DNA of 64,000 bases from contig NC_135896.1 of NCBI RefSeq assembly GCF_964194155.1, positions 62,496,001 to 62,560,000 of the forward strand. Direction: 5' to 3'. Numbering within the stretch: position 1 is the stretch's first letter; each line of letters opens with the position of its first letter. Made by a program: the position numbers and the translations under genes. Source of the stretch: Cetorhinus maximus. Taxonomy: Eukaryota. The notes beneath the pieces are model-generated. The model made no database searches. It was not told where the DNA came from and was given only the letters and a program-made list of their open reading frames with translations. Shown piece by piece: positions 1-64,000 of this stretch.

Positions 1-269
1 CGCATTGGGTACGAAGAGTTGGGAAATTCCTGACTCTGCAAACCCGACCTGCGAGAAAGTGCCCCGAATGGTCAGATTTTCATTCCTGGAGGACAGGTGC
101 TAGCTGAATTCGGGCCTGCTGTCCGCAGAGGCAATGTGGAGGCAGCCACAAAGCCTGCTTGGTGCTGAGGCGGGCTGGTTAAAAGGACCACCTCGGTGCT
201 CTGGGACTTCGTCCCAATTGCAATAAAACCAATTAAGTAAAAAACAGTCCTCTAGTCCTCACCCTTCAC

Positions 270-480
270 ACACTCCCCATGCCCCATTCATTCCATCTCA
301 TGCCTCTATACCCACCCTCTATGGCCCCATACCCTCCATGCCAAACTATGCCCTCTACTCACTTCCATGGCCCCTCACTCTCCATGCCAACTTAGTGCCC
401 TCATAACAACCCATGCTCCCACACCCACCACCCTTTGGCCTTACACCCTCTCTGCCAACTCACCCAGTATCCACCATGGG
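270..480 (+). repeat. Degenerate C-rich minisatellite (ccatgcc motif)
   Basis: Repeated ccatgcc/ctatgcc units; similar arrays at 18300-18590 and 23160-23365. Confidence 0.65.
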
Positions 481-960
481 CAGATCTCAGTAGTCATGGT
501 GAGATGAAATAAAATACAGTTCTAAGTATCTATTATAGACTTCACTATATTAAAAAAACTCTCATTGATAAAAGCCCATTATAAACAAACATTTCCTTCA
601 AGTACTTAGTCACTTATAAAAACAAACATTTGTATTCATAGCCCCACAAAGACAATTAATCTCTTTATAACCACAGAGCTGTCAATCAAATTGTGAATTT
701 ACAGCAACCCCGCCCCCTAACTGTGATAATCAGAGGTTGTAGAAGCAGTCAATCAACACTAACCCAAAAATGATAACCTTCAGGCTTACGTCAACAAACA
801 TCTATTGAATTTGCATGCACTAACTTTTTTCAACTGAGAGTCATTACAGGCTGTTTTTTTTAATTTAAAGGGCAGGAGATTTAAATGACCTAACAACTTG
901 GCAGTTCCACAGAGCTTATCCACCCTTTACTCATAGCAATGCCTGCTGTTAACAATCCCA

Positions 961-1090
961 AAGGGGTACCTGAACCTCTCAAGAAGGGTACTTGGACCTC
1001 TCTGAAAGGGTATCTGAGCTCTTCAAAAGGTTGTGCTGACCTCTCTAAAAGTGTACCTAAGCTCTACAAATGGGTACCTGACCTCTCCAG
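961..1090 (+). repeat. Tandem repeat, six ~21-22 bp units (aagggtacctgacctctct)
   Basis: aaggggtacctgaacctctc, aagggtacttggacctctct, aagggtatctgagctctt, aaggttgtgctgacctctct, aagtgtacctaagctct, atgggtacctgacctctcc. Confidence 0.8.
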
Positions 1091-1122
1091 AGTACTCTGG
1101 TAGGTTAGACCTTTTCCTCAAA

Positions 1123-1652
1123 TGGTATCCTTATTTAAGGAAAGATGTAAATACATTAGAAGCAGTTCAGTAAAGGTTTACTTGACTAATACCAGGAATG
1201 GGCTGGTTGTCTTATGAGGAAAGGTTGCATAGGTTAAGCCTGTATCTACTGGAGTTTAGAAGAGTAAAGGTGACATTGATCGAAACCTTTAAGATCCTGA
1301 GGGGTCTTGACAGAGTGAATGTGGAGAAGATGTTTCCTCTTGTGGGAGAATCTAGAACTAGATGTCATGGTTCAAAAATACGGAGTCGCTCATTTAAGAC
1401 AGGGATGAGGAGAAATTTTTTCTCTTAGAGAGTCATGAGCCTTTAGAACTCTCTTCCTCAAAAGGCAGTGGAAGCAGAGTCTTTGAATATTTTTAAGCTG
1501 GAGATAAATAGATTCTTGATTAATAAAGGGGTGAAAGGTTCTTAGGGGTAGGCAGGAGGTTACAATCAGATCAGCCATGATCTTATTGAATGGCAGAGCA
1601 GGCCTGAAGGGGGAGTGGCCTACTCCTGTTCCTACCTTATATGTTCGTATGT
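1123..1652 (+). mobile_element. CR1 LINE 3' fragment
   Basis: ORF2 C-terminus remnant (LSYEERLHRLSLYLLEFRR...FPLVGESRTR...RRNFFS), 3' UTR and tatgttcgtatgt tail. Confidence 0.9.
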
Positions 1653-4600
1653 CTAAAGACCATAAGTCGTGTTTGAGAAACCTGGGTGATGAAAATTGCT
1701 TCTGAGTCAAGGCAACTGCAATTTTAAATGTGCAGCTGCCTCTGTGATCTGCGGATGTGTGAAATACCTCTCTTCCCTGCTCCCTCCCTGCCTCCCCGCA
1801 CCCACGGCAAGAATGGTAGGTGCTGGCTTTGGGGACAGGACTTCCAGAATCAGGGCCCTGGTGCCATTTTGGCTAAGGCCCTTCCAACTTGCCAAAAATT
1901 TGGGCCCTGCTCTTCTATTGGCTCTGTTACCATGCTCTGTTTCCTCGCTACACATAACATTCGTCACCTGAGGTTTCAACATCAGAGGCCCCTCAGGCTG
2001 AGGTGAGTTCACTTCTGATTTGATGGCACTATGGAGGTGTTTGAGGAGAAAAGTAATGTATGCTTGGTTTTGGTCATGGGTCTCTCACTCAAGAAATACC
2101 ATCTCTAAGGTAAAGTAAGAGTACAAGAGACAGAAGAAAAAGCCGTGTCATAGAAACAGAGCCCAACAGAGGTCAAAGCTGAGACTGGAAGGGAAAAAGT
2201 GTCCATTGCTGACCATAAATTTAAACTCTCCAAATTCCTAGGCTGTCTTTATTCTCATTAGAATAAGATTGCTAGCAAACAACATCTCACTCAAATAATC
2301 ACTTTTGGCCAATCAGCTAACGGAGATGTGACTCGCTTTTTAAAAATGTAGGTTACACAAGGAGATAATTGGTTCATATTGGCATCATATTATTAAATGT
2401 CTTTATTTTAAATACATTTATTGGTGAAATGATTGGCACTAAGCCATTGGTGAATAGATTGGGCTGAAGCAGGCTAGGGCTTTTGTTTTATGAAGCGTAT
2501 TTACTCCCTCAGCACTTCTTTCCCCAAATATTAATGCTTCTTTAAAACTCTTCCAGTGTTAAATAATGAAAAACTGCATCTGATTTTAATCACAATTGTA
2601 TTTTCATTTATTAAAATGTATTTTTTCACGTTGACAACAATAATGATTCCTTAAACTCTGTATACAGAGTCGCATTAAAAGAAAATGAAATCTAAGAGCA
2701 GTTGCTTGTAGGCTAGTGCAAAGACACAGTATAGATCGGGAAGGGGGCAAATCTTACTCAATAGGGCATTCTTCAATTCCCAAGGCACTCATAAACAACT
2801 CATAGAACTGATGACCTTTTCAGAGCTATCCAGGAAAATACCTAACCATGTAAAAATGCCTGTCTAATTTATTGATTCATTCTGGACCATCATGAGAAAC
2901 TCTTGAGGCCTGCAGTTCCTTACCCCGAGGCATTGTGGCCATATTTGACATTTACTGAAAGTGCCTGACTACATGGAGGCCCTTGGTACCCGCTGGTGCA
3001 ATTCTCTAGCACAATGTTTATCTTGGATCAGCCTTCCAGCCAACTGTTTGTAATTGACCCTCTACAGGGACAAGTTAGGATATGAACATGAACGTTTTTT
3101 TTCTTAAACTCTATCAGTATTTATTTCCAGCCCCCTTCATTCCCATCCACTTTGGCTATGAACCAAGCCGCTGTCATGATGCAAAGCAGTTTTAAAAGCA
3201 GCTCCTGAAAAAGTTCAGGCTCTCAGCTTGTGAAGCCATGCAACGTCTGTGCTTACAATAGTTACCTTTCCACCTTGTATGACAGAAAGCACACCTAATT
3301 ATTACATCACTAATTTCTACAAGCAAAATGTCAAACTGACATTTATCTCCAGTTCAGTCATCAGTCAATTTGACATACAAAGCACATACACAATCACTAA
3401 ATTAAAACTGCGGATGTGCAAACTTTCAAAGGTTCTCTTCCTAAGGGCAAGTATTACCAGATCCACATTTACCAAATTCAGCACCACATTCAGACTTACT
3501 TTCAATTCTCTGGACAAGGAAAGTTAAGACTGACTCAGTAAATTCGTCTTAATTTAGAGAATATGAAGACTTTCACATGGAACACACCAGGATTTAATCA
3601 TACCAAATCTAAATAATGCTCACAAAAAAACCTCCTCTGTTACCCAAGCATTGTTTGTTTTTCTTTAACTTTCAATTTGAACGGCACAATTAGTGTACGT
3701 TTTGATTCTGATTTTCAGCTTTCTGATTAAAACTGGCACAAATCCCTGGGTCTTCAGGATTAATCCAAGTAAGCATCAAGTTTTACTGAAAACAAGCTAA
3801 CTTTGTCTCCTTCTGGTAATATGGATTAAGATGGAAATACTGGCAGCTGACGGCACTTTTTTTCTTAAAAGCAAGCCAATCTGACATTAAAAAAATTAAG
3901 CAAGTAAATTAGCCTGAAGATCTGCATATGCTTAAAATAATAGGATTGGCAAGCCAATCAGCCATTGAAAAGGGAGGCTTGGCCGAGCTTCCAATTACAA
4001 CACTGTAAAGTTGGCTTCTGTAAGCCTTCTGAGGTTGTGTGTACTATATATTTTCATTTGCAAATATTCTTAGTTATGGGTAAAGCCGTAGTGGAATTAC
4101 AATTAATTGGATAAATTCCACAAGAAACTACAGTTTATTAGATTTTAAAGATAGAGCATTATTTCTTTTATTACAAAAGCAAAATGTTTACTTATGTTTA
4201 TTCTAAATTAAGGTCATAAAAACAAATTGGACCATTGCCAATTTGTAGTAAGGCCTGTCCATACAGGTCCAATTTACTCTCTCTAAAAGGAAAACAAATC
4301 TTTTGTTTAAAGGAGGAGTGTGCCTTTTCATTTTCCTTTTTTTTAATGTTAATGTATCCCTATTACTTATGAAGGCTTCTTAAATTTCATATTGAAATAA
4401 TTAGGGAATCAATTTTCAAATCCAGCCAGTCCCACCTTATTTTGCCTGGTCTCCAGGTCAACTAGAGCAACAGACATGATCGTGAGTCTGCTACATCTGT
4501 CACCGTACCATACGCTGTCTGGGAAATGGGGTCATGCTGCAGGTGGGCAGGAATATACAGCTGCAGTCTACGCAGCCCACCCATGTGCAAAAGTGGCAGC

Positions 4601-5346
4601 TTAGCAGGTACTAGTATTTGTGCTATTCCACATTCAATTAATCAGTTAGGAATAAAGAGCTCCTACATTTTTGCTTATTGTTGGTAGAACTGCAGGATCA
4701 GTAATCCTAATATCAGAACTACCAAATTAAAGCATAAGTTGAATACTTGCTGCTGTCACCAGCTTTAATATTGTACTTAAATGGATATCAGGATCCAGGG
4801 GGAAAACCATTCTGCCACAGGTGTACCTTCAACAGATAGTGCAAATAACATTTCTCTGGGAAATTAAATACATCCAAACCATCACGATCAAGGAATTTCA
4901 GGTGGGTTGAGTCATTGTTATCTTTCTCAATTCTCCTCTGCAATTGGCCTCAACATCACACCACAAAAGCATCCCTACTACAATAATGAGATATTTCCTT
5001 CAACTTCAAATATTTTAGACATTCTGACACTTAAAGCATTTAAAATTTATAAGGGGGAGGTATTAGATAAGCTGCCTGTACTTAAAGTTGATAAGGCAAC
5101 AGGACCGGATGAGATGCATCTAAGGATACTAAGGGAAGTGAGTGTGGAAATTGCCGAGGCACTGGCCATAATTTGCCAGTCTTCCTTAGACTCAGGGGTG
5201 TGCCAGAGGACTGGAGAGTTGCAATTGTTAGACCCTTATTCGAGAAAGGCAGTAAGGATAAGCCCAACAACTACAAGCCAGTCAATTTAACTTTGGTGGT
5301 GGGGAAGCTTCCAGGAACAATAATTCAGGACAAAATTAATAGTCAC

Positions 5347-5406
5347 TAAGATAAAAGTAAAAGACTGCAGATGCTGGAAATCTGAAATAAAAATATAAAA
5401 TGCTGG
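5347..5406 (-). mobile_element. 60-bp 3'-terminal fragment of a Penelope-like element with ~15-bp TSD
   Basis: Reverse complement matches the end of the PLE remnant at ~50130-50188; flanked by aaaattaatagtcac (5332-5346) and aaaatcaatagtcac (5407-5421). Confidence 0.75.
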
Positions 5407-5841
5407 AAAATCAATAGTCACATGGGTAATAGCAGGTTACTTAAGGAAATCCAGCACAGATTTGTTAAGGGCAAATCCTGTTCAACTAAGTTGCTGGAGT
5501 TTTTTGACAGAGAGGGTGAGGGTTGATGAGGTAACAGAAAGGGTGAGGTTTGATGAGGGCAATGCTGTTGATCTGGTGTACATGGACTTCCAGTAGCATT
5601 TGATACAGCGCTGCACAACAGACTTGGAATAAAAGGGACAGTAGCAACATGAATACAAAATTGACTAAGTGACAGGAAACAGAGATTAATAGTTAATGGT
5701 TGTTTTCAGAATGGAGGAAGGCTTGTAGTGGAGTTCTCCAGGGGTTGTTGTTGGGACCCTTACTTTTCATAATATAGATGAATGACCTAGACCTTGGTTT
5801 ACAGGGCAAAATTTCAAAATTTGCAGATGATATAAAACTTG

Positions 5842-7114
5842 TGTAATGTGGAATTTAAGCACACAGATTGTACAAACGTTAATAAACATGTTTCCTTTAT
5901 TCCACCGGCATCAAAACTTTATAAACTTTCAAGGGAAATGTAACTCCAAGAAACAAACTATTTACAAAGAATATTCGCCACTGATGCTCCTGACATCTAA
6001 TCTATTTGGGGCCTTGGCTCCTCAACACAGTGATTCACCTGGCTTGATTTGCTGCCCAATTCCTGGCTGCAGTCCTGCTCCCCTCTCTCTCCATGAGGCT
6101 TGTCAGACTCAGGAGTGCTGCCAATCGGACTGACTAGGTCTTCAACTCCCCTTCCTGGCTCCTAAACCATCCTCAAAGAATTCAAGCTGCCCTAGGCTCC
6201 TGCCACTTACAAGTCCTAGACTTGTCCTAGCTGCTTTTTCCCTCGCCTCATCTGTCTCTGCCCCTCAGCCTGTCAAAGGACAGCAAGGAGTGGATTTGTG
6301 CTTACTATGTATCAATCTGTTTCTCCTGCCTCTTCAGCCTGAGGTTGACATCCTTGTCTGTGCCGACAGTCATCTCCCTGATGGTGGCCTTTTTCCTGGT
6401 CTTAGGAGCCCAGTCCTGCCTCATGATCAGGATGATGCAATCTCACATGTCAAAGGAGGACAATCAGGGTTTGTCACTGTTAAGTCTCCTCAACTCCCTA
6501 TGGACATCTTCATCCATCACTGCTTCAGCTAGGCATTTTTCAGCTGCATGTCCCTGGTCGATCTGAAGGAGTGATCCAGGAGGACAATGCATTCAAAACA
6601 CTTCACCAGCTCCAGGGATGCGGAGACCGGGTCCTCCCCTTCGGCTTTCTTGTACTCATAAAACTTCTGCTGCAGCTGTGAAAGGCTACTGCTGTCACCA
6701 AAATTACTTGCTAGGTCCTCATGGACTTCTTTGAACATCTACCTCCCTCCCCAGTATTTTCTGGTGAGCTTTCTCGCACAGATATTCCATCACTCCTGGC
6801 TGTGGTGCTGCTCCCCCCTCTCCATGAGGCTTCTCAGACTCAGGGGTGCTGCCAGTTGGATTGACTAGGTCTCCAACTCCCCTTCCTGGCTCCTTAGCCC
6901 TCCTCAGGGGATTGAAGCTTCCCTAGGCTCCTGTCACACTGCCATTCACATGTCCTAGCCTTGTCCTTGCTGCTTTCTCCCTCACCTCATGGCATCTGGC
7001 TCCACCCCTCAGCCTTTCAAATATAATGCACCCTGCAAGGAGGGGCCTATAGGAGCTGACCAGTTGCCCTGCTCAATGCTCTCCCCCACCATTGCTGCCA
7101 GAGACCCCGCTACA
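5842..7114 (-). mobile_element. TG..CA-bounded LTR-derived element with gag remnant and internal direct repeats
   Basis: Termini tgtaatgtgg / ccccgctaca, perfect CTTG TSD (5838-5841, 7115-7118), splits CR1 cleanly; direct repeats ~6061-6277 and ~6795-7020. Confidence 0.8.
6285..6740 (-). pseudogene. Gypsy-type gag capsid C-terminal remnant
   Basis: LQQKFYEYKKAEGEDPVSASLELVKCF...RDMQLK then frameshifted LAEAVMDEDVHRELRRLNSDKP*LSSFDM*D, followed by a coiled-coil-like stretch; resembles retrotransposon gag by recognition only. Confidence 0.6.
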
Positions 7115-8260
7115 CTTGGAAGCATGGTGGGGATAGTGTAGAACTTCAAAAGGACATAGACACATTGGTGGAATGGGTGGAAGCATGGCAGATGAAATTA
7201 AATGCACAGAAGTACAAAGTGATTCATTTTGGTAGGAAGAACGTGGACGGTCAATATAAAATAAAGGTCACAACTCTGAAGGGCATGCAGGAGCAGAGAA
7301 CCTTGTGTGTATATTTGCATAAGTAATTGAAGGTGGAAATGGTGAGACAGTGGTGAATCAAACATGCAGCATCCTAGGTTTTATTAATAGCAGCATGGAG
7401 TACAAGAGCAAAGAGGGTATGCTATCTTGTATAAAGCACAGGTTCAGCCTCAACTTGGTGCCACAAGTTAGGAAAGAAAGCATTAGAGAGAGTCACAAGA
7501 ATGGTTCCAGGGTTGAGGAACTTCAGTTTCGTAGATAGATTGAAGTAGTTGGGACTATTTTCCTTGGAGAAGAGCAAGTTGAGAGGAAATTTGATGAAGG
7601 TATTTAAACATGAGGGATCTGGACAGAGTTGACAGGGAGAAACTGTTCCCATTTATGGAAGGATCAAGAACCAGAGGGCACAGATTTATTTATTTGGCAG
7701 AAGATGCAGTGGAGGCATGAGGAAAGGCTTTTCCATGTAGCAAATGGTTAGGATCTGGAATACACTGAGAGTGTGGCGGAGGCAGGTTCAATCAAGGCAT
7801 TCAAGAGGGAATGGGATTATTATCAGAAAAGGATGAATGTGCCAGAGTTGCGGAGAGAAGGCCGGGTAATTGCACTGGATGTATTGCTCACTCGGCGAGC
7901 CACCGCAAATACGAAGGGCTGAATGGCCTCCTTCTGTGCTGTAAAAATTCTGTGATTCTGTGAGCTTCCAGGTTTTTTCCTGCACCACAAAAGGTGATGT
8001 CAGGCTCCTTGGCAATCCCACTTTAAATAGCCCTTTTCTCTCTGTTCATAACTCTTTGGACTCTAGTTTGGACTCAGCTTCAGCATGAAGGCGACAACTT
8101 TCAACTGGGCAACTCAGTCAAATCCAGTTTGTACTTGGACATCATTATCATACGCGGCCAGCACAGGCCAACCTGAAACAAACTGCCAGGTCACACAAAG
8201 GGCAGCAAGTTTGGTGTTTGCGGCATAAATTTGGCTTGGATTCAAAAAAGGGAAATTTTC

Positions 8261-8570
8261 ATAGATTATAGAAACTGCAGCATAGGTTAAGGCTATTCAG
8301 CCCCTGATGCCTGTGCTGCTGCTGTCACCTGTCATGTTATTCTCCAAGATTCTTTATATTCGTTGTTTTCAAATATTTATGCCATTCCCTTTTAAATGAT
8401 GTTCTAGTCTCTACCTCAATAGTCACTTGTCGTGAAGCATCCCACAGTCTCATTGCCCTCAGTTCAAGAATCTTCCTTTGCCTTTCTTCCTTGGCTGAGT
8501 ATCAGTGGTCTCCAACCCCTGACTTCCCATTCACAAACCAGTGAAAAAAAAATCTTTCAGTTTACCACAG
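8261..8570 (-). mobile_element. Old CR1 3' fragment
   Basis: Reverse tail atagattatagaa, ggctattcagccc and CR1 3'UTR-like sequence. Confidence 0.5.
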
Positions 8571-9115
8571 TAAAGGCTCCAGGTTTCACTTACAGTGGCA
8601 CTCCCACTCACTACATTGCTGCTGCTTCTCCTTGCTTAGTAGGAAGTGCTGGGCCCCCATTCCCCCATCTCCCTCTCTCCTCGTTAAATATAATCTGTTT
8701 ATACATAATTGGCACAAAAAAGCATTCATAGAATTTTACATTTGTGTGATTATCTGTTCACTGCTAGTTTGAATACAAGTGTAGAATTAGACCAGTGATG
8801 CATGTGGGGAATCGTTTGGAAACTAAGGGAGAAAACAAGATTAAACAATTGGTTTTGGAGAGGTTGGTACTAGGTGAAGGTTGGGACACCTGAAAGTGAT
8901 GAAAAATTAGATGATTCAATCAGGAAAAAAAGAGTAAGATAACTTAGTTAAGATACAGGAAATGGTGAATGGATAAATAAAATTGTGTAATTTTAAGAAT
9001 TGGGTACGATAGTCTAAGTATGATTCAGGGCCTGAAGGTTTTTTTTTAAAGCACAAAATCAGGATTAGGATTAAAATGACATAAAATGCATTGTTGCGTT
9101 CTGCTATCTTCCTTT

Positions 9116-10755
9116 TGTCATGCCCAGTAACAAGACCATGTTCCTAACTTTCAAGATATGGACTTCAGGCAATGTGACTTTTTCAAATTGACTTTAAAAA
9201 GTAGACAATGCAGCAAGGATGGCTGCCGAGAGTCAGGTGACTCCTATAACTTCTGCACAGACAGATAAGTGCCTCAGGTCTTCAGAAAGTTCTTTATATC
9301 AATGATTGTGGGTCGGATGCCCTCCCTTGAGTAGACATGCAGGAGGTGAAACCACTTGTGGAATTTACAGCCCCGTTGCCTGTGTATTTACGAGAACTCA
9401 AAATCAATAGCCCCTCAGATGCAGTGTCTGCAAGCTCAACTCTTAACAAAGAAGTGAAAAGAAACCAGTTTATCACAAGCAGGTGTGAGCAGCCATCATT
9501 AAATCCCCATTGTGCAGCAATGGCTTCTAACTTTGAATTGTTCATGTGGACAACAAAAGTAATGATCATGTGGTTACATGATCGAAACTTACTTCAGATA
9601 ACCAACCTTATTACTCCAAGAACCAGGCAAAGACAGATCAGTCTGGAAACCATTAGGGCCTGAGGGAGCATTCTTCCAACCAGAAGAAAAGAATCCTGCC
9701 TAACAACCGGTCAACTCAGGCAGTGTGATGTGGACTAATTCATTTTCACCTTGAAAGATTTGTCTCTGCAGAAACTCGGCCATAACCTCATCTAGAAAAC
9801 CCAGAGACTTCAAACATCCATTCATCTCCAAAGAATCATGAAAGATAAAGTATCTAGGCTTGCATTGTATACACCTTAAAGGACCATTTAGCCACATGAC
9901 TTTCTTCTTGTTCTTCTATTAATAATCTAACTGCATGCTTCATTCTCTGGAATATATGCCTACTTGTCTGTGTGGATGAGGGAGTGAGTGTTTTTTGTCA
10001 CGTTTGCATTTCAGTGTGTTGTTATCTTTTCTTCTGATTTAAATGTACACAAAAGTCAGTGTCGTGTCTATTACTAAATGTCACAACACTCACAGAATCA
10101 CAGAATCACACAGTGCAGAAGAGGCCCTTCAGCCCATCGAGTCTGCACCAACACATGAGAAACACCTGACCTACCTACCTAATCCCATTTACCAGCACTT
10201 GGCCCATAGCCTTGAATGTTATGACGTGCCAAGTGCTCATCCAGGTACTTTTTAAAGGATGTGAGGCAACCTGCCTCCACCACCCTCCCAGGCAGCGCAT
10301 TCCAGACCATCACCACCCTCTGGGTAAAAAGGTTTTTCCTCACACACATCCCCCCTAAACCTACTGCCCCTCACCTTGAACTTGTGTCCCCTCGTGACTG
10401 ACCCTTCAACTAAGGGGAACAGCTGCTCCCTATCCACCCTGTCCATGCCCCTCATAATCTTGTACATCTCGATCAGGCCGCCTCTCTGGCTTCTCTGCTC
10501 CAACGAAAACAACCCAAATCTATCCAACCTCTCTTCATTACGTAAATGTTTCATCCCAGGCAACATCCTGGTGAATCTCCTTTGCACCCCCTCTAGTGCA
10601 ATCACATCCTTCCTATAATGTGGCGACCAGAGCTGCACACTCAAAAGGTTTAAAACACTCCCCCCAAAACACTCATCTTGTTGCAAAAAATACCTTGTTG
10701 AGAGGTGAAGAGGAAGGGGAAATGTTATCTCACCATCTCTCTTTTGTCCATAACA
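9116..10755 (+). mobile_element. Solo LTR (with CR1 insertion)
   Basis: tgtcatg...cataaca termini, flanks ccttt/ccttc, aataat and GT-rich U5-like region near 9920-10030. Confidence 0.6.
10093..10640 (-). mobile_element. CR1 LINE 3' fragment, relatively young
   Basis: ORF 10252-10686(-): WSPHYRKDVIALEGVQRRFTRMLPGM...RGHKFKVRG; (cacagaat)n tail; acactca TSD at 10086-10092 and 10637-10643. Confidence 0.92.
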
Positions 10756-11399
10756 CCTTCTGTAGAGATAAGAAATTGTAATGGGAAAAGTTGGCCAATT
10801 GCATAGACAAAAGATTTTTTAGTATACTACTAGTCGATCTCATGAGACAATTGTTCACACTGAATCAGGTCTTGCTGTTTTATAAAGCGGTATTTGTGAT
10901 TTGTAGAGGATAAAACAGTCTGTGGACTGAATAAGATGGCCCCATGCTGATGGTAGTTTCCATACCCAGAAGTCAGTGGCCTTCCAACCTCCGGGCCCAC
11001 CATAGTCTCATGCCTGATAATACGCTAATGGCTGCCAATTAGTGGCAAGGGAAGGTTACAGACCATCAGCCTGCCCAATGTGTGCTGGAGGACAGGACGT
11101 CCAGTCTTGGAGGCGGCAGACCGTGACCCGCAACAAGGTCATGGCCAGCTCTTTAAAGAACCCACTGGCACGGGTCAGTGCCAGGTGACCTGTCATATGC
11201 TCACTGAACAGAAAAAACTGTGTATCGTGAAAGTTTCTGAGTTTTTCAGTCTATCCAGGTATGTCTATTTTAATTTGAGCTTATGCTTGCCTACCATCTC
11301 AATCTTCATAGGTGGCAAAATTTTCATAAGTCAACAAGTCCTGACCTGTGGAGGTTGAGGAGTTGTACATTAGTGACATTTTTCCATGCATAGATGTAT

Positions 11400-14300
11400 G
11401 CGCCATTGGAGCGTGGGGAGAGGCGCTCCAAAAGGGGCAAAGCTGCCTTTGGTGCGCTCCTGCGTGCAGTTGGGTTAGACATGATCAACTAATTCCGACA
11501 CTGGGAAGAGGAGGAAGCCCAGGCAGACTCATGATCCATGGCCGACGAGGTCAACAGTGTTGATGTTGTGAGGAGGACCTTTTCCCAGTGCCACAAAAAG
11601 CTCAATGACCTCATGAGGTTGGCAATAGTGAGTATGGCATCAGTATGAGCAATAGTAATCCACTGTGATACAGGTCTTGCAAGCGCATGCAGTAGGTATT
11701 TGAGATTAGCTGCTCATGTTATGATGGCGGATGAAAGCCCTGAATTACTTACAGGTATATTGAACGTTCTACGTAAGACCTGTGGGTTTTTTTTTAAAAC
11801 TACCTAGAAGCAAAAGCTGGCTGAGACTGCAAAATAACCACTTGCTGGAAAATTCCAATGTGAATTACACTTGACCAACTAGTCCAGTGAACAGGATGTT
11901 GCACCTAAAAAGGTATCCAGGCCTACTTCACACACAGACGCTTCAAAGGAAAAGATGCATTGCCAAAACTGAACTGTAATCTCCTGTGGTTGCAGGGATA
12001 ATGAAGGCTCATTACCATCTCAGCAGAAAACATCTTCTGTGAGCTATATCCCAGACTGTAGACATGATGTGAGTTGAAAGAAAGCAATTTCTGGGCGAAA
12101 GACATGTTTGTTTTTTTCCCTTCCAGGAATACACATGAAAATGGGTTAAAAGCCAAATGCAACCCTGGTCTCTCCATGCTGGTTTTGGTGTTCCAGGCCT
12201 ATAAAGGTCACAGCTGAAGAACATCGACTGGGCATCCCTGTGCTTGCAGGTAAAAAAGTCCTCTCTCTCTGATTGCTGGAAGTATGTCACAAGTCAGCAA
12301 AACCACAGTCGGGAAGGAAACAGGACAACTCCTTTCAGCTAACCAGTAGAACCAAGAATCTCTAAACCCACTGCTCAACTGCCAAAGTCAGCTCCACTGG
12401 AGTCATCCAACTTAACGGCTGCAATGTTCCACCATCTACTCCTCATGCATAAACCAAAGATTGATTTGTATATCTTTTTAACTTTTATTTCTGGACTCAC
12501 TTCTCATTTCTAATCTGTATGTCGCATTTTTATTATTTTTACTTGTGCTTTAGTAACTAATAAACTCACTCTTTTTTTGACTCAAGAAAGCCTGGTTAAA
12601 TTGGCTTCTTTTAAAACATAAATACATTTGGACTGGGAAAAGGTGTCCACAAGGGAAGGGATCCTTTTTAAATTAACTTTGTTGCGACCAACTGAGGGGG
12701 TTCAATAAAGAAGGGGAGCCAGTTCATCCCTCCTCACCCGGGAGCATAACAAATTTGGGTACCTCGTCTTGGATCATAACAAATTGGGGGAACCTCACCC
12801 GGGGACTGGTCATAACACCCGACAAAAGTTGCATGTTTCCACAAGAGCACAGCTGTCCTAGATCATGCCATTGTGCATTCCAAGCAATGATCTAGTTAAA
12901 CAGCAGGCGGTTGGCAGGATCACCTTATGATGTCAAAGCATAGGCTTCAGTTGGGCACACGCTGATTTGATAATGGGATTGAGACATGACATTTAATAGT
13001 TTTAAATTGTTGATGAAATCTCTGTCAAATCTTTTCAGGAGAAATGAATCCACAACGCCTAAGAGTGAGCCTGTCTAGACAGTAGTATTCCCAACATGGA
13101 AGTCCTGACTCCTTTTGAGGAGCAGCAGCTGACCCTGCTGGAGCCCAACACATCCAGGATTGTAGGCAGTGGCAAGATTGGAGGGAGACCTGGTTCTGGT
13201 GAGATGGCAAAAGTATCAGACTGGTTGATAAGAGGAGATAGCTGGTGTTGGTTTAAAAGAGGTTAGGAAATATGCAATGTGTTTGGTGAATAAAGTTCAC
13301 ACTTTGGAACCTTAACAAGCTTCATCATCAGAGGCTTCACATCATCATACAAGGTTTCATAGTGTCTGCAGTGTTCATTCATGCATGCCAGGCTGTGGAA
13401 AGGTGTATGTGAGTCATATGATAGGGGTCATGCGTCAAGTAATCTGATACCTGATTACCCCCTTACTGATATTTCTCTGTTACAGGAGATGTCTCCAGCA
13501 CAGGCTGCAGCAGAGGTCGTGCAGCAACCAAGAGGAAGCCTCAGAGGGTGCAGCATCACATCTTCTCGTTGCACCCAGTACCATCGCAGATACTGGCACT
13601 TCAGCAGGGTTCAGTGCATTGGTTGGGGTCATGCACACACTGGTGAGGGCACTTCTCATTCACACATGCAGCTGCTGGACAGTGTGGTGGAGCAGGCCTT
13701 GGGCAGTTGGAGGAGTGTCTGAGATGATCCAGAGACTGATTCCAAATCATATGATGAGCCTCTGGAGTCGTCCATAAGGCGGCAGATGTTGGATGTTCAG
13801 TGTGAGGTCCATGAAGATTTGGCGGGTATACCAGAGGAGTTGCATGCTCTGACCCGGACTGTGGAGGTGTCCATCCAGGCCATGAGCGCTGTGATCACCT
13901 ACTCTTTGGAGCACCAGGCTTCCTTCATAGACAGACTGGCGACTGTCCTGGAGGGGTAAACTGAGCACATTGCAGACACAATCATCGGGATGCGGTCCAA
14001 CCTGCACTCCATCAACCTGACTGAGCTCAGGGGCACAGACCCAGGGCAACAGTATAACTAGGAGCTTGGTTTCTCACCCAGCTCCTGGAACCTCACCTGT
14101 TGGCAGGGAGGACCAACCAGTCATCGTGGCAGGGGATGAGTCGCAGCTGCATCCATCTGGAAGTTCCTCTCAAGGCACTTCTGGCAGAGGCAGCATCTCG
14201 TCCATTCATTGGCCATTGACACATGTCTCGACTGTTTCCGCAGTGACTCAGGACCCACATGCATCTCAGCAAGAGTGTCCTGAAGTGGCCGGCCACTCAA

Positions 14301-14420
14301 GGCCACAGCTGCACAGACACCCGCCAAAGTCAACCAGGGCAAGGGAGGTAGCAGATCAGATGTCTCTCTCCAGTGCAGCAGCAAGCAAGGGGGGATAACT
14401 GCACCAAAGCATTCATAAAC
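11400..14420 (+). pseudogene. Harbinger Myb/SANT-like DNA-binding protein remnant (spliced)
   Basis: MADEVNSVDVVRRTFSQCHKKLNDLMRLAI followed by gtgagt donor near 11628; acceptor tctctgttacag near 13485 then low-complexity/coiled-coil region (RRQMLDVQCEVHEDLAGIPEELHALTRTVEVS) like 56660-57600. Confidence 0.7.
11717..12817 (+). mobile_element. Solo LTR with triplicated 3' end
   Basis: tgttatga...tcataaca termini, ctataaa ~12199, aataaa ~12559; cataaca occurs three times (12745, 12775, 12811). TSD poor (ctca/cccg). Confidence 0.75.
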
Positions 14421-16513
14421 GTGTCTACAAATATCCACATCAGTCACAGACAGGGGCACATGGGTAACATTTTTCTTTAATGGTGTTGGAATGCTTTGAA
14501 GGCATGTGAATAAACACAAAATTCACATTCCCTCATGCTTATGTTCTTATTGGTAGCGCTGGCTGTGTGACTTGTGTCTGAAGGTTGAGGTAGGAAATCA
14601 AAGGTTGAGGGAGGGCAGAAGGAATTGTGTAAACATGTGGGTTGATGCAGGAGCTTTAGATGTAAGGGCTTCAGGACTCTCTCATTGCAGCTGGGAGATG
14701 AAGGGAAAATATTTCATTAAACCTGTTACTGCCTTTGAAGGACTGAGTCGTCTTCTGCATTGAGTCTCACTCAGTTGTAGGCAGCTAAATTACTGCCTGT
14801 ATACCCTTGGGGCGGCATAAGATCGTCTGCACCTCAATTGAGGGTTTCTAGGCTCCACCCGACCATTGGTGTTTGGTGCTGCTCTGTCCCCTTCCTGAGG
14901 ACCTACAGCATCCTGAGCCTCCCTGTGGTCCCTTATTCCGCTTACCTTTCTCCTCCTCCTCCTAATCCTCCTCTCCTAACTGGAGGTTGTGTCTCCAACA
15001 GAGAACACAATACCCATCCATCTCAAACTTTTCACCTTTCACCCCTGAGTTACGGACAGGAGAATATTCAATGAACTATCAAAAGAGCTCTCTGAATGAG
15101 AGTAAAGTCCTTCTAATGAGAAAATATCCAAAATGAAACCCTGCCCACTGAAATGAGCAGTCCCTGCAGTCAATGAGGTTCTGCCCTCAGCTGCAGTTTA
15201 AAAATCCATTAGACAAGCTTGCCTTTAAAAAAACGGATTCCCTTCCTGTCGTAAATCACACCCTGAAGGCGTGTTATTGCCTTCTGGCCGTATTATTCCA
15301 GTGAGATAGGGAGTTAATTGGGTTTTAAATTGCTATTTAAATGACCCGGCCAGGTTCCCGGCTCTTTGACCTGCCTGCGTATAGTATTCCCGTAAACTGA
15401 CATGATGATGTTGCGCATGGCGCACAACATCATCACACCCCATAATATGCTCCACAAAATGGGAAACGCTCCCAATCGCGGAGTGTATTATTCAGCCCTG
15501 TGTCTTTCCTACTTCACCCAAGCCCCAATCTTTAGCCTACTTCTCTTTTCAAGCCACTATCCCCCGACCCCATTCCCAACCACCACCCCCCACCGCTCCA
15601 GTATCCCTCTCTCACCCTGTGCCCTCATCCCTGAACCCATATTCCCTGGGTTGACTCTCTTACAATCCCTCTCCATACCCAACTCTCTCCCAGCTCCACA
15701 GTTTCCAGCACGCCTGCCAATGCTGGATCTCTATGGTAGAACCAGGGGGCGGGGTGTAGGGGTGGGTGATGTTATTGAGCCAGAGGCTTCTCTGCGGCTG
15801 CTGCCATTGCACAGGAAACTTAGAGGCGGGCCTATAATCCATGCCCCCATTCCAGGAGAGTCCTGGGCAATCCATGAAGGTTGGCCACCCTCAGCTGAAT
15901 TATAGCTGATTTTGGCCGTACTAACGCTTAATCACTGCAATCTTGCTATTCCACAACTAGCTGCAAGCACTGAATGAAGGTAATAAGACAAGTTGTTGCA
16001 TCTCTCGGCCCTAAATTTTAAAATCTAATGTTATGAAGGGCATTGTCAGATAATTTGCTTTTGTTGTTATTATTAGCAAATTTATATATTTCAAAGTGTG
16101 ACAAACAAGTTTCAGCAGGTAAAACTGAAGAATAAAACTTTTTCTTTTGAGAGTTATTTTACTTTTTTGATAAAATGGATGATTAAAAACCATGCTATAA
16201 AATGGTCTAAAATCTTTCATAAATGCCTGGCATTTTTGCTCTGCAAAGATAAAGGGTTCCATTGTTAATTAATTTACTAAAACTAATTAGAAACAATTGC
16301 ATCCAGCAATATTTGATGAGAAACTTCAAATCATTTTAAGTAGAAGGTTTCTACTGTACTTTGTGAAGGTGAACAAACTTCTACCTGCGAACATCTAGTC
16401 ATTTCAATACAAAGGACTCCTCCCAAAAACTGCCCCAAATTGTTTATAATTTCTCCACCTAAAAGAGAAATTCCAAACTTTTCAAATGAAAAAACCATCT
16501 GCTGGAGACATAC

Positions 16514-16733
16514 CATGTCAGATCTCCCAGACAGAAGACATGCTCGGGTGATGAATGCAGTGGACCTAACTTCGGAAGGCTCTCATTATGTTCAGCAGGA
16601 ATTGGCACATTTCCCAGTCCTAGATCCCAGTGCTCTAAAGCAGTTAAAAAGTTCAGTACCACTCCAGACTTGAGCAAACATGGTGGGTTTCCACTAGACT
16701 GCTTCCTCACTGGGAAAATCTGGAGCTTCTCCT
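16514..16733 (-). other. Candidate host exon (220 nt), unidentified
   Basis: Acceptor tttctaatttaacctatcttag, donor ATG|gtatgt, one open frame EKLQIFPVRKQSSGNPPCLLKSGVVLNFLTALEHWDLGLGNVPIPAEHNESLPKLGPLHSSPEHVFCLGDLT; non-repetitive context. Confidence 0.4.
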
Positions 16734-18299
16734 CTAAGATAGGTTAAATTAGAAACAATTCTTGCAGTGTTTGTTGTGAAAGCACTTTACTGTACTTTAC
16801 CCATAAGTGCTATTCTCCTTTAAATCTAATTTCACATTTAATTATTTTTTGAAGTGACAGCATTGGTGGTTCACAGAAGTTTCAGCAATAGTACAAAACT
16901 GTAAAATGTACAGGGAGCAAAATTGATAAGTTGCTAAAATAGATGCAGGGATTGTGATGCATGATTAATGTGTGCCCTCTCGTTGCAATGTAAGCAACAT
17001 GCAAACGCCGTGCTGCCTACTAATTTAAGTGATAGTGGCATGCAGGCCAGTACTAAATGCCCTGCTGAGTGGTTGCACACTTCAGCAGGGGCACAAGTTC
17101 ATGCAAGGATAGCACGACTTAAAGACAGCCTCCAACTCTTAAAGGGGAAGTACATTCCAGCTGGACCAGGTGCTGGGGAAAATAATCTGACCAGCAAGAA
17201 CAGTGGGTATGGTGCCATGTTGGCAGTGAGCATGCTCCAAGGTTCCCTGATGCAGTGCTGGAGGTGGACAGAAGGAGAGAGTTTGTCTATTCACAAGAGG
17301 CCACTAGAGACCAAAAAAGCTGTGGCTGCAGATAACTGTTGGAGTCAATGCTAGCAGTATAGCCCTGAGGATCTGGGCGTTGTGCTGCAACAGAATTAAG
17401 GACCGCACAGGAGTATTCAAGGTCAGAAAATCAATCTTCAGATGCCATGTCCTTACTAGGTTTAGACAATGCTCAATTCATCACTCCACCTTCATTCACC
17501 TGCCAACATTCTCTATCAATCACACTTCACATTCTGACCCTCACACATACACACTCCACTCTTGCAAGCCTCACATCCACACCTCACAGCTTCCACACAC
17601 TGCCAGCTACTCAACCAGGACAGGAACCACACCCAAACTGATTGCACTGCACTCACTGACACACATCCCTCTTTCTTGCAGGACAGGCAGAAGCAGCTAA
17701 AAGGCGGGGGATAGAGATGGATCCATATCCTCACCTTGATGGAGGAGATGGTGCTGAACAGGCAACTGAGGCTATAGCCAGAAGTTACTGAAGATGTTGG
17801 TATGTTCTACCTCATCAACCTTCACTTGCCTCTCGCTCCACAATTCCTTCTATTTACAAGCTGCAGATGGTGTAAGCCAGGAACTCTTGCTTTCCCTCCT
17901 TTCCTCACTGAAATCCTACCGCTGTGCATTTCATTTTCAGAATCACTGGTCAAGCACTGGTGCAGCAACATGGAGTCCAAGGGCCACAAGAAACTGATGA
18001 TGCTGTGACTCTGGAACTCTTTAAAGATGGCAGGCAGGTGCCAATTCTGGGATTCCCAACCCCTTCCTGGGCTGTCTAATTTTCAGGAGTGCCATTAAAG
18101 GGGGCAGGCCATTTCCTGTCAGAGGCCCACATCTGGCACTCCCAACCTGGCTGGCTCCATTGCGGAGACAAGTTTATCCAACTCCTCCACAATGCAGTCT
18201 GGCCAGATTTTTAAGGAGTCGTGGCTCACAGCCCCTTACAGGAGCTGTGAACCCTAGTGTGCATGAGGGGACCTTTTAAAAGATAAGTTCAAAAGGTCC

Positions 18300-18590
18300 C
18301 CCTCATGCATCCTATGACAATTTACACACCCCACCCACCCCCTATGTCCCCTCATGCCCCCTATGCCAACCTCTGCCTTTCCCCCCACCCCCATGGCCCC
18401 TCATTCCCCCAATGCTAAGCTCTGCCTTTCCACCCATGTACCCTTATGCCTCCAGGCCAAGCTGTGCCCTTCTATCCATCCATGTCCTCTCATGCCCCCA
18501 TGACAAGCTCTGCCCTTCTACCCATTCCATATGTCCTCTCATGCCCTCTATACCAAGCTCTGCCCTTCCACCCATCCCCTGCATCATGGG
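18300..18590 (+). repeat. Minisatellite ~40-45 bp (cctcatgcccctatgccaagctctgcccttccaccc)
   Basis: About six degenerate copies with recurring ccaagctctgcccttc core. Confidence 0.8.
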
Positions 18591-18722
18591 AAAGCCTGCT
18601 ATCCTAGCAAATTATCATGCACGTTGATTCTCTCTGGCAGACAGAATGCAATGTACTCCCCTCTCCTAGCATAAAGAGCATCAAAAACCTCCCTTATACA
18701 GCTGTGGAAGGCAAACTGGGAG

Positions 18723-19095
18723 ATTTCTTTCTTTGGGATGTGGGTATCGCTGGTAAGGCAAACATTTGTTGCCCATCCCTAATTGCCCTTGAACTAAATG
18801 GCTTGCTAGGGCATTTCAAAGGGCAGTTAGGAGTCAACCACATTGCTGTGAGTCTGGAGTCACATGCAAGTTAGAGCAGGTAAGGATGGCAGACTTCCTT
18901 CCAGAAAGGGCATTAGTGAACTCAATAGGTTTTTACAACAATCAATAATAGTTGTCACAGTCACCATTACGGATTTATTAATTGAATTTAAATTTCAACA
19001 ATACCTCGGTGGGATTTGAACCCATGCACCACAGCATTAGCCTGGGCCTCTGGATTACTAGTCCAGTGACATCATCACTGCAGCACCCTCTCCGC
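18723..19095 (-). mobile_element. tRNA-derived SINE
   Basis: Reverse B-box gggatttgaaccc near 19011, head near 19090; near-identical layout at 21725-22094; tail shared with LINE at 23366. Confidence 0.85.
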
Positions 19096-19099
19096 CATG

Positions 19100-20305
19100 A
19101 TGTTAGATATTAGAGATGTTGCTTGTTCCAGCCTTGGTAGATCCTGACATAACAAAATTCACGGGCACAGTCACCTTCACTGAAGCCACTGCCTTCAGTC
19201 CTCACCATAAAATCTGTTCCCTTGTCACTGACTCCATCCTTCTCCCTAATAACTGCTTGAGGCTGAACCAGACTGTTTGCAAACTTGGCATCAAGATGAG
19301 ATTTGAACCACATATTCGACAGCCTATTTCCCCATCTATAACATCACCCAACTCCTGTCTCAGCTCTTCTGCTGCTGAAACTCTCATCCATGCCTTTGTT
19401 ACCTCCGGACTTGACCATTCTAACACACTCCTGGTCAATCTCCCATATTCTGTTGTCTGTAATTTTGAGGTCATCCAAAACTCTGTTATCCATGACCTAA
19501 CTTGCATCAAATCCCATTCACCCATCATCCACATGTTCACTCACCTGCGCTAACTCCTAGTTAAGCTTTGATTGTAAAATTCTCATCTTTGTTTTAAAAT
19601 CCCTCCACAGCCTCACCCCTCCCCATCTCTGTAATCTCCTCCGGTCCCACAAACCTATGAGATATATGCACTCATCTAATTTTAGCCTCTTAAGCATCCC
19701 CAATTTTAATGGTTCCACCATTGATGGCTGTGCCTTGAGCTGCCTACACTCTAAGCTCTGGAATTTGCTCTCTAAACTTCTCTGGCTGGACCGTGCTTTC
19801 CTCCTTTAATTCTCTTCTTAAAGCTTACCTCTTTGGCAAAGTCTCTGACCATCTCCCCTAATATGGTGTGTTGTTGTGACTCAGTGAGTAGCATTCTTGC
19901 CTCAATTGCAAGGTTTCAAGTTCATGTTCCATCTCAGGGCTTGAGCACAAAAATCAAGGCTGACAGACTCGATGGGCCGAAGGGCCTTTTTCTGCGCTGT
20001 GGACCTCTATGACTATGACTCTATGACACTCCAGTGCAGTACTGAGGGAGCGCTGCACTGTCGGAGATGCCGTCTTTTGCATGAGACATTAAACCAAGGC
20101 CCTACATCTGCCTGCTAGGGTGGATGGAAAAGATCCCAGGGCTGGAAAGCATTTTGAGAGTTCCAATGGTTGTGAAAAGTGCTATATAAATGCAAGCCTT
20201 TATTCCTTAAAAGGCTCAGTTTCATGTATTGTTTTATAATGCCTCAATGAAGCGCCTGAAGATGTTTTATTACACTATAGGCGTTATATAAATGCAAGTT
20301 GTTCC
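19100..20305 (+). mobile_element. L2 LINE 3' fragment interrupted by a SINE
   Basis: SSSAAETLIHAFVTSGLDHSNTLLVNLP...IQNS; resumes ~20205 and ends gcgttatataaatgcaagttgtt. Confidence 0.85.
19866..20203 (+). mobile_element. Deu-domain SINE (SacSINE1/AmnSINE1-like) with 58-bp CR1 tail inserted at 19966-20023
   Basis: gtgcagtactgagggagcgctgcactgtcggagatgccgtctt..atgagacattaaacc core; L2-type tail gctatataaatgcaag; inner insert flanked by tgaca. Confidence 0.8.
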
Positions 20306-20649
20306 TGTTCACAGCCACTGGCAAGACCGTCCTTGCCCTGCTCTGAGGCTGCAAATGTTCCTGCAAGAGGTGGCAGGTTTCAATGAGCACGTCCTTCTTA
20401 AAATGGAGATGTCGCACCCACCATTCCTGGCTTAGGTTGAGGCAAGAAAATGCACCCTGAAGACTCTGTGTGAATACAGCCTCCTGCTGAGAGTCCTTCT
20501 CCCCCTCCTCCTGTGAGCAGGTTTTCATCCTCTTTGCCACCTCTGCTCAATCTCCCGGTCATGCTGCAGGCTGAGGGAGATAGACACTGCAGCATCCATG
20601 AGCAGAAAACTTAAAGTAAGATCTGAGGGCTTCACCATGTGCAACAGCT

Positions 20650-20890
20650 TCACCAAGTCTCAAAATGCTTTCCAGCCAGTGATGTATGTTTTGAAGTTAG
20701 TCACTGCACTAATGTAGGAAACGTAGCAGACAAAATGCGTTCACCAAACTCCCACGAATAACAATGCAATGGTGACCAGATAATCTGTTTATGTTGTTGA
20801 TTTGAAGGATAAACATTGACCAGGACACCAGGGATAACTCCCGTGTGGTTCTTTGAAATAATGCCTTGGGATCTTTTCCATCCATCCTGT
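20650..20890 (-). mobile_element. Deu-domain SINE fragment
   Basis: ccaggacaccagggataactccc..gggatcttttccatcca is the reverse of the Deu core and overlaps the 20120 copy. Confidence 0.7.
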
Positions 20891-21724
20891 AGATTACAGC
20901 AACTTTAAATAGCACTAAAAATCTCAAAGCACTTTTGTAAACTTAACAATAGCAAATAGAAATCAATAAGCAACTAACCTGAAAGTAATTGTTGATCCCT
21001 TTAAATAGCACTGGTGGAGGGTCCTTCCTGCTGCCAAACAGATGTTCAGCTGTGCTGTTTAAAAGAGAGCGTTATCCAGCGCAATGAGGCTGAGAACAGC
21101 GGCACTGGCATCAAATCAATGTTACATGCTTCTGGACAGATGCCTTATGCCCACATGAAAATGGTGCATGGCACCACATCAGAAGTGTGCACATGGGGTA
21201 GATACAATTTTGGTACCAAAATGCCATCCATAAACGTTGAACCAGCAGGCGGTACAGAGCCAAATGTTGCAACCATAAGTTTCTTAACTCTTACTTTTTA
21301 GATGTAATCCATTTTGCTTTCACCTATTTTTTAATTTTGAAATTGGTCAATAATTTAATAGGTTTTGAACATACAGCAGGGATAACACCCAGATTTTGCA
21401 GAAAACGACAAAGGAATGGCGCTTACCATTCATCTCACTGACAGCTATCCATAGGTTTTAGACCAGAGAGCTGTGAGCAGGGCAGAAACAGCAAGGCCCT
21501 TCAACCAAAATGAAGAATACTCAATAAAACATCCAGGGGCCTAAGTTGGATAGCCTGAAATTGAGCACAGGGATGGTGATGTGTGATTAATCCCCCCCAC
21601 AGAGATAGCAATGCAGGCAGCACACCCACTTCATGCCGCCTACTCATTTGAGTGATGTCTATGCACTAACTGCATTGTTCATGGGCTGGATGCATCAGCA
21701 GCAGACCAATATCCTGAGCTTTGG

Positions 21725-22094
21725 TTTTTTTAAATTTGTTAAAGGGATGTGCATGTTGCTGGCTAGGCCAGCATTCATTGCCCATTCCTAACTGCCCTTG
21801 AGAACTGAGTGGCTTGCTAGGCCATTTCAGAGGGCATTTAAGAGTTGACCACAAGTCACATGTAGGCCAGACCAGGTAAGGACGTCAGATTGTCTTCCCT
21901 AAAGGACATTAGTGAACCAGATGGGTTTTTATGACAATTGACAATGATTTCATGGTCATCATTAGACTTTTAATCCAGATTTTTAAAAAATTAAATTCAA
22001 ATTTCACCATCTGCCATGGTGGGATTCGAACCCCAGTCCCCAGGGCATTACCCTGGCTAGCTGGATTACTTGTCCAGTGACAATATCACCTCCC
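21725..22094 (-). mobile_element. tRNA-derived SINE (same family as 18723)
   Basis: gggattcgaacccc reverse B-box; colinear with 18723-19095. Confidence 0.87.
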
Positions 22095-22109
22095 AAAGCA
22101 AGCACCAGA

Positions 22110-22645
22110 GAATCATAGAATGATTCAAGCATGGAAGGGGATCATTCGACCTGTTGTGTCTTGTGTTGGCCTTCTGAAGGAGCAGTTCACCTAGTGCCAC
22201 TCCCCCCACCTTCTCTTCATCATCCTGGCACACTCTTTCTTTTCAGTTAATGATCCAATTCCCTTTTGAAAGCCTCAATTGACCCTGCCTCCACCACGCT
22301 CTCAAACAGCGTATTCCAGATCCTAACCACTCACTGTGTGAAAAAGCTTTTCCTCATGTCACTTTTGCTTCTTTTGTTAATTACCTTAAATTTATGCCCT
22401 CTGGCTCTCAATCATTCCACCAGTTTCTCCCTATCCACTCTGTCCAGATCCCTCATGATTTTGAATACCTCTATCAAATCTCCTCCCAATCTTCTCTTCT
22501 CCAAGGAAAACAGTCCCAACTTCTCCAATCTTTCGACTTAATTGAAGTTCCTCGTCACCAAGTTACTTAAACACAATTTGCTCTTAATAAATCCATGCAG
22601 GCTTTTCTTAATTAATACACATTTGCCTGAGTGACTATTAATTTT
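22110..22645 (-). mobile_element. CR1 fragments
   Basis: agaatcatagaat tail; ILNTSIKSPPNLLFSKENSPNFSNLS antisense signature. Confidence 0.82.
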
Positions 22646-22650
22646 GTATA

Positions 22651-22830
22651 TTGCTGAAAAGAGAAACAGGTTGCCAAAGCTTTTCATTTTGCACTCAACA
22701 GGACAGAGACAAGAATGCCAAATTTCAAATGATCACAGCAATTTGTACTACAGCAGAAAAGGGTACTGATTAGTTGGCAAGTCAACTGTTAATGACTGAT
22801 GTGTTGCCATGGAGAAAGCAATGGGGAACT
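22651..22830 (-). mobile_element. Single-arm relative of the hammerhead-bearing foldback element
   Basis: ta|ttgctgaa...aagcttttcattttgcactcaacaggaca...gtgttgccatggagaa colinear with 63156-63300. Confidence 0.75.
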
Positions 22831-23365
22831 ACAGGCCCCCTAAGCTCACAGGTAATTTAGAAAAAGATGCTGCAAAGCTTGTACATATTGGGATGGATTT
22901 TGACTCCTGAGGTGGGTAGCTCAAATCGTAAAGTTCTGTGTGCACCAGCCTTGGAAAGAAGTGCCTGATGTGGCGTGGCTTTTCACTCCAGGGGTGGGGG
23001 GTGCAGGCAGGGCGGAGGTGGATGTGGGATGAAGTCAGGTCCACCGGCACAGATTGGAGACAGCCACAGGGACTGCCGAGTGCGAGGCGGGCTGGTAAAA
23101 GGCCCACTTCGGTTCTCTGGCTCTTTATCCCAGTTGTTTTCTTAAATATTAGGCTCTCTAGCCCTCACCCCTCACAGTCCCTCGCCCACCTACACAAACT
23201 CCACATGTACCATCTAAACCAACTCATGCCAACCCATTCCCACCACACACTCTAATAAGCCCTCATACCCAGCATGCCAACCCATGATCCACACTCATTT
23301 CCATTGCCCACTATAGCCTCCATGGCCAACTCATCACCGTGGCCCCTTAAAGCCCCAATGCCAAC

Positions 23366-24190
23366 CTTTTTATTCATTCATGGGATGTGGGCATTGCTGC
23401 CTAGGCCAGCATTTATTGTCCATCCCTAATTGCCCTTGAGAAGGTGGTGGTGAGCTGCCTCCTTGAACCACTGCAGTCCATGTGGTGTAGGTGTACCCAC
23501 AGGGCTGTTAGGAAGGGAGTTCCAGGATTTTGACCCAGTGACAGAGAAGGAACAGCAATATATTTCCAAGTCAGGATGGTGAGTGGCTTGAAGGGGAACT
23601 TCCAGGTATTGGTGTTCCCATGTGTCTGCTAACCTTGTCCTTCTAGATGGTGGTAGTCGTGGATTTGAATGGTGCCTTGGTCAGTTTCTTAAGTGCATCT
23701 TGTAGATGGGACAAATTACTGCCACTGTGCGTAGCTGGTGGAGGGAATGAATGTTTGTGAATGGGGTCCCAATCAAGTGGGCTGCTTTGTCCTGGATGGT
23801 GTAAAGTTCCCTGAGTGTTGTTGGAGCTGAACTCATCCAGGCAAGTGGAGAGTATTCCATCACAATCCTGAATTGTGCTTTGTAGGTGGTGGACAGGCTT
23901 TGGGGAGCCAGGTTGTGAGTTAGTTGCCGTAAGATTCCTAGCCTCTGACCTGCTATTATAGCCACTGTATTTATGTGGCTAGTCCAGTTCAATTTCTGGT
24001 CAATGGTAATCCTCGGGTTTTGAATAATGGGGGATTCAGCGATGTTAATGCCACTGAATGTCAAGGGGCAATGGTTAAGTTCTCTCGTTTTGGGGACGGT
24101 CATTGCCTAGCACTTGTGTGGTGCGAATGTTACTTGCTAATTGTCAGCCCAGGCCTGGAAATTGTCCAGGTCTTGCTGCATTTGGAGTGC
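23366..24190 (-). mobile_element. Non-LTR retrotransposon 3' fragment (CR1/L2 group, distinct family)
   Basis: IDQKLNWTSHINTVAIIAGQRLGILRQLTHNLAPQSLSTTYKAQFRIVMEYSPLAWM; A-rich tail gaatgaataaaaa. Confidence 0.88.
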
Positions 24191-24517
24191 TTACCCAATA
24201 TTCACCAGAGCGGGCCTCAGGAGCCATGCTGAGATGAAATAAAATAGAGTTCTAAATACTTACTACAGAGTTCGCTATATAAAAGAACAGTTCCATTCAT
24301 GAAAGCCCATTTAATAATTTTAAATCCCCTCAAATACTTAATGCCTTCTTAGAAAGAACATTTGTAATCATAGCCCCGCATCAAAGACATCATCCTTCAA
24401 TAAACTCTTTGAGCTTTCATTCAAACTGTGAACTTACAACACCCAGTGTGATGATAGGTTGTGGAAGCAGTCAAGCAGTAATAATGCTGTAATGGTAGCA
24501 CTTCGGGTTATGACAAC

Positions 24518-25824
24518 TGCTATGATCCCAGCTGATATTGCTGCTGGCAAGCCAGATCCCAGGGTGGAGCCTGGCTTGATAGAGCCTAGCTTTTATTTTT
24601 TGCTTAGAAATGTGGAGAGCGGCTACTGAACAGAGTTACAGCAGTCAGCTGATGAACTTTTGACAAAAGAATAAAACATTTATGAAACAAGAAAAGATGA
24701 ACTATATTATGATACTCTCACCCACAACTATATCTTTACTAATATATACAGATTCGTAAGGATAACACAAGTTACAAAACCTATCTTATACTCTAATGTT
24801 CATAGAAAGTACACAATCCATTTAAACCAATAGATGACCAGTGGTCAGGCACACCACACTCTGAAACCAAGTGACAGATGCCACCCCAAACAGATGCTAT
24901 GGATTCCTCATCAACTCCCCCCAGGCGCTGGTCACCCCTTGAGCCAACTGGCCTAAATGAACTCTGCCTCTCACATGTGGTTTCCAATCTCCACTTTCGA
25001 AGAACTCACTTTGGAGTCTTCTCCCAAACGACGCTTTCTCTCACACGCCTTCCACAAGGGTCCACCTCCAGAGTTTCGAACTTGCCTTCCAATGTTCCTC
25101 TCCCCTGGATAAACCACGTGCATGTAAAGACTTACAGATCTTTGGCTGTCTCCTTAGATCTTCTGGCTTTTCATAAGCCTATATTGCTTTAAATCTGTGT
25201 CCTGCAATTTCTCCCTTTAAGCTTGAAGCCTTGCTCTGCTCCTTACTTTTAACTTCACTTAACAGGACCTTTTCCAGATTCCTATTTGTTCCCTTTGACT
25301 AGAAGATCTTCTCGGGACCCCTTTTCTTCTGTTCTTTGAGGGGATCTGCTTCCTGCAGCTCCCTCCTGTCCAGTTTCTCCTGGCAGCTGGTTTTGACTTT
25401 AGTTTTGGACATGCTATCTGTCCCTCCTCCTATGCTGCTTCTGCTGGCAACTCCTTTCAACTTTAGAGAACACAGACCAACTTAACTCAAACTGTTTTTG
25501 GTTTCTCCCTGTTTCTCTGTAGTTCTCCTGTTGATAGGCAACAGCATAGTTTGTTCTACTTTGTATTAACTTCCTTAAACCACTATCACTTTGATAACAC
25601 AGCTCTCTACTCCAAGGGTCATAAAACCCATTAACAATGCAGGTATACAAACTGAGCTTAAACTTGCTGTCTCCACTCTAAAATGAAACTAGATCCCAGG
25701 TTTCACTTTGTTAAACCACAAATAGAAAAAAATATAAATTAATCTAAAACTTAAAGCTGCAGCTTATTCCTAACACACACAAATACACATATAACTTACT
25801 TAAAACCATCTCTACTTCCTAACA
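24518..25824 (-). mobile_element. Solo LTR, 1307 bp
   Basis: tgctatga...tcctaaca termini, perfect CAAC TSD (24514-24517, 25825-25828); paralogous empty site with one caac at ~792. Orientation uncertain. Confidence 0.82.
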
Positions 25825-26079
25825 CAACAAACACGTATTGAAAATGCTAGAACAGATTTTTTTCACTCTCTCAGACACAGACAGACAGGTTTTTTTTACA
25901 AATTTTAAAGGGCAGGGGATTTAAATAACTTGGCAGCATGACAATTCTACATACCTCATCTGCCCTTCAAAGGCATTTACATCTCTACCATAAAGTCATG
26001 GAACACACATTGCGGGCTGAAGTCATTCCTGGAGTATCGCATCTACTTGTCCTGTACACTGAGTTTAAACGGCCCAGCC

Positions 26080-26684
26080 AATTTATAATTTTTTTGAACA
26101 AGGGTGTAACATTTGCAATTCTCCAGTCCTCTGGCACCAACCCCTGTGTTTAAGGAAAATTGGAAAATTATTGCCAGTGCCTCCACTCTTATCCACTCAG
26201 TATCCTTGGATGCATCTCATCTGGTCCTGGCAACTTATCAACTTTAAGTACAGGCAGCCTACACAATACCTCCTCCTCATCAATTACAAACCGTTCTATT
26301 GTCTGAATTACCTCCTCTTTCACAATGACCTGGGAAACATATTCTTCTTACAGACAGATGCAAAGTATTCATTTCATACTCAGCTATGCCCCCTTCCTCC
26401 ATGTGTAAATCCTTTTTTTGGCCCTTAATCATCCCCACTCCTCCTCTTATCACCCATTTATTATTTATATGTGTATAGAAGACTTTTGGATTCCCTTCTA
26501 TATTAGCTGCCAGTCTCTTTTCATACTCTGTCTTTGCTTCTCTGGTTTGGTTTTTCAATTACCCTGAATTTGGCCTGTTTCTCAGTTGTATTATAAACCT
26601 GACATTTGCCATAAGCACACTTTTGCTGCTTCACCTTAATCTCTATCTTTTTCGTCATCCAGGGAGTTCTAGATTTGTTAGTCC
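26080..26684 (-). mobile_element. CR1 ORF2 fragment, continues at 34692-34860
   Basis: REAKTEYEKRLAANIEGNPKVFYTHINNK; interrupted by the Gypsy element. Confidence 0.85.
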
Positions 26685-27594
26685 TATCATGAAAGTAACA
26701 TATTTTTCATTATATCATTCTGGTTTATTGCGGGTTTATGGGTGTGTGTGTAGATGGTTCTGTCTGTGTGATTTAATTGAATTAAAGTCAGATAGACTGC
26801 AAGCTTGAAATTATCAAAAGGAGCTGGGATAAAAGGCATTTTAAATGCTAATGAGTAAACATAGTTGAGGGCTTCATATGTAGGGTGTGAAGGAAATTTG
26901 CATTTTTAGATAGGTGAAGGGATTGTTTGAGTTTCAAATGGATGATAAGATGTTTACAACCAATAAGATAAGTGCGGCCAAGCAGTATGTTTATTTTTCC
27001 CATATTGGCAACATGAAAGATTTTTTATTATGGGAAAAGTAAATTTCCAAAGACATATAGAACAATGGGATTTACAGGTTAAAGAGAGAGAAACATATAA
27101 AAAGGATGGAAGGTTATGTGTGGGACCATGTAAGATTTAAAGATACCATGTAAAACAGCCTTGGGGAAGCCTCCAACCACTTTTGCAGAAGTCTGTTGTG
27201 TCCAGTAACCAATGGTGGAGGAAACCCTTTGGAATTCCACTGTCAAGTGGGTGCTGTGGTAAACTTGCTGGCTTGCCCATCTACGTTTAAAATCTATTTT
27301 GGACTGTTGCCTTAAAGAGGGTATGTAGTTAGGAGTCAGGTTAATTAGGAATTTTGGGGTTGGTTGTAATATTAAGCAACTGAAATCTTATGGATGTACT
27401 TGAAATTTTTTCTTAATAAATGTTTTAATTTAATTTTTTAAATCTTTAAAGGTGTTAGTGGACTCATTACTTTTGAATCCAGTGCACAAATCTTCTCATA
27501 ATAAATACAAATTGTGAAACTATTGTGATAGCATGGCCAAGTTTCCCTCGTGGATTTGGTTCACCTGGCACACATCACCTGTCATGTCATAACA
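26685..27594 (+). repeat. 5' LTR
   Basis: tatcatgaaagtaaca...gtcataaca; direct repeat of 32464-34691 minus insert. Confidence 0.93.
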
Positions 27595-27597
27595 AAT

Positions 27598-27616
27598 TGG
27601 GGGCTCTTTCCAGGAT
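27598..27616 (+). promoter_or_regulatory. Primer binding site, tRNA-Pro type
   Basis: tgggggctctttccaggat three bases after the LTR; resembles TGGGGGCTCGTCCGGGAT, the complement of the tRNA-Pro 3' end. Confidence 0.8.
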
Positions 27617-27729
27617 TTTTGAAATTCCTTGATTGGCTTGGAATTGGTGAATTTTAAGGCTACAAGTACGAGAAGCACACTGAACTCAGGAGTTGATGTG
27701 AGGGATTAAAAAGTGGTGAGGCTGCAAAA

Positions 27730-28700
27730 ATGGCTTTATTCGTAGCTAAGACTTTTCTGGGAGTAAAAGATATAACTCTGGTTTACAAAAAGTATCTCAG
27801 GGTAAGTTAGCAGAATTGGTGTTGTGAAGTTGCAATTGAAGTTAACTGTAGGGATGAAGAAAGCAGCCATCATTGAAGTAATAGCACAGCATTTGAAATT
27901 GGAAGGGATACCTGAAACTAGTGAGTCACAGCTGGAGGTAGTGAGACTTCAGTTACAAATGAGGAGGCTTGAACATGAACAAGCAATGGAAATTTTAAAA
28001 AACTGGAATTGGAAGCAAAAGAATAAGAAGGGGCATTTCAAAGAGAGCAAGGAGAAAGTCAGGGGAGAGAAAGAAAACAGGAAAGGGAATTGGCACTGGA
28101 GAAATTAGCAACAGAGGAAAGAGAGAAGGAGAGGGAGAGAGAATATCAGTCTAAAAAGCTGTAAGTTAAAAAAGAGAACTTAGAGGCTGAGGGAGGTTCT
28201 GAGGGTGAAATAATCACTTCCAATCTAAAGCCCAGTGGGGAGATGTTTAACTTTGTGCAGGCTCTTCCGCAGTTTGAGGAAAGAGACATAGAGGCATTCT
28301 TTATTTCGTTTGAGAAGTTAGCTAAGCAGATGAATTGGCCACAAGAAATCTGGACATTACTTTTACAGCTTATTTTGGTAGGTAGAGTGCATGAAGTTTA
28401 TGCGGCACTGTCAGTTGTAGCGGTGGATTATGATGCAGTAAAAAAGACTATTTTGAGTGCCTATGAGTTGGTTCTTGAGGCGTACAGGCAGAAATTTAGG
28501 AATATAAGAAAACAACCTGGTCAAACTTATATCGAGTTTGAGAAGTGAAACAAAGTAATTTTGACCAAAATGGAAGGTGCTGAGGGTAGAAGTGAGACTC
28601 AAAAACTGAGGTGTTTTCATTGTAAAAAGGTTGGGCACAGAAAGTCAATGTGTTGGAGGTGACATGGAAAATCTGTTGCAGTGGTTGGAATGCAGAAAAG
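27730..28700 (+). pseudogene. gag remnant (SCAN-related capsid, CCHC knuckle)
   Basis: LPQFEERDIEAFFISFEKLAKQMNWPQEIWTLLLQ...DYDAVKKTILSAYELVLEAYRQKFRN; CFHCKKVGHRKSMCW near 28612; stops, frameshifts and an internal deletion. Confidence 0.88.
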
Positions 28701-28859
28701 TTCGGGAAATAAGAATTCTGTGGGTTCTGAGATCCAGGAATAGGAAAAACTAGTGGTTTGTGTATAGGTGAAGCAGGAAGAATCAGTGATAGGTAAAGAA
28801 GTGGGAACTTGTTCACAATTTACCCTAGGGAGTTCTGAAGAGCAGGTTACAGAAATGTT

Positions 28860-31800
28860 TAAAAATTTTGTATGTGAAGGGGAAGTCTTTCCATATGTAC
28901 AGGGTGGAGCAGGTAAGAATATTAAAATGTTAAAAGACACAGGGGCTAGTCAATCCTTAATGTTATGGGATAATGATATTTGATGTTCAGAGGGAGTGTT
29001 GCAGGAAAAAGTGATGAAAAGTGGGATTCATAGAGAATAAACCTATTCCATTTTGGAAGGTGAACTTAAAGAGTAAGTGGCAAACAGGTGAGGTGATTGT
29101 TGAAGTAGTGGAAAAATTGCCCATTGCAGGGGTTCAATTTATTTTAAGTAATGATATAGCTGGGTCACAGATGTTGGTGATGTCTACTGTAGTCAAGCAG
29201 TCTGTGAAGGTACATTCCACAGAGGTGTTGCAGAAAGAGCATCCTGGATTGTTTCCAGATTGTATAGTAATGAGATCACAAACTCACAGGTTAAAACAGG
29301 AAGAGGAGGAATTTAAAATACAGGGAAAAGATGCTGATATCCAATTAATTGATACTATCTTTGATAAGATTGTTCAGGAAGAGAGAATGGAGGAGAATGA
29401 AGATGAAGTGTTTAGTTCAGTTAAATTGATAGAATTTGGTAGAAGGATCCACAAATTAAGCAGTTATATCTGACAGATTACTCAGGAACAGAGGCAGGAT
29501 GCATTCCAGAATGCTATTACCTTAAGGGTAATGTATCAGTGAGGAAGTGGAGACTGTCTCATGTTTCAGCAGATGAAAAGTTTATGGTAGTGCATCAGAT
29601 AGTTATACCATCTGGATACAGAAAAAGGTATTGAGAAAAGCTCATGAAATTCCAATAGGGGACATGTAAGAAGTAGGAAGACTCAGGCAAAAATACAAAC
29701 ATATTTCTATTAGCCTGGATTGCATAAAGATATAGTCAAATTCTGTAGAACATGTCACACATGTCAGGTGACAGGAAAACCTCAAGCAGTGGTTAAACCG
29801 GCACCTTTAATTCTGATTCAAGCATTTAAGGAACCTTTTACCACGGTCCTGATTGATTGTACAGGGCCTCTCCCTAAGACTAAGAGTGGAAATCAGTACT
29901 TGCTGACAATAATGGATGTGCTTGCAGGCTTTCCAGAAGTGATACCTTTGCAAAATATTATATCAAAGAGAATTGTGGAAGAGTTGACTAAATTCTTTAC
30001 CTGGTATGGTTTGCCAAAAGAAATACAATCAGATCAGGATTCAATTTTCATGTCACAGCTGTTTAAGGAAGTAATGAACAACATGGGGATAAAACAGTTT
30101 AAGTCAACAGTTTATCATCCTGCATCACAAGGTGCTTTGGAAAGATGGCATCAAACTTTAAAAAGCATGATGAGGGCTTATAGTCAAGACTATCCATAGG
30201 ATTGGGATAGGGGAATTCCATTCTTGTTATTTGCTAATGAATCAACAGGATTTATTCCTTTTGAATTAACCTATGGTCATGAGGTAAGGGGACCACTGAA
30301 GTCGATTCAGGAGAAATTAGTGGATCAACACTCGGAAACTACTTTCCTGGATTATGTGACTGCAGAGAAAGATTGAACAGAGTATGTGAGTTAGCTAAGG
30401 ACTATTTAAAGATAATACAGCAGGTGATGAAGGCAAAGGCAGAGAAGAGAGCCACAGCTGGTAGTTTGTTGCTGGGGAAAATGTGTTAGTTTTATTACCA
30501 ATATTGGGTGAACAGTTAAGGGCAAGGTTTAGTGGGCCTTACAGGGTTGAAAAGAAACTGAGTGAAATAAATTATTTAATAAATACTCCAGATAGAAGAA
30601 AGAAGCAGAGGGTAGGTCATATGAGTATGCTTAAAAGGTATTTTGACAGAGAACATGACCAAAAGGAGATATTAGTGGGATTAGATAAGGAGAAAGAAGT
30701 AGGTATGAAGGAGTCTGAAATTGATTTTCCTATAATCAAATTGGATAATGAGGGGGTTCTTGAAATTTAAATGTAATACTGAGTTACCTTATAGGGAAGT
30801 GTCAAAGTGATTTGGAGAAGCTATTGCAATCACACAAAGCTATTCGTGGAACATGATGTTAATGTGGGTGATTCAGTTTCGATGAGGCAACATCCTTATA
30901 GGTTAAATCCAGTAAAATTATCACATGTACAGAAAGAAATCGAATTCATGCTTCAAATTGACATCATTGAGTATAGTTGCAGAAACTGGAGTTCGCCTAT
31001 CGTGATGGTATCAAAATTGGATGGAACACAAAGACTGCGGGCGGAATTTTATGGCCCAGTCGTGGCAAAGTCGTATAAAATACAGCAAGCCGTTCAAAAA
31101 TCCATTGACTTCAGCGGGACCGTAAAATTCCGCCGGCATAAAATTCAGCCCTGCGTGTGGATTATCAACAAGTAAATGCAGCTACAAAAACGGATTCATA
31201 TCCTATACCATGGTTGGAAGATTGGATTGAGAAAGTGGGACAATCAAAGTTTATCACAAAGATTGACTTGCTGAAAGGATATTGGCAAGTACTGTTATCG
31301 GAGAGGGCAAAGGAGATATCAACTTTTGTGATGCCAGATGGACTATATCAGTTTAAAGTTATGCCATTTGGTATGAAAAATGCACCAGCAACATTTCAAA
31401 GACTGACAAACAAAGTGATTGCAGGGCTGAGCATCTGTGCTGTTTATATTGACCACGGTAGTTTTCAGTCAAAAGCGGGAGGAGCATTTACAACATCTAA
31501 AAAAACTGTTTGATCAACTGCAAGAAACTAATTTGGTGGTGAACTTGGCTAAGAGTGAGTTTGCAAAAGCTCAAGTTACATATCTAGGCCATACCATTGG
31601 ACATGGTAAGGTGACTCCGAAAGATGTGAAAATAAAAGTCATCATGAATTTCCCCGTGCCTATAACAAAATGAGAAGTTTTGAGATTTCTGGGCATGAAT
31701 GGATTTTACCAGAAGTTTGTACCAAATTTTAGCAGTGTGGTTGTTCCATTGAACTATTAAAAAAAGAACAAGGAGTTTTCAATGGACACAGGAGTGTCAG

Positions 31801-32249
31801 AATGCATTTGATAGTTTAAAAACTGTGTTGACTACGACACCAGTTTTGGCAGTACCTAATTATGCCAAGAAGTTTATGTTGGCAGTTGACGCAAGTAATG
31901 TAGGTATTTGTGCTGTATTGGTGGTGCACAAGAAGATGAAACTGGGATTGAGAAAACAATAGGGTATTTTTCACGAAAGCTGAATGTACATCAGAGAAGA
32001 TATTCAACTATCGAAAAGGAGAATCTGGGTCTGGTGTTAGTGTTGCAGCATTTTGAGGTTTATGTTGCAAGCAATTCATCAGAAACAATTGTTTATACAG
32101 ACCACAATCCTTTAAAATTTCTGGACAAATTTCAAGACCAAAGTGCAAGGCTATTCAGATAGAATTTATTACTACAACTGTTTAATTTACAGGTTATATG
32201 TATGGCTTGATGAGAAAATCTCATTGCAGATGCATTGTCAAGAGTTTAA
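28860..32249 (+). pseudogene. pol remnant: protease, integrase, RT, RNase H
   Basis: LKDTGASQSL (PR); CRTCHTCQ, LIDCTGP, QSDQDS, GALERWH (IN, 29640-30300); IDLLKGYWQV, VMPFGMKNAPATFQR, YIDH (RT); LAVDAS, YSTIEKE, YTDHNPL, ADALSR (RH). Confidence 0.93.
31039..31151. mobile_element. 113-bp Harbinger-type MITE inside RT
   Basis: TIRs gggcggaattttatg / cataaaattcagccc, TGC TSD (31036-31038, 31152-31154); removal restores QRL.VDY. Confidence 0.88.
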
Positions 32250-32463
32250 AATTCAAAGGAAACTGGACATTTAAAAGTGGACACTGGAGTGAATTGACTT
32301 TTGTTGATACAATGGATTTGTATATATTATTACGTTAATATATGCACCAGGTAATGAAATAGTTTGTGTATATAGATAAGTATAGTAGGTAATGTAAGAT
32401 GGGTTGAGAAAATGAAGCCATGTTTTAAAATTATGACAGTTCAGTTTTCCATAAGGATGGGTG

Positions 32464-34691
32464 TGTCATGAAACTAACATTTTTTCATTATCTTATTGTG
32501 ACTTATTGTAAAGTAGGTTTATGGGTGTGAGTGTAGATGGTTCTGTCTGTGTGATTTAATTGAATTAGAGTCAGACAGCTGCAAGCTTGAAATTATCAAA
32601 AGAAGTTAGGGGCAAAAGATATTTGAAATGCTAATGAGTAAACATGGATGAGGGCTTAGCATGTAGGGTGTGAAGGAAATTTGCATTTTTAGATAAGTGA
32701 AAGGGTTGTTTGGGTTTCAAAGGGATGATAGAATGTTTACCAGCTAACGCGATAAGCACGGCCAAGCAGTATGTTTATTTTTTCCCCAAAGGAACTGACC
32801 ATATTCACAACATGAAAGATTTTTATATTATGGGAAAAGTAAATTTCCAAAGACACATAAAACAATGGAATTTACAGATTAAGGAGAGAGAAACATAAAT
32901 AAAGAAGGGTGGAAGGTTATGTTGTGGGGCCATGTAAGATCTAAAAGGACTGTGTAAAACAGCCTTGGGGTGCCTCCAGCCACTTTTGCAGAAGTCTGCT
33001 GTGTCCAGTAACTAAAGGTGCAGGAAAGCCTTTGAAATTCCACAGTCAAGTGGGTGCTGTGGGAAATTGGCTGGCTTGCCTATTTACATTTAGGCTGGGA
33101 TTTTCTGTGCCCATTGGCGTCAGGCATGTTCGGTGGGCGGACAATATGGTGCAATCGGCTTCACGGCGGCGTGAAACCAGTTTGCAATTGTCTACTCAGC
33201 CTGCCGATGGTGGGCTGCGTTTCCCACCATTGGACATCGGGGACCTCATTGCAATACATCCGCATATCATTATTAGGCCAGCCTGCTGGAATTGTCACCT
33301 GCCGCTGGATCATCCGCCCATGTCAGCGGGAAAACACGGCGATGTGTTTCACAACAGCACATAAGCGACGTGCGCCTGGCAGGCTGCACTTCGCTCAGGA
33401 ATTCAAGGTTTGTTTGCCTACCTTGCTTTGGTCAGCACTCGCAGCCATCAGCGCCAGGCTTTACAGAAAGCACCATGTCATAGGGGGGCTCACAACAGGT
33501 CTCTACCTACCAGATCAGCCATATGTGGGTGGCTTTTCAATGGCTGCAGGGCTAGGGCTTGCTTGGCGAACGGAGAGAAGTGGCCTCAGGCAAGGGAAGA
33601 GGCTGCAGGACGAGGGCTGTACTGGGGAAGGAGGGTATCCCAGGGTGTGGAGGGGTGGAGGTGGGGGGCACATGTTGATCTGTGCAAGTGGCCTCAAGAT
33701 GGTGAGGGGCTGAGGAGGCAGTCTCCAGACGAGATGAGGCCAGGTGGACATGTGAGTGTATGTATGTGAGAATGGGTGGTGTTGTCCCTTGAGCTGGCAG
33801 TGAGTGAGATGCCAGTGAATGTGTGATGGACTTGACTGTGTGAGTTTAGAGTGATGAGATGGTTGCCACACCCTGGTGCACGGATGAGATCATTCATCCT
33901 CTATCTGCCTTGGATGGCCAGCCTCTTCTGTGCAGCATTGGCACTGATCACCACTGCCATCACCTCCCAAGCCTGGTTGGTCACACCACTGCCCATCCTG
34001 CAGCCAGAGTGGGGTTAGAGGACATCGCGACAGGCCTCCATGGCGTCCAAAAGGCATTCCAGTGATACGTCACTAAACCTGGAGGCTGTAGTCTTTTTAT
34101 CTTTCGTGGACATCTTCCCTGCAATCGTCCTGGGCTGGAAGCACTGAGATGTGTGCACGTGTCTGGACTTTAAATATGGGGCCCGGCATGATGAAATAGT
34201 GAGGTGATGGCATGGCGGGCGAATGAGAGCCTGCCCGCCATCGAAACAGCATATTTCCCAGGAATGCATAACTAATTCGGCGGGTTTGGGATGATACAGT
34301 GTGAAAATCCACCATTGCAGCCGGCAAGTAAAGCCTCATTTTACCCGCCCGCTACCGCACTTAGAGCAAATCTGGGACGATTCCACCCTTAAAATCTCTT
34401 TTGGACTGTTGCCTTCAAAAGGGTGTGTAGTTGGGAGTCAGGTTAATTAGGAATTTGGGGGTTTGTTCTGGTATTAAGTAACTGTAATCTTATGTACGTG
34501 CTTGAAATCTTATTTTGCTAATAAATGTTTTAATTTAATTTTTAAAATCTCTAAAGGTGTTAGTGGACTCATTATTTCTGAATCCAGTGCACAAATCTTC
34601 TCGTAATAAATACAAATTGCAAAACTGTGTGATAGTGTGGCCAAGTTTCCCTTGTGGATTTGGTCTGCCTGGCACACATCATGTCATAACA
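32464..34691 (+). repeat. 3' LTR interrupted by Harbinger derivative
   Basis: tgtcatgaaactaaca...gtcataaca. Confidence 0.92.
33093..34388 (-). mobile_element. Non-autonomous Harbinger with Myb exon 1
   Basis: TTA TSD (33090-33092, 34389-34391), absent from the 5' LTR; ends ggctgggattttc / gacgattccaccc; MSTKDKKTTASRFSDVSLECLLDAMEACRDVL* ... QKRLAIQGR*RMNDL on minus. Confidence 0.92.
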
Positions 34692-34861
34692 GTCCTCCCT
34701 TTCTCCATCATGGGAATATACCCTGACTGTATTCAAACTATCTCTTCTTTAAAGGTAGCCCGTAGTTAAGTTATAGTTTTGTTTGCTAATCTTTGATTCC
34801 AACTTATCTGGGCCAGGTCCATTCTCACCACATTGAAGCTGGCTTTCCACCATTTAAAGCT

Positions 34862-36860
34862 AGCCTGTCCTGTTTAAAGATAGCTCGCACCTCTTAAAGG
34901 GAGGTGTATTGAGGCTGGAACAGGAACTGACAGTCATGGTTGAACAGAATCTGACCTGAGAAAGAGTGAGGAATGGCACACATGGCTGAAAACAGGCTCC
35001 TAGCCTTTTGGAAGGTCCACTGGAGGTCTCAGTGGAGAAAGTGAAAAGCAGGATCGATACATCCTGTATCCACAGTGGGGGAGGAGGCCATTTAAATGCA
35101 TAGTCAAAATGTAGTGGGAACAGATAGCCATGGAGGTCAATGGCTGGAGTCAAGCCCCAAGGACTTGGACGCAGTGCTGCAAGGAGTTCAATGGCCTCAC
35201 GTGAGTGGTCAAGGTCAGTAAATGCATCTTCAAATGTCATATCCTACCAACTGCACCAGTAATCTCAGACATAACTCAAATTACCATATCCTAATCATGC
35301 ACCTACTAACATCAACCAAGCCTCTGATCAAACATTAATATGCTTCACTGCACCCTCACACATTAAGCACTGTTGGACATCTCACATTCACATCCCATAG
35401 ATTGCACACATTGCTAGCTATTCAACCATGACAGCCACATCACCCAAACTGATTACAAAACATTCACTGCCACACTGCTTCTCTACTGCAGGACAAGCCA
35501 GAGATGCCCACAACCTGTGAAAGGATAAAAAAAATCAAGAGGCAGCAGGAGCTAACCAGAGGGGGACAGATATGCCTGCATGTCCAAAACCACATGGAGG
35601 AGATGGTGTTGGCCATTTTTTGAACATTAATTTCTGAGTCTGTGGCCAGCACAAAATTGAAACTATCAAAGATGATGGCATCTACACACTTTCTTCACAC
35701 ATCCCACTCCCCCTTAATCCACACTCTTCTCATTTATAAACTACAGATGTAAGCATATACCTTTTACTTTCCCCACTTCTCCAACCCCAAACTTACCTTT
35801 GGGCTCTTTCCTTTGGTTCCTGTATAGGGCAGAGGTGACACATGGCAAAGTAATATGCCTGTAGTCAATGGCACCCTGCACCAGTTGGAAGTCTGCAATC
35901 CAAGCAAATTCACATATTTACTCTGTCTGCTAGTCTCTGGCAAGAGAATATAAAATTAGTTAGTTCACTCTCTTTGAGTAGAGAGCCTCAGTGACCTCTC
36001 TGAAGCATCACTGGACAAGAATTTGCGAGATGTTGTAAATATCTCCAGCTCCAGCCTGGATGGAGTAAGATGCATAAATATTAATTGGCACAGTTACCTC
36101 CACCGCCACTGGCAATGTGGCCCTTGCCCTGCTTTGAGATTGCAGTTATGGCTGCAGCAGGTGGCAGATTTCAGTTAGGATGTCCTTACTGAAGCATAGA
36201 TGTCTCATATGTTGTTCCACACTGAGGTCTGGCTAGGGGAATTGCACCCTGAAAACCCTAGACATGTATAGACACTTGCTGGAAGCCTCGCTTATTCCTT
36301 TTTCAGAAGCTTGTCCTAGTCTACATAGTGTCAGTTCATTCTCCAAGTCATGCTATATTCTGAGGGAATGCCTACTAGTGCACCTATGTCTGGAAGCAAC
36401 AGTTTTGTGCAGAAGCCTTGGGAGTCAGCAAAAACTGCTTCAGCACCTGCTAAACCACTTCCTGTACATATTTGCAACTTGAAACAACTACAGAAAGCAC
36501 CAAACGCTTAAAGAATCTTAGAAACAGCCAAGAGAAATCAATTAGCAACTAATCTCTAAGTAGTTGATGACGCCTTTAAATAGCATATAAAATGACTCTT
36601 TGGCTGTGCAAGGTTAAGAGGTGTTAGCTGGATCATTGAGCTCCAAAATGGCACTGCTGCCCTCAATCAGTGATGCTCACTAATTGACATTCTGACCTGC
36701 CTTCTCTGGATAACCTCAATGGACATTTCCTACAAGCACACCAACACTGAAACCACTACGAAGTCTGGCACAATTTACCCAGAAATGGATGCCATTTTGG
36801 AGTTCTAAATGCATTCATAGCACCCAAAAAAACCAATACCAAGTAGCTCAATTTCTCTCC
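34862..36860. mobile_element. Old Harbinger deletion derivative (Myb +, transposase N-terminus -)
   Basis: AMEVNGWSQAPRTWTQCCKEFNGLT*VVK|gtcagt near 35130-35215; EICHLLQP*LQSQSRARATLPVAVEVT on minus ~36095-36175; right end caatttctctcc; same layout as 16913-21274. Confidence 0.72.
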
Positions 36861-37329
36861 TGCAGAGTCTACACCAGGAAGTATAAAGCAGGAAGTATAA
36901 ATTACAGTTAAATATGTATAGAGAGCAGAGTAAAGATTGTTAAAGACAGTTAGGATTAAGCGAGAGATACTAAAAACAGACAGAAAATAAAATAAAGGCT
37001 TAATTTTCTTTAAATCTCCAACACTGGTTAACTTCTGAAGGAATGAGACTCTACACTTTTAATATTACATTTTCAAGGACAGAAAGATTAATTGGAAGTA
37101 ATTATCAATTATCACACCAATTCACTTACTCCTGAATATGACTGTTACAATGTGGCATGGCAGTCTATCCATGTCAGCAGAGTTCTGCAAACAGCCACAA
37201 GGTGCATAAACCATTTTTTGTTTTGGTCAGGGCAAAATGTTGGCCAGAATACTTACAAACCTCACTGGTCAGCTTTGAACAGTGCAATTAGGTTATTTAA
37301 GTTCATGGGATCTTGATTTAATAGGGGTA

Positions 37330-37650
37330 ATTTTGCAAGGCAAGACTTCCAGCACAAAGCTTCAGCAGTGGTGAGCATGAGTTGGAAAATAAGGGCCGCT
37401 GTATTGCAACCTCATCTCAGCTTCCACACTCATTGCTAGTGAGGTTCTGTGCTACCAAGAGCACAGCCCTACAATATTATTCCTCATTAACTCATCCAAA
37501 AGCCAATGCCTACAACATTGCAGGGCTTCTTCAGTTCTACAGCAAATTGCTAACCAAGATTATGTAATCAAATTCAGGGGGTTGACTTGAACCCACAAAG
37601 GTCCCAAGCTGGTAGCAGGAGTGCCACCGCCTGAGCCAAGTGGTGCTTGG
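37330..37650 (-). mobile_element. Degenerate tRNA-SINE
   Basis: gacttgaacccac and cctgagcca reverse B/A boxes. Confidence 0.45.
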
Positions 37651-39529
37651 ATATGTAAATCAAGCTGCTAAAAATTTCTAATTTTCAGGAGGCTCTCCCA
37701 TAAAATTCAATGGCAGATTTTAATAGTAAAAATAAAAGAAGGATGCTCCCTTTGCACAATCTCCTCCAAAATGCAATCTCACGCAGATAAACCACTGGAT
37801 TTTAGAGCACTCTAACTTAGAACTGGTTTAGTTGCAAATATCCATAATCATCCCAATTCACATTACAGAATAGATTATCATTGGATGAGTCAATGATATC
37901 AATGAAAACAAAGAGCTCATCTAGAGGCCATTTCAGAAAAACATAGTTTAATGTTAACTTAAAACATATTTGGAGCATAATTACAACCACTTTAAGTAAA
38001 AGATTAATTATCTGTGATCCATCAATCCCCTTGTAATCTTCATGGGAAACTGCTGTTGCTGTTTCTCAGTAAATGCTACCAAAGAATCCAAAATCTATAA
38101 AATATTTATGGTTTGACGTAAAATTACTTTTGCTGACTGAAGTTAAAACAAAATGTCACACATGTGAATTCACAACTCAACAATTTTTTAACACACCTGC
38201 CCTGTTGCTCTTTTTGGAAGTCTGCAGCAACTAATTAGGTTTCTAGAGCTCAGATTAATATCAATATTTTTAAAAAAACAAGTTTTAGCTTTAACAAAAC
38301 CAAAAGGAAACTGCCATCAACTTATATTTATTAGGGAGCCAAAAGGCTGAAGTTCTTTAACTGCTTGAGTTTATGTAGTCTGAGAAATATTCCAGCACCA
38401 GGAGTTGAACTCCTTCCACGGCTCAGAGGCAATAATTTGTTACAAGAAAAAGGTTCATACGTCTGTGTTATCGTTCTTAAGAATCGAGAAACTACATGAG
38501 AAGACAGAATGTTTAAATGTAGGCATAATTACTGCAATCATTTTTTCTTTAGTTTCCTCCAGACAATCCCATCTCTTAGTGTTGGTAAAACCTGACAGTT
38601 GCATGACAAGGAATGTTTCCCTTTGTAAAAGCCAACTTCCTTTCTGTGTAGTTTTAGCCTAATTGAAATGTTTCCTATTGAGCTCAATCAAGACAGCAAT
38701 TATCTAATTACTCACTTATGCTTTTTCAGCCAAAAATGCCTAGTCAAGCATACTGGAAGCACCAGACAAAGGTTTTTTTTTATTGGTGGAGTTGAGGGGG
38801 GTGGTGGGGGAAGGTGGCGTTGTTACTATTGAAGTATAAAGATCTGGTTCTGTGACTTATAGTTCTAAACATTTAGTTAGGATCCTTCTGTTCATCATGC
38901 CAACAAGAGAATTATGTTAAGATACTTTTGGATTCAGTGCTCTATGTGCTCATCAGATAAGCAAATAAAAAGGAAGACAAAAACATCTTATGTCAAAAAA
39001 CTACTACTCACAAACAATAACTTGATCCTTGAGTTAAAAGATGAATAGGAAGACATCTATGGTAGCATATGTTCTTCAACGAAAATCCTAATCAACCTCC
39101 CACAAACATGTAATTACTTTCTGATGGCCAGTGTGCACTAGTTCTTCGCTCTGGATAGAAAAGCTGTGTTTTTGATTGTTGAACTCATATCAGCAAGAAC
39201 TAAATCAAATCTTCATCCTGAATCTATAGATTATAGTTTTCAAGTCATGTTGGTATGTTTATGTTGACAACTACTTAACATCTAAAAATATTATATCGGC
39301 ACAACAATGTGGTTTTCTGCATTCCATTTCATTATTTCCCCTTTGATGTAGGCATGCATGTAGTACGTGGGCATTGAGACAGATTAAAGTTCAAAAAATC
39401 AAAGATTTTGTAGCAAAGAGTTAATTAAAGTTTTTTGGAGGAGCATCCTGGTGACAATTTACATTAGTGCTGCAATGAATAATAATAGATGGCTTCATCC
39501 CATCATTCTTCAATGGTGAGTTCCCAACT

Positions 39530-39630
39530 TAAGAACATAAGAAATAGGAGCAGAAGACACCATATGGCCCATTGAGCATGCTCTGATCTTTGGTCTCAAC
39601 TCCACTTTTCCACCTGCTCCCCATATCCTC
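39530..39630 (-). mobile_element. CR1 extreme 3' fragment
   Basis: aagaacataagaaataggagcag tail. Confidence 0.7.
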
Positions 39631-39633
39631 AAT

Positions 39634-39996
39634 TGTGCCATCAAGGGAAAGGCTTCACAACAGCAAACAAAGGCTAAAAACAGATCCTCTCACAGCTCAT
39701 GCATGCCTCCTACCTATTTGATTAAGCAATAAATTGATAAAAACGTGCCAGTGTGTCGACTTAGTAGCAGAAAGTTTTAGTATGTAATAAGTTCAGTTGA
39801 TGTATGTTAAATACCCAGTAGTTTAAGGTAATAAGGTGAACAGGTGTTAGGTATCGATTAGTTAATTGTACTCAAATGTGTATTTCAAGAAGAGTCTGTA
39901 AGTAATGGAGGGAATTGTGTTAGAGTGGAAAAGTAAGCTCTATGGTCAGCAATAAACAGTCTCTACCAAAGCTTCCTAGTCTCAGTGTCTTCTTCA
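39634..39996 (+). mobile_element. Possible short solo LTR
   Basis: TG..CA bounded, caat on both sides, aataaa ~40 bp before the end; may be coincidental. Confidence 0.3.
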
Positions 39997-41284
39997 CAAT
40001 CAGGCTAGGGGTTTCTCTGAATTGTTAAAACAGAAGAAAAGAATACATTTAAATATAACTGTTGATTTGAGATTTTTGCAAGCTGGCTTTGGGTTTAGAC
40101 AGCGTAATCAGATGTCTAGATAGAAGATGGGATAGCAAAGGTCTTTTGATACAAGTAAAACATTTGACTTCAATGACATAGATGAACCAATAGTCAATGA
40201 ATAAGAGGTACAGAGAAAGCTACTGTAGGTTGGTCAAATACTTATCAGCTATTCTTCTTTTAATAATTCGTAGGTTTCTTTGGTATCCTTTCAAATGATT
40301 TGTTCAAAAAGCAAATGCTTTCGTGACAAGAAACTTCTAAAACAATGCTAAACAATACAAACTTGTAAGGGTGTGGTTAGAGAGATTATTCAAGACTCAA
40401 AATCTGCTCATCCATTGTAAAGATGCAGTTCTACAAGATAAACTAAGATTAGAACACAGCTGCATCAAGAGCGACATATTAATTGGCAAAGGCAGCACTA
40501 CAAAAGTCCTATTAAGAGTACTCAAAACAATACCTGACTCAAATCCCAATGTTGTGTGCCTTTTCTTGCCACACTGTATCCATTTTTCAATATTTTTTCT
40601 ATTAAATGCAAATAATTTTATCATATAAAACAAAATTGTAATCTAATGGTATCAACAAGCAAAAAATGACTAATCACCAAACCTTAACCACATTCAATCA
40701 CTTGCCAAAACGATTTCTGATGTAGCAATATATTTACCTCTACATATTTTGTTACAAAACAATAAATTGCTTGATTTTAGTATTTTCTGCCTGTCTTTCC
40801 AATTTAATCTTGTAAAACTAGTAGCAGTTTACTAACAAGCCATACTGCTTTGAAAGAAATTAGTCTGAATGTACAATCACTCTTAAATAGCAGGATATTC
40901 TGAAGAAATCTGGAACAGATATTGAATATTATTTTGGTCTGCAGCTTACAATTGAATACCCTTCCGATAGTAGTAAATTTTTATAACATATGACACACAT
41001 TGCCCAGCTACAAGGATTGCTGAAGGTCAGTTTTGTATCTTTTAATTCTGACTGATAGCTGAATGCCAGCAGTCCAGTGACCAAACCTATAATCTTGCTT
41101 AGCTCTCACACGATACAATGAATTCATCACATGAGGAACCATGACCTGCTTATTACCAATTTATGCGCCACTTTAATAATCAAGAATTGTGTATAAATTG
41201 TATAACAAATTATAACTGAGGGGTAGCTTTTCTAAAGTACAACCTTAAGAGTACTTTAAAAAAAAATGTAAAATGATAACTTTA

Positions 41285-41745
41285 TTTTAGGATGTGGGTG
41301 TCACTGGCAAAGCCAGCAATGATTGTCCATTCCTAGCTGCCCTGGACAAGGTGGTGGTGAGAGTTTTTCTTTCACCACTTAGGACTTCATTCCTGTTAAC
41401 TAGGAAGTTCCAGGATTTTGACCCAGCAATGCTGAAGGAATGGTGATAGGTGCCTCAGTCTGATAGGAAATTACTTGAAGGGGAGCCTGGAGGTGGTGTT
41501 TCTATGCACTTGCTACCTTTTTCCTTCTTGGTGGTAGCGCTCAAGTATATGGGAGGTACCGTCAGAGAAGACTTGGTTTCAGTGCACCCAATAGATAGTA
41601 CACACTGTAGCCACAGTGGACAGGCGGTGAAAAGAGTGCATGTTTGAGGTGGTGAATGGGCTGCTGATCAAGTGGACTGCTTTATCCTATATGGTGTCAT
41701 ACTCCTGGCTTGTGTGGGTGGTGGACAAGCTTTGGGGAGTTAGGA
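41285..41745 (-). mobile_element. Degenerate copy of the 23366 LINE 3' end
   Basis: ggatgtgggtgtcactggc..., gttccaggattttgacccag, gtggacaagctttgggg colinear with 23380-23910. Confidence 0.8.
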
Positions 41746-43569
41746 ATATAAATATTTTAAGTTATGTCTAACACTAAATGACAAATGGTTTTAAAAATAG
41801 ATTATGGTACAGTATATTGACTGAGATTTAGCTATCTGCAATATGGTTTAATCTTGGAGGAAACACTTAAATTAGCTTTTTTTTAATACTCTTTTTGATT
41901 CAAAACTGGAATTCGAACAACAGTTTAGTATTCAGAGAGCAGCATTGAAAAAGCACTGAAATTCGTTATTACATACATTATACATCAATGGAATAAATCC
42001 AACTTTGCACCTAGCAATGCAAATGCATAAACTTGTTCTGAGCTGCCATATGTATTTTCCATCCGACTAAAGAAACCAAAATATCTACGTACATAATAGT
42101 ACTATTTCATAGTCAAAGAAAATAGGCTTTAAAGAGTATTACTTTTTCCTGTAAATAATTTCAATCTAATAAATACTTCATAAAACAAACACCACAACAT
42201 ATGGATCATGAAAACTGATACAAAAGGGCGAGAGTGCATAGCTGTTTGTTTCTGGACAGCACAATACACAAATAACAGTGTAATGTTATTTTATCCTAAG
42301 ACCTGTAAGTAGAAGACCATGACCTATTTCTAAGTTAGAAAAAGAATCATAGTTAGTCATTTTCTGTCACTGAGTTAATGAGGTTATAGTTGATTTGAAT
42401 CTTCACATGGACAGGTTTTTTAAAAATAAAATTGATAATACTAAGCCCTGAATAACAGTTCAATAAAACAAATCAGCTGGAAATTGAAAGGGACTTTTTG
42501 TTTATAACATTCTAATATTTCACTAAAATTCACTGCAGCAGATCATATTGGGGCTATTATCAGTTTCAATTAAACAACAGGCAAGCCCACTGTGGTTGTG
42601 AGTCATTATGGAACTTCTGAATGAAACTTTATCCCTTAGACAAAATTTGTTAAGGCAGAAATTACTAATAATGTGATTATAATGCTAACAATCTGCCAAG
42701 TTAAAACCATTAGTTTTAAGTCCCCAAATAATAAATTAAAAACAGAACAACTACTTTCTACTTTATGTCTTTTATTAGTGATCACTTGAATCTAAAGAGT
42801 TTAGCATCATCTACATGCAAAACTTACGTACTGTTTTGACGGCAAATTGTATATTACTTTCAGTGTAGCAGAGCAGAATTTGATTTGGCGTTGCAAATCA
42901 ATGTACATCAGCATTTAACCTTTGCCTTCATCAGAATTAACCCGTAAGTGATAAGAATTTTTGGTGAGAACATCATCATTTGACAATATTTGGCAACACA
43001 ACATACTTTCATTTAGACCGCGAAGATGAACTGGTGATACATAACACACAGCAAACCTCTTTCATAAAACAGTGTTCTTCACTTGAATTATATCACAAAC
43101 TTTTTCTCATGCTTCTTGTCATGTGACATAACCCCTTGCATCTTCAAAGTCTTAATTATGACAACATCAAACAAGCCCAAGAATGGGCAGTTAAATAAAT
43201 GTTACAGGAAGACATATGAAAGAATCTCAATGAATAACTGAACAAAAAATAAAGTAATCATTTTAGATTTTCTGCAGAGCAAAGCAAGTATGCAAAGTAG
43301 TGCAAGTATGCTGCACAAAGTAACTATTCTTCTGCTTACAATCATTGCAAAATTTCAACTCGTATTGCAACCAAATAGCATCCTTACAAATTTCACTCAA
43401 TATAAAAAATAGGTTGTATACATAACAAATAGAAAATAACAGATTGCTTGAAGGATGGAACAGGAAACTCTGGATTTACTTTTATGGTTTGTATCTTTCT
43501 AAACTCTTTAATGGTGTTATATGAAGAATAAATTTGTGACTTCATGCTAAAGATTCCATAGCACACTCA

Positions 43570-44165
43570 TAATGGGAGGGGGGTGGTGAAGGGGGGTAGG
43601 GAGGGAGGAGAGCCTGTCTGGGGAAGGAAGAGACTGTCTGAGGCAGGGAGGGAGGCAGCGAGGGAATGCAAGGGTGCAACAATGTGGGGTGGAGGAAAGG
43701 ACTTTTGTTGGGTCTTGGTGGGGAAAGGGGTTTCCAGGCAAGGATGCTTGGAGAGAGATGGTCCTAGAGGGTGCAGTCAGTGTTGTCGACAGTGGGGTCC
43801 TGGGAGTTGAACTGAAGGTACTGGGCACTGGAGGAAACAGTCACAGTGAGGGAGGGGAGTGGGATGCGGTAGGGTAGCAGGTCCATGGTGATAGTTGGGT
43901 AGCTGAAGGATTCATGGGAGGGGTCACAGAAGTAGATGAAACAGGTGGCTCAAGTAACAGGAGGGGTCAGGGTGGGCATGAGGACAGTAATGGGTGTAGG
44001 CTCAGAGGGGAGGGAAGGCATCAGGAGGTGGATGGTAATAGGTGCAAGGGTAGCGGGGGAACGTTCAAGAGTGACAGAGGGGAAACAAATAATTATATTG
44101 GGTGGGTCAAGGGTGATGGGGAGAAGTTGGTGGGTGACGGGGGAGGAGAGAAGGCTGTGGAGCGA
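43570..44165. repeat. G-rich low-complexity tract
   Basis: Strong G/purine skew on +; Gly-rich spurious ORFs. Confidence 0.55.
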
Positions 44166-44999
44166 GTTTCAAAGGTAATAGGCACCATTTTCCGATTCTC
44201 AAAAACACAATGCAGTTGATGTGAAACTGTGATACTTTGAAGTGAGAGAAGAGTTTTTTTGGTGGGTGGAGTTCAAGGACAGCACAACTGGACAACTAAA
44301 AGGACACCTTAATAATCATGAAGCAACTGGATTAGAACCATACTCATTTGTGTTCTCTCTATGGTGAAGCTCACACGACAGCAGGTTTGTTCCTGACTCA
44401 TAAGTCTCATAACATTGAGATCCTAGTAGGTGTGGAGCTGCTGTTCATTCTGTGCCATTTGCGATCGGCTGCAGACAGAGGCAGGGATGAAGGGAGGGAG
44501 GGAAATAGATGCCTCTAAGGTGCACGGCTGGTGGACAGAGTCAGCAAACACCTCCATTCTCCAGAGAGAATGGTCATGGATGACAAGTGCTAATGTTGTT
44601 CGTCTTTCTATGCTGCCAAGGCATGGTCTCTCTATAGAGTTTCAAGGGTAATGGAGGCAAGCTGAATAGTGTCTGAGGGAAGGTTCTTGCACATGGCTCT
44701 CATCACCCTGCTGAAAGAGCAATGTCTCCATGTGCATTCATGTACAAACTGGAGGGATACCCATCTCTGCTCCTCCAGGATGTCCTTTACCTGGGAGGGG
44801 TGGGGAGGGGGTGCCATGGCTAGACAGAAGCTAGGCACAGGGCTTAGCACTGGCTTGGTGGCTTTGAGATGGAGGCAAACCTATGAAGAACATGCTCACT
44901 ACATTTATTACTTCAATTTGTTCATAGATCCACTGAGGTCTATCTGATGCAGGCTCCAGGCAGCCCTGTCTTTCTACTAACTCTCAGACAACTGAAGAG

Positions 45000-46130
45000 G
45001 ATGGGGAGGGTCCCTCACAGGTTGGCACAGGGCCAGGAGGAGCAATGGTAAGAGCAGCAAGAGGCAGTGAGGCCTTAAGACAGGTCAGGATGCTGGCGAA
45101 CAGGTTCCATACTGCAACAGCAAGCATTGGCCCGACCACAGGTCTGTCGCACACGGTACCTCCAGATGAACAAAAGGCAATGCCGGAAGCGCCTTAGAAT
45201 GTCCCAGAATATGGTTGCACGCATATGCCAGCTTCTCCGTGATGACTTGCAGCAGCAAGGGCTTAGAGGAAATCCCATGCTGGTGGCATTGAAGGTCATC
45301 ACTGCTTTAAACTTCTTTGCCAGTGGATACTTCCAGTGCTCCACAGGCGACCTGTGTGGCATCTCCCAGTCAGCGACACACAAGTACATACAGGAGGTGA
45401 CAGATGCCCTGTTCAGGAGAGCACACCAATTTGTCCAATTATGCCTGGATCCTGAAAGCCAGGCTGAAAGAGCATTGGGACATGCAGCAATTTCAGGTTT
45501 CCTGCAAGTGCAGGGCACTATTGATTACACACATGTGGCCTTGAGAGCTCCCTGGCAATAGCCAGTCACATTCATCAATAGAAAAGGATTCCACTCTTTG
45601 AACGTGCATCTCATATGTGACCAAAGAAGGCAAATTCAGCATGTTTGTGCTCAGTTTCCAGGGAGCTCTCACGATGGCTACATTCTGAAGCATTCCCAGG
45701 TGCCACAAGTTTTTGAAAAACCTCAGCAAATGCAGTGCTGGCTCCTTGGGGTCAAGGGATACCCCCTGAAGACCTGGATGATGACACCAGTTCACCATCT
45801 GCAGAGTGCTGCTGAGGAGAGCTACAATGTCGTACATGCCTCCAGCAGGTCCATGATTAAGTAGACAATATGCTTCCTAAAGATGAAGTTCAGGTGTTTA
45901 GGTTGCTCAGGCGGGGCTATCCAATACTCACCACAGAGAGTGTCCTGGATCATTGTTGTTTCCTGCACCCTGCACAATCTAGCACTACAAAGGGGTGATG
46001 TCATAACAATGAGGACAGTGAAGGGGATGGAGCTGACGAGGGCCAGGATGTAGCCAAGCCACATGCAGAAGGAGTAGCAGGGGTACAACACGGCAGACAG
46101 GCCCATGCCAGTCTGATAGCTACCACATTC
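45000..46130 (+). pseudogene. Harbinger (HARBI1-like) DDE transposase, disrupted
   Basis: ALNFFASGYFQCSTGDLCGISQS, GTIDYTHV, *, NRKGFHSLNV, FPGSSHDGYIL, LLGVKGYP, *, LKMKFRCL, CTLHNL; one frame from 45127 to ~46000 with two stops. Confidence 0.92.
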
Positions 46131-46574
46131 CAAGCAGAGTAGTCTGCTGACACAGCTCCTTAACTTTTTGATTTTCTACCCTCTGGTGGCTGGACGGCAC
46201 CAGCTACTTTTTGGTTATAGGCATTATACTTTTCTCTAATGTACCTTGATTTATGATAGCTGAATTAAATTGCACTAGTTAACATCTGCCCTGCTGGTGA
46301 TTTGATCCTTTGCATGCACCGAACTATGCTAATATGTTGAGTTTGACGTGAAATGTGCGCTTTAGAGCCTGCACGGCACTCTGTTCTCCTGTGATCTTAG
46401 GCACCTGTAAGTAGAATTGAGATTTTACCCATGCCCTCACAAAGCTCGTGTGCGTGGCAACTTGGAAAATCTAATCTCAGCAGGGATGCACTCATGTCAT
46501 CCTCACACCTGCTCCCAAAGGGGGCCAAACCTTGCATAGAACCCTTTTAGGCAATGCCAGATAGATGGGTCCAC

Positions 46575-47400
46575 AGGGAGGAGCAGCAGGAGAACATTTG
46601 GCCCCTCAAGATCACTCCTCCATGCAGGTTGATCAAAGAAGATCGTGTTTTTGTACCACTGATCACCACTTACTCATAGCAAACCCATATCCCTTGATAG
46701 CTTTATCATGCTGAGAAGTTTCAAGGTTATTTTGGAGTCCACTGAGAGTGCCTCACCAGCACTATGGGTTGCTGAGTTGCAACCACTCCAGACCCTCTAA
46801 TCAAAGAGATTCCTACAAGTCTCAGTCCTAGATAGTCCTAATGTTAGTTTGAGACCGTGCTCTGTCATTGTGGACACCCCAGCCAATGTAAAGATCTTTC
46901 CTGCATGGACCCTGCAGAGGGCTGTTGGAGCTGCTGCTGCTTCACATGGATAGCCTCACAGGACTTCGCACAGTCCAGCACACAGACCTATTCTACTCTC
47001 TCTCACCTCATGCACTAAGACCCCGGTCCTTCAGTGATGCCCGATGCACTTTGGTTGCAAATCCTTTCTGTGAGGTCTACTGCCACCCTTGATAAGGAGG
47101 CGAGCAGGCCAAACAAATCTCCATGTGAGGTGTGACAAAGGCTTCAGCCAATTGCACACACATCTCTTAAACTACTCAAATCCCTCTTGCAGTCAGGGCT
47201 AACTTGCCTGTTGCCCCCTTACTTGCAGCCTTCACCTGCGTGTTAGCTCAAAATGACAAATCAAGGAAGTCCATTAACAATTGGATGTGCCCAGCACAGC
47301 TTTCTCCAGACGTGTAGGGCAGCCTCTGGTTTTCTACTGTTAAGAAGACAGTGTAGGGCTTCAGTCTCTCAGCCTTGAAACTGTATCTACAGCATTTCTT
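46575..47400 (-). mobile_element. Highly diverged CR1 3' region inside the Harbinger
   Basis: ttggcccctcaag, cccatatcccttgat, accctct..aagagattcc..tctcagtccta, tgagaccgtgc, ccccagcca colinear with CR1 at 58985-59300. Confidence 0.6.
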
Positions 47401-49040
47401 GTCACTCACATAGCAGATTTAATTCCCCTCGAGCATCCAATCACATCTGACATCAGGGCAACAGAAGCTGGAGATGCAATGACCTCACTGAACACATTTT
47501 CAGAGGTCAGAACGTGGTGAGCTGCAAGTAATGGCTTGCATGATGCTTGGCCAGGCCACACACTCACAAATAAAGGCCAGTGCTGAATTATGCAGATGTA
47601 GGATTATTGAGTGATCACTGTGTTGATAATGTGAGAGAAGTGAATCTATAGGAGTTCATTATTGACCTCAGATGGGAGCCCAAATTCCACACCCTTAAAT
47701 GCCCATGACCATTGAAGCAAATATCCCTTAAATATGGTGCCCAGACCTTCGACCCCATGAGGTAATGGCGGGGATGGAGAATTCCTGCCTGCCCCTGCCA
47801 CGAGATTTGCTGTTTTCCACACAGATAAATAAATAAGGAGCTGAACAGTGCAGATTATCCATGGTCAGCCGTCCCAATCCCCAGCAGAAATAACTCCAAT
47901 TTCCACTCCTGCCACCGAATTTAGACTCCAGAATGGAAGAGCCCGGCCTTGGTTAGCTTTTCATAGAGCTTCTTTTCAATAGAGTTTTGTCTTCTATCAT
48001 CACCATCAGTTGCTATCATTACTGTTTCATGTAATTGGAAAGACATTTTTTATGCAACGAACGAGAGCAGCTAGAATTGGGTTATCTGACAGACAGGCTG
48101 AGAAATAGCTCAGAAATTACTGAGTAATGGTACACAAAGCTATTCCTGCATTTTAATGCAACCTTAAAAATTATTTTTTGCCAATGCTATCTACTATTTA
48201 ACATACACAGCACACGAATAGGGATGCATCACCACAGAATGCACTGGGTCAGCAAAATAATTTATTCTTGTTTATTTAGTTGATGAATATCAGACGGTCA
48301 TTTAGAAAGAAAAGCAGATACAATTTGAGCTGATTTACCCGCAAATGAAACAGTTTGGAAGTAAGTCAAATTAACATAAAAGACAATAATTTGTTGTCTT
48401 GACTGTTGATTTAGGAGGAAAAGCAGACTACTTCTTAGTGGTAACCATAGGTTAAATAAAAGGAGGAAATATAGCTAATTGGGTTTGGTCTACAACAAAT
48501 GTTTCTGCATACAAATCTAAAGCATATTATTTGGATTCCGGTTGAAGTTTCTGTATTTCCTGAACCAGACGTTTCCTATGGTCATCTATTTTTGGTAAGC
48601 ACTAAATGATCAGTGGAAGAAATTATTCAGTGTAAATGTCTGTAGTCATTTTAGCCATCATTCATGTTTAATTGTTAAATAATTTATTAAGTGCCAGTAC
48701 AGATATAACACTGCTTGTAGTTATTGCAATAGATACTTTGGCAGTAAAATGCAGAATCAAGTAAAATTAATTTGAGGAATGTTTAATGAGGATTAGAATG
48801 TAATAGTCAAAAATGGGCCAAAGGGACAAAACGGAATTGCACGGTTTCCTCCTAAAACTGACCAAATATGGATTGCATGGCCGCTTTGCGAAACGGCTCC
48901 ATTTAGTCTGCAAGTATGACCCTGAGCTTCTGGTCACCCATTATTTTAATTCTCCATGTTGCTCCCACTCTGACCTCTCTGTCCTCAGCCTCCTGCAGTA
49001 TTCCAATGTAACTCAACATAAGCTCGAGGAACATCACCTC

Positions 49041-49707
49041 GGCCTGAATTTTCCCCGAGTCGGGCAGGCTCGGCTAGAGTGGGCAGGGGCAGTCGCGGAG
49101 CTGACCACCACCCGCGATCAGCTCCACACTGCCATTTTACGTGGACAGGCCAATTAAGGCCCACCCAGCGTAATACGCAAGCGGTAGCGCTGAGCACCAC
49201 CTGTGCGGTCAGGGGGAGGAGGGAAAGTCGGGATGCGCGCGAACAAGCACTTCAATCTCCCTGGGGCACGGAGCTGCCTCAGGGAGATTGAAGTGCTTTT
49301 GAAATAAATAAATAAATGCAATAAAAATTTAATGAAACATGTCCCCTCATGGGACTGTGTCACATGAGATGGGATATGTTCTAAGAAAAAGTTTTTATTT
49401 AATTTGTCAAAGCTTTAGGAAACCTCATCCGCTTCCTAAAAATGTAAAGACCGCTTGGCCTTTTCGCTTACCCGCCAACTGTAAGGTTGGATGGGCAGCG
49501 TGAAATTCAGGTCAATTACCTGGTTAATGGCCTTAACAGGCCTATCAATTATCGGCGGGCGCACAGCCAACTCCAGCGCATCCCCGCCGAATGAAATGTC
49601 GCGAGACAGCGCGATGACGTCAGGATGCATGCCCGACGTCATCATGTGTGATTTCACGTGCCGGTGTGTACATTCAGCCCCCGCATTCCAAATGTAAAAT
49701 CCTGGCT
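49041..49707. mobile_element. Harbinger-type MITE, CpG-rich, 667 bp
   Basis: Ends ggcctgaatttt / aaaatcctggct, flanks ctc/gtc, splits the PLE reading frame at HL|IF. Confidence 0.8.
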
Positions 49708-50051
49708 GTCATCTTTTGATTAGGCACTTTACAGCCTTCTGGACTCAACAATGAGTTCAATAAATTCAGGTTGTAACCTCTGCCTTCATTTTATTTTATT
49801 TTTCTTTATTGGTTTAGTTTTTTATCTCAATTACTCTTTTTTCTTTTTTTGCTTTCAGTAGGCAATCATCCACACATGATCCTGCCAGTCAGTCACACCT
49901 CCTCCAGACATATCTTTTGTTTCTTATTTATCCCATTAGTACTTTGGCTTAGCACCATGAACTATTGTCATTTAATCTCTCCTGCCCTTCTTTTTCCCCA
50001 TTTTCCCCATCTTTCACTTGTTGGAAGCATATTACATTTCTAACTTTTCCC

Positions 50052-50088
50052 AATTCTGATGAAAAATCACAGACCTGAAATGTTAACT
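50052..50088 (+). ncRNA. Degenerate minimal hammerhead ribozyme in PLE terminal repeat
   Basis: aatt CTGATGA aaaatcacagacct GAAA tg TTA act; core boxes intact, stem II damaged. Confidence 0.6.
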
Positions 50089-52195
50089 CTATTTCTCTCC
50101 CCACGGACACTGTCAGACCTGCTGAGTATTAAGCATTTTCCATTTTTCAATTCAGACTTCCAGTATCCACAGTATTTTGCTCTTATACTATTCTATAAAT
50201 GTCTATGATGAGAGACATAATTAGCAAACCATCTTCTGTGCCGTGATTCTGTTTATAGTTCTGTTTTTTAAAGAAACCAAAATTAACATTACATGAAAAT
50301 ATACACATCATAACAGTTCCAATAGTGTGTCACACCACAACTCCAAACTGGTGTCATTGAACTAATACACACTTAAAAATCAAATCATTTGTACTGGAAG
50401 GAAGCATTAACATCTGACTGAACATAAACTTCACTTGAGTTATAATTTTCTTCTCTGTTCAAAAAAGGTTAATAACCCAATTTTGCAATGCACTAACAAA
50501 AATGGTGTCTGATTTTTAAACCAGGATTTTGTGCATGAGAATGATAAAAATAAAAAAATTGGTCAATCATAGCACATCTGTAATAATGGTTCTCCAATGA
50601 TCTTCAAACAGCTAATGAGCCATTGCATCAATGTATGTATCAGCAAACTTGTTTATCCACCTATGAAGTGATATTTTTGAAACAACTGGTTTTATACAGA
50701 CACTTCCAAACACAAATCAACTGTTGAAAAAGGAGCCAAATGTGAATGTTCACAGCTCCTCATAATGAGCTTTTCTTTCCTCTCCCAATCCTCCAAAATC
50801 ATTTATAGCATGAATATTTCATTATTAGCACAAAACATAGACAATGAAAGCTTATCTTGATATGCCCTCTCTGATGTAAACTGATTTGACAAGCTACATT
50901 AGAGACTTTTAACCCACATTCTATTGTATTATTTTTTCAGAGAATATATTTTCTGAATATATTTTTTGCATGTGCACTTTTCAGAGTGATGTGCAAAGGG
51001 TTTTTATACCAATAAATCATTATTGGTATTGCAAAAATCACATTTAACGACTATGTTGAATGACCTGAAGGGCAGCAAAAAGTTACAAATTGCATCGTCA
51101 TATCTATATGTTTTAGCATTTCTGGTTTGTGGATGGTTCAGCAATTCCACCCATTTATCTGCATTCAGCAGAACAACCAGCTAATAAGGGTGAGTATTTA
51201 AATAAGCCACAATGGAAATGATCTTTGACTACTACCTGAAGCAGGTGTGAAAATGACAGAGAGGCAAAAGTCTATTTTGGGGAGCTTGAATCATTTTAGA
51301 GCTTAGAAGTTCCACTGTAGCTCATCAGTTTGGGAGAGTAAGAAAACAGTAGGCTCCCATGCTGAGCTGGTTGACAGAGCAAGTTTGGGAGAGGATTGGG
51401 GTGGGGGGTGGTGGGAGAGAGAGGGAGTGCTGAGGGGGGATTCTGGGAAGGGCAGGGGCAGGCAACTGTTGTTTCTGTGGGTCCACAGAGTGGACTTCTA
51501 CACATCCTGGCCCAACAAAATTAGAAACTATGCATTTCTTTGACAATTTTTTGAATGGCATCCACTGGTCTGTTTAAGGACCGTTGATTCAGCTGCTCAA
51601 TGTCTGCAGTAGATAGGCTGAGCTGAGAATCCATGGATTTTGCACTACATTCTTGCCATAACTAGTGAGAGTGCACCAAACAGGTCAAAAATTAGCCTGG
51701 GACCTCGCCTTATATTGGCCACTTTGTGGGGATTTGTAAGGGGCAGAGCCCACCTGATGAAGGGACCAATGGAAATTCCTACTTCTGGGAAATTCCACAT
51801 CCCCAGGCTCACTGAAACTGGCATTCTCAGTATGAATATGCCCAGTGAGACCAGATATACCAAGCCGGTGATTGATGACTATGGGAGCACCTGCAAGTCC
51901 AGGACAAGGATTGGGGCCTGGACTATGACAATTTAAAGAAAGCATATTTTTGTTTTAAATTTGGAAAGCAGCTGTTATGTCTTCTGGTTCCCATAAGTTC
52001 AAAATAATCGCTCTTAGACTCAAAATGCCGGAGCTTCTTTGAGTGTATTTCTTACAGATCTCCATGTGGCTGGTGGACTAATACATTATTGCTCAGAACC
52101 TGACCGCAATGCAGCAGTAAATGTGGCACCCTTACATCTGCATAACAATTAGTTTTTAGCTCTTTATGAATAATAATAATACAGCAGTATTGAAC

Positions 52196-52310
52196 GTCTT
52201 GTGGCACAAGGGGCAGTGCCCCTGCCTGCAGGCCAGAAATTTCAGGTTCAAGTCCTACTCCAGGACTTGCTGGCCAACGAAGGTGCATTCATAACATAGC
52301 CAACCAAATG
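52196..52310 (+). mobile_element. tRNA-SINE head fragment
   Basis: tggcacaagggg A-box-like, ggttcaagtcc B-box. Confidence 0.55.
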
Positions 52311-52937
52311 TGAACTAATAGTCCACTCGTGTTTTCTATCCATAGTGCACTGTTTTGCAATGAAAAGTACAGATGATAGCAATTATACAGGTGCTTTTGA
52401 ACTCTTGTGTTGAATTCAACCAGGATTAATTCTGCAGCAAAAGTCCAACATGAAGGGTATTTGAGTGCCTTTGATTATATTATAAAATAAACTTGATTCT
52501 CAGTATAAATCCAATGTGTCACATAACCAAGTTTAGAAATTCAAGGATTGTGCTAGAAACAGAGTTCTCACAAAACTGTTTTAACTCTGGCCATTGAACA
52601 AAGTGAAAATGATGAGTACCAGTGATATTCTATACATCCAGGTTTTATTTATTTCAAATTGTTTATACAGCATACAAGAATATAGAATCAAATAACATTG
52701 CACCATACCACAAAGCCTTGACAGACCAATTAAGGGCTCATGCAAGCCAGCTTACAGCACAGCATTGTAATTCATACTAAGAGAAACAAACTGTAACAAG
52801 AATGAAAGACGACTGCAAAATTTAAGAAACAGTCACTCCTCCAACATGTAAATTATATTTTTGAGGTCAAGCCAGGGTACTGGATCTGCAAAGATTCCTT
52901 CAAGACAATCAGGCTTAGGAAGCAGTTGAAATTCACA

Positions 52938-54017
52938 GGGCAGGATTTTCCATTCCTGTTGGCAGCGGGCGTGTTAGGCGGTGTGAGCAGACAATATGGC
53001 GAGATGGCCAAAAATTGGTTTTACGCCATCGTGAAACCAGTTTGTGATCGTCCGCTCTACCAGTCAATGGCTGGTGGCATTTCCTGCCATTGCATACTGG
53101 GAACCTAATTTCAATACTTTAGCATCTCATTATAAGCCCTACTCACCGGAATAATCCCACATGCTGGATCATCTGGACACGTTGGCATGATTGCATGCTG
53201 ACGTGTTCCGCAACTGTACATAAGCAACATGCACCTGGCGAGCTGCACTTCTCTTGGGACTTTGAGGTTTGTTTGCCTACCTTGCTTCAGGCAGCACTTG
53301 CAGTCATCAGTGCCAGGCTTCACAGGCAGCACCACATCACTTTTAGTTGGGCTCACAGGCAGGTCTCTACCTACAGACCAACCATAAGGCAGGGGTGGCT
53401 TTTCAATGGCTGCAGGGCTAGGGTTTGCTTGAGGAAGGGGGTGAAGTGGCCTCAGGCAAGGGAAGAGGCTACTTGGCAAGGATTGCAATGGGGAAGGGGG
53501 GTATCCCAGGGTGTGTGGGGTCATATGTTGATTCATGCAAGTGGCCTCAAGATGGTGAGGGCTGAGGAGGCAGTCTCCAGAGGAGATGTGAAGGTGTGTG
53601 TGAGAGAGTGAATGGTGATATCCCTTGAGCTGGCAGTGAGTGAAATGCCAGTGAATGTGTGATGACCTTGTGAGTGTGAGAGTTTAGAGTGATGAGATGG
53701 TTGCCTTATCCTGGTGGCACAGGTAAGATCATTCATCCTTTTTCTGCACTGGATGGCCAACCTCTTCTGTGCAGCATGGTGTTGACCACCACTGCCACTG
53801 CCTCCCAAGCCGGAGTGGTGAGATTGCTCGACTTCCTGCAGTGGGCCTCCAAAAGGCATTCCAGTGATGGGTCACTGAACACTTCCTGGCTTTCAGGGCC
53901 ATGTCTTCACTGGAGCAGTCTTGGGCTGTAAGCATTGAGAACTGTGTGTGTGTGTCTACAGTTTAGATATGGTACCCGGAGTGAAGAAACAGTGAGCTAA
54001 TGGTGTGGTGGGCGATT
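52938..54017 (-). mobile_element. Non-autonomous Harbinger, same family as 33093, right end lost
   Basis: gggcaggattttc start; colinear with 33093-34220; AAQKRLAIQCRKRMNDL on minus. Confidence 0.88.
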
Positions 54018-54862
54018 CAATAATTAGACTTCCAAGTCCAAGTCTGGAATTACATTCACACTGTTTCCTGATTTACCTTATCTTTGTTTTGCTCCTTTCA
54101 CCTGGGGGTTGGAGTGGATGTGCAAAATCTTGCTGGGAGTCTTGAACACTAGGGCTGGAATTTTCTGGTCCCGTTGACATTGGGCATCATGGTGAGTGGC
54201 AGGGTGGCGGGGTTGGGGGGGGCGGGGGGGGGGGTGCGGGGGGGCGGGTGGAAGCAGCCACACATTTGGAATTGCTTGTCAAAAGTGAGCATTCTTCCAC
54301 AGCTGAAACCATTCAGCTGCAGCTCCATTGACATGCTTGGAGTCTGAACATTTTCTGCCCATTCAAGCAACACAAAGGCATAAAAGTGCCAGCAAATGCT
54401 CCAGAACTTTTCATTCCTTGGGCACAGACTGAAAATTAATGTGTGTTTTAGGGGTCAGCTATTGGCCAACTGGGCAAGCTGTAGAATCCCCTTGTGAAAG
54501 GCGGCCATGGAGCAGTCACTGGTGGAGGTGCTCACAGCCCCTTGCAATGTCTTTATTAAGGTTTGGACCAGTCTCCCTGATGGTTCAAGCTAACAGTGCA
54601 GCCTTGCAGTGCGGGTTAGGAGAATGCCTGCACCTGAGCTGAGAGCACAGTATGCAGTCCAATGGGCAAAGTTGCCACCAATCGGTCAAGTGGAGTGGGG
54701 CAGAGGTGGGTTGGGTTTTGGACAGCCAATGTGCACACTACACACTGGCCATCCAATTGGTGGCCAGCATTCTGATGTATGTTTGAAGAGGCCTTCAGGC
54801 TTAACCAAGAGAGGTTCTTGGGACACCTATGCTAACCCACGCATCTCTCTCTTTGATCCTGC

Positions 54863-56104
54863 AGGAGGGGAACATCAGGATCATGGCACCCAGTGATTTA
54901 GTGGCATATCTCATGGCTTACAGGGAGCAGAGAAGAAGAAAGTGGCAGAGGCGCCTGGCTCAGCAAAGGGAGGAGCACCTCCGTCAAGATGAAGGGGCGA
55001 CAGGGCCTGCTGTGCACGCAACTGAAGAGCCACAGCGAGCTGTCGTTCGTAGGTGCCTCACTAGACCCAGACAGCACCTGTTATTCCTGCAGATCGCTGA
55101 GAAGCAGTGTTGCCGAAGACTATGCAAGCCTAGGGAATTGGTCAGCCACATGTGCCACCTGCTGCAGGATTTGGCGCCATGGAGACATGGAGGGCATCCA
55201 CTGCCAGCAGCCATGAAAGTGACCGCCACACTCAATTTTTATACCAGTGGCTCCTTATGGGCTCCACAGGTGACCTGTGCATGATCTCATAAGCCTCCAT
55301 GCACAAGTGCATCCAAGAGGTCATCTTCGTGAAGGCACAGAACTTTGCGCATTTCGCCCAGGATCAGGAAAGCCAGGAAGCAAGAGCGCTGGTATTTGTG
55401 CAGGTCTCAGGTTTCCCACAGGTGCATGGTACCATCAACTGCACTATGTGGTGCTTAGATTTCCATGGCAACAAGGGGTCAACTACGTCAACAGCAAGGG
55501 CTTCCACTCGCTGAATGTTTAGCTGGTGTACGACCACCACAAACACATCCTATAGGTCTGCGCACAATTCCCAGGGGCCGATCACGACTCCTACATCTTT
55601 AGCAGGTCTCAGATCCTTGACATCTTCCAGGATCCAGAGAGGCTGCAGGGTTGGCTCCTCAGGGATAAGGGCTACCCACAGAAAGCGTGGCTGATGACAC
55701 CCATGCGGTGGCCTCAGACTGCAGCAGAGCGACGGTGTAACAAGGCTCATGCTGTGACCCGGACTTTGGTGGAACAAACTATAGGCATATTGAAAATGAG
55801 ATTCTGGTGCTTCGACAGGTCCGGTGGAGCACTGCAATACAGTCTCCAGACGGTGTCACGCATCATCGTCATTTGCTGCATGCTCCACAGCCTGGCACTG
55901 CAACGGGGGGAGGACCTGGCTGAAGAGGTGTTGGAGGAGCTGCACGTCTCCTCCAATGAGGAGACGTTAAAGGGGATGACGATGATAAGGCCCTCGAAGG
56001 CAAGGATGCCGACGATGAGGACACTGCATTGGCCAGACAAGGGAAGTGCACGAGGAGATCCTCATAGCTGCAAGGTTCGTGGAGGATGATGGCGACATGC
56101 AGTG
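54863..56104 (+). pseudogene. Harbinger DDE transposase, frameshifted
   Basis: CHLLQDL..GGHPLPAAMKVTATLNFYTSGS, SGFPQVHGTINCT, NSKGFHSLNV, LLRDKGYP, VEQTIGILKMRFWCFDRSGGALQYS, CCMLHSL; acceptor tttgatcctgcag at ~54863. Confidence 0.92.
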
Positions 56105-56659
56105 AGGGTACTCCATACATCTTCACATTGCCTCTGTGAATGTCTGACTCTGGTCTGGCTGAGGGCAGCTCACTTGCGCTCTGTGATCAGGGTCATATCA
56201 TGGAGACGCAGCTGTGAAACTTTAAATGCACCTGATCCTTTGTCAGCCTTCAGCACCAGTCCCCTTCAGGAGCAAAGTATCACAGATGCTGAAGAGATTG
56301 GGGGCCAGCCCCATCTCAAAGGTGCTGAGAGCACACAGAGAGAATGACGGAACTCTGTGACGCCTGCCCACAACATACTGGCAGCAATGACAAGCACCAT
56401 CGAAGTGCAGGCATCAGTAATGTGTCCAGTGAGTGTGAAGCCGGACCATCACTGTGGTCTGAGCATTACACATTGCACAGGGAAGAGGCTCTGGACTGAC
56501 ACGCCTGCCTTTATCTTGTGCAAGAACCGAGGTTTCACATCTGAGTAACAAGAACACTGCTCATCAGAACAAGGAGCCACAGGCAGGGAGACATTCTTGG
56601 GAGTTTATTTACAATAGTGAACATTATATACAAGTGAATAACAGTCACTCCCAGGCTCT

Positions 56660-58299
56660 GCAACATCTTCTTAACCTTCCTAACCCTGCCGCTACATCTT
56701 GGTGCTTCTCTGGCATCCACAGTGGAGGTGGAGGCAGCCTGCTGACTGCTAAGCTCTGTCTGTGATGACCTTGGCAGGCATCCTCTGGAGGGCCCCGGCC
56801 TGCTTTCAGGATCCTGTTGTGTGGAAGTGGTGCCCTCCTCAGCCTGTGGAGCTAGAGCTGCTGGGGTCACAAGAAGAGGAGATTCGGATGGGCTGGGCAC
56901 TCCTGGAGTCACCCAGGTGCATGGCCCAGGAGTGTGCACATGCTGATCCTCCTCCCTTTGGGTGCCCGAGGGCCCCTGGTTGACTCCTCGAGGATAACAG
57001 GAAGCTGGAGTGAGATCGTGTTGCCCCCATCCCTCTTGCATTGATGCTGCTCTAGTGACGCCAACTATAGTGTCAGCGATGGAGTTCAGCCTGCGCAGCA
57101 GTGTAGGGCCAATGTCCTGGACCAAGGTCTCCATGGCGGCCACCGTCCTACCAGTGTTGACCTTGGTGCATTGGCATGCCGGCACTATCACCTCAGACTG
57201 AAGGTGGACAGACTCTTCCATCGTGCCTTGCAATCTGAGAAGTGCAGAGGACATCCCTTCCTGATGTTCCTGAGCTTGCCTTTGCCGCTCCAGCAACTGA
57301 GGTATGACCGAGTCCAGAGGCTTCTCATCTGACTCGGACTCAGCAGATTTCTGGCCTCCAGCAGTCCTCCAATTGCAGGAAATCTGGCAAGTCTCTGCCT
57401 CCGCCTGCTGTGGATCAGACAGTGCGATGTGCTCACCAGATTATGATCCCGAGGCTACTCTAGAGCTAGGTCCCACTGAGGTGTGTATCTCTGCACTGAT
57501 GGAATGTGTGAGTGAGCACTGTGATGGGTCTTCAACGAGGACGTCATCAGATTCTTCCTCCAAGGTGTCTTCGGCACTTGAGACGAGGACCTGGCTCATG
57601 GACCCCAACGGCTGCTTCCCCAAGGAGACTGCAGAACAGGGAGAACTGACTCAGCACAGTTGTCTGTTGGATGTTGCACTCTTGGATCCTCAATTGGTTG
57701 AGCACCACCGACCTCACCGTCAGCACAGGAATGGTCCAGATCATCGCTGGCCAGCTGGATGACTCTACTCTCCAAGTCTGTGAGAACCTTGATGCTGGGC
57801 ATTTCTCCACCAGTCTGAGACCTCTTCCATCTGTTGTGTGCTAGCTTGTCCCACATGAAGATAGATGGAGAGAGTGTAAGGAGGACGCCTGCCAGGCCAG
57901 ATGAGGAGGATGCTTGGCACATTTGGGTGCTGAGCGGTGCCATGGATGGGATGGGCACACGATCCACAGGGCAGATGAAGGTGTGTGTGAGAGAGTGAAT
58001 AGTGATGTCCCTTGAACTGGCAGTGAGTGAGACCCCTGAGGTTGTGTGATGGGTTCATGAGTGTGTAAGTTAAGAGTGATGGGAAGAATGACTTACCCTG
58101 ACAGAATGGAGGAGATCATTCATCCTCTTTCGGCACTGGGTGGCTGTCCTCTTCTGCAGGTGCTGACCACCCTGTCTCCCATGCTGGAATGGTGATCTTG
58201 CTTGCTAGTCGTCACCCAGAGTGGAGCTGGGGGACTTCATGGCGGGCTTCCACTGCATTGCTAAACGGGGGCAGCATGTTTCCTCCCTTTGCCAGCCAT
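56660..58299 (-). pseudogene. Harbinger Myb/SANT partner gene (NAIF1-like), spliced, disrupted
   Basis: ATG at 58299 (MAGKGRKHAAP), QKRTATQCRKRMNDLLHSVR|gtaagt near 58096, DKLAHNRWKRSQTGGEMPSIKVLTDLESRV, then 253-aa coiled-coil/Pro-Ser ORF 56535-57296. Confidence 0.85.
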
Positions 58300-58894
58300 G
58301 ATTTTGCAGCAGTTTCCGACCCCTTAGAGAGTGCTAGCTCTGTGCAGGATCATCCTTTAAATACGGCTCCTGGATTACAGAAGGCCTGAGGTGACAGCGG
58401 GGTGGGCGAATCAGGGGCTGCCCCACTAGCGATCTGGCGTGTATCCCGGAATGCATTATTTATGAGGCGGGACCCACCGGGCATTGGGCCGATGCGGTGC
58501 GAAAACCCATCATTGCAGTTGGCGGGTAAAACAACTTTTTTCATGTCCATTGCCGCACTTAGTGCAAATCTGGGATGATTCCACTCCAGGTCTCTAGATG
58601 TGGCAACAAATTTGTGAAATCACGTTGTGCTTTCACGGTGACTGCTAAGTGTAGAAGCAATACCACCTGCATCATAATTCATATCATAACACACCTCTAT
58701 ATTTCTTTTTAGAATATTCTGAAAATTCTAACATTTTTTCAAACTGCCAGAAATGTACTCTCACACTATTCCAGCAAAATTTACTGGGCTTATCTTTATG
58801 GTATACAATCATTGGAGCATCCCATATCCTGCAACCCGATCCCAGTTCCCTCTTAACACAAAAGAATGGTCCTTAGATAGTGTTTTTAACATAG

Positions 58895-60330
58895 TAAAAC
58901 AGAAGTGTTACCAAACAAAATTTGACACCATGTCAGAAGATAGCTAATATAATATAAGAACATAAGAACTAGGAGCAAGAGTAGGCAATTCAGCCCCTCG
59001 AGCCTGCCCCACCATTCAATACGATCATGGCTGATCTCATTTCAGCCTCAACTCCAATTTCCCGCCCTCTCCCCATAACCTTTCAACACATTACTAATTA
59101 AAAATCTGTCTATCTCCTCCTTAAATTTATTCAGCGTCCCGGCATCCACTGCACTCTGATGTAGTGAATTCCACAGATTCACAACCCTTTGAGAAAAGTA
59201 ATTCCTCCTCATCTCTGATTTAAATCTACCACCCCTTAGCCTAAAACTATGGCCTCTCGTTCTAGAATGTCCCACAAGGGGAAAACATCCGCTACATGTC
59301 TACTTTGTCTATCCCCTTTAGCATCTTATATACCTCAATTAGATCTCCTCTCATCCTTCTAAACTCTAGCGAGTATAGGCCTAAACTGCTCAATCTCTCC
59401 TCATAAAACAAGCCCCACATCTCTGGAATCAATCTAGTGAACCTCCTCTGAACCACCTACAGTGCAACTACATCCTTCCTCAATTAAGGGGACCAAAACT
59501 GTGCACAGTACTCTGGGTGCAGTCTCACCAATGCCTTGTGCAGTTGCAACAACATTTCCCTATTTTTATACTCTATTGCTTTAGCAATAAATGCCAAAAT
59601 TCCATTTGCCTTCCTTATTACCGGCTGTACCTGCATACCAGCTTTCAGCGATTCATGCACGAGGACACCCAGATCCCTCTGCACTGAAGCATTCCGAAGT
59701 TTCTCTCCATTTAAATAATAAGTCGCCTTTTTATTCTTCTGACCAAAATGGATAACCTCACACTTATCCACGTTAAATTTTGGCCCATTCACCTAACCTG
59801 TCCATATTCATTTGTAAATTTCTTATTTCTTCAGTGCAACTTACTTTCCCACCTATTTTGGTGTCATCTGCAAATTTAGCTATAGTACCTTCTATCCCTG
59901 AATCCAAGTCATCAATATAGATTGTATAAATTTGGGGCCCAAGGACCGAACCCTATGGCACCTCACTAGTTACAGCTTGCCATCCAGAAAAAGACCCATT
60001 TATCCCGACTCTCTGCTTTCTGTTGGTTAGCCAATCCTCTATCCAAGCTAATACATTACCCCTAATTCCGTATGACCAACATATTAGTCAAGGAGGTAGG
60101 TTTTAAGGAGCATCTTAAAGGGGGAAAGAGAAGTAGAAAGGCGGAGAGGTTTAGGGAGGGAATTGCAGAACTCAGGACCTTGGCAGCTGAAGACACAGCC
60201 ACCAATGGCAAAACTATTGAAACAAGGATTGTTCAAGAAACCAGAATTGGAAGCACAGATATCTCAGAGTATTGTAGTGCTGGAGGAGATTACAGAGACA
60301 AGGAAAGACAAGGTCATGGAAGGATTTGAA
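58895..60330 (-). mobile_element. L2 3' fragment split by CR1
   Basis: aaacaaaatttgacacc (58913) joins atgacc..tagtcaaggaggtaggttttaaggagcatcttaaag (60072); reverse of L2 3' end. Confidence 0.72.
58953..60070 (-). mobile_element. CR1 LINE 3' fragment, relatively young
   Basis: FNVDKCEVIHFG...QRDLGVLVHESLK...EYCAQFWSP; SRTRGHSFRLRGGRFKSEMRRNYFSQRVVNLWNSL; (ataagaac)n tail. Confidence 0.93.
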
Positions 60331-61017
60331 AGCAACTTGTTCTAACAATACTTGTACAGTTAAAGCAAAACTGAAAATAGATGATAATGCTTGCAAGATA
60401 CTTGCTTTTCAGTTGATTACTACCATTCTAGTTGCTGAATTGATGAAAGCATTTGTGAGGTCTGTTGGATCCAAAGAAACCATATTTTGCAAAAGGTTAA
60501 CAGAAATAGTTAAAAATTAGTTTATTAAGGTATGTTAGCAAAAGGAAGCAGATGTACATCATTCAATAAAATACTGTCGAAATTACATGCAGATGAAAAT
60601 CTTTGTGTAGCAATGAACACTGTTTAGAGAAGGAATTTTGTGAGCATAAATATCCTTTGGCTACATATTTTATAAAAAAAAAGATTTAAGGCATTGCATG
60701 CCATCTGTTTAATGGCTAGCTTTTATATTATTTACTTTGGCTTTAAAGTTTAAAGCGCATTCAATGTAATCATATAGCAACCAATTAGACTTTAGATAAA
60801 TATCATTATACATAGAATTTACGAAACTCTTGAAAAAAAACAAGGGGATTATAGCTAGGGATAATACAGCCTATAATGTTTCTACACAATTTCTAACTCA
60901 CCAATAGAAACAAAGTTATTTTAAAATAATTAAAATGATCATTTTACCTCTGTGCTGCAGTTGCTGAACATTCTATTTGTTCATATAATCTTGTGTGCAA
61001 TCCACCTATATGAGTCT

Positions 61018-61873
61018 GCAAAGGTTAAGTGGGTGGGCAAAAAATTTGGCAGATAGAGTATAATGTGGGAAAATGTGAGGTTGTTCATTTTGGCAGAAAG
61101 GACAGAAAAGCAGAACATGATTTAAATGGAGAGAGACTGCAGAATGATGCGGTACAGAGGGATCTGAGTGTCCTTGTACATGAATTACAAAATGTCAGCA
61201 TGCAGGTACATAAGTAATTAAGAAGGCAAATGCCTGTTGGCCTTTATTGCAAGGGGGATGGAGTACAAAAGTAGGCAAGTCTTGCTACAACTGTACAGGG
61301 TGTTGGTGAGACTGCACCTAGAGTACTGTATACAGTTTTGATCACCTTACTTAAGGAGGGATATACTTGGATTGGAGGCAGTTCAGAGAAGATTCACTAG
61401 GCTGATTCCTGGTATGAAGGGGTTGTCTTATGAGGAAATGTTCAGCTGGCTGGACCTATACTCACTGGGGTTTAGAAGAATGAAAGGTTATCTTATTGAA
61501 ACATAAGATTTTGAGGGGGTTTGACAGGGCAGACACTGAGAGGATGTGTCACCTCATTGGGAATCTAGAACTAGGGGCACAGTTTCAAAATAAAGGGTCT
61601 CCCATTTAAGATGGTGATTAGGAGGATTTTTTTATCTCAGAGGGTTGTCAGTGTTTGGAATTTTCTCCAACAGTGAGCAGTGGAGACTGGTCATTGAATA
61701 TATTCAAGGCTAAGGTAGAAGATTTTGGATTGACAAGGGAGTCAAGGGTTATGAAGGACAGGCAGGAAAGTAGAGTTAAGGTCACATCAGATCATTCATG
61801 ATGTTATTGACAGGTGGAGCAGGCTTGAAGGCCGAATGGCCTACTCCTCCTCCTATTTCATATGTTCTTATGT
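61018..61873 (+). mobile_element. CR1 LINE 3' fragment
   Basis: WQIEYNVGKCEVVHFGRK...QRDLSVLVHE; tatgttcttatgt tail. Confidence 0.92.
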
Positions 61874-63171
61874 ACCTAACCTTGATATTGCCACATTTGA
61901 TGTTACCATCCATCCTCTTTCAGCAGGATAGGTCAAGCATTCTAGGCCTCCTTCATGCCTGACATTGGTGCAGCTCTATATCAACCAAAAGTGGGCCAGG
62001 TTTACAGGTTGGGTGGATGATTTTAACCAAATTTCCTTTCTCCTGGATGAATTATGCAAGACACTGCATGCAGGAGTCAAACCAAGAAAAGACAAATCTT
62101 ATGCTCTGCAGGTATTCAAACTTATTATCACTGAAAGCTAGGAAATGAAGCCCAGTTGCCTACAGGATCTACATTTCAATCTTAAAACTGTTCAGAAGCC
62201 CCCAAAGTTAATTATTTTACCAGAACAATGTGTTACAGTAATACTGTGATGTTGAGAGATTGTTGTAATCATATTTCAAATGAGTTTTAAAGAATAAAAT
62301 AACAAAATATATAAAGATAAAAATCTATGCAAATTGATCAAAGTGGGGAAAAAATTCCAGAATGAAATTTTACTCTGCTTTGAAAAGTGGTACACCTTAA
62401 CTTTGAACATAAATGATCATGCTTAGCCATGTAACAGTATGTTATGAAAAATAATCCTTACATTTCCAATGCCTTGATGCAATGTATTCTGGGACGATGA
62501 TATCATCCTGGTTGGCTTATGTTCTATCGCTGCATCATAAAATTCTATACTGTAGTTGTACAATAAATCTTTCCACAGAACTTTGGCTCAGGGAAAAATA
62601 ATAAATATCCATTTTATTTATGAGCCAAGATTCTCTGGAAAATTTTACAGCATAGCTCCAGAATACAAGCTGGCCTCAATTATATCATCCTCCCTAAAAA
62701 CTATTGCATGAAGGAGAAGCAATAGCATCTCCTGCTGAAAATATTACAAGTTGGACTTCTCCAATGTGCAGCAGTATACAGTTCAAAACATATAGGAGGG
62801 AATTTTGTTGGAGAATAAGCCACTGCAATTTAAAACAATACAGCAACTTCTAAAATGCTTTATCAGATTACTAACTAATCTCATATGGAGATGCTCAGAG
62901 GAACTTCCTTCTGGTTTCTCCCAATTCGCTGCTGTAACTTCTGTGGAAGATCAGTGGTAACCTCAAATAGACATGTAAAGCTGCCAAATTTAAGGATATT
63001 CCCAGTGATGCTGCTTGGTACTATGGTCATGTGTATATCTCTGTAGAAACTATAAATCAATGGATTTCATTATTGCATGATCATTTCAATATATAATGTT
63101 ACTTTGTATCTTTATTAAAGAAAGAATTGTCATTTGGAAGTACAGAACTTGAGTATTGCTGAATAAAGAGA

Positions 63172-63210
63172 GATATCTAAGCTTTTCATCTTGCACTCAT
63201 CAGGACACTC
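63172..63210 (-). ncRNA. Minimal type I hammerhead ribozyme motif
   Basis: Minus strand: gagtgtc CTGATGA g-tgcaaga-t GAAA agct TA gatatc; stem I gtgtc/gatat, palindromic AAGCTT stem III, UH site. Confidence 0.72.
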
Positions 63211-63598
63211 GCAAGAATACCAATATAAGGGGGAAATGACAATTTATACTGTCTGTGAAGAGAGTGCTGATGGTGGCAAGTGGTGTTGCCATGGAGAATG
63301 CACCACTGATGATGACTGACAGTTAACTGCCAAACATTGTTTGAAATTTAAACCAGTGTGTACAGAGCCTGTTTCAACTAAACAAAATAAGTGACAGCCA
63401 TTCATTGACTCATTCCTCAGGGCAATGCCTTAACAAATCAGGGTCAAGCTGCCTGGTTTAAATTTCAAACAATGTTTGGCAGTTAACTGTCAGTCACCAT
63501 CAGTGCATTCTCCATGGCAATGCCATTTGCCAACCAATCAGCACTCCCTTCATATACAGTATAAAGCATTGTTTTCCCCCTTATATTGGTATTCTAGT

Positions 63599-63637
63599 GA
63601 GTGTCTTGATGGGTGCAAGACAAAAAAATTAGATATC
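63599..63637 (+). ncRNA. Mutated mirror copy of hammerhead motif
   Basis: gagtgtc ttgatgg gtgcaagac aaaa aaat ta gatatc; core substitutions, probably inactive. Confidence 0.5.
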
Positions 63638-63737
63638 TCTTTTTTCAGCAATACTAAAGAAAAAAAACAGTGGAAGATGATATTGAAGATATTCCATGTT
63701 AGAGATAAATAGGTGGTAGGTATGTTGTTTACAGGTT

Positions 63738-63970
63738 ATAGAATCATAGAATGATGCAGCACAAATTAAGACCATTCAACCCATGTGTCAATGCTTTGAA
63801 AGTGCTTTCCAGTTAGTCCCAAACCCCCTGCTCTTTTCCCATAGCCCAGAACGTTTTTCCTTTACAATTATTTGTTCAATTCCATTTTGAAAGTTATTAT
63901 TGAATCTGCTTCTTTTAGGCAGTGTATTCCAGATCATCACAGCTCACTTCATGATTTATTTTCCTCATGC
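63738..63970 (-). mobile_element. CR1 3' fragment
   Basis: atagaatcatagaat tail; gtattccagatc; similar to 22110-22360. Confidence 0.78.
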
Positions 63971-64000
63971 TATATAAAGCCAAGGGTCGCATTTGCTTTT

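Follow-up and report, generated by a model that had tools for sequence, protein, structure and literature searches.

The foldback of about 530 bp close to the right end of the window (the whole stretch of DNA analysed, 64,000 nucleotides) is very probably an old, dead, doubly 5'-truncated single insertion of an EN+ Penelope-like element (PLE) of the Penelope/Poseidon type. Both arms are PLE 3' ends placed head to head, the tail is one-sided, an 8-bp duplication surrounds the whole, and the junction is private to the locus. The features of the insertion are the following.

63116-63123, plus strand: left target-site duplication, TAAAGAAA, 8 bp exact, or 11 bp with one mismatch if run to 63126
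63125-63152, minus strand: PLE tail, 28 nt equal to the start of the element's ORF, at the left end only
63153-63356, minus strand: left arm, a 5'-truncated pLTR copy (unit positions 87 to end), 92% identity to the family majority
63357-63366, no strand: junction, 10 nt, unique in the genome and similar to element sequence just upstream of the unit
63367-63654, plus strand: right arm, a near-complete 3' unit (pLTR) without tail, 92% identity to the family majority
63534-63565, plus strand: promoter-like pLTR motifs of putative function, upstream of the ribozyme and common to the family
63655-63662, plus strand: right target-site duplication, TAAAGAAA, letters identical to the left duplication

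Arms, ends and junction

A long foldback with inverted arms had been reported in a first-pass annotation of this DNA, and its existence was borne out. The arms (63150-63356 and 63453-63654) align with a column identity of 87%, and the MFE of the foldback is -315.7 kcal/mol against a shuffle mean of -126 (z = -33). The CCAAT and TATAAA motifs said to point outward were also found, at 63534 and 63560. The separate spacer of about 100 bp drawn between the arms turned out to be part of the element: the segment 63367-63452 belongs to the right pLTR copy, of which it forms the 5' part, and is absent from the left copy. Read by eye, the first ~90 nt of the right arm apparently hold the final ORF codons. 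The innermost 44 nt of the arms (63313-63356 and their mirror) carry no mismatch, while elsewhere about 15% of sites differ; this possibly reflects conversion within the hairpin, or chance. An older copy of the same pLTR lies in the window at 22651-22782 on the minus strand; it is ~70% identical and tailless, and its hammerhead has decayed. To the right of the foldback, at about 63850-64000, there is a second, unrelated multi-copy repeat (contig depth is high).

The ends differ from those first proposed, namely TA flanks around a reconstructed empty site agTAct. The TA dinucleotides at 63154-55 and 63652-53 lie inside the family's own end motif, and the true ends consist of the 28-nt tail and the 8-bp duplication. 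The left end extends to about 63125, the family showing loose ends at 63125/63129, and the tail letters match at 20/21 positions at the left end compared to 10/21 at the right. Contigs of a second, related species bridge both junctions of the insertion; the insertion thus predates the split of that species. No empty site was seen, the contigs of that species carrying the insertion as well. A run guessed to be RNA matched only other copies of the family, the left flank being absent.

With up to 3 mismatches allowed, the 30-nt junction of the window was found once in the genome, and a 76-nt junction query disclosed no second place covering both halves among the best 40 of 526 candidates scored. 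A gapped pattern for junctions of the window type hit three places, each with a different linker. As these genome searches scored the best candidates (40 of 8524 for the foldback, 40 of 526 for the junction), a few diverged junction copies may escape them. The expectation that many copies would share ends, spacer and TA flanks was not supported, the genome search giving no shared-junction family. A junction unique to the locus points instead to the event that the first-pass annotation had itself named as contrary to its reading, a local inversion during PLE insertion.

The same annotation had interpreted the foldback as a discrete non-autonomous unit, either a MITE or a retrozyme. The first of these, a TA-targeting MITE made from two pLTRs and mobilised by a DNA transposase, would account for the long inverted arms, the length of about 500 bp and the TA at both arm ends as first drawn, and five other foldbacks of similar length do top the genome search. 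However, these foldbacks all have other junctions, as do the sister insertions at large, and the long copies examined with these same ends enclose pieces of a PLE ORF. The ends of the window insertion are asymmetric, and its duplication measures 8 bp in a family where this length is variable. A MITE is largely refuted by the absence of a TA duplication outside symmetric TIRs and, in the genome searches described, of any many-copy set sharing size, ends and interior, and we regard it as extremely improbable.

The parent family and its head-to-head copies

Searching the 3.99-Gb genome of the window for the foldback gave 8524 first-look candidates, the best 40 of which were scored; most match just a unit of ~293 nt, corresponding to window positions 63367-63659. 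An exact 33-nt ribozyme pattern occurs at least 530 times in the genome (reversed control, 0), a figure that is a floor for the copy number of the family. The copies have coding sequence upstream of the unit in common, and the unit continues upstream into sequence encoding a reverse transcriptase (RT) and a GIY-YIG endonuclease. The domains of the parent family were assigned through homologs. P0001, a stretch of 369 stop-free residues from one natural copy, had no Pfam match of its own. It is 50% identical over 98% of its length to P0002, which contains RVT_1 (E 8.5e-7, score 29.3, just under the cut-off of 29.6), and 48% identical over 89% to P0004, which contains GIY-YIG (E 4.5e-6). In the alignment, the RT is followed by a C-terminal GIY-YIG endonuclease with two Cys and two His (CCHH) and without a CX2-5CxxC linker. 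By domain order, CCHH and linker absence, which are the criteria of Craig et al. 2021 (PMC8557442), the protein sequence places the parent family among the EN+ PLEs of the Penelope/Poseidon type. The Neptune clade, considered first, was dropped for want of the CX2-5CxxC linker; CCHH and the missing linker set the family apart from both Neptune and Nematis. The endonuclease start resembles that of Perere_Smed, by eye only.

Full pLTR-ORF-pLTR copies are present in the same genome (L128, L131, L134-L136), with a period of 2.7 kb, and several of them have an inverted copy upstream. A search for autonomous PLEs with the same termini had been proposed as a check; the view of the arms as PLE terminal repeats bearing outward promoter motifs and a type I hammerhead with palindromic stem III proved right. 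In the full copies, the upstream unit continues through the tail into the ORF, with the first ATG 3 nt past the predicted ribozyme cut. Most of the 111 scored ORF matches are interrupted by stops, natural copies being mostly broken. At the pLTR-ORF joint of four loci (L101, L105, L108 and L118), the ribozyme is followed by a pyrimidine run that ends in CAG and resembles a splice acceptor, and ~100 nt inside the ORF there are two CAG/GTAAG motifs of donor-like sequence.

The inverted layout recurs throughout the family. Among 30 loci bearing the ribozyme pattern, taken in genome order regardless of layout (two of them being the two ends of one insertion), an inverted piece was found within 1.5 kb upstream in 17/30 and downstream in 0/30. 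A second sample, drawn by another motif and likewise regardless of layout, showed upstream inversion in 12/24 loci and downstream inversion in 1/24. A non-random sample of 142 loci yielded 36 distinct head-to-head pairs of 109-2763 bp, and all 36 junctions are different, the junction gap being at most 11 nt in 24 of them. A tail is present at exactly one end in 28/36 pairs, at both ends in one and at neither in seven. Target-site duplications could be scored in 23 pairs, after setting aside 9 pairs in which an end continues into the ORF, has suffered damage or is truncated at the edge of the locus, and 4 tailless ones; duplications scoring 8 or more were found in 16/23 pairs, compared to 6/506 mismatched pairs, with lengths of 6-16 bp. 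Some insertions (L108/L137, L022 and L026) are more complex: they contain several inversions, or a short palindrome that has a full pLTR on either side in head-to-head orientation.

These figures bear on the possibility that the window foldback arose from separate pLTR insertions, a later one landing within or next to an earlier one in opposite orientation. PLEs are said to enter or adjoin existing copies (PMC6765202), and mismatches between the arms amount to about 15% of aligned sites. Nevertheless, a single duplication surrounds the whole, the tail is at one end only, both arms are equally distant (8%) from the family majority, and the orientation is almost always head to head across the family samples, so that two separate events are very unlikely, if slightly less so than a MITE. 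Derived non-CpG variants are common to the two arms of the same insertion at 56/5312 sites, about four times as often as between different loci (549/197145), which fits one source or later conversion.

Integration and described PLEs

A single insertion of a PLE could have produced the foldback as follows. The GIY-YIG endonuclease would have nicked each strand of an AT-rich target, at positions offset by about 8-11 bp. The two nicks would then have primed reverse transcription from two internal start sites of the element, one yielding the tail and the other none. Both cDNAs, of ~230 and ~290 nt, would have ended early and then been joined at their far ends. If both nicks prime and the cDNAs are joined, the mirror image would arise at each landing rather than coming from a parent that was already a foldback. 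On AT-rich DNA, nicking and extension of both strands are reported for a Poseidon protein, with reverse transcription beginning at either of two internal positions that delimit the tail (PMC11167929). We give the detailed joining step of the two cDNAs an even chance of being correct; self-priming on the antisense template (PMC3846280) is a possible alternative for this step.

The first-pass annotation had recognised no described family with this architecture; the layout is in print (PMC8557442, PMC3846280, PMC4209133). EN+ PLEs of the Penelope/Poseidon clade (Craig et al. 2021, PMC8557442; Arkhipova et al. 2013, PMC3846280) share with the window family an RT followed by C-terminal GIY-YIG, CCHH and the linker-less arrangement, as well as pLTRs that are formed by partial tandems and contain promoter motifs. 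An inverted 5'-truncated copy and a one-sided tail of 30-40 bp are described for them (PMC8557442, Fig. 2 legend; PMC3846280), the same layout as in the window, and in both cases the one-sided tail equals the ORF start (PMC8557442, PMC3846280). Inverted pLTRs, mostly head to head, and duplications of 8-10 bp are reported in PMC3846280, and pairs of PLE hammerheads 100-700 bp apart on opposite strands by Cervera and de la Pena 2014 (PMC4209133). The window copy departs from the EN+ PLEs described in that it is reduced to two ends.

The mirror-image layout is thus well known for PLEs, and the locus does not represent a new family of mobile elements. Dead PLE stumps are numerous, and this one matters little by itself. 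That such stumps mimic MITEs is a useful caution. The family at large provides a natural data set for the unsolved mechanism of PLE integration, with dozens of head-to-head junctions, one-sided tails and duplications.

The hammerhead ribozyme

The two hammerhead sequences of the foldback, and the parts of the left one, are located as follows.

63173-63215, minus strand: type I hammerhead of the left arm, core intact, recognised by motif and family covariation; predicted cleavage
63208-63204 with 63177-63173, minus strand: left hammerhead stem I
63203-63197, minus strand: left hammerhead CUGAUGA
63194-63190, minus strand: loop of the 2-bp left hammerhead stem II
63215-63211, minus strand: left hammerhead pseudoknot 5' strand, pairing with loop II at 63190-63194
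63187-63184, minus strand: left hammerhead GAAA
63184-63179, minus strand: left hammerhead stem III palindrome
between 63178 and 63177, minus strand: left hammerhead predicted cut
63594-63636, plus strand: decayed hammerhead of the right arm; C3, A9 and G12 changed, stem III palindrome lost

The left-arm motif reads GTGTC-CTGATGA-GTGCAAGAT-GAAA-AGCT-TA-GATAT on the minus strand from 63208 to 63173, exactly as first transcribed. The claim that each arm carries a hammerhead was correct for the left arm, with its intact core; the right arm retains a remnant. A comparison with hammerhead models, which had been proposed as a check, gave no Rfam hammerhead match: in a scan of 62500-64000, hammerhead families were absent among the 12 matches at E<=10. 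The best match there was to a plant miRNA model, which responds to any long hairpin, and its score fell far short of the cut-off. Plain folding of the isolated left motif did not yield a hammerhead structure (z about +0.5 to +1.1), as is expected since the motif is pseudoknotted and of the dimer type.

The covariation check proposed alongside gave support. In a 12-row alignment, 8/11 pairs change on both sides. The covariation score is 0.57, compared to 0.25 in shuffles and at most 0.18 when the alignment is slid, and 0/500 shuffles reach it. Related PLEs on metagenome contigs (80 loci) have the same motif at the same position; their hammerheads have a covarying stem I, a stem II of 2 bp and a palindromic stem III, and the five bases 5' of stem I are paired with the 5-nt loop II. 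The latter pairing is found in 22/31 distinct cores versus 68/480 cross pairs. With one representative per family, chosen after the result for the 31 cores was known, it holds in 7/7 families (6 with five Watson-Crick pairs), and 0/42 cross pairs reach five. Covariation in these sequences supports a type I hammerhead and its three stems, the third one palindromic, in the family and in the left arm, not in the right arm.

Decay of the core was followed in 75 family copies sampled independently of the ribozyme pattern. The arms had been thought to derive from an ancestral C-GAAA through opposite CpG decay, and the copies agree: the key dinucleotide is CG in 12, TG in 29, CA in 27 and other in 7. 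The core is intact in 29/75. G12 is lost in 27/75 copies, about as often as the neutral partner change occurs (29/75), which gives no sign of selection on the core; its decay looks neutral across copies.

In the parent element, where the hammerhead lies between the pLTR promoter and the ORF start, it would probably cut as a dimer via its palindrome. The hammerhead copies of the foldback have no evident role: one copy is dead, and the other is on the opposite strand and would be paired in read-through RNA. In the predicted structure of a read-through foldback RNA the left core is paired, the inner five nt of CUGAUGA having a probability of being unpaired of at most 0.02. These observations weigh on the second form of the discrete-unit reading, an inverted-repeat retrozyme, whereby the foldback would be transcribed, cut by its two hammerheads and re-inserted as a unit by the PLE machinery. 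One intact core speaks for it, as do reports that pLTR sequences alone are movable in trans (PMC3846280) and that retrozymes derive from pLTRs (bioRxiv 2026.07.22.740005). Like the window foldback, metazoan non-LTR retrozymes comprise a pLTR-related unit of about 300 nt with a type I hammerhead and no full ORF, but they are direct tandems with ribozymes on one strand, whereas the window holds an inverted pair that is single-copy as a unit (PMC7229834; bioRxiv 2026.07.22.740005). No direct tandem units on one strand are present in it, and the two motifs, being on opposite strands, are never both sense in one RNA. With the predicted pairing of the left core and the lack of any sign of selection added to this, an inverted-repeat retrozyme has hardly any likelihood, and the hairpin is better seen as a dead PLE insertion.

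The minimal type I hammerheads of PLEs (PMC4209133) equal those of the window family in topology, in CUGANGA and GAAA cores, in the palindromic stem III and in their pLTR position. The window family differs in its 2-bp stem II, its 5-nt loop pairing 5' of stem I and the lack of an extra base before stem II; stems II have 3-8 bp in the rows of Fig. S3 of PMC4209133 that were examined, and the main text of that paper makes no mention of a pseudoknot. Short stems II stabilised by a pseudoknot between stems I and II are known from all three hammerhead types, in about 40% of examples (Perreault et al. 2011, PMC3088659). The window family differs from that set in being a PLE of an animal, with a stem III that is palindromic and of the dimer type; part of the analysis in PMC3088659 excluded type I examples that were highly repetitive. 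The pseudoknot of PMC11300833 has another topology than that of the window family. The literature searched contained no description of a pseudoknot in PLE hammerheads; we claim neither the pseudoknot nor the family as unpublished.

The start codon follows the predicted cut by 3-4 nt in the window family and two relatives (L148 and L163 among the loci), and by about 40-50 nt in two other relative families (L146, L151). The conserved N-terminal codons of the ORF are those of the tail. Elsewhere, a type I hammerhead cuts 7 nt before a viral start codon (PMC13725137). In an Anolis element the cut falls 26 nt after the start codon (PMC11167929), which argues against a general rule of cutting before the start, and the Poseidon hammerhead is dispensable for insertion in vitro (PMC11167929). 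We put forward tentatively, with doubts outweighing confidence, that the parent lineage has a hammerhead form not seen in the PLE literature examined, combining a 2-bp stem II, a covarying five-pair pseudoknot and a dimer palindrome, with the cut 3-4 nt before the start codon in three families. If true, cleavage would remove the capped leader and act as a translation switch for the PLE protein, which would offer a testable answer to the open question of PLE hammerhead function. With its pseudoknotted hammerhead beside the start codon, the family offers a concrete construct with which to examine translational control by PLE ribozymes. One relative family (L149, L152 and L153) has U in place of C3 in the core and keeps G8; several metagenome loci of these U-for-C3 relatives also have an inverted hammerhead upstream.
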